Positions 1 through 38,411 of a stretch of DNA of 38,411 nt are shown one piece after another. The position numbers were made by a program, and so were the translations under genes. Below the pieces are notes generated by a model. That model was not told the origin of the DNA. It saw only the letters and a program-made list of their open reading frames with translations, and made no database searches. Position 1 is the first letter of the stretch. Each line of letters begins with the position of its first letter. Origin of the DNA: Armatimonadia bacterium. Lineage in GTDB: Bacteria > Armatimonadota > Zipacnadia > Zipacnadales > UBA11051. The stretch spans positions 1 through 38,411 of the forward strand of contig JBDKRC010000171.1 of the NCBI GenBank assembly GCA_039683575.1, in the 5' to 3' direction.

Positions 1-70
1 GCGCCTCCGCGTCATGTCCCCACCGTCCCCACCATCCCCACCGCACCGCCATAGCCCGTCTCTCGCCGTT

Positions 71-156
71 TGACCCCAATGGGGTCACCGACTATAGCCA
101 GGGGTGAAACCCCTGGAACGCGCCCCAACCCTCCCTCTCTGACCCCAACGGGGTCA
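71..156. repeat. REP-like cluster of short palindromes
   Basis: TGACCCCAATGGGGTCA (71-87), CCAGGGGTGAAACCCCTGG (98-116) and TGACCCCAACGGGGTCA (140-156); the surrounding region also has a 19-bp direct repeat GCGCCTCCGCGTCATGTCC at 1-19 and 325-343. Confidence 0.65.
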
Positions 157-384
157 CCCGCCGTCACCTTCCACCAGGCCCAGATGACAACCCATCGCGG
201 CCCGCTCTGAAAACAGGCGTGCGATGGCGTCATAGGCCATTCACTGCGAGCGCGAAGCGACGTCTGCGTCGCACGGCATCCTGCCCGCTCTGACGGCCCG
301 CCACTCTCATCATCTCAGGGTGACGCGCCTCCGCGTCATGTCCGCCTACCCCATTGCCGCGCACCTTCGCCCTCATCACCCCCC

Positions 385-421
385 AAAACCAAAGCAGGCG
401 CGACCAAATCGGCCGCGCCTG
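385..421 (-). terminator. Intrinsic terminator of the first beta-propeller gene
   Basis: Stem CAGGCGCGACC/GGCCGCGCCTG with an A-rich tract on the left (U-tail on minus strand), ~25 bp past the stop at 446; homologous to the hairpin at 2723-2759. Confidence 0.7.
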
Positions 422-445
422 TCCAATCTCACACCTTGATATGGT

Positions 446-2638
446 TCACCGCACCTGCAGCGGCACCATTGCGGAAGCCACCGCCCCCTCGCCACCCTTC
501 GCTTCCACCCGCACCAGATAGCACCCCGCCGGCACCTTCGTCCCACTCGTCCCTCTCCCGTTCCAAACCAGCGAACTAACGCCCGCAGGCAACTCCCTCT
601 CCGCCAACTCCGCCACGACCCGCCCGGCGATGTTGCAGATAACCGTCCGCACCGTAGCCGCCGAGGAGAGGTTCACACTAACCTGCGCCCCGCCCGCCGT
701 CGGAGCGGCCGCCACACTAACCGCCGCCGATACCGCCGCCGGAGCCGTCTTGAACCAGTAGTTCTCGCCCCATCCCAGCACCCGCCCGCTCGTGCAAGTG
801 ATACCCGTATCGAGGTTGACGCGATAATAGGTGTTCGGCAACAGCGGGACCCTCGGCCGCAGCTTCACTTTCCTCTCCGCCGTCACCCAAGTCATGGTCG
901 CCGGAACCACCTTCGTCGTCCCCAGCTTGATCTGCACCCGCGTCGTAACCGTCGCCTGCTGCACCGGCCAGCGGAAGCTGACAAACACACAGCTAGTCAC
1001 TGGCACGTTGTAGGTCTTCGGCGCCGGCGTAACGCCGGCCATGTTCACGACAGTGACGCTGCTCCCGATCTTCCACGGACTATAGCTGGCGCCGTCATAT
1101 GCCTGCGCCCGCACCCTCCAGGTGTCGCCAATCTTGACAATACTGGCGGCCAGCTCATTGCCCGTGTATCCCCACGCGTCCCAGGTACCGTCGGCCTTCT
1201 TCTTTGCCCATTGGCACTTGTAGGTGAGACTGTCACCGTCAGCGTCGGTGGAGCCCGAGGCCGTTACGGTCAGCGTTTCGGGTCCGGGGGCCGTGGGGGC
1301 GATTGTAACAGTGGTGGGGGTGGTAGGGCGCGTATTGGTCATGTCTCGGACAAAGACGTCGCGAACCCCATTTGTATCGCCGACGATCAGGTTGCTGGCG
1401 TCCGACACGAAGGCAACATGCCGACCATTCGCGCTGATACTGGGCAGCAAAGACATATCGCAGATGCCATCCACTCCAAAGAGTGGCGCACTAATGAGAG
1501 TCGTCGTGCCAGCCACTCGGTCGCGAACGAACACGTCGTGTGCATCATCGGTGTCGCCGGGCACCAGATTGTTACCCCAGGTGGCGAATGCCACATAGCG
1601 CCCGTCGGCGCTGAGGCTCGCACCGTGGCACTGGCCGCCGCTCTGCGCGCCCCCCGTCGCCACACTGGCCCTTGTAGTCTCCCCACTTATGCGGCCCCAG
1701 ACGAAGATATCATCAATCCCGTTGGTGTCGCCGGGGACCAAGTTGCTAGCCCATGATGAGAATGCTATAAACTGCCCGTCAGCGCTGATGCTTGGTCCGA
1801 AACACGAGTCGTTGGCCTGTGTGCCGTTCGTCGCCAGACTAACCCTTGTCGTCAGCCCAGCTACGCGATCGCGTACGAAGACGTCGGAAGTCTCATTGGT
1901 ATCTCCAGAGACCAGATTGCTCGCACAGGAGTAGAAAGCTACGTAGCGCCCATCCCCGCTGATGCCCGAGGTGTCGCCGCTCTCGCCGTTGCCCTGCTCG
2001 CCCCCCGTCGCAACACTGACCCGCGTAGTCTCGCCGGTCACACGGTCATGCACGAAGATGTCACCAAAGCGGTTGGTGTCATTGGCGACCAGGTTGGTCG
2101 CAAACGAGTGGAACACGACATGGCGTCCGTCCGTGCTGAGGCTGGGATCCTCAGAGTAGTTGTCAGCTTGAGTTCCCCCTGTCGCCACACTGACAATCTT
2201 GGTCTGCCCGGTTACCCGGTCATGAACAAAAATGTCGTTAACGCCGTTGATGTCTCCGGGGACGAGGTTGGTCGCCCTCGACCCAAAGGCGACATAGCGC
2301 CCATCGGCGCTGATGCCACCGTCGTCAGACGCGGCATTCGCCTGTACTCCCCCCGTAGCCACGCTGACTCGCGTTGTCTGTCGGGTCACGCAGTCCCGAA
2401 CGAAGATATCCTTGACACCATTGGTGTCTCCGGCTACCAGATTACTGGCGTCGGACTCGAAGACAATATAGCGTCCATCCTCGCTAACGTCGGGAGCCTG
2501 GCTCCTGCCAGACCCATTGTTCCCCTGCGTGGCGCCCGTAGAGACGCTGACGCGGATGACCGGCCCTGCAAAGGCTACCGTTGCGACCAAAACTATGGTT
2601 CCGCACAAGAGGCACGTCAGAAACCCTCTCTGAAACAT
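446..2638 (-). CDS. Secreted TolB-like (PD40/WD40-like) 7-repeat beta-propeller protein with Ig-like domains and a C-terminal FlgD-Ig-like domain, 730 aa
   Basis: Signal peptide (..VAFA-G); seven repeats of S.DGRYVAF.S.A.NLV.GDTN...DIFV.D; C-terminal IAGRVV...WNGR...G.KVPAG.YLVRV motif; SD GGGAGGGG upstream. Confidence 0.85.
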   Translation of the reverse strand: MFQRGFLTCLLCGTIVLVATVAFAGPVIRVSVSTGATQGNNGSGRSQAPDVSEDGRYIVFESDASNLVAGDTNGVKDIFVRDCVTRQTTRVSVATGGVQANAASDDGGISADGRYVAFGSRATNLVPGDINGVNDIFVHDRVTGQTKIVSVATGGTQADNYSEDPSLSTDGRHVVFHSFATNLVANDTNRFGDIFVHDRVTGETTRVSVATGGEQGNGESGDTSGISGDGRYVAFYSCASNLVSGDTNETSDVFVRDRVAGLTTRVSLATNGTQANDSCFGPSISADGQFIAFSSWASNLVPGDTNGIDDIFVWGRISGETTRASVATGGAQSGGQCHGASLSADGRYVAFATWGNNLVPGDTDDAHDVFVRDRVAGTTTLISAPLFGVDGICDMSLLPSISANGRHVAFVSDASNLIVGDTNGVRDVFVRDMTNTRPTTPTTVTIAPTAPGPETLTVTASGSTDADGDSLTYKCQWAKKKADGTWDAWGYTGNELAASIVKIGDTWRVRAQAYDGASYSPWKIGSSVTVVNMAGVTPAPKTYNVPVTSCVFVSFRWPVQQATVTTRVQIKLGTTKVVPATMTWVTAERKVKLRPRVPLLPNTYYRVNLDTGITCTSGRVLGWGENYWFKTAPAAVSAAVSVAAAPTAGGAQVSVNLSSAATVRTVICNIAGRVVAELAERELPAGVSSLVWNGRGTSGTKVPAGCYLVRVEAKGGEGAVASAMVPLQVR

Positions 2639-2722
2639 GGCAATTCCCCTCCCTTGTTATGACTGTCGACTGACGAGTCTTCATCATCTTCATAGCATAT
2701 TCCTCTAACCGCCCCAAGCCAC

Positions 2723-2759
2723 AAACAAAGCAGGCGCGGCCAAGTGGCCGCGCCTGCTT
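2723..2759 (-). terminator. Intrinsic terminator of the second beta-propeller gene
   Basis: Perfect 15-bp inverted repeat AAGCAGGCGCGGCCA/TGGCCGCGCCTGCTT with an adjacent A-rich tract. Confidence 0.75.
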
Positions 2760-2780
2760 CATCTCATCTGTCAGTTTCCC

Positions 2781-5009
2781 TCAGTGTATGTGCAGCGCGG
2801 CCATGGCCGTCGTCTGTGTGCCCTCACTCGCGTTGGCTTCAACGCGGACGAGGTAAGTTCCCGCCGGCACCTTGCTCCCGTTGCGACTCCTCCCATTCCA
2901 AACCAGCGAACTAACGCCCGCAGGCAACTCCCGCTCCGCCAACTCCGCCACCACCCGCCCGGCGATGTTACAGATAACCGTCCGCACCGTCGCCGCCGAT
3001 GACAGATTGACCGTCACCTGCGCCCCCTCCACAGTCCCCACCGCCGCCACACTAACCGCCGCCGATGCCGCCGCCGGAGCCGTCTTGAACCAGTAGTTCT
3101 CGCCCCATCCCAGCACCCTCCCGCTCTTGCAGGTGATGCCTGGATCGAGGTTGACGCGGTAATAGGTGTTCGGCAACAGCGGCGCCTTCGGTCGCAGCTT
3201 CACCTTTCGCTCCGCCGTCACCCAAGTCATGGTCGCCGGCACCACCTTCGTGGTCCCCAGCTTGATCTGCACCCGCGTAGTCACGGTGGCCTGCTGCACC
3301 GGCCAGCGGAAGCTGACGAACACACAGCTAGTCACCGGCACCCCGTAAGTCTTCGGCGCCGGCGCAACACCGGCCATGCTGACGACGGTGACGCTGCCGC
3401 CGATCTTCCAGGGGCTGGAGAGCGTGCCATCAGAGGCTTGGGCGCGGGTACGCCAGGTGTCGCCAATCTTGACATTACTGGCGGCCAGCTTGTTGCCCGT
3501 GTATCCCCACGCCTCCCACGTCCCATCTGCCTTCCTCTTCGACCACTGGTACTTGTAGGTCACTGCATCCCCATCCGCGTCAGTTGAGCCGGATGCGGTA
3601 CCCGTCAGAGTCTCCGGCCCCGGCGCTGCGGGAGTGATCGTCACCGCTGTCGGTACTCTCGGTGCTGCATTCGTTCCAAGCGTGTCGCGCACAAAGATGT
3701 CCCTGTCCCCGTTGGTGTCCCCGGCGACCAGATTGGTGGCGTCGGACGAAAAGGCCACATAGCGCCCATCGCCGGTCAGTACAGGACTCAGGCTGTCACC
3801 GTTCCCCTGTGCGCCGCCGGTCGCGACGCTGACCAGACTGGTTGTGCCTGTTGTGCGGTCATGTACGAAGGCGTCACCGCGCCCATTTGTGTCTCCAGCC
3901 ACCAGGTTGCTTGCGCAAGTGTACATGGCCACATAGCGCCCATCCGCGCTGATGGCAGGCGTCATCACATAATCGTTCGCCTGGACACCGCCTGTCGAGA
4001 CACTGACCCGAGTCGTCACGCCCGTCGTGCGGTCATGTACGAAGTCGTCAGAGTAGCCGTTACTGTCGCCCGCTACGAGATTGGTTGCATAAGACGCAAA
4101 GGCCACGCAGCGCCCATCGGCACTGAGGGAAGGCGACGAAGCATAGCCGTTTCCTTCTCCGCCGCCCGTAGCCACACTGACACGGGTCGTCGTTCCCGTC
4201 GTGCGGTCGCGCACAAAGATATCCAGGGTGTCGTTGGTATCACCGGTAACCAGGTTACTGGCACCCGACTGAAAGGCCACGTAACGCCCGTCCGCGCTGA
4301 TGGCAGGGAACGCGCTTGCGCTGTTTCCGTGCGTGCCATTGGTCGCGACGCTGACAAGAGTCGTCGTGCCGGTAGTGCGGTCATGCACGTAGACGTCCTC
4401 GAATCCGTTGGTGTCGTCGGCAACAAGTTGGCGAGCAGAATTGAAGGCAACGTACCGACCGTCTCCGCTGATAGAAGCAGGCTGGGTGTAGTGCTCACCG
4501 TCCCCCTCGTTTCCTTGTCCGCCGCCGGTCATGACACTCACCCGGGTCGTCACACCCGTCGTCCGATCATGCACGAAGATGTCGGTACACCCGTTCGTAT
4601 CGCCAGGGACCAGGTTGCTGGCATAGGACGGGAACGCCACATAGCGCCCGTCTGCGCTGATGGACGTCTGGCCACCCTCACCGTAGCCTTGGCCGCAGGC
4701 TTGTCCTCCGCCGGTTGCGACACTGACCCGGGTGGTCGTGCGCGTGACACGGTCGTGCACAAATGCATCTGAGCCCTCGTTCGTGTCTCCGGCGACCAAG
4801 CTGCTGGCGGTCGAGATGAACGCCACGTACCGCCCATCTGGGGTGATGGAGGTCGTGCCTTCCCAAAGATCGCTGTAGCCGTTTCCCTGCCCTCCAGCCG
4901 TCGAAACACTCACGCGAGTGGTGAGTCCCGTCACTACCGCAACCGCCGCCACCGCCCCGAACACTACAATCCCGCATAGCAAACACGGCAGCAATATTCG
5001 TCGAAACAT
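2781..5009 (-). CDS. Tandem paralogue: secreted 7-repeat beta-propeller protein with Ig-like and FlgD-Ig-like C-terminal domains, 742 aa
   Basis: Start reassigned to ATG 5009 (MFRRILL, homologous to MFQRGFL; SD GGAGGGG); seven DGRYVAF-type repeats; C-terminal third very similar to 446..2638. Confidence 0.85.
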   Translation of the reverse strand: MFRRILLPCLLCGIVVFGAVAAVAVVTGLTTRVSVSTAGGQGNGYSDLWEGTTSITPDGRYVAFISTASSLVAGDTNEGSDAFVHDRVTRTTTRVSVATGGGQACGQGYGEGGQTSISADGRYVAFPSYASNLVPGDTNGCTDIFVHDRTTGVTTRVSVMTGGGQGNEGDGEHYTQPASISGDGRYVAFNSARQLVADDTNGFEDVYVHDRTTGTTTLVSVATNGTHGNSASAFPAISADGRYVAFQSGASNLVTGDTNDTLDIFVRDRTTGTTTRVSVATGGGEGNGYASSPSLSADGRCVAFASYATNLVAGDSNGYSDDFVHDRTTGVTTRVSVSTGGVQANDYVMTPAISADGRYVAMYTCASNLVAGDTNGRGDAFVHDRTTGTTSLVSVATGGAQGNGDSLSPVLTGDGRYVAFSSDATNLVAGDTNGDRDIFVRDTLGTNAAPRVPTAVTITPAAPGPETLTGTASGSTDADGDAVTYKYQWSKRKADGTWEAWGYTGNKLAASNVKIGDTWRTRAQASDGTLSSPWKIGGSVTVVSMAGVAPAPKTYGVPVTSCVFVSFRWPVQQATVTTRVQIKLGTTKVVPATMTWVTAERKVKLRPKAPLLPNTYYRVNLDPGITCKSGRVLGWGENYWFKTAPAAASAAVSVAAVGTVEGAQVTVNLSSAATVRTVICNIAGRVVAELAERELPAGVSSLVWNGRSRNGSKVPAGTYLVRVEANASEGTQTTAMAALHIH

Positions 5010-5630
5010 GAGGCAATCTCCCCTCCAGGTATTCATGGCTTCTCAAGCATCTTCCTCATCCTCATGCATACTCCTCCCTCTCTCTCAGCAGCAAGGCGGC
5101 TTCAAAGACTTCTTCATCTATATCTTCCCGAGCTTTCATCAGGTACTCTACCCGTCCCTCAGATGCCCACCGGAACTATTCCATGTAACGAATGTAGCGA
5201 CCGGGCAAAGGCATAACCATAGCGCGTGACTTTCGCTGCACTTGATCCCTCCGTGCCGCGAGGCAAACTTGATCAACTGCTGACACTGGAAAACTAGAAA
5301 ACGCCGGAAAATGGCCTCTACGGGGCTCTCAGGGCCATTTCACTGTATTTCACATTTGCTCGGCCCCGTGGAGGCCCCAAAACAGCACTATTCAACGGAT
5401 TCCTTAAATAGCCCACAGTGCCCCCTGCGGGGCTCAGGACGGCGCTGAGCCGATTCTTGCCCCCAATACAGCCGCCCCACCAGTCACTGGTCGGCGGGGG
5501 CTCCCTTTGGCGAATCTGTTCTAGATAATCATGCGGATATACTGCCTTTGCAGCGCTTCTCTATCATCTTAACCCATCCACAAACACTCCTGCAGGTATC
5601 CTCCCCCCGCCCCTCGAATCCCTCCTCGCC

Positions 5631-6659
5631 ATGTCCAATATTACCTACCTCCGTGCCCTCAATCGTGCCCTCCATGAGGAGATGGCCCGCGACGAACGGG
5701 TCTTTGTCATCGGCGAGGATGTCGCCGAGGCCGGTGGCGTCTGGGGCGTCCAGAAGGGCCTCCTGGCCAAATTCGGCCACCGCCGCGTGCGCCAGACTCC
5801 CATTTCCGAGTGCGGTTTCACCGGCCTCGCCGTCGGCGCCGCCATGACCGGCCTGCGCCCCGTGGTCGAGATCATGTACAACGACTTCATCACCACCTGC
5901 ATGGACATGGTGGTCAACCAGGCCGCCAAGCTCCGCTACATGTCCGGCGGGCAGCTTTCGATCCCCATGGTCATCCACACCCCCGGTGGCGGCGGCACTG
6001 CCGAGGCTGCCCAGCACTCCCAGTGCCTCGAGGTCTGGTTTGCCCATGTTCCCGGCCTCAAAGTTGTACTTCCCAGTACCCCTTATGACGCCTACGGGCT
6101 TCTGAAGACCGCTATACGCGATGACAACCCCGTCTACTTCATGGAGCACCGCCTGCTCTACGACACCAAGGGCGAGGTCCCCAAAGAGGAAATCACCATC
6201 CCCTTCGGGCAGGCCGCCATCCGCCGCGAAGGCACCGACTTGACCCTAGTAGCCACGCTGAACATGGTCCAAAAGTGCCTCAACGTGGCCGAACGGCTAG
6301 CCGTTTCATCGTCGGCTTCGCCCTCACCGCGTAGTGCGGGCGTCTCGCCCGCCTCTCCGATCTCCATCGAGGTCATAGACCCCCGCACCCTCGTCCCGCT
6401 CGACGAGGAGACGATCCTCACCTCTGTCCGGAAAACAGGACGCCTCCTGGTAGTCCAGGAGGCGGCAACCTGCGGCGGCTTCGGCAGCGAGATAGTCCGG
6501 CGCGTCACGGAAAAGGCCTTCGACGCCCTCCAGTCCCCACCCAAAGTCCTGGGCAACCTCGACCTCCCCATGCCCTTCAGCCCCCCGCTGGAGAAGGTTG
6601 TGATACCGGACGAGGCCGCGATCGAACGCGCCATTGTCTCTGTCGTCGGAGGGGCCTAA
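5631..6659 (+). CDS. 2-oxoacid/acetoin dehydrogenase E1 component beta subunit (PdhB/AcoB family), 342 aa
   Basis: Motifs GEDV, TPISE.GF.G.AVGAA..GLRPVVEIM, AAQHSQ, PGLKVV.PSTPYDA.GLL, EVID.RTL.PLD; substrate cannot be assigned. Confidence 0.92.
   Translation: MSNITYLRALNRALHEEMARDERVFVIGEDVAEAGGVWGVQKGLLAKFGHRRVRQTPISECGFTGLAVGAAMTGLRPVVEIMYNDFITTCMDMVVNQAAKLRYMSGGQLSIPMVIHTPGGGGTAEAAQHSQCLEVWFAHVPGLKVVLPSTPYDAYGLLKTAIRDDNPVYFMEHRLLYDTKGEVPKEEITIPFGQAAIRREGTDLTLVATLNMVQKCLNVAERLAVSSSASPSPRSAGVSPASPISIEVIDPRTLVPLDEETILTSVRKTGRLLVVQEAATCGGFGSEIVRRVTEKAFDALQSPPKVLGNLDLPMPFSPPLEKVVIPDEAAIERAIVSVVGGA
6331..6352 (+). repeat. GTAG-type REP palindrome inside the E1-beta CDS
   Basis: GTAGT-GCGGGCG-TCT-CGCCCGC, within a Ser/Pro-rich segment not typical of E1-beta proteins. 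Confidence 0.65.
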
Positions 6660-6726
6660 CCGAGACCGCCAGCGGTCTCATAGACGGCCCAAGCCGCTCA
6701 ATTCGAGTATGCACTGAGGCACAACC

Positions 6727-7293
6727 ATGCCAACCGATTCTCAACCCACCCGCCGCCGCACAGCGCCTGGCGTAGTTGTTGTCCTACTGGCCCTCACCGC
6801 CCTCGCCTCTTACGTCGTCTTCGTCTTTGTCGCGAGTTCTTCCGGCCACTCCCGTGAAAGCCGCCGCCGAGCTAGCTGTCTGGGCAACATGAAGTGCCTC
6901 AGCCTGGCGATGCTCAACTATACCCGCGACTATGACGACCGGCTGCCGCCCTCCACAAGCTGGGCGTCGACGCCGTACATCGCCAACCGGCAGGTGCTGC
7001 GCTGCCCCGAAGACGGACAGCACGACCTCGTCAGCTACGCCATGCCCGCTCGCTGGAGCAACGCGTCGGTGGCCGATACGCCTGTCGCGCCGGAATTGAT
7101 GCTGCTCCTCTACGAAAGCGATGCCATCGGTCCCGCCTATCGCCACAACGACGGCTGCAACGTTGCCTTTGTGGACGGTCATGTAAGGTGGATTAGCCAG
7201 GACCTCCTCACACCCAAGATGGTCGTCAGCGGCAGCATTCCGGGCGACCTGTGGACAGCCAAGCGAAAACCAAAAAGCCCCCGCAGGCCGTGA
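6727..7293 (+). CDS. DUF1559/H-X9-DG family protein with a degenerate, non-prepilin N-terminal membrane anchor, 188 aa
   Basis: SCLGNMK.L.LA..NY..DYDDRLP, LRCP and HNDGCNVAFVDGH motifs; lacks G|FTLIE. Confidence 0.8.
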   Translation: MPTDSQPTRRRTAPGVVVVLLALTALASYVVFVFVASSSGHSRESRRRASCLGNMKCLSLAMLNYTRDYDDRLPPSTSWASTPYIANRQVLRCPEDGQHDLVSYAMPARWSNASVADTPVAPELMLLLYESDAIGPAYRHNDGCNVAFVDGHVRWISQDLLTPKMVVSGSIPGDLWTAKRKPKSPRRP

Positions 7294-7306
7294 CCCGCGG
7301 GGGCTT
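7272..7306. terminator. Terminator hairpin between convergent genes
   Basis: AAGCCCCCGC/GCGGGGGCTT stem with A5 on the left; overlaps the 3' end of 6727..7293. Confidence 0.55.
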
Positions 7307-7324
7307 GTCGCTTCTCTTGCTACC

Positions 7325-8647
7325 CTACTTCCCACGCAGCTCCTTCAGCGTCTTGTTCACGTTCGCCGCTGCGTCCTTCAGGCCCGCTGCGACCGTCTTC
7401 TTGCCCACCCAGATCAGGTCGAGCTGGTCCTGGATCAGGTCCTTGACCTGCGACCACTCGGGGATGTTCTCGGCCTGCCGGGCATACCCCAGCGCCTCTA
7501 CGAACACCTTGCGGTTGTAGTCGGTCTTGGTCTGGCTGTACGCGCCGTTCAGCACCGACATTCGCGACGGCATCTTTTCCAGCTTCTCGGCCATCAGCGT
7601 CTGGCTCTCCGGCGACAGCAGGAACTGGAACAGCTCAAACGCCTGCTCCGGGTGCTTGCTGCCTGACCAGATGCCGTAGTTTTCGGTGCCTAACAAAGTC
7701 GCCTGGGCCTTCTTCTTGGGCAGCGCCGCCACATCCCACTGCAGGCCCTTGGCCTCGCGCAGCAACTGGATGTCCCACGGCCCCGTCATGTACATTCCGA
7801 TCCGCCCCTGTGTGAACGCGGTCAGCGCCGAGTTCTGCTCGCTGTTGTCAGACGCCGCCGCGACCTTGTGCTTGTACCGCAGGTCGTATACGAACTGCAA
7901 CGCCTCGACCGACGCCGGGCTGTCCAGGATGCACTTGGTGCGCTCCGGGTTCATCAGCGCCCCGCCGTTCGCCCACAGCCATGGGTAGATCCGCGAGCCC
8001 CAGAAGTCGATCACACAGCCCCACTGGTCGGTCTTCCCGTCGCCGTCCGTGTCCTTGGTCAGCGCCTTGGCGGCCTTCAGATACGCGTCCCAGGTCCACT
8101 CGCCCTTGGTCCCCGGATAGGCGATCTTAGCCTCGTCAAACAATGTTTTGTTGTAGAACAAACTGTACACCGAAGTGTATCGCGGCAGCGAGTACAGCTT
8201 GCCCTCGTGGCGGCAGATCTCCAGGATCTTGCTGCTGAAGTCGTCGAGCCTCAGGTCCGCGTGCGTCTCGCTCAGCGGCCCCAGGTCCATCAGGGCGCCC
8301 TTGGCGGCCAGCGGAACGAAAAACGCCCCGTGGATGGCCATCACATCGGGGCCTTCCTTGGCGGCGATCATCGTCTGCAGCTTTGACATCGCGCCCTGGC
8401 TGCCGCCGCTCTCATTCTGCAGCCGCACCTTGATGTTCGGGTGCGTGCTCTCGAACTTCTTGATCAGTTCGAGGTTCAGCGCTTCCTCATCGCGAGGCGT
8501 GTAGGTATACAGCACGAGCTCAGTGACAGCCCCCGCCCCGGCGGCCGGCCCACCCTCAGTCGTGGCAGGGGTCTGCTGCACACGCGAGCACCCGGCCAGC
8601 ACGACGACGAGCAACACCGCCAATACCATCAGCAAACGTTTCATCAT
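7325..8647 (-). CDS. Sugar ABC transporter substrate-binding lipoprotein (SBP family 1), ~440 aa
   Basis: Lipobox LAG-C; KFE..HPNIKV, PDV, LYSLP....SLFYNK.LF, WTWD, F.QGRIGM...GPW motifs; SD AGGAG. Confidence 0.92.
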   Translation of the reverse strand: MMKRLLMVLAVLLVVVLAGCSRVQQTPATTEGGPAAGAGAVTELVLYTYTPRDEEALNLELIKKFESTHPNIKVRLQNESGGSQGAMSKLQTMIAAKEGPDVMAIHGAFFVPLAAKGALMDLGPLSETHADLRLDDFSSKILEICRHEGKLYSLPRYTSVYSLFYNKTLFDEAKIAYPGTKGEWTWDAYLKAAKALTKDTDGDGKTDQWGCVIDFWGSRIYPWLWANGGALMNPERTKCILDSPASVEALQFVYDLRYKHKVAAASDNSEQNSALTAFTQGRIGMYMTGPWDIQLLREAKGLQWDVAALPKKKAQATLLGTENYGIWSGSKHPEQAFELFQFLLSPESQTLMAEKLEKMPSRMSVLNGAYSQTKTDYNRKVFVEALGYARQAENIPEWSQVKDLIQDQLDLIWVGKKTVAAGLKDAAANVNKTLKELRGK

Positions 8648-8675
8648 TAGTCTCCTTTTCTGCCTTTAGCAAGCT

Positions 8676-8950
8676 TTGTCATGCTGAGGAGCGCTGTTTG
8701 CGACGAAGCATCCCTCTCGCGGAAGATCCTTCACTTCGTTCAGGATGACAACGGTGGTTCTGTTCAGGATGAGAACGCTGGTTTTGTCGTGCTCGGGAGC
8801 GCGCTCGAGGGGAGCGCCGTTTGCGACGAAGCATCCCTCTCGCGCGGAGGATCCTTCACTTCGTTCAGGATGACAACGGTGGTTTTGCTCAGGATGACAA
8901 CGCTGGTTTGGTTCAGGATGACACCGCTGTTAAGGATGACAACGCTGGTT
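8676..8950. repeat. Intergenic palindromic repeat cluster (GTCATGCTGA...GATCCTTCACTTCGTTCAGGATGAC family)
   Basis: Two full or degenerate units plus several ~24-bp half-units like GTTCAGGATGACAACGCTGGTT; same family as 26178-26570. Confidence 0.85.
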
Positions 8951-9694
8951 CTACCCCAACCCTCCCAGTTCATAGGCCACCAGCGCACAAGCCACGATTG
9001 CCGCCGTCTCCGTGCGCAGTATCCTGTTGCCAAGCGAAACCGCCGTCAGCCCCGCCTCCCGCCCCGTCTGCCCCTCTTCGGGCGTCAGGCCACCCTCCGG
9101 CCCCACAAACACCGCCACCTGCCGCCCCTCCCGCGCCCCCTCTAGCGCCTCGCGCAGTCCATGCCCCTGCTCGCCCGCCAGCGTCTCATCGAGCAGCACG
9201 CCCGCCTGCCCGCTCGCCCGCCACAGTGCCAGCGCCTCCGCCCATGTGACTGGCTCGCTTACCTCCGGCGGCGCCACGCCCCCGCTCTGCTCGGCGGCTT
9301 CCACTGCAATCTTCTGCCACCGCTCCCGCTTTCCCTCCACCTCCCGCGCGTCCAGCCGCACAATCGTCCGCGCGGTGATCACCGGCACGATGCGCGTTAC
9401 GCCTAGTTCGGTACACTTCTGGATGACCAACGGCCAGCGCTTGCCCTTGGGCAGGCCCTGATACAGCGTCACCTCGACTACCGGCCCCCCGCGCCTGGGC
9501 AGCTCTGCCACAATCTCAGCCCCCTCCGCCACCAGCCTCGCACGGTACTCAACCCCGGCCGCCGTGAACGCGACGAACTCCGCCCCCGCCCCCAGCCGCA
9601 GCACCACGCGCAGGTAATGCTCCACCTCCTCAGGCAGGCGCACCACCGGCGGCTCAACACATTCGCGGGGAAGATAGACACGAGGGTTGATCAT
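8951..9694 (-). CDS. rsmE: 16S rRNA m3U1498 methyltransferase RsmE
   Basis: HYLRVVLRL, QKCTELGV, EAAEQS, VGPEGGL and LGNRILRTETA motifs; start is ATG 9694 or 9703. Confidence 0.95.
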   Translation of the reverse strand: MINPRVYLPRECVEPPVVRLPEEVEHYLRVVLRLGAGAEFVAFTAAGVEYRARLVAEGAEIVAELPRRGGPVVEVTLYQGLPKGKRWPLVIQKCTELGVTRIVPVITARTIVRLDAREVEGKRERWQKIAVEAAEQSGGVAPPEVSEPVTWAEALALWRASGQAGVLLDETLAGEQGHGLREALEGAREGRQVAVFVGPEGGLTPEEGQTGREAGLTAVSLGNRILRTETAAIVACALVAYELGGLG

Positions 9695-9701
9695 CCCGCG
9701 C

Positions 9702-9730
9702 ATTGTAGCCTCCGCTCCTCCTGCGCGCAA
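9702..9730 (-). promoter_or_regulatory. Sigma70-type promoter for rsmE
   Basis: TTGCGC-17 nt-TACAAT, followed 7 nt later by ATG 9694. Confidence 0.55.
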
Positions 9731-9752
9731 CCCTGCCGGCAGGCGCGACACG

Positions 9753-9779
9753 AAAAAGCCGGAGTCCCATGACTCCGGC
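9753..9779 (-). terminator. Intrinsic terminator after prepilin-like gene
   Basis: GCCGGAGTC/GACTCCGGC stem plus U5 on minus strand. Confidence 0.8.
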
Positions 9780-9802
9780 CTATCGGACTACATCCAGCGA
9801 TC

Positions 9803-10432
9803 CTAGTTCGCATCCCAGATAGTGGTTCCGGCGCCCTTCATGGCCTGGGCGCCCAGCCACTTGGAGTGGCCGTCGACGAAGGCATGGTTGCTGCCGCCAT
9901 TGTGCCGGAAGGCCGCCCCCGGGCTCGGATTGGCGGGGTCCCAACCGTTGTAGGTGTTGGTGTCAAAGACGGGATTGCTGCCGCTGACGCGCCCGCCAGC
10001 GAACGAATAGCCCGCGTTCGAATCGCTTAGCATTACCGTCTCCGCCGGGCTCTGGATCGCGCCCAGCGCCGTACCGCCAACCTGCGTACCGGCCGTGCCC
10101 CACGAATAGCCAAGGGTGTCCATGTTGTAGCCATAGTCAGACGAGGTGCCGTTCTTGCTGGGGCAGATCAGGATCTGCGCGCTCTTGATATACGGCTGGC
10201 AGGCTACATACCACCAGGTCCCCGGTGGGTTCAGATACGCGAACATGAACTTCTCATCGTAGTCCTGCACATACGACAGCACTGCGAGAGCCAACTGCTT
10301 GGTGTTCGACAGACAGGACGACTGGCGCGCCTTCTCGCGCGCTTTGGCGAAGACCGGGAACAGGATTGCCGCCAGAATCGCGATGATCGCGATGACAACC
10401 AACAACTCGATTAGCGTAAAGCCGCGTCTCAT
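9803..10432 (-). CDS. Prepilin-type N-terminal methylation / DUF1559 / H-X9-DG protein, 209 aa
   Basis: [39 protein letters not shown] and [22 protein letters not shown]; start reassigned to 10432. Confidence 0.92.
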
Positions 10433-10590
10433 TGTGCCGACCTCCTTGATAAGACTGTCGGTGTATGATTCGGCGCAACCTGTGGGTCTTCCTGCCGTGG
10501 GTTCCCGAAGACTTTGGGAACGGAAGGGTAGAGAAACGTGAACCGGCGGGCCCCTTTCCTCGCCCGCCTCCCACTCTCCCCCCAAACACC

Positions 10591-10618
10591 AAAAAGCCGG
10601 AGTCAACTGACTCCGGCT
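10591..10618 (-). terminator. Terminator-like hairpin, near-identical to 9753-9779
   Basis: GCCGGAGTCA/TGACTCCGGC stem plus U5 on minus strand. Confidence 0.7.
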
Positions 10619-10653
10619 ACAGAATTGCTGTGTTTCCTATGAACACCTACCAC

Positions 10654-10875
10654 AAAAAAAGAAAGCAGCCGGCCTGGGGTGTGGGAGAGGGGGACCCAGG
10701 CCGGCTGCATTTCCGCTCCGCCAGAGTGTGTAGAAAACTTTGGGCGGCGGGGCTTCAGATCAGCTTCTAGCTTGGGCGCAAGTCGAGGGGGGCAGAGGAA
10801 GCTAGAAGCTAATTGAGGGCATGACTTCGAGTGTAGCTATGTCTAGTTTCTGCAATAAAAGCTACACAACCCTAT
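10654..10875 (-). ncRNA. Candidate ~220-nt small RNA with four stem-loops and C-rich loops
   Basis: Promoter immediately upstream; perfect stems of 8 bp (10831-38/10860-67), 12 bp (10762-73/10799-810) and 14 bp (10665-78/10695-708), one imperfect stem (10713-50); ends in UUUCUUUUUUU; no credible ORF. Confidence 0.65.
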
Positions 10876-10881
10876 ATATGG

Positions 10882-10910
10882 ATACTAAACCCTCACGCAT
10901 GCCATGTCAA
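10882..10910 (-). promoter_or_regulatory. Sigma70-type promoter
   Basis: TTGACA-17 nt-TAGTAT on minus strand. Confidence 0.75.
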
Positions 10911-11104
10911 GCCCCTTTTCCCACTTTGCCCCAACTATTTCCCAGGCCGCTGTCTGCCCGACCAAGCCGGACTTTGCCACCATCGAAGAAAGTTAGAGCT
11001 GCCTTTCTTCCCCTTGTTCAAGGGTTATCACACCATGAAGCGGAACACTACGCGCCGACGAAGGTCAACTCTTGCTGTCCACAACCACCTGCCCGAGGTA
11101 TGCC

Positions 11105-13537
11105 ATGTTGCGCAGAGCCCTGCTGCTGGCACTCACGCTCCTCCTCGCCCTCCCCGCTTTCGCCGACTGGCGCGATGACCACGGCCAGCCGGACTGGGCC
11201 CGCCGCGGCTTCTGCCAGTGGGGCCATGGCGCCAACGTCAAGGGCCGCATCAAGTGGGCGGGCAACGGCTTCGGCGTGGACGTCCCCAATGCCCACCTGC
11301 TGCTCGACTGCGGCCGCAACCTGATGCAAACGATCAGCTACCTCGACAAGGAGGCCCGCCGTATCGGCGAGACCGAGGGCCAGATCAAGCGGCAGCCGTA
11401 CATCTGCAGCAAGACCATCTGGTGGCGCAGCGAGTTCCCCAAGGCCCCGCAGCTTGAGCGCTGCACCATCGTCAAGCCAGACGGCAGCCGCGTGCTCCTG
11501 TACAACAACCCCGAGCGCTATGGCGGGTGCTACAGCAGTCCGATCTGGCTCGAGTACATGAAGACCCGCGTGGATAGCCTCATGGCCGACAAGGCCTACG
11601 GCACGGTGCACTCGATCTTCTTCGACAATTGCAGCAACTACGACTGCTACTGTGCCGACTGCCGCGCGGGCTTCCGCAAGTTCACCCGCGACAAGTTCGG
11701 CGTCGAGATGGACCTGGCCGCGCCCGACAAAGCACCCAACTTCGCCTTCGCCAAACAGCTCTATGATGCCGACACCGCCGTCGCCTTCTTCAAAGCGATC
11801 AAGGTCTACCTCGATGAGAAGTACGGCCCCGGCATCCTGATCTCGCCCAACATCGGTGTCGCCTATGGGTGGAGCGACTACCTCGTCAACAAGGGCGCGA
11901 CCGACCTCGTCTTCATCGAAGAGGGCTTCACCATGCCCCCGACCGACAGCACGGTCCTCAAGTACAAGACGGGCCTCGCGTCCTCCCATGGCAAGACGAC
12001 CGGGCAGCTACTCGGCCTCGCCGAATCCCTGCGCCGCGTGCGCGCCCTCGCCCTTGATAAGGGCAACGAACTCGGCATCCTCGAGTCCTTCGTCTACCCC
12101 GAGGAGCACATGCTGGCCCTCGCCGAAGCCGCCGCAACCGGTGGCACCGACTGCCTCTCCTTCGCCCTCCGCGAGCAGAAGATCTCAGTCAGCGACGCCC
12201 CGTACCAGGTGCAGATGAAGCAGGCCATCACCCGCTATACCAACTTCCAGCGCCAGCACCTTGACCTGTGGGATCGGGCGCAGCCGGGCGCGAAGGTCGC
12301 CGTCGTGCATGGCATCATGACCCAGCTACTCGAGCGCAGCCCGACTGTCTACCGCAACACCTGCAACACCCTCGGCGCAGCGGGCATCCCGTATGAGGTT
12401 CTCATCGAAGAAGACCTCACTGCCGAGCAACTCGCCCAATACCAACTTGTCATCATGCCGCGGGTCACGCTACTCGACCCGCAGCGCGCGGCGGCGCTGG
12501 CGACGTGGGTGAAAGCTGGTGGCTCGCTCGCCGTCGTGTCCGACCTGGCGACCAGGGACGAGCTTTGCCGCGCCTATGCGCCCGAACAACTGCCCGAGGT
12601 GGCGAAGCTTCCGGCGGGTATGGCAGCGCTGGGGAAGGGGCGGACGTGGAAGCCCGCGGAGGGGTTTGAGGTGATGGCCAAGGCTGCCCTGGTGAAGCAA
12701 CTGGAGGACCTGACGGGCGGGCTGGAGTGCCGCCTGCAGACCGACAGCCCGCGCGTCTTTGCCAATATCCTGAGGAGCGCAGACGGCAAGAGCCGGAGCG
12801 TTCACCTCGTCAATTCTGACGTCACATACGACCTGCCACCCTCGCCGGACCTGCGGGACGATGACGCCACGCCCGAGGCGCGAACTTACCTCGCCGAGAC
12901 GCAGACCTGGGCGCGCAAACGTCTGCTCGTCCCGGACCTCGCCGCGGTCAAGGGCTACTCGCTCAAGTTCTTCGGCGCGACCTGCGGCGCGGCGACCGAT
13001 GCCTTCTCGCTCGTGGTCTCGCTCAACGGTCAGGACCTGAAGACCTTCAGGGGGTCAACCCTGAACGAGTCCGGTTGGTTCGAGGTCCCGGTGCCGGAGG
13101 GCCTGCTCAAGCCCGTGAACGAGATCATCTTCCGCGCCACCGGCCAGCCGAGCATGCACCCCGACTGGTTTGCGATCAAGCTCGACACCAACGCCACGAC
13201 GACCCGCTCCTCATGGTCCACCGACGGCGGCAAGACGTGGAGCGAGAAGGACCTGTCCCCCGACCCCGGCATACAGACCGGTGAGTACATGGTCCGCTTC
13301 GGCCCCACGAGCGACCCGGCGGCCGTCGCCAAGCCCGAAGACTTCATGGGTAAGCTGAAGGTCACCCCGGCGCGGAAGGTGCGGGTGAGGGTTCTTTCCG
13401 AAAATGCGGAATCGGGGCGGCTGATCAGCCCTGATGGCACCGAGCAGACTATCCAGCCACGCCGGGAAGGCAAGGTGGCGGTTTACGAGGTGCCGGAGGT
13501 CTATGTGTACTCGGTGCTGCTGCTACCGGAGAAGTGA
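11105..13537 (+). CDS. Secreted putative glycoside hydrolase-like protein (probable TIM barrel plus GH42-trimerisation/GATase-like domain), 810 aa
   Basis: Signal peptide (..PAFA-D); IFFDN..CYCADC..GFRKF metal-binding motif; [28 protein letters not shown] and HLVN motifs; SD GAGGT. Confidence 0.65.
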
Positions 13538-13605
13538 ATGCAGGACAAACGAAGGGGGACGCCGAAGTTGATAACCACTACCACTTTAGTACCGGAGGTG
13601 TTCCC

Positions 13606-14238
13606 GTGCGCAAAGGTTTTACGCTGATTGAACTGCTAGTCGTCATCGCGATCATAGCCATTCTCGCGGCGATCCTGATCCCGGTCTTCGCCAAGGCTCG
13701 CGAGAAGGCACGCCAGTCGTCGTGCCTCAGCAACGTCAAGCAACTCTGTCTCGCCATCATGCAGTATGCCCAGGACTACGACGAAACGTACCCGGCCGCC
13801 TACTGCGTCAACCCCAGCGTCCCCTGGCCGCAACTGTTGCAGCCATATATCAAGAACACGCAGGTTCTCACTTGCCCTAGCGACAAGGACCCGTGGCCCG
13901 GCATAGCCGGGTGGGGCATCAGCTACATCCTCAACTACCGGATGCATCCCCCGCTGGATTCGGCCACCGGCGTCGGGATCAAGATGGCGGGTGTTGCCCG
14001 TCCCGCCGAGACCATCACGATGACCGAGAACGCCGACGGCTCCACGGGCAACCTTACCCCCACCTGCCAGTACGCCTGGGGCACCACCGGCGCAGCCGCC
14101 AGCGCCGGCTTCAACCCCTGGGCACGGATTTCCTTCCGCCACAACGAAGGCGGCAACTGCGGCTTTGCCGACGGCCACGCCAAGTGGATGATTTCCAACG
14201 AGATCATGCGGGAGCCCACGTACTGGTACATTCTCTAA
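13606..14238 (+). CDS. Prepilin-type / DUF1559 / H-X9-DG protein, 210 aa
   Basis: GTG start after [33 protein letters not shown]. Confidence 0.92.
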
Positions 14239-14265
14239 CCTCGGACGTCTGCCACGCAGAACCCC

Positions 14266-14295
14266 AAAAAGCCCCGGCAATCGCCGGGGCTTTTT
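14266..14295. terminator. Bidirectional intrinsic terminator
   Basis: AAAAA-GCCCCGGC-AATC-GCCGGGGC-TTTTT between convergent genes. Confidence 0.88.
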
Positions 14296-14320
14296 CTATG
14301 TATGTATCGGTCGGGGCTAC

Positions 14321-16666
14321 CTACTTCTTCCCGCCCTTGTTGTCCTTCTCCAACTCCGCGAACGCCCGCGCAAACGCCGTCGCTGGCGCCGGTGCCGGCC
14401 GCTCCTGACGCTGTCCGCCCTGTCTCTGTCCGTGGCCCTGCTTGCGCTCCGGCCGCCGGTCCTGGTTGCCCTTGCCCTGGGCATTGCCCTGGGCGCGGCC
14501 CTCGGGCCTCGGCCCTTGCTTGCGCGGCTGGCCGGGGTTGGTCTTCATGGACAAGGCGATGCGCCCGCGCTCCAGGTCAACTTCCAGCACCGTCACCTGC
14601 ACCTGCTCCGCCACCTTCACCACCTGTGCCGGGTCGCGCACGAACTGGTCGCTCATCTCGCTCACATGCACCAGTCCGTCCTGGTGTACGCCGATGTCCA
14701 CAAATGCCCCGAAGTTCGTGATGTTGGTCACGATCCCCGGCAGCTTCATGCCCGGCTGCAGATCCGCGGGCTTCTCCACACCCTCCGCAAACGCAAACGC
14801 TGCAAACTCTTCGCGCGGGTCCCGGCCCGGCTTCGCCAATTCGTTGATAATGTCAGTCAAAGTCGGCAAACCTACCTTTTCATTTACGTACTTCACCAGC
14901 TCAATCTTAGCCCGCAGACCGGGCTCACGCATGAGCTCCTCCACCGTCACGCCCAGATCCTTCGCCATCTGCTCCACCACGCCATAGCTCTCCGGATGCA
15001 CCGCGCTTTGGTCCAGCGGATGCTCCCCGCCCCGCACTCGCAGGAACCCCGCCGCCTGCTCGAACGCCTTCGGCCCCAGCCGCGGCACCTTCGTCAAGTC
15101 CTTGCGCGACTTGAACGGCCCCTGCTCGTCCCGGTACTTCACCACATTCTCGGCCAGCTTCGGCCCCAGCCCCGACACGTAGGTCAGTAGCTGCCTGCTC
15201 GCCGTGTTCACTTCCACGCCAACCGCATTCACACAGCTCAGCACCGTATCGTCCAGCGCCTGCTTGAGCTGCCCCTGGTCCACGTCATGCTGGTACTGCC
15301 CCACGCCGATGGACTTCGGGTCGATCTTGACCAGTTCCGCCAGGGGGTCCTGCAGCCGCCGCCCGATGGACACCGAGCCCCTTACAGTCAGGTCATGGTC
15401 CGGGAACTCCTCGCGCGCCACTTCCGACGCCGAGTACACCGAGGCGCCGCTCTCGTTCACCATGACCACCTTCACGCCCTCAAGCCGCAGTGCCCGCACA
15501 AACCCCTCGGTCTCGCGGCTGGCCGTCCCGTTGCCGATGGCGATGGCCTCGATCTTGAACTTCTTCACCAGTTCCCGCACCCGCTCGGCGGCCTGCAAGG
15601 CCTGCCGGTCCGACTGCGTGGGGAAGATCGTCTCGTTGTGCAGCAGCTTGCCCGACCGGTCCAGACACACGAGCTTGCAGCCGGTCCGGAAGCCCGGGTC
15701 GAGGCCCATGACGTTGTGCTCGCCAAACGGCGGCGCGAGCAAGAGCTGCCGGATGTTCAGAGCAAACACCCGGATCGCCTCTTCATCCGCCCGCAGCTTC
15801 AGCGCCGCCCGCAGTTCCGTCTCCATCGAGGGCGCGAGCAGCCGGTCATACCCATCCGCCACAGCTTCCCCAACCTGCTCCGCCGCCGCGCTGTCGTTCT
15901 GCACAAACATGCCCTGAAGCAGCGCCAGCGCGTCATCCTTCGGCGGCTGGACCTTCAGCAGCAGGAAGCCTTCGCGCTCCCCGCGCAGCATCGCCAAAAT
16001 CCGGTGCGACGGCGCCTCAACCACTGCCTCCGACCACTCGAAGTAGTCGCGGTACTTGGCCGCCTCCGCCTCCCGCGCCAGGATCACCTGTGACTTCATG
16101 GCAGCCTTCTGCTCAAAGAACCCGCGCATCCGCTCGCGCGCTTCGGCGTCCTCGTTGACCTTCTCGGCGATGATGTCCCGCGCCCCCGCCAGCGCCTCCG
16201 CGACGTCGTTGACACCCTTCTCCGCATCCACAAACGCCTCGGCGGCCGCCATCGGGTCGGTCTCGGCCTCCTGCGCAAAGAGCAGATCCGCCAGCGGCTC
16301 CAGCCCCTTCTCCCGCGCAATCATCGCCCGCGTCCGGCGCTTGGGCCGGTAGGGCAGGTAGAGGTCTTCCAGCTTGGTCATGGTCTCCGCGGCCTCAATG
16401 TCGGCGCGGAGATCGTCGGTCAAGAGTTCGCGCTCGAGCAGCGACTGCAAGATCGCCTCGCGCCGCGTGTCGAGCTCAGCAAGCTGCGCCAGCCGGTCGC
16501 GAATGGCGGTAACGGCAACCTCATCAAGGCTACCGGTCGCTTCCTTGCGATAGCGCGAGATAAACGGGACGGTCCCGCCCTCTGCCAATAGGTCAGCCGT
16601 GGCCCGCACCTGCAAATCCTGCAGGGCCAGTTCGGCACTAATCTTGGAAATATGGCGATCGTTCAT
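14321..16666 (-). CDS. tex: Tex/YhgF RNA-binding transcriptional accessory protein, 781 aa
   Basis: TVPFISRYRKEATG.LDE, DPGFRTGCK, IAIGNGTASRET, DPKSIGVGQYQHD, HhH and S1 (FGAFVDIGVHQDGLVH) motifs. Confidence 0.96.
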   Translation of the reverse strand: MNDRHISKISAELALQDLQVRATADLLAEGGTVPFISRYRKEATGSLDEVAVTAIRDRLAQLAELDTRREAILQSLLERELLTDDLRADIEAAETMTKLEDLYLPYRPKRRTRAMIAREKGLEPLADLLFAQEAETDPMAAAEAFVDAEKGVNDVAEALAGARDIIAEKVNEDAEARERMRGFFEQKAAMKSQVILAREAEAAKYRDYFEWSEAVVEAPSHRILAMLRGEREGFLLLKVQPPKDDALALLQGMFVQNDSAAAEQVGEAVADGYDRLLAPSMETELRAALKLRADEEAIRVFALNIRQLLLAPPFGEHNVMGLDPGFRTGCKLVCLDRSGKLLHNETIFPTQSDRQALQAAERVRELVKKFKIEAIAIGNGTASRETEGFVRALRLEGVKVVMVNESGASVYSASEVAREEFPDHDLTVRGSVSIGRRLQDPLAELVKIDPKSIGVGQYQHDVDQGQLKQALDDTVLSCVNAVGVEVNTASRQLLTYVSGLGPKLAENVVKYRDEQGPFKSRKDLTKVPRLGPKAFEQAAGFLRVRGGEHPLDQSAVHPESYGVVEQMAKDLGVTVEELMREPGLRAKIELVKYVNEKVGLPTLTDIINELAKPGRDPREEFAAFAFAEGVEKPADLQPGMKLPGIVTNITNFGAFVDIGVHQDGLVHVSEMSDQFVRDPAQVVKVAEQVQVTVLEVDLERGRIALSMKTNPGQPRKQGPRPEGRAQGNAQGKGNQDRRPERKQGHGQRQGGQRQERPAPAPATAFARAFAELEKDNKGGKK

Positions 16667-16938
16667 AGTGCTGACAAAACCTCACGACAATAGCATGACA
16701 GGCTGCCACAACACCTGTGGAAGTATCCAGAAACCAACGCGGCGGATGCTTGGGGTTACCAGGCAAGAGTGGTTTCGAGGCCGCCCCCCTGCAATGACAC
16801 TATATTGTACACGAGATGGGTAGTAGAAGGGAAGGGATGTGAGCCCCTCGGTGGCCACGAACAAGGCGTTGGCGGAAACCAAGCAGGCCCCCCGGGATGT
16901 CCGGGGGGCCTGCCTATGTCTGTTCCTTGCCATTTTAC

Positions 16939-16974
16939 AAAAACAATCCCCGCCACCAGGTCGGCGACGGGGAT
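16939..16974 (-). terminator. Terminator of lipoprotein copy 1 (homologues at 17845-17882 and 18753-18790)
   Basis: ATCCCCGCCACC/GGCGACGGGGAT stem plus U5; a second strong hairpin CAGGCCCCCCGG/CCGGGGGGCCTG lies further downstream in each unit. Confidence 0.75.
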
Positions 16975-16994
16975 CGCTGGATTACCTTGTTATC

Positions 16995-17489
16995 CTACTT
17001 GAGGCCGAGGAAGCTCTTGACCGAACCTGCAGCACGCGCTGGTTCCGGTCGGGTCTCACTAGACCGGACCCTGAACTGCGTGTCACGGTCAACCTCCCAC
17101 GTCCCGTGGTCAACCTTGGAGCCTTGGTTGAAGTCCTCATAGCTTCCGGACATGCGGTCGTCGCCGCTCAGCCTGCCCGTGCAACTAATGTAGCCGCCAT
17201 CGGTATATGGAACACGGAAACTCAGCCTTGAGCCAGAGACGCTCACATGATCGATATCCCATTCATAGATGCCTTCGGCGGTAACAGTGCCCTGAAGAGC
17301 ATCGTCTTCCGTCCAGAGCGAAAGCTCTATCCCCATCGAGTCATCAGACACGCTGCTGGTCAATGTGCCTTCCCATTCGCCGTCGAAGTCGGCAGTATCA
17401 TGCGAACCGCCGCCTCCTCCGCCACAGCCCGAAACCAACAAACCTACCAGCAAGACAACGGCAGCAATCGTAAGAGACCGGTGAAACAT
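16995..17489 (-). CDS. Lipoprotein of unknown function, copy 1, 164 aa
   Basis: Lipobox VSG-C, Gly linker, F.GEW.GTL beta-rich domain; start reassigned to MFHR. Confidence 0.85.
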   Translation of the reverse strand: MFHRSLTIAAVVLLVGLLVSGCGGGGGGSHDTADFDGEWEGTLTSSVSDDSMGIELSLWTEDDALQGTVTAEGIYEWDIDHVSVSGSRLSFRVPYTDGGYISCTGRLSGDDRMSGSYEDFNQGSKVDHGTWEVDRDTQFRVRSSETRPEPARAAGSVKSFLGLK

Positions 17490-17707
17490 TGTCGTCGTTC
17501 CTCTCTTGGTGCTTTTCGTAGTTTGGTACAACAAGAGACACCACGAGACCCCCTCCACCCCTGATACTCAAGCCCTCCTCTTTCCCAGAGCCATTCTGCA
17601 CCGTCTGAAGGAGTCCTTCCCACTTGCTCAATTCTCTGGCAATTTCCTCACAAGGCGTTCCGGAAGCTCCTGTCACGGTCTCCGGAGGCCCTCGTTGCCC
17701 CACAACC

Positions 17708-17748
17708 GGCTCTTCCTCAATTCTACCCACACTAATTGAGGAAGAGCC
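17708..17748. mobile_element. 41-bp miniature element made of ISL3-like terminal inverted repeats
   Basis: GGCTCTTCCTCAATT-CTACCCACACT-AATTGAGGAAGAGCC, a perfect 15-bp IR; the right 23 bp are the exact reverse complement of 38356-38378. Confidence 0.55.
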
Positions 17749-17900
17749 CACCCCTCGGCGGCCGGCCACGAGGCGTTGGCGGAAACCAAGCAGGCCCCCC
17801 GGGATGTCCGGGGGGCCTGCTTATGTGTGTGTTTGCCATTTCACAAAAACGATCCCCGCCACCAGATCGGCGACGGGGATCGCTGGATTTCCTTGTTATC

Positions 17901-18395
17901 CTACTTGGTGCCGAGGAGGCCCTTGCCTGAACCTGCAGCATGCGTTGGTTTCGGTCCGGTCTCACTAGACCGGACCCTGAAGTGCGCGTCACGCTCAACT
18001 TCCCACGTCCCGTGATCACGTGGAGAGCCTTCGACAACGTCCTGCCAGGTTCCGGATATCGTGTCCCCGCCGCTCAACGTGCCCTTCCAGGTCGCGTAGC
18101 TGTCGTCATCATATGGAACATGGAAACTCAGCTTGGTTCCGGAGACGCTTACGTGATCGAGCTCGATCCCATCCCATGCATCATTGCTAAAAGTGCCCTG
18201 AAGAGCATTGCCTTCCATCCAGAGCGAAAGCTGCATCCCCATCGAGGCACCATCCCCGCTTCTGCTCAATGTGCCTGACCATTCCCCTTCGAAGTCGGCA
18301 GTATCATGCGAACCGCCGCCTCCTCCGCCACAGCCCGAAACCAACAGACCTACCAGCAAGACAACGGCAGCAATCGTCAGAAACCGGTGAAACAT
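17901..18395 (-). CDS. Lipoprotein of unknown function, copy 2, 164 aa
   Basis: Paralogue of copy 1 with the same signal peptide and lipobox. Confidence 0.85.
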   Translation of the reverse strand: MFHRFLTIAAVVLLVGLLVSGCGGGGGGSHDTADFEGEWSGTLSRSGDGASMGMQLSLWMEGNALQGTFSNDAWDGIELDHVSVSGTKLSFHVPYDDDSYATWKGTLSGGDTISGTWQDVVEGSPRDHGTWEVERDAHFRVRSSETGPKPTHAAGSGKGLLGTK

Positions 18396-18614
18396 GATTG
18401 TCTTCTTTCCCTTGATGTTTCTTTGCAGTTTGGTACAGCAAAAGACACCACTGGCCCCCCTCCACCCCTGATACTCAAGACCTCCTCTTTCCCAGAGCCA
18501 TTCTGCAACGTCTGAAGGAGTCCTCCCCAACTGCTCAATTCCCTGGCAATCTCCTCACAAGGCGTTCCGGAAGCTCCTGTCACGGCCTGCTGAGGCCCTC
18601 GTTGCCCCACAACC

Positions 18615-18655
18615 GACTCTTCCTCAATTCTACCCACACTAATTGAGGAAGAGCC
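18615..18655. mobile_element. Second copy of the 41-bp ISL3-like-end palindrome
   Basis: Identical to 17708-17748 except G>A at the second base. Confidence 0.55.
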
Positions 18656-18805
18656 CACCCCTCGGCGGCCGGCCACGAAGCGTTGGCGGAAACCAAGCAG
18701 GCCCCCCGGTATGTCCGGGGGGCCTGCTTATGTGTGTTCATTGCCATTTCACAAAAACGATCCCCGCCACCAGATCGGCGACGGGGATCGCTGGATTTTG
18801 CGAGT

Positions 18806-19300
18806 CTACTTGGTGCCGAGGAAGCCCTTGCCTGAACCTGCAGCATGCGCTGGTTTCGGTCGGGTCTCAGTGGACCGAACTCTTAGCTGCGTGTCACGCT
18901 CAACTTCCCACGTCCCGTGGTCAACCTCGTCCTCGTAATGGTCCTCCCAGGTTCCGGATATGGTGTCCCCGCCGCTCAACGTGCCCTTGAGGACCGCGTA
19001 GTTGCCCTCGGCATATGGAACATGAAAACTCAGCTTGGTTCCGGAGACGCTTACGTGATCGAGCTCGACCCCATCGTAGACAGTGTTGCTAATAGTGCCA
19101 TGAAGAGCATTGCCTTCCATCCAGAGCGAAAGCGAAAGGGGTAAAGCTTCCGCGGTATCAGTTCCGCTGCTCAATGTGCCTTCCCATTCCCCTTCGAAGT
19201 CGGCAGGATCTGTGGAACCGCCGCCTCCTCCGCCACAGCCCGAAACCAGCAGACCTACCAGCAAGACAACGGCAGCAATCGTCAAAAACCGGTGAAACAT
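18806..19300 (-). CDS. Lipoprotein of unknown function, copy 3, 164 aa
   Basis: Paralogue of copies 1 and 2; start ATG 19300 or 19303. Confidence 0.85.
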   Translation of the reverse strand: MFHRFLTIAAVVLLVGLLVSGCGGGGGGSTDPADFEGEWEGTLSSGTDTAEALPLSLSLWMEGNALHGTISNTVYDGVELDHVSVSGTKLSFHVPYAEGNYAVLKGTLSGGDTISGTWEDHYEDEVDHGTWEVERDTQLRVRSTETRPKPAHAAGSGKGFLGTK

Positions 19301-19530
19301 CATCGTCTTCCCTCTCTTGATGCTTTGTGTAGTTTGGTACAACAAAAGACACCACGAGCCCCCCTCCACCCCTGATACTCAAGCCCTCCTCTTTGCCAGA
19401 GCCATTCTGCACCGCCTGAAGAAGTCCTCCCCATCTGCTCAATTGTCTGGCAGTTTCCTCACAAAGCGTTCCGGAAGCTCCTGTCACGGCCTGCTGAGGC
19501 CCTCGTTGCCCCACAACCGGCAGCATCATC

Positions 19531-19559
19531 TTGCCTTTTCCCCTATATCACAATATAAT
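19531..19559 (+). promoter_or_regulatory. Sigma70-type promoter for glmS
   Basis: TTGCCT-17 nt-TATAAT, ~110 nt upstream of the start codon. Confidence 0.7.
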
Positions 19560-19670
19560 GCCACCAAATCCCCCTTTGGGCGTTTTTCTGTACCGTATGC
19601 CGGCCATATGGCCGGCTTATCTTTGCGTCTGGCCTCTGGACATGGGGCCTGGCTATCGAGGCGATCACAA

Positions 19671-21650
<1,980 letters not shown>

Positions 21651-21665
21651 CCACCCCGGCTGCCT

Positions 21666-21690
21666 GTAGGAGCGCTCACCAGAGCGCGAT
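21666..21690 (+). repeat. GTAG-type REP-like palindrome
   Basis: GTAGGA-GCGCTC-ACCA-GAGCGC-GAT just after the glmS stop. Confidence 0.5.
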
Positions 21691-21703
21691 ATCTACGACC
21701 AAC

Positions 21704-21745
21704 AAAAAGCCCCGCCTCGAACCATTCGAGGCGGGGCTTGTCTTT
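21704..21745. terminator. Probably bidirectional terminator (glmS / prepilin array); GCCCCGCCTC hairpin family
   Basis: Perfect 15-bp IR AAGCCCCGCCTCGAA/TTCGAGGCGGGGCTT, A5 on the left and T-rich on the right. Confidence 0.8.
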
Positions 21746-21770
21746 ACCGTGCCTGCGGCATACTCTCTTT

Positions 21771-21974
21771 CTACTGTCCGTCTCTGCAGCTTAGCTGGCA
21801 GTAGGGAGGGGGAGACCCGGCGGGGCACCATACAGCCGGTTTCTCCCACTTCACATGTCCGTCACAGAACGCAGCGTTCGACCCGTCGTTGTGGCAGTAC
21901 TGCGCCGCGTTCGTCTCCCTGAGCGCGTCGCCGTGGACAGTGGGCGCGATCAGTGAAGAACCAAGCAGCCCCGC
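21771..21974 (-). pseudogene. Start-less orphan C-terminal fragment of an H-X9-DG prepilin-like gene
   Basis: Hand translation of the minus strand: ..AAQYCHNDGSNAAFCDGHVKWEKPAVWCPAGSPPPYCQLSCRDGQ* (stop 21771-73); frame is closed upstream by TAG at 21975-77 within a hairpin; no ATG or SD. Confidence 0.85.
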
Positions 21975-21996
21975 CTAAGGATTGAGGCGGGGCTTT
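21967..21996. repeat. GCCCCGCCTC-family hairpin
   Basis: AGCCCCGCCT-AAGGATTG-AGGCGGGGCT-TT. Confidence 0.75.
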
Positions 21997-22115
21997 CGTC
22001 GTTTGTAGGAAATGCCCAACCGGGCGGCGAGGCGGAGCCTAACAAGGAAGTGGCGCCTCGTTGCTGCAGAGACTCCTCTGGCGCGGTCTAGATGGTAACG
22101 TTGGGCTGCAGCATC

Positions 22116-22760
22116 CTACAGGCCATTCACTGAGAAGTAACTCCCGTCCTTCAGTACTTGCCAAGTCATCCACTTAGCATGGCCATCCACGAAGCCGTAG
22201 TTGCCGCCGCCATTGTGTCTCTGGGAGAGGGTGAAACTGTCTCTGCGAGGATCGGGCATGTCGCATCCCATGCCGACCTGTTGATAGGGTGGCGTGTTCG
22301 CGTAGGCGTCGGCGTCGCCTATCAGAATGCATCGAGATGGATTGGCTACCAGCCCCAAGGGTACGGCGTAGTTGGCTTGTTGCCCGCCGTACTCCGGGCC
22401 ACCATAGCCGAAGTTGCGGCCGTTGAATGAGTAATTTGTCCCGCCCATGAAGTTCCCACTGACCCACGTCGATATGTCCCAATTGGGGGCGTCGGGACAC
22501 CTGAAGACTTGTGTGTTCTTGACGTAGGGACTGATGAAGGAGAACCAGTAGTACACCCCGTAACGTTGCGACGGAAGCGTTTCGTCGTAGTCCTGAGCAT
22601 AGCTTAGCGTGGCCACCATTAACTGCTTCACATTGCTCAGACATGACGCCTGCCTGGCCTTCTCCCGCGCCTTGGCAAACACCGGAAACAGTATCGCCGC
22701 CAGGATCGCGATGATCGCGATCACCACCAACAACTCGATCAGCGTGAAGCCGCGTCGCAT
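22116..22760 (-). CDS. Prepilin-type / DUF1559 / H-X9-DG protein, 214 aa
   Basis: [32 protein letters not shown]. Confidence 0.92.
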
Positions 22761-22807
22761 GTGCGTTCATCCTCTCCTGATGGTGTTCTGCGGCATCCCT
22801 ACCCAAC

Positions 22808-23476
22808 TCAGTCCCCGGCGGCAATGGTGAAGAGCCCCGGCTTCCCTGCGAGAGTAGACGCGGATAGCCATTTCGCGTGGCCGTCGACGAAGGCATAACT
22901 GCCGCCGCCGTTGTGGACTGACGCGTACCAAGAAGGTTCATTAACGAACCACACTATGACCCCGGTCTGGCCGGGCATAAGGTCGCCCAGGAGCAGGGTC
23001 TCGGCCGGGGCGGGAATGGCCCCGAGGCCAACCCAAGGAGGAGTACCGATGAACATACCATTCCCGATGCCGTCACTGTAAAACGGGCTCGCATTGAAGG
23101 TTCCCCCGTTCCAGCCGTACCCCAAGGATCCCCAAAGTACTCCAAAAGTCGTAGGCTGGTTTGATCCAAGAACCACGTCGACATGGGACGGACACTTGAA
23201 GATCTGGCTGTTCTTCACATAGGGCAGGATGCAGTCTTCCCACATCAAATATGACGGGTTGCCAGACCAAGCCTGCTGGAAGATCCCTGGGAACATCTCA
23301 TCGTAGTCCTGGGCGTAGGACAATGCGGCCAGAGCCAACTGCTTCACATTACTGAGGCAACTCGACTGCCGCGCCTTCTCCCGCGCCTTGGCGAAGACCG
23401 GAAACAGGATCGCCGCCAGGATCGCTATGATCGCGATCACCACCAACAACTCGATCAGCGTGAAGCCGCGTCGCAT
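22808..23476 (-). CDS. Prepilin-type / DUF1559 / H-X9-DG protein, 222 aa
   Basis: [32 protein letters not shown]. Confidence 0.92.
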
Positions 23477-23510
23477 GTGCGTTCATCCTCTCCTGATTGT
23501 GACTTCGCAG

Positions 23511-23539
23511 GCCCCGCCTCAGGAATGAGGCGGGGCTTT
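23511..23539. repeat. GCCCCGCCTC-family hairpin
   Basis: GCCCCGCCTCA-GGAA-TGAGGCGGGGC-TTT between two prepilin-like genes. Confidence 0.75.
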
Positions 23540-23578
23540 GTCGCTTCACAGGGGCGCGTCACCCGCGTCCTCCTATCA

Positions 23579-24253
23579 TCATGGACGCCACAGGGTGTCC
23601 GGACGGTACAGGCCTGACGCCCTTCGGCCTAACCATTTGGCATGTCCGTCAACAAAGGCGCAGTTCACACCATCGTTGTGTGGCGCGGACCATGGCCACG
23701 ATTCCGCCCAGACCCAATCATTTCCACCGGAGGCCCCGAGGGCGTAGACACCCTGAGCACAAGCGTAATCCAATAGCAATATACACTGTGAGGGATTGTT
23801 GACAGCTCCCAGGGACAGGGGGATGGCGGGATACGAGATCGAAAATCTGCTAAGGTTAGCGTTGTAGCCATAGTACGGTTCGTCAGGCTGACTTCTCTTG
23901 CCTGACGGGCAGGCGAACACCTGGGTATTCTTGACATAGGGACTAATCAGGTCCATCCAGCAGATTAGGTAGTCGATGATCCCACCGGCATCGCTCTTGT
24001 AGAGACTGCCAGGTAGTGATGGGTTTGTCTGTAATCTAGGGGGGCTGCCGGGGTAGACAGCCAGCGGAAAGCATTCGTCATAGTCCTGCGCGTACGACAG
24101 CGTCGCCAGAGCCAGCTGCTTCACATTACTCAGGCAACTGCTCTGCCGCGCCTTCTCCCGCGCCTTGGCAAACACCGGAAACAGTATCGCCGCCAGGATC
24201 GCTATGATCGCGATCACCACCAACAACTCGATAAGCGTGAAGCCGCGTCGCAT
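23579..24253 (-). CDS. Prepilin-type / DUF1559 / H-X9-DG protein, 224 aa
   Basis: [32 protein letters not shown]. Confidence 0.92.
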
Positions 24254-24533
24254 GTGCGTTCATCCTCTCCTGATTGTGATTCTGTAGGCGCTCGTGAGTT
24301 GACTCTCGGCACGTGGATGTGTGCCTGACTGTCGAGAGCCCGGCGCAGAGACTTGCAGAAAAATCATATGCCAGTCAGGAGAGCATTGTCGAGGTATTCT
24401 TCTGTGTTCTTTGTGGTCAGAATGTGTGGAGATGAGACGGTACAAAATCGCACTGGATGAGCTGAAAGCCGGGGCCGGGCACGCGCCCCCAAGATGATGG
24501 GTAACCAGTGCCGGCCTCCTGGTCGCAACAACC

Positions 24534-24569
24534 AAAAAGCCCCGCCTCGAACCATCGAGGCGGGGCTTT
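24534..24569 (-). terminator. Terminator, GCCCCGCCTC family
   Basis: AAAGCCCCGCCTCGA-ACCA-TCGAGGCGGGGCTTT; differs from 21704-21739 by a single-base indel. Confidence 0.8.
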
Positions 24570-24588
24570 CTCACGCCGTGGCTCACCG

Positions 24589-25212
24589 CTAACTGGCGGT
24601 GATGTCAAACCCCGGCGCCCACGGCTGCATGTAGCCCTGGCCGACGCTGTCAATCTTGATCGGCCCCCACCACTTGGCGTGCCCGTCGATGTAGCCAATG
24701 TTCGTCCCACCATTGTGCACGACCGTCCCCGGCTGGCCGTACCAGTCGAACCAGGTGTAGTGGTAGTTGGAGTTCGGGCCACCATCATGGCAGACCAGGA
24801 ACTGCTCCGCGGGACGCTGGAAGCTGCCCAGCGACCGTATGGTCACCCCGCCGTCGCGGTAGAAGAAGCGGTAGTTGAGGCCGTACGTATACGGCTTGCC
24901 CGCCCAGGCGTAGTACCGGGTTACGCCCGTCTCGCTGGGGCAGACCAGGATCTGCCTGTTCTTGATGTACGCCCCGCACAAGTCGAACCAGGCGATGGTA
25001 TCATCGGGCATGCTGCTTTGCATGAAGCGCTCGTCATAGTCCTGAACGTACGACAGGATCGCAGTGGTGAGCTGCCGCACATTGTTCAGACAACTCGTCT
25101 GCCGTGCCTTCTCCCGTGCCTTGGCGAACACCGGGAAGAGTATCGCCGCCAGGATCGCGATGATCGCGATCACTACCAACAACTCGATGAGCGTAAAGCC
25201 ACCACGACGCAT
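24589..25212 (-). CDS. Prepilin-type / DUF1559 / H-X9-DG protein, 207 aa
   Basis: [30 protein letters not shown]. Confidence 0.92.
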
Positions 25213-25346
25213 CTCACATTCCTCCAGTTATACGTCAGGTTCGTTACAGATAGTGCATCTATACCAAACGGAGGTAGCGATAGTCAATGCGTAATGGTAC
25301 GTATGCCTTCCACTAAGGCTGACCGATGGGGAGATCCTCGCCGACC

Positions 25347-25384
25347 AAAAAACAAAAAAACCCCGCCTCAAAGAGGCGGGGTTT
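25347..25384 (-). terminator. Terminator of rpsE, related to the GCCCCGCCTC family
   Basis: AAACCCCGCCTC-AAA-GAGGCGGGGTTT with a long A tract (U-tail on minus strand). Confidence 0.85.
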
Positions 25385-25415
25385 CCTGTTTGTTACTTAC
25401 TGACGGGCGGGACGA

Positions 25416-26036
25416 CTACTCTTTGTCTTCTTCTTCGTCGTCGTCCTCAACCGCTACCGGCGGCCGGACCGCAGCGACAGCCACTTCTACCGGCTTCTCG
25501 AACTCGGCGTACGGGTCCTCGATCTCGCGGCCGAGCATGTCCTTGACGGACACGCCACGAGCCTCAGCCACTTCACGCGGGTCGCGCAGCAGCGTGAGAG
25601 CCTTGAAGCAAGCCTTGGCGCGGTTGAACACGTTGCCGCTACCCAGGGACTTGGTCAGGATGTCGCGGATGCCCGTGACTTCGATGATCTGACGGGTCGC
25701 GCCACCGGCGATGATCCCCGTGCCACGCGATGCCGGCTTGAGCAGGATTACTGCGCCGCCGACCTTCGCCTGTACCTCATGGGTGACCGTGTAGCCATCC
25801 ATCGGAACGCGGATCATGGTCTTCTTGGCCCGGTTCACGGCCTTCGCGATCGCCTCAGGAGCGTTGCGCGCCTTGCCCACACCGAGACCCACGTGACCAC
25901 GGCCGTCTCCCACGACAGCGATGACACGCGAGGACGAGATGCGTCCGCCCTTAACGGTCTTGCGGGTGCGGTCAATACGCACTACTCGCTCTTGGAATTC
26001 GTCGTCTTCCTTCTTGACTGGTCGTCTGAAGCCCAT
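25416..26036 (-). CDS. rpsE: 30S ribosomal protein S5 (uS5), stand-alone, with acidic C-terminal tail, 206 aa
   Basis: ERVV.I.R..KTVKGGR, VVGDG.G.VG.G.GKA, LKPAS.GTGIIAGG and DILTKSLGS.N motifs; SD TAGGAG; start 26036. Confidence 0.93.
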   Translation of the reverse strand: MGFRRPVKKEDDEFQERVVRIDRTRKTVKGGRISSSRVIAVVGDGRGHVGLGVGKARNAPEAIAKAVNRAKKTMIRVPMDGYTVTHEVQAKVGGAVILLKPASRGTGIIAGGATRQIIEVTGIRDILTKSLGSGNVFNRAKACFKALTLLRDPREVAEARGVSVKDMLGREIEDPYAEFEKPVEVAVAAVRPPVAVEDDDEEEDKE

Positions 26037-26092
26037 ACCAGCTAGTCTCCTAAACGTTACTGGCCTCCACCAGAGGGGAGGCACGGACGAAT

Positions 26093-26121
26093 AAGATAAC
26101 ATATCGGAAGGCTCCTGTCAA
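26093..26121 (-). promoter_or_regulatory. Sigma70-type promoter for rpsE
   Basis: TTGACA-17 nt-TATCTT with extended -10 TG. Confidence 0.7.
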
Positions 26122-26177
26122 CGCCCGAAGGCCCTTTCCTGCCCATTCTCTGCCCTCTGCGTCGGCCCTGCCCCCCT

Positions 26178-26570
26178 CTTGTCATGCTGAGGAGCGCCGT
26201 TTGCGACGAAGCATCGCCGTCCCTCCCCACGATCCTTCACTTCGTTCAGGATGACAAGCTATACTCTTGTCATGCTGAAGAGCGCCGTCTGCGACGAAGC
26301 ATCGCCGTCCCTCCCCACGATCCTTCACTTCGTTCAGGATGACAAGCTATACTGTTGTCATGCTGAGAGCGCCGTCTGCGACGAAGCATCTCCGTCCCTC
26401 CCCACGATCCTTCACTTCGTTCAGGATGACAAGCTATACTCTTGTCATGCTGAGGAGCGCCGTCTGCGACGAAGCATCGCCGTCCCTCCCCACGATCCTT
26501 CACTTCGTTCAGGATGACAAGCTATACTCTTGTCATGCCGAGGAGCGCCGTTTGCGACGAAGCATCGCCG
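26178..26570. repeat. Tandem array of ~4.4 copies of an 87-88-bp palindromic unit
   Basis: GTCATGC starts at 26181, 26269, 26357, 26444 and 26532; each full unit is closed by TTGTCATGCTGA/TCAGGATGACAA; same family as 8676-8950. Confidence 0.92.
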
Positions 26571-26652
26571 CCGCTCACATCGCTTCCCCGGCAGGTCCCA
26601 CCCGGTCCGCCGCCGAACCTCCTCTTCACTTCGACTCCCAAGGTGGTGCCCA

Positions 26653-28971
26653 ATGCTTCGCATTCTCTGCCTTCTGGCCCTCTCGGCCCTCCTCGTCTCC
26701 AGCATACACGCCGCCCCGCTTAGCCTCGCCGCCGGCGGCAAGACCGCCTATGTCATCGTCCTCGACCCCTCCCTCACCGCCCCGCCCGACGCGGACGGCA
26801 AGCCGGTCGTCACCCCCGAGCAGCACGCCGCCAACGAGCTCGCGTCCTTCCTCAAGCAAGTAACCGGCGCCGAGTTCCCGGTCATCATCACCGCGGACAA
26901 GCAGCCCGGCCCGATGCTGGTGGTCGGCCCCGGCGCCGTGCAGAAGGCTCTCGCGCCGAATCTCAAGCTCGATAACCTCAAAGCCGATGGCATCGTCATC
27001 GAGAGCGTCGGCCCCAACCTCATCTTCGCCGGCGACAAGCCCCGCGGCACCCTCTACGCCGTCTACACCTTCCTGGAGGACACCGTCGGCTGCCGCTGGT
27101 GGTCCTCGAAGGCCAGCACCATCCCCAGCAAGCCCGCCCTGACCGTCCCCGAGCAGCACGTGCGCTACATCCCGCCGCTGGAGTACCGCGAGCCGTTCTG
27201 GTTTGACGGCTTCGATCCCGACTGGGCCGTGCGCAACAAGTCCAACGGCCACGCCACCCGGCTCGACGCCCAACGCGGCGGCAAGACCGTCTACGCCGGC
27301 AGCTTCGTGCACACCTTCAATAGCCTCGTCCCGCCCGCCACCTATGGCAAAGAGCACCCTGAGTGGTTCAGCGAGCGCGATGGCAAGCGCATCGTCGCCG
27401 ACCGCCCGGACCAAGTCCAGCTCTGCGTCACCAACCCCGAGCTCAAAGACTTCGTAGTCCAGCAGGTATTCAAGCGCATCGAGGCTTACCCCACCTGCAC
27501 CATCATCTCGGTCTCGCAAAATGACTTCGACGCCCACTGCCTCTGCGCCGAATGCAAGAAGCTCGAAGAATACGAGGGCTCGCCCTCCGGTCCGCTGCTG
27601 CACCTCGTCAACTACGTCGCCGAGCGCGTCGCGCAAAAGTACCCCAACGTGGCCGTAGACACTCTGGCCTACCAGTACACCCGCAAGCCCCCGCTGCACG
27701 TCAAGCCGCTGCCCAACGTCATCGTCCGGCTCTGCAGCATCGAGTGCGACTTCCTCAACCCGCTGACCGCGCCCAGCAACCAGACCTTCGCCGACGACAT
27801 CCGCGGCTGGTCGAAGATCTGCCAGCGCCTTTACATCTGGGACTATACGACCAACTTCGCGCACTATATCCAGCCGCATCCGAACCTGCGGGTGCTTGGC
27901 CCCAACATCCGCTTCTTCGTCGAGAACGGCGTGAAGGGCATCTTCGAGCAGGGCGGTTACCAGTCCCCTGGCGGTGAAATGGGCGAACTGCGAGAATGGG
28001 TCATGGCCAAGCTGCTGTGGAACCCCAACCAGGATGACCAGAAGCTCGTCCAGGAATTCATCGCCGGTTACTTCGGCCCCGCCGCGCCGTACCTCAGCCA
28101 GTATGTAGAGGCCGTGTACGAGAGCGCTCAGAAGACCAACACCAACCTCACAATCTGGGTACCGCCGACCTCCGCCTATCTTAGCTTCGACCTCATGGGC
28201 AAGTCCGAGGCGCTCTTCAATCAGGCCGAGGCCGCCGTCAAGAACGACCCCGACCTGCTCAACCGCGTGCAAGTCGCCCGCCTGCCCATTCGCTACGTCT
28301 GGTCGGTCCGCTGGCATGAGTTCCAGGCCTATGCGCGCAAGCACAAGGTCGCGTGGCCGGGCCCTGCGGACTACCTCGAAAACGCGAAGACCTTCATGGC
28401 GACCGCCACAGCGAACAAGGTCACCAAGCTGTCCGAGGGCCGTGGGATCGAGTCCTTCTCCGCGCGCATCATCGACCTCGGCCGCATCGACTCGCCGCCA
28501 CCGCCGGGCTGCGAAAAGCTCACTGAAGACGATTACAGCGACATGCAGGACACCGGCTTCAATCTGGCACGCGAGGGCACCTGGGCCATGCTCAAGCACG
28601 ATGACCTGGCCAGTGACAAGGTCGCGGCAATGATGCCGGGAGACTACCACGAGTGGGCCACCCAGCAGTCTGTAGGCGTCACCGCCCTCGACCCGGAAGC
28701 CACCTACGGCGTCTACGTCTCGATCCGCTGCGAAAAGCTGGGCGACGAAGGCCTCGGCTTCACCTCCGGCATCTACGACATAAAGAACAAAACGAGTCTC
28801 GGAATGGTCAGCGTGGACTGCAAGGACATCAAGAGCGACAAGTACGAGACCTACAAGCTAGGCAGCACCAAGCTCCACGACCAGATCTACCTGTGGGCCG
28901 CGCCGCCCAAGAACCCGGCCAACATGAAAGCCGTCTGGGTAGACCGCTTCTGGCTCGTGAAGGAGAAGTAG
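26653..28971 (+). CDS. Secreted DUF4838-family protein (putative glycoside hydrolase-like), 772 aa
   Basis: Signal peptide; AANELA..L..VTGA, RGTLYAVY.FLE...GCRW, HTF..LVPP..Y...HPEWF, QLC.TNP, SVSQND...C.C..C and TLAYQYT motifs. Confidence 0.82.
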   Translation: MLRILCLLALSALLVSSIHAAPLSLAAGGKTAYVIVLDPSLTAPPDADGKPVVTPEQHAANELASFLKQVTGAEFPVIITADKQPGPMLVVGPGAVQKALAPNLKLDNLKADGIVIESVGPNLIFAGDKPRGTLYAVYTFLEDTVGCRWWSSKASTIPSKPALTVPEQHVRYIPPLEYREPFWFDGFDPDWAVRNKSNGHATRLDAQRGGKTVYAGSFVHTFNSLVPPATYGKEHPEWFSERDGKRIVADRPDQVQLCVTNPELKDFVVQQVFKRIEAYPTCTIISVSQNDFDAHCLCAECKKLEEYEGSPSGPLLHLVNYVAERVAQKYPNVAVDTLAYQYTRKPPLHVKPLPNVIVRLCSIECDFLNPLTAPSNQTFADDIRGWSKICQRLYIWDYTTNFAHYIQPHPNLRVLGPNIRFFVENGVKGIFEQGGYQSPGGEMGELREWVMAKLLWNPNQDDQKLVQEFIAGYFGPAAPYLSQYVEAVYESAQKTNTNLTIWVPPTSAYLSFDLMGKSEALFNQAEAAVKNDPDLLNRVQVARLPIRYVWSVRWHEFQAYARKHKVAWPGPADYLENAKTFMATATANKVTKLSEGRGIESFSARIIDLGRIDSPPPPGCEKLTEDDYSDMQDTGFNLAREGTWAMLKHDDLASDKVAAMMPGDYHEWATQQSVGVTALDPEATYGVYVSIRCEKLGDEGLGFTSGIYDIKNKTSLGMVSVDCKDIKSDKYETYKLGSTKLHDQIYLWAAPPKNPANMKAVWVDRFWLVKEK

Positions 28972-28976
28972 TAGAT

Positions 28977-29102
28977 GTAGGGGGCGCACCGCGGTGCGCC
29001 AGCCGTTATCCACGAAGAAAATGGGGACTGACACCACTTTCGCAACCTGAGCCTCGTCGCCCAGTAAGCTCCAATGCGAAAATGGTGTCTGTCCCCGTTT
29101 TC
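28977..29102. repeat. GTAG-type REP followed by a long GGGGAC/GTCCCC-type hairpin
   Basis: GTAGGGGGCGCACCGCGGTGCGCC (28977-29000); GAAAATGGGGACTGACACCA...TGGTGTCTGTCCCCGTTTTC (29017-29102). Confidence 0.65.
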
Positions 29103-29138
29103 CCACGGGGGAACATCCTTGCGTCACGGAGGACCCTG

Positions 29139-30203
29139 ATGAGCGCCTCAACAACCGCCTTCTGCCTCCTCGCCCTCCTCTGCGCGCTATCCTCCTCCCT
29201 TGGCGCCCCAACCAAGACCGTCTCCGGCCTCGTGCCCCGTACTGAAGCCTGGGACAGCTACATGGGCTGCCTCGAGGGCACGCTGAAGTACCTCAAGTCC
29301 GACATCTCTCCTGCCTGGCTCTATGGCGTGAGCGGCCACGCCTTCGGCCTCAACATCCACAAGCAGCTCTGCCCCAGCGGCCCGCACGTCTGGTCCGGCT
29401 GGGGCAGCCTCCAGGGCCACGAGGCCTTCCTCGGCCTCAAGATCGAGCAGGTCGGCCCCTGGTACAAGGGCCACGACGACCAGTACGCCTCGCACAAGCA
29501 GGAGGCCTGGGACCGCACCCGCCAGGCCCTCGACGCCGGCAAGCCCTGTATCGGTTACGACTTCAGTTGGGGCGAGTTCTATGTCGTCAACGGTTACGAC
29601 GACAAGGGCTACTACTACTGGAACACCAACATGGGGGAGCTCAAGCAGGCCGGACCGCTCGCCTGGGACAAGTACGGTGAGGGCGGCGCGGTCAACATGA
29701 TCGCCCTGCAATACGTCACCGCCACCAGGCCCACGGGCACCCCGCGCCAGGCCGTGAAGGCCGCCCTGCAATGGGCAGTGGACTTCGGCGCGCGAGGCGA
29801 TGCCAACGACCCCATGCGCCAGCCCGCCTACGCCTCCGGACTCGCAGCTTACGACCTATGGATCACAGCGCTGAATGACCCGGCCTCCTGGAAGGGCACC
29901 GGCGCCATGTACAACTCGCAGGTCTGGCGCGAATGCCGCCACTACGGCGTGGCGTTCCTGCAGGAGGCGAAGGTCAAGCTGGACGATCCCGTCCTCGACC
30001 CGCTCTTCGAGGATGCGATCAAGCGCTACCAGCAAGTCGAGCGCAAGCTGGGGATAGTCTGTGATCAGTTCTGGTTCGACACCCCGGCCTCCAAAGCGCC
30101 ACAAGCCGAGCGCCAGGAGAAGGCCGTCCAGGCTTTGCGCCAGGCCAAGCGAGCCGAGCAGAAAGGTCTGGAAGCCCTGACCCGAGTCACAGAACACCTG
30201 TAA
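29139..30203 (+). CDS. Secreted hypothetical protein, possibly BtrH-N/papain-like fold, 354 aa
   Basis: SD GGAGG, signal peptide, C-ending codon bias like the neighbouring genes; WLYG.SG.AF, LDAGKPCI, F.VV.GYDD and SGLAAYD.W motifs; fold is a guess. Confidence 0.6.
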   Translation: MSASTTAFCLLALLCALSSSLGAPTKTVSGLVPRTEAWDSYMGCLEGTLKYLKSDISPAWLYGVSGHAFGLNIHKQLCPSGPHVWSGWGSLQGHEAFLGLKIEQVGPWYKGHDDQYASHKQEAWDRTRQALDAGKPCIGYDFSWGEFYVVNGYDDKGYYYWNTNMGELKQAGPLAWDKYGEGGAVNMIALQYVTATRPTGTPRQAVKAALQWAVDFGARGDANDPMRQPAYASGLAAYDLWITALNDPASWKGTGAMYNSQVWRECRHYGVAFLQEAKVKLDDPVLDPLFEDAIKRYQQVERKLGIVCDQFWFDTPASKAPQAERQEKAVQALRQAKRAEQKGLEALTRVTEHL

Positions 30204-30300
30204 CCCTCCGGCGCCTTCTTCACCTCTCGCGTCCCGGAGGGACGCTCATCACTCAGGCCGGTATTTCAATGCCGGCCGGACCAATGCCGGAGACACCAAA

Positions 30301-31344
30301 ATGTCCGAGACCATGCAAGCCGCCTTCTTCGCCGGACCCAAGAAACTCGAAATCCGTGAGATCCCCATCCCGCATGCCGGCCCCGGCGAGATTGTCATCG
30401 ACGTCCGCGCCTGCGGGGTCTGCGGTAGCGACCTCCACCAGTACGAGGGCCGCTGGACCCAGCCGGAGTACGTCCCCGGCCACGAAGTCACCGGCGAGAT
30501 CGTGGAAGTCGGCGAGGGCGTCTGCGAATGGCAGGTGGGCGACCGCATCGGCATCGAGCCCTTCGGCTACTGCGGCCGCTGCTGCTACTGCATGGCCGGC
30601 CGCTACTACCAGTGCGATGACATGGGCTTCCTCAGTCTCTCCGGCCACGGCGGCTTTGCCGAGCGCATGGTCACCCCGGCCTATGCCGCCTACCGCCTGC
30701 CGGAGAACCTCGACTACCCCACCGGGGCCCTGGTTGAGCCCCTCGCCGTCGCCGTCCATGGCTCGCGGCTGGCCAACATCAACTTCACCGATGAGGTCCT
30801 GGTCCTCGGCGCGGGCAGCATCGGCCTGCTGACCGCCTCCACCGCCAATAGCTTCGGCGCCCACAAAGTCGCCATCACCGCCCGCCACAACTACCAGAAG
30901 CAAGCCGCCTACTCCCTCGGCGTGGACCGCGTGCTCAACATCGATGTCGAGGAGCTCCAGCAGCAAGTGAAGGATAACTTCACCCACGGCCCGAGCGTGG
31001 TGGTGGAGACGGTGGGCAGCGCCGCGGGCACCTACCAACTGGCAGTGGACCTGGCGGGCTCCCTCGCGCGCGTGGTCTTCATCGGCGCCAACACCGGCAC
31101 GGTGCAGGAGTTCAACTTCGACCCGGTGATGAGCAAGGAGCTGACCCTCTACGGCTCCGGCGCCTACGCCCAGATCGGCACCCGCCGCGACTTTGACGTG
31201 GCCTTCGACCTCCTGGCCCAAAAACCCACGATCTACGCGCAGCTAATCACCCACAAGTTCGAGCTCAAGGACATCCAGAATGCCTTCGAGCTAGCCGGAC
31301 ATAAGACTGAAAGCCAGGCCATCAAGGTAATGATGGTGCGGTAA
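30301..31344 (+). CDS. Zinc-dependent medium-chain dehydrogenase (threonine/sorbitol dehydrogenase-like), 347 aa
   Basis: CGVCGSDLH, GHE, CGRC.YC......C structural Zn site, GAG.IG. Confidence 0.92.
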   Translation: MSETMQAAFFAGPKKLEIREIPIPHAGPGEIVIDVRACGVCGSDLHQYEGRWTQPEYVPGHEVTGEIVEVGEGVCEWQVGDRIGIEPFGYCGRCCYCMAGRYYQCDDMGFLSLSGHGGFAERMVTPAYAAYRLPENLDYPTGALVEPLAVAVHGSRLANINFTDEVLVLGAGSIGLLTASTANSFGAHKVAITARHNYQKQAAYSLGVDRVLNIDVEELQQQVKDNFTHGPSVVVETVGSAAGTYQLAVDLAGSLARVVFIGANTGTVQEFNFDPVMSKELTLYGSGAYAQIGTRRDFDVAFDLLAQKPTIYAQLITHKFELKDIQNAFELAGHKTESQAIKVMMVR

Positions 31345-31372
31345 ATCCTGCGCGTGGCAGGCATATCTAGAA

Positions 31373-31444
31373 CGCGTGGCAGGCACACTCCGTGTGCCGG
31401 AATCAGCGAACGTGTTCCGGCACACGGAGTGTGTCTGCCACGCG
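31373..31444. repeat. REP doublet (30-bp inverted repeat)
   Basis: CGCGTGGCAGGCACACTCCGTGTGCCGGAA / TTCCGGCACACGGAGTGTGTCTGCCACGCG with one mismatch; partial third copy at 31351-31363. Confidence 0.8.
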
Positions 31445-31461
31445 ACTAAAGAGAGAATCTC

Positions 31462-32622
31462 ATGGCCAAACTTTTCCCGCTGCTCCTGCTGCTCACCCTC
31501 CCCCTCACGGCCTTTGCCTCGCCGTCCTCGGACTATGCCGACGCGCTCCTTGCGCAAATGGCGAAAATGCCCTCTGAGCTGCCCCAGTACACCGCTGTGG
31601 CCGAACAGGCCGCTGCGGCGTTGGCCTCCGGTAAGACGCTCTGGCTGTGGGGTGACCGGGGGTTTGTGCTTGAGGGCCTCAACCGCGCCGGGGGTATGAT
31701 GGCTGCCAAGGACCTGCGCAAGCCGGAGTTGGTGCAGGCGGGGGACGTGGTCCTGTGGGGGCGCTTCGCCTTACCCCAAACCGCCGAGCAAATGAGCGAA
31801 CACTTCACCCTTTTCGGCCAGATCAAAGCCCGCCGGCCCTTCCTCATCATCCTTACCCCGGAGTGGTTGCAGGCGGGATCTTCGAACTGGGCACCCGCCC
31901 CGCCCGTCTCACCCGAAATACGCGCTCCGCTGCTCTCAGTGCGGTTCTGGACCCTTACAGCGGAAATTGTCTCGGCCCTGACGCGGCTCGGGAAGATGCC
32001 GCCTATGTACCAGACTGTGATGGTCCCCGGCGGACGGGAACGGAACGCCCCACACCTGAAGCGGCAGTGGGATGAGCCGGTGGCGCCGGTGCGGGCGGGG
32101 CTGCTCGGCCGGGAGTACCTGGCGAAGGTCGCCAATAGCTTGCGGTCGCTCAAGACCACGCAAGCCGAGGGGTTCGCGCAGGCCGGGAAGCTGGCCTTGG
32201 AGACTGAGCGCGCAGGGCATGTCGTGTGGTATGCGTCACTGGGCCATTTGCTCCCAGAGCTGTCTGGCTTGCCCGGAGACCCGAATCTGGCCAAGCCGCT
32301 GAAGATCGGGCCGGGGCCTGAGAAGCTGGCGGAATTCGTCAAGGCGGGGGACCTGATACTCTATGTGGGGTACTACGAACCGTACGGGCCGTGGGTGGAG
32401 AAGGCCCATGAAATCGGGGCTAAGATCGTAACCGTAGTGTCCGGGACCCCCGAGCGGCGGGCGGAGGACATGGGGGCTGACCTCAATATCAAGGGCTGCT
32501 GGGCCTTTGGAGATGCGGTGGTTGAGGTGCCGGGGTATGACATAAAAATGCTGCCGCCTTCCGGAGTGGTGCAGGCGGCAGCTTACTACATGCTGATGGC
32601 TCAAATCAGGGGTGCAAACTGA
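31462..32622 (+). CDS. Secreted hypothetical protein, possibly with SIS-like alpha/beta domains, 386 aa
   Basis: Signal peptide (..TAFA-S); long ORF; GDVVL.G and GDLILYVGY segments suggest two similar domains. Confidence 0.7.
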   Translation: MAKLFPLLLLLTLPLTAFASPSSDYADALLAQMAKMPSELPQYTAVAEQAAAALASGKTLWLWGDRGFVLEGLNRAGGMMAAKDLRKPELVQAGDVVLWGRFALPQTAEQMSEHFTLFGQIKARRPFLIILTPEWLQAGSSNWAPAPPVSPEIRAPLLSVRFWTLTAEIVSALTRLGKMPPMYQTVMVPGGRERNAPHLKRQWDEPVAPVRAGLLGREYLAKVANSLRSLKTTQAEGFAQAGKLALETERAGHVVWYASLGHLLPELSGLPGDPNLAKPLKIGPGPEKLAEFVKAGDLILYVGYYEPYGPWVEKAHEIGAKIVTVVSGTPERRAEDMGADLNIKGCWAFGDAVVEVPGYDIKMLPPSGVVQAAAYYMLMAQIRGAN

Positions 32623-32712
32623 CCAAAAGGCACCCCCAATTGCGAAACTAAAATTGACCAATAGTGGTATTGGAAACGATGTTATGCCACGATGCGGGGA
32701 TAGTCGTCAGCC

Positions 32713-33807
32713 TTACGTTACGCTAACGACACTCCCCGCGATGTACCTCGTTCCGTCCTCGATATTGGCATAGTAAGCCACCAGAACCGTACCATCACCA
32801 AGCGTAACCGCCCAGGTGTAGCCGATGTCGTGATTTGCGAGATCGTCCCTCAAGATCAGTTCCTCTGACAGGTCAAGCTTCTCACACTCAGGGTCAGTCA
32901 ACAGGCAGCGAATTCCGAACGGCTCGCGCCGGTAACCATAAGCCACCAGCACCCGCCCATCGGGCGCAACCGCGGTGGTGAAGGGGTGGCCCCATACCTC
33001 ACTGCGTTCCCACTCACTCCAGGTCTTACCCCCGTCCAGCGAATGGCATAGCGCCAGATACCCATCAAGCCCGGCAGTCCGCAGAAAGGCCACGATCTTG
33101 CCGCTGGGGCACAGGTGCAGGTGCGGCTCGTGGAAGTCCACCTTGGTATCCTCGGCGATAGTGGAGAAGTACTCCCAGGTCTGCCCGCGGTCGGTGGAAC
33201 GGTAGGCATAGGACGGCGAGGGATGGCGGCTGCCGTAGATGGGCATGAGCAAGCTGCCATCCGCCAACTCCACTAAGCGGCCTCGAATGGCCCCGCGGCC
33301 GGGATAGCCGGGAAGGGAGTCTTCCGCGCCGGGCGGGGGCGGGATCAGGTACGGCTCGCTCCAGCTTGTCCCGCCGTCGGTGGAACGCAGCACGTGGACG
33401 CCCAGATTGCCCATCGGCCAGCCGCGGCTGTCCGTGTGGACCTGATGGGGCAGGTCGGTGGCCTCGGCGAAGTTAATGGCGAACAACTGCCAGGCAAAGA
33501 GTGTGCAGATGATGGTGCCGTCGGAGAGCAGGTGCAAGCAAGGGTCCTGGCAGCCGGCGGCAGGATGGGCATAGACGACGGTCGGCGAGGGGCTCCAGGT
33601 AAGGCCCTCGTCGGCGGAGGTGACGCAGACAGCCTGCGAGTTCGGGTCGGTGTGCGAGATCCCGCCACCGGGCTGCAGGCGGCGCTCCGGCGCGCGGCGG
33701 AAGCCACAGATGAGGCCGCCATCGGGCTTGCGGATGACTGAGGGGAAGGTGGAGTACCAGCGGTCGTCGCGGTAGATGATGAGGTCGCGAAGCTTTTGGA
33801 GGGACAT
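32713..33807 (-). CDS. Sialidase-like BNR/Asp-box beta-propeller protein, no signal peptide, 364 aa
   Basis: Asp boxes SADEGLTW, STDGGTSW, STDRGQTW and SLDGGKTW; N-terminal FPS; D.GY near the C-terminus; SD GGAGG before ATG 33807. Confidence 0.85.
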   Translation of the reverse strand: MSLQKLRDLIIYRDDRWYSTFPSVIRKPDGGLICGFRRAPERRLQPGGGISHTDPNSQAVCVTSADEGLTWSPSPTVVYAHPAAGCQDPCLHLLSDGTIICTLFAWQLFAINFAEATDLPHQVHTDSRGWPMGNLGVHVLRSTDGGTSWSEPYLIPPPPGAEDSLPGYPGRGAIRGRLVELADGSLLMPIYGSRHPSPSYAYRSTDRGQTWEYFSTIAEDTKVDFHEPHLHLCPSGKIVAFLRTAGLDGYLALCHSLDGGKTWSEWERSEVWGHPFTTAVAPDGRVLVAYGYRREPFGIRCLLTDPECEKLDLSEELILRDDLANHDIGYTWAVTLGDGTVLVAYYANIEDGTRYIAGSVVSVT

Positions 33808-33912
33808 GGGTGAGGCCTCCTGAGGAGGAATACTCGGTTTGCGAGGAGGTTCGGCGGAGAGAGGGGAGGACCTGCCTGCGGAAGGCGGGAGATGGTGGAA
33901 AGTGGTCAAAGC

Positions 33913-33988
33913 GGGGACGGAGCCTTCGCGCGAGTATGGCTGAGCGGCTTCTGCCGACACGTCCTGGCGCGCGAAAGGCTCCGTCCCC
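33913..33988. repeat. GGGGAC/GTCCCC-type long hairpin
   Basis: GGGGACGGAGCCTTCGCGCG ... CGCGCGAAAGGCTCCGTCCCC. Confidence 0.65.
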
Positions 33989-34142
33989 ACTTTGGGCGGC
34001 AGGTCATCGGAGACAACGGCGGGTCGTACGCCGGAGTGGAGAGGGAGAGAGCCGGAGGTTGATGGTGAAGATGATTTTGAGGCCCGGACTGTGATTATCT
34101 GTCGAGTGCAACGTCAGATAAAAACGGTAGGTTGCGGTTTGA

Positions 34143-37100
34143 GTGGAGGTGCCTTTGGTGGTACGGGGTCGGGAGCAGAAGAGTCGGGCGGCAGAGAAGA
34201 AACTCGTACGCCAGCGCATTGTGGAGACCGCGCAGGCTGCTGTCTGGGAGGGCTTCCGGGAGCAGAGGTGGATGCGTTTGCTGGCGCGGGTGTTCGCCCT
34301 GGTGGCGCTCGTGTTCGGCGGGGTCTCGACCCTCTGGTGGGTCACCGGCCGCCTTGATGTAATGACTGAGATGATCGCCGTGAGCCGGGTGGCGCCGATG
34401 GCCCCGGCCACGTCACTGGGGGTGCTGCTGCTCGCGATCGGTGTGTTGGCGCTGGCCAACGGCAGGCCAAAGGCATTCCCGATTGCCTACGCTGTCGCGG
34501 GCATAGTCCTGCTCATCTCTACGGTGCGTCTGGTAGAGCTCATCTCCGGGGTCATGATCCTACAACAACTCTTCCCACCCATTATGGGCGATGCGCATCG
34601 TGGCGGCTGGATGGGGTTTCCGTCGGTGATCGGGCTTTCGTTGGGTTCCCTGGCCCTGCTGCTGCCGCGGCACCGGGATCTGTACCGGGCGGTGCTCGCG
34701 CTGAGCATGATGCTGATGGTGCTGGGGGCGGCCTTTGCCCTGGGCTATGTCTATGGGCGCCCACTACTGTATCAGGGGTCCTTCGTTCCCCTGCGGCTGC
34801 CCACTTCCATCTGCTTCCTGCTGCTGGGCGCGGGGCTGCTCGCTGTCGCAGTGACCCACGAGCGAGCGATCAGCAGGCTAATTGACGAAAAGGTGGGGAA
34901 GTACCAGCAGAGCCTCGAAGCGCTGACGCGCCAACTGCAGCAGGAGCGTTGGCTGCTATCGACCATAATCGAGAGCGTACCACTGGGGCTGGCCCTGCAC
35001 GACGGGCGTGATCTGACGGTGAAGTGGCACAACCAAGAATACACCAGGCTATTCGCACGGGAGTATCGGGGAAAGAGTCTGGTCGGGACGAGGATTCGCG
35101 ATTACACGCCCGAGGCGCATGAACTGGAGCAGGCTTACGAGCTATCGGCGGCCGGCCAGCGGCAGGGCGTCTCCGAATACCGTGTGCAAACAGAGGGAGC
35201 CGAACCGCGTTACTACGACTGGGCGACGGTGCCAGTCACAACAGAAGACGAGGACTACTACGACGTGCTGGAGGTCGCATACGAGGTCACCGAGCAGGTG
35301 AAGACCCGGCAAAAGACTGAGGAGTTAGCGCGAGAGCTTGAGGCGGTCATCGACTACGCGCCGAACGGGATTATGTTCTTCAACGCCGAGGGACGCGTAG
35401 TACGGATAAACCCGGCAGGCCGCGCAATGCTTGGTTTCACGCGGGAGGTGATGCGGCTTGAGGAACCGGAGCCCATGCCACTGCTGGAGATACGTGATGA
35501 AGCGGGGAACGTGCTGCCGATGGAGGCGTCGGCGCGGTACCGAGCGCTCCGGGGCGAGACGGTCCTGGGGGAGGTGCAGAACGCGCATCCGCCCGGGAGA
35601 GAGCCATTCTGGGCTTCAGTGTCGGCGGTCCCGATCTGGCAGGAGGAGGGGGTGCTCGCGGGGGCGGTGCTGGTGGTGACGGATGTTACAGGACTATATG
35701 AGGCGCAGTGGGAGGCGCAGCGGCTGAGCAGTGAGCTACAAACGATCCTGGACCACGCCCCCAACGGCATCCTGGTCTATGACGTGAAGGGGAACATTCA
35801 GCGAATCAACCAGGCTGCCCGCGACATCCTGGGGTATACGGACGATGTCGTTGGCCTTTCGGCAATGGAGCGGTTTGAGAAACATGAGGTGCTGGATGAC
35901 GAAGGGCAGCCGATGAGGCCGCATATCGGTCTGGTGGCGGAGGCGTTGCAGGGGGCAATCGTCCACAACCAGATCGCACGTTTTCAGAATACCCCGCGCG
36001 GCTCGCTATGGCTGTCAGCCTCAGCGGGTCCGATCCTGGATCAGGAGGGGGAGATCAGTGGGGTTGTGGCGGTCTTTGCCGACGTGACGGCGCTGAAGCT
36101 GGCGCAAGACCAACTGCAGGAGGCGGCGACACACTCGGAGCAACAGCGGCAGGAGTTGGAGACGATTGTGAGCTCGATCGTCGACGGGGTGTTGGTGTTC
36201 GGGGCCGATGGACGGGTGGAACGCGCCAATGAGGCGGCGCGGAAGATGATGCCGGGCTACGCTGAAGTTGGTCTCGGGCAAGAGATCCTGCCCGACATCA
36301 AGGAGAAAACTGTGGCCATCGCCGACGAGCAGATGAACCCGGTGGCCTTCAATGAAATACCACTCACCCGGGCGATGCAGGGCGAGGTGCTTCAGAACAT
36401 CAACCTGCACGTTACGTGGCCCGACGGGTCGACAAGGTGGGTTTCGGTCTCGGCGGCGCCGATATTCGACGAGCACGGGGCCGTGGAGCGGGTAGTGACG
36501 GTGTTCCGCGACGTGACGCATGTCCGGGAACACCAGCAGGAACTGGAGCAGCAGGTCGCGCAGCGCACGGAAGCGCTGGTACGGAACCAAAAACGGTTGC
36601 GGGCGGCGGCGGCGGAGCTGGCGGGTGCCGAGGCGAAGGAGCGGCAGCGGCTGTCGGCGGCGATCCACGATGAGGTGGCCCAGACTCTTGGAGCGATTAA
36701 GATGTACCTATCGCTGATGCGGCGGGAATGCCCAACGTCTGAGGCCCGCATCACTGAGATCTCGGCCATGGTTGACGAGGCCAACCAGCAGTCGCGTGCA
36801 GTCATGGCGGAGCTGAGCCCGCCGGCATTGCAGCGCCTGGGGCTGTCGGAGGCGCTACGTTGGTGGGCGGGAGAGGTCAAGCGGCGGCACGGGCTGGAGG
36901 TGCTGGTTGAGGAGGTGCGGGACGTTGGCCGGCTCGAGGTCTACCTTGAGGCCACAATGTTCCAGGCGGCGAAAGAACTGATCCAGAACGTCCTGAAGCA
37001 CGCGCAGACGACACGTGCGGAGATCGGTCTGCAGTGTCAGGAGGGAAGGCTGCAGCTTTGGGTAAGGGACGAAGGGGTAGGGTTCGATCCGGCGGTGGTG

Positions 37101-37280
37101 GAGGCCAAATCGGAGGGGTTTGGGCTCTTCAGCATCAGGGAGCGGATGTCATACGTGGGTGGGGACTTTGAGCTGCGGACGTCCCCGGGCGGGGGGACGG
37201 AGGTGAGGCTGGAGCTGCCATCGGTCTGCGGAGAGCAAGGAAAGCCCGAAAAGGCGGATGAGAAGCTGGTGGAAGCGTGA
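34143..37280 (+). CDS. Membrane-bound multi-PAS sensor histidine kinase (HisKA_3, NarX/UhpB type), ~1045 aa
   Basis: Several N-terminal TM helices; about four PAS repeats (G.....G...R.N.A.R ... W.S.SA.PI); IHDEVAQ H-box, NVLKHA, DEGVGF, GFGLFSIRER; start uncertain. Confidence 0.9.
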   Translation: MEVPLVVRGREQKSRAAEKKLVRQRIVETAQAAVWEGFREQRWMRLLARVFALVALVFGGVSTLWWVTGRLDVMTEMIAVSRVAPMAPATSLGVLLLAIGVLALANGRPKAFPIAYAVAGIVLLISTVRLVELISGVMILQQLFPPIMGDAHRGGWMGFPSVIGLSLGSLALLLPRHRDLYRAVLALSMMLMVLGAAFALGYVYGRPLLYQGSFVPLRLPTSICFLLLGAGLLAVAVTHERAISRLIDEKVGKYQQSLEALTRQLQQERWLLSTIIESVPLGLALHDGRDLTVKWHNQEYTRLFAREYRGKSLVGTRIRDYTPEAHELEQAYELSAAGQRQGVSEYRVQTEGAEPRYYDWATVPVTTEDEDYYDVLEVAYEVTEQVKTRQKTEELARELEAVIDYAPNGIMFFNAEGRVVRINPAGRAMLGFTREVMRLEEPEPMPLLEIRDEAGNVLPMEASARYRALRGETVLGEVQNAHPPGREPFWASVSAVPIWQEEGVLAGAVLVVTDVTGLYEAQWEAQRLSSELQTILDHAPNGILVYDVKGNIQRINQAARDILGYTDDVVGLSAMERFEKHEVLDDEGQPMRPHIGLVAEALQGAIVHNQIARFQNTPRGSLWLSASAGPILDQEGEISGVVAVFADVTALKLAQDQLQEAATHSEQQRQELETIVSSIVDGVLVFGADGRVERANEAARKMMPGYAEVGLGQEILPDIKEKTVAIADEQMNPVAFNEIPLTRAMQGEVLQNINLHVTWPDGSTRWVSVSAAPIFDEHGAVERVVTVFRDVTHVREHQQELEQQVAQRTEALVRNQKRLRAAAAELAGAEAKERQRLSAAIHDEVAQTLGAIKMYLSLMRRECPTSEARITEISAMVDEANQQSRAVMAELSPPALQRLGLSEALRWWAGEVKRRHGLEVLVEEVRDVGRLEVYLEATMFQAAKELIQNVLKHAQTTRAEIGLQCQEGRLQLWVRDEGVGFDPAVVEAKSEGFGLFSIRERMSYVGGDFELRTSPGGGTEVRLELPSVCGEQGKPEKADEKLVEA

Positions 37281-37326
37281 GAGGTGGGTTCGAGACAAAC
37301 CCACACTGCGGGGCCAACGACGGCGG

Positions 37327-38274
37327 CTACTCGATGTCGGTAGCGGAGGCCTTGCCGGAAGTGGTGAAGTGGATCCTCGGCTCGAGCAACACCGGACCGG
37401 GCTTGGCGCCGGCGGCATAGCCCCGCAGAAGCATGGCGGAGATAGAGACCTGCGTGACCCCGGAGAGGTCCAAGCTCAGGGCCCGCGGGGTGCGGCTGGT
37501 GACCCGGTACTGCGTCGCCGGTTGATTGTCTAGCTGCACCTGGAAGATGTAAACGCGCCCGGCGTCGGTCTCGTCCGTGACGGCCAGCGTGGTCTCCAGT
37601 ACCTGCGGGGGAACGGCGGTGGCGAGGTCTGCCATCGAGAAGACGCCGGTTCCCTCAATGTTGTGCCCCTTGAAGGAGTTCAGGTACTCCACACCCCCGA
37701 CAGTGACAGGCATTTTGATCCAGGACCCGATGGCGGCGCCGCGCAGCAGTTGGCTGAGCGGGGCCCAGTCTTTGCCGGCCACCGGCGCACCGGTGGCAGC
37801 CGGGAGGGGCTGCGGGTTGGTGCCGGGTGTACCTGCCGGGACGGTCTGCGGGTAGACCTGGACCCGGACCTTGAAGTAGCAGACTACGGCGCTGTTGACG
37901 CGCATCGGGAGGGTGCGTTCGTAGAGGCCGGGCTTGACTGAGACGGGGCAGGAGATGTCGAGGGTGACCGGGACCTGGCCATTGGTGGAGTAGCCGGTGC
38001 CACTGGCCCAGATTACGGGATGGTCAACGTTGGTGTTGACCACGCGGGCGCCATCGGGGCCGAAGGTGTCAGCGAAGTCGTAGCTGGTGACGTCGTAGGC
38101 GTAGGGGCGGCGATCAGCAAAGGAGGCCTGCCAGACAAGCTGAAAGCGCTGCAGCTTGCCCTGCATGATCCCGACGGAGCCTCCGTCAAAGACGGGGGGC
38201 TGGGCGAGAGCGGGAACGGCGCAGCAGAGGAGGATGGCAAACCCGGCTGCGCAGTTTCGAAGGCGAGTTGGCAT
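37327..38274 (-). CDS. Secreted protein with probable C-terminal NPCBM/NEW2-like carbohydrate-binding domain, 315 aa
   Basis: Signal peptide (..PALA-Q); Pro/Thr linker; VTVGGVEY.NS, F.V.LD, LSLDLSGV..V.I and LLEPRI motifs; SD GAGGT. Confidence 0.7.
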   Translation of the reverse strand: MPTRLRNCAAGFAILLCCAVPALAQPPVFDGGSVGIMQGKLQRFQLVWQASFADRRPYAYDVTSYDFADTFGPDGARVVNTNVDHPVIWASGTGYSTNGQVPVTLDISCPVSVKPGLYERTLPMRVNSAVVCYFKVRVQVYPQTVPAGTPGTNPQPLPAATGAPVAGKDWAPLSQLLRGAAIGSWIKMPVTVGGVEYLNSFKGHNIEGTGVFSMADLATAVPPQVLETTLAVTDETDAGRVYIFQVQLDNQPATQYRVTSRTPRALSLDLSGVTQVSISAMLLRGYAAGAKPGPVLLEPRIHFTTSGKASATDIE

Positions 38275-38310
38275 TTAGCAGGACCTCGTGAGATTGCGAC
38301 TGTTGAGGAT

Positions 38311-38338
38311 AGTATATTCGGTGGAGGAAGGGTGTCAA
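38311..38338 (-). promoter_or_regulatory. Sigma70-type promoter for 37327..38274
   Basis: TTGACA-16 nt-TATACT. Confidence 0.65.
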
Positions 38339-38355
38339 GCTGGGACGGCAGGGGG

Positions 38356-38411
38356 GGCTCTTCCTCAATTAGTGTGGGCGACATGATCTCATCATGGTAG
38401 AAAGGAGAAAC
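38356..38411 (+). mobile_element. Probable end of an ISL3-like element or related repeat, cut by the window edge
   Basis: GGCTCTTCCTCAATTAGTGTGGG, an exact 23-bp match to the junction palindromes, followed by an SD-like AAAGGAG at the edge; no transposase visible. Confidence 0.45.

Follow-up and report, generated by a model that had tools for sequence, protein, structure and literature searches.

What does the minus strand of this Armatimonadia contig encode between positions ~10654 and 10910, and what could the product do? The stretch carries a promoter (TTGACA-17-TAGTAT), four stem-loops and a U-rich tail. A first-pass annotation of the window (the whole 38,411-nt stretch of DNA analysed here) had read it as a complete non-coding transcription unit. 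All of these features are indeed present in the sequence, the unit is conserved in relatives, and RNA libraries hold contigs of just this stretch. We conclude, with a probability of about 95%, that 10654-10875 is a real non-coding RNA gene, transcribed on its own, and the founder of a new conserved family.

Armatimonadota are a little-studied phylum, common in soil, sludge and freshwater, with few cultured members. To our knowledge, no regulatory RNA of Armatimonadota has been described. Full-text searches for small or structured RNAs of the phylum turned up only unrelated work; motif catalogues published in supplements alone could hold the family.

The RNA gene, its promoter and its surroundings

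The sigma-70-type promoter (10882-10910, minus strand), located by a consensus scan, has its -35 element TTGACA at 10910-10905, a 17-nt spacer and its -10 element TAGTAT at 10887-10882. An A-rich tract lies upstream, and 7-8 nt separate the -10 element from the start of the folded stretch. This is the sole promoter-like site within 9500-12000. Because shuffled sequence is expected to give 0.7 such sites in those 2.5 kb, the site alone is not above chance and the case rests on conservation. In the homologues the arrangement TTGACA-N17-TAnnnT recurs together with the upstream A tract: among 41 homologue rows the -35 element reads TTGACA in 35 and TTGACT or TTGACC in five, the remaining row having been picked wrongly. 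The promoter thus accompanies the RNA across its relatives and is of a near-consensus sigma-70 type throughout the order.

The RNA gene itself (10654-10875, minus strand) is about 215 nt long (~210-220 nt), as indicated by a full-length match of covariance model R1 (10653-10874) and by the RNA-library contigs. Its 5' end is predicted near 10875 and its 3' end within the U tract. The U-rich tail, read from the sequence at 10654-10664 (minus strand), follows the last hairpin, and the two together look like an intrinsic terminator; such tails are present in homologues of families f1 and f3 and missing from most members of f5. We found no conserved open reading frame in the stretch on reading the homologous sequences, and the stretch is single-copy in its own genome.

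Downstream on the same strand lies a gene (9806-10432) for a protein with a prepilin-type N-methyl motif and a DUF1559 domain, followed by an RsmE-type RNA methyltransferase and a solute-binding protein. These assignments come from a Pfam scan of the RNA's four neighbours in the window. The divergent upstream gene (11105-13534, plus strand) encodes 810 residues with a signal-peptide-like N-terminus and matches no Pfam family. Between the RNA and the next gene, the sequence scan revealed a second terminator-like hairpin (10595-10618, minus strand), probably outside the RNA itself; this hairpin and ~160 nt separate the RNA from the next start. A near-identical terminator-like hairpin (CCGGAGTC..GACTCCGG) occurs at 9756-9781, also on the minus strand, so that the pair flanks the prepilin-like gene. 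The genome has no further copy, and the gene and its terminator may have been acquired or duplicated together, as a cassette. Elsewhere the surroundings are different: as far as open frames can be read, those flanking the RNA differ between the g1, g4 and f5 loci, that is, between genera and families.

RNA sequencing runs that hold small shares of the 1201-nt stretch around the gene number 19, from 12 studies. We examined four of them, from three studies, and the contigs that fall on the RNA gene consist of the gene alone. A 211-nt contig matches 10702-10867 without a difference (depth 178.6) and bears adapter-like letters on both sides, which we take to be transposase adapter sequence, and a 195-nt contig matches 10691-10865, again without a difference (depth 613.8). 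Over their whole lengths, a 196-nt contig from another study (soil) covers 10669-10865 with five differences and one gap, and a 156-nt contig from a third study covers 10706-10861 with two differences. Such contigs give neither the strand, the exact ends nor the level of the RNA, depth being a poor measure of expression. In the four runs 10446-10650 and 10897-11400 are without contig cover, and an uncovered stretch proves nothing about read-through or DNA contamination. Separately, contigs from all four runs pile up at 10320-10430. They match the opening codons of the prepilin-like gene with 90-95% identity and then run into unrelated sequence; the match reflects a conserved N-terminal motif shared by the genes of many organisms.

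Distribution, structure and identity of the family

Searches with blastn recovered the RNA stretch in its own genus, where all three other genomes have it, and in a second one, and its loop core in further genera and families. The extracted regions have in common the promoter, the motif GGGUUGU.UAG, the loop core, the helix of the third domain and the terminal hairpin. A pattern scan of 185,579 species genomes returned 20 loci. Fifteen of these hold the whole unit, most of them labelled Armatimonadota or Armatimonadia, two Candidatus Zipacnadia and one candidate division WS1; the other five are isolated chance matches in other phyla.

Two covariance models were used to extend this picture. R1, built from eight closely related sequences and their RNAalifold consensus, matches 19 of 19 collected members over their full length and none of four chance pattern matches, the fifth chance match being hit as a fragment (E 0.21). 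The shorter R2, which spans the second to the fourth domain and was built from 19 diverse members, has exactly one match in each of 52 of the 67 genomes of the order, including 29 of the 34 of high quality, and reaches all seven families (f1 14/15, f2 4/4, f3 1/1, f4 14/17, f5 6/7, f6 8/18, f7 4/4). The misses in f6, where the sequence is most divergent, may reflect low sensitivity rather than absence. In a sample of the phylum, R2 matched 10 of 11 other members of the order and none of 139 genomes outside it (two within the class, 137 beyond it). Among metagenome pattern matches, 26 of 33 are also R2 matches, 23 at full length and three cut by a contig end.

Two departures from the usual arrangement were seen. 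In four f7 homologues (L102, L111, L112 and L114) TTGACA abuts the conserved 5' motif (UUGUGCAG), and ~30 nt present in other families are missing; there, the rearrangement has affected the promoter or, alternatively, the RNA's 5' end. In one f4 genome (G028, contig C28, 19746-20783) the RNase P RNA gene follows ~380 nt downstream of the RNA gene, in the same orientation; in none of the other genomes with both positions recorded are the two neighbours.

The minimum-energy fold of 10650-10875 (-84.4 kcal/mol, z = -5.15) consists of four consecutive hairpin domains, and none of 200 shuffled sequences folds as well. P1 (10817-10872, minus strand), defined by the fold and by invariant columns, has an outer helix GGGU/GCCC around an inner hairpin and carries the conserved 5' motif GGGUUGU.UAG and a conserved CUA.ACA.AGCU, neither of them C-rich. 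P2 (10755-10816, minus strand), defined by fold and covariation, is a long imperfect helix with a large conserved apical loop. The fold also gives P3 (10715-10753, minus strand), a CCGCC/GGCGG hairpin with a loop of ~25 nt, and P4 (10660-10714, minus strand), the long G+C-rich terminal hairpin.

Covariation was counted on model-based alignments (R1, then R2), since MAFFT misplaces strands between groups: the MAFFT alignments A1 and A2 misalign P1, P2 and P3, and their counts were replaced. In A9, the R2 alignment of 41 members, 86.5% of cells are paired compared with 67.4% in shuffles, and 34 of 36 pairs are changed on both sides. None of 500 shuffles reaches any of the measures, and slid partners are only 26-43% paired. 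The R1-based alignment A4 gives 92.5% paired cells compared with 77.2% in shuffles, with 28 of 42 pairs changed on both sides. A4 and A9 were fitted to the model structures, which favours these pair counts; a blind scan of all column pairs recovered the same helices and no others. By domain, P2 (helices 1 and 2 of A9) has 10 of 11 pairs changed on both sides and was also found by the blind scan, P3 has 8/8 (87.2% of cells paired) and P4 13/13 (93.4%). The assignment is least firm for P1. In A4, 89.5% of the cells of its outer helix are paired, with two of five pairs changed on both sides; by our reading this helix holds in f1 while the inner pairing varies among families. The first-pass annotation had named homologues and covariation as the check on its proposal, and both are found: 52 of 67 genomes of the order carry the RNA, and 34 of 36 pairs show compensatory changes, a result reached by 0/500 shuffles.

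The family belongs to no known RNA family tested. A covariance-model search of the window with Rfam 15 gave zero matches at gathering scores, which agrees with the first-pass statement that this is not a known Rfam family. Within 10300-11200, at E up to 10, there are 15 weak, chance-level Rfam matches (the best, frnS, scores 28 bits where its cut-off is 60), none of them to a ribozyme or riboswitch family, and ARAGORN found no tRNA or tmRNA in the window. We also considered and rejected a replacement of a housekeeping RNA. The genome has 6S RNA, SRP RNA and tmRNA elsewhere, the 6S RNA (RF00013) being a regular one on another contig (66 bits). A search of this assembly (96% complete) for the bacterial type-A RNase P RNA (RF00010) found none, but 43 of the 67 genomes of the order have one, among them two of the three other genomes of the genus. 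The locus is therefore not a reduced RNase P RNA replacement, and the gap here is probably one of assembly or binning. With a covarying structure, a promoter and a presence in RNA libraries, the family, absent from Rfam 15, is ready for Rfam and for genome annotation.

C-rich loops and candidate functions

Three unpaired C-rich motifs stand out. The loops that bear them, CCUCUGCCCCCCUCGACUUGCGCCC in P2 (~10798-10774) and UCCCCCUCUCCCACAC in P4 (10694-10679), are both unpaired in the minimum-energy fold, and across 41 members their C content is 44-45%. The first-pass description of two C-rich loops therefore holds, as the C-rich character is conserved across families. Motif 1, GCCCCCCU (10786-10793, minus strand), lies in the P2 apical loop, where 34 of the 41 aligned members have CC[C/U]CC. 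Most other families present the motif as the loop of a small inner hairpin, P2a, with the variants GCCCCCU, GACCCCCC and GCCUCCUU; the last, the canonical anti-Shine-Dalgarno core, is often carried in the P2a loop by f4 and f6. Motif 2, just 3' of motif 1, reads GCGCCC or GCACCC (..CCC), and 36 of the 41 members retain it. The motif is contained in GACUUGCGCCCA (10773-10784, minus strand), a 12-nt stretch on the 3' side of the P2 loop that is unchanged in all 19 sequences of A2, and the loop core around it was the first blastn match in other families. Motif 3, CUCCCAC in the P4 apical loop (10681-10687, minus strand), has a CCCC or CUCCC counterpart in the P4 loop of 34 of 41 members: CUCCCAC in f1 and (U)GCCCC in f2, f3, f4, f5 and f7, with most f6 members lacking it. 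The 41 members are kin, so these counts overstate their independence. The most divergent families retain precisely these three unpaired motifs.

Our analysis points, tentatively, to pairing with Shine-Dalgarno sites as the most likely mechanism. The RNA would act in trans, its C-rich loops pairing with the G-rich ribosome-binding sites of mRNAs and thereby blocking or modulating translation initiation and mRNA stability, possibly with help from Hfq. This is favoured because the three C-rich motifs survive, GGAGG is the commonest pentamer upstream of genes in this genome (1015 of 3997 crude gene calls), Hfq is encoded (59 bits), and the design resembles those of the RsaE/RoxS and cuckoo RNAs. 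Together with the Hfq gene, the RNA's own promoter and its terminator with a U tail are the traits of the Hfq-dependent, terminator-bearing small RNAs; Hfq binding is putative.

The first-pass annotation had already proposed an RNA of the RsaE/RoxS or cuckoo type that pairs with Shine-Dalgarno sites. Of that idea, the conserved unpaired C-rich loops stand, as does GCCUCCUU in some families. The target scan, in contrast, did not bear it out: a duplex scan of the two loops against the 3997 crudely called start regions of this one genome revealed nothing beyond base composition. The best duplexes (-42.9 and -30.5 kcal/mol) compare with -37.0 to -45.8 and -29.3 to -34.8 kcal/mol for 10 shuffled versions of each loop, and the top matches are G-rich stretches, many probably at mis-called starts. 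The best complementarity anywhere in the genome, 19 of 20 nt (E 0.26), lies away from any start and is not significant. Also against Shine-Dalgarno pairing, CCCCC pairs fully with GGGGG alone, a minority Shine-Dalgarno sequence found upstream in 183 of the 3997 calls, most f6 members lack the C-rich P4 loop, and the invariant unpaired sequence (the 12 nt of GACUUGCGCCCA plus the C run) far exceeds the length of a seed.

These last features give weight to a serious rival, which we consider somewhat unlikely. The RNA could be a protein-binding one, a sequestering RNA or the scaffold of a ribonucleoprotein with a role like those of 6S, CsrB-type or Y RNAs; its synthesis would be constitutive and strong, and the invariant unpaired stretches would be protein sites. 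Long invariant stretches, and conserved ones that are not C-rich such as the 5' and P1 motifs, suggest protein binding or tertiary structure, of which they are more typical. The near-consensus promoter with its A tract, kept order-wide, would suggest from its sequence a constitutive high expression, unlike that of most stress-induced regulators. The depths of the RNA contigs (178.6 and 613.8) point the same way, as far as depth can measure expression, and so do the lack of a target signal above base composition and the single copy in 52 of 52 genomes with a match, as for housekeeping RNAs. On the other hand, no candidate partner protein has emerged and no gene is consistently adjacent. The RNA is without multiple repeats of one binding motif, unlike CsrB-type sponges, and a 6S RNA is already encoded elsewhere in the genome. 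What the most divergent families keep is exactly the C-rich, anti-Shine-Dalgarno-like motifs, which argues for RNA pairing.

A broader idea is more speculative. An order-wide, constitutive RNA at housekeeping level that displays two or three mimics of the 16S anti-Shine-Dalgarno tail on a rigid four-domain scaffold might be a global governor of initiation, competing with the ribosome at many sites, or the core of a novel ribonucleoprotein, rather than a regulator of a few targets. We regard this as unlikely.

It is improbable that the RNA is a structured molecule functional in its own right (such as a ribozyme, or a binder of a ligand or of the ribosome) whose loops make tertiary contacts, for example a GGGUUGU/UGCGCCC pseudoknot across P2. 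Its helices are well defined and its conserved unpaired nucleotides numerous. RNAalifold on A2 does propose this pairing of the 5' motif; each G-C pair holds in 17 of 19 sequences, and in one genome two U-to-C changes turn G-U pairs into G-C. The pairing shows no change on both sides, however, fails the blind scan at 85% paired and, by our reading of the sequences, breaks in f4, f6 and f7. Ribozyme and riboswitch families gave no match even at E up to 10, and there is no conserved neighbour gene for a riboswitch to control. The pseudoknot itself we rejected, as it lacks covariation and is absent from the blind scan.

It is very unlikely that the RNA regulates the translation of prepilin-like (N-methyl plus DUF1559) genes through a CCUCUCC/GGAGAGG pairing, as the first-pass annotation had suggested. 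The sites exist: GGAGAGG lies 11-17 nt upstream of the ATGs of three such genes (minus-strand starts at 22760, 23476 and 24253), the gene directly downstream of the RNA belongs to the same family, and ~156 gene starts in the genome carry a prepilin-type N-terminal motif (GFTLIELL). The match as such does not carry the claim, however. The window holds 14 copies of the heptamer where 8.8 are expected, a count reached by nine of 100 shuffles. The three genes are paralogues arranged in tandem; their 21-nt leaders are identical, as are their first 30 residues, so the three cases count as one. CCUCUCC (10690-10684) is not conserved outside the genus, where only the CUCCCAC/GCCCC core is kept, and the prepilin-like starts mostly stand behind an ordinary GGAGG. 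As a group, the 156 start regions pair no better with the loops than the background does, if anything slightly worse (Mann-Whitney p 0.87 and 0.98; means of -17.2 against -17.96 for the P2 loop and -10.62 against -11.49 for the P4 loop). Nor is the adjacency of RNA and prepilin-like gene conserved in other genomes.

A final reading would make the RNA a cis-acting leader or riboswitch that controls the downstream gene through P4 as a regulated terminator. This would fit the RNA's place upstream of a same-strand gene and the terminator-like hairpin at its end, but such a role is close to excluded because synteny is lacking, the downstream genes differing between genera and families. In addition, a second terminator and ~160 nt intervene before the next start, the P4 loop is conserved in a way that a plain expression platform does not need, and no Rfam riboswitch matches.

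Comparison with known systems

In being single-copy, lineage-wide, prominent in RNA libraries and driven by a strong near-consensus promoter, the Armatimonadota RNA resembles 6S RNA and other abundant housekeeping RNAs. Unlike these, it is restricted to one order, and it differs from 6S RNA in folding into four separate hairpin domains rather than one long helix with a central bubble. The locus has no match to RF00013, and the genome already has 6S RNA (66 bits), SRP RNA and tmRNA, while relatives have RNase P RNA.

The cuckoo RNAs of Alphaproteobacteria (CcsR, NfeR, Rfam ar14) are closer in design, displaying an anti-Shine-Dalgarno-like C/U-rich motif in hairpin loops; in CcsR the motif CCUCCUCCC is present in each of two loops (PMC8034643). 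Some members of the Armatimonadota family likewise show GCCUCCUU in the P2a loop. However, the CCUCCUCCC nonamer was not found in the members we examined, which have only five-letter CC[C/U]CC cores. The Armatimonadota RNA is also single-copy rather than arranged in tandem arrays, is without an Rfam match and, unlike the CIN1 subgroup with its adjacent DUF1127, has no DUF1127 among its four neighbours in the Pfam scan of the window.

RsaE/RoxS of Firmicutes (Rfam RF01820) is roughly 100-115 nt long. The Armatimonadota RNA is about twice that length and has four domains, a large P2 loop and long invariant stretches that are not C-rich. It comes from a different phylum and is without sequence or model similarity to RsaE, which is absent from the matches at E<=10 in 10300-11200. 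Both have their own promoter and terminator and several conserved C-rich regions in loops or single strands; in RsaE/RoxS, multiple C-rich regions pair with G-rich Shine-Dalgarno sequences (PMC4409812), and for the Armatimonadota RNA a trans action is what we infer. Both also extend over a large taxon, an unusual breadth of conservation among base-pairing small RNAs, and a putative base-pairing RNA conserved across a whole order is a rare case. If the C-rich loops do not target ribosome-binding sites, the long invariant loops point to another partner. If they do, this design, so like a known kind, would have had an independent origin in a third distant lineage, after Firmicutes and Alphaproteobacteria.
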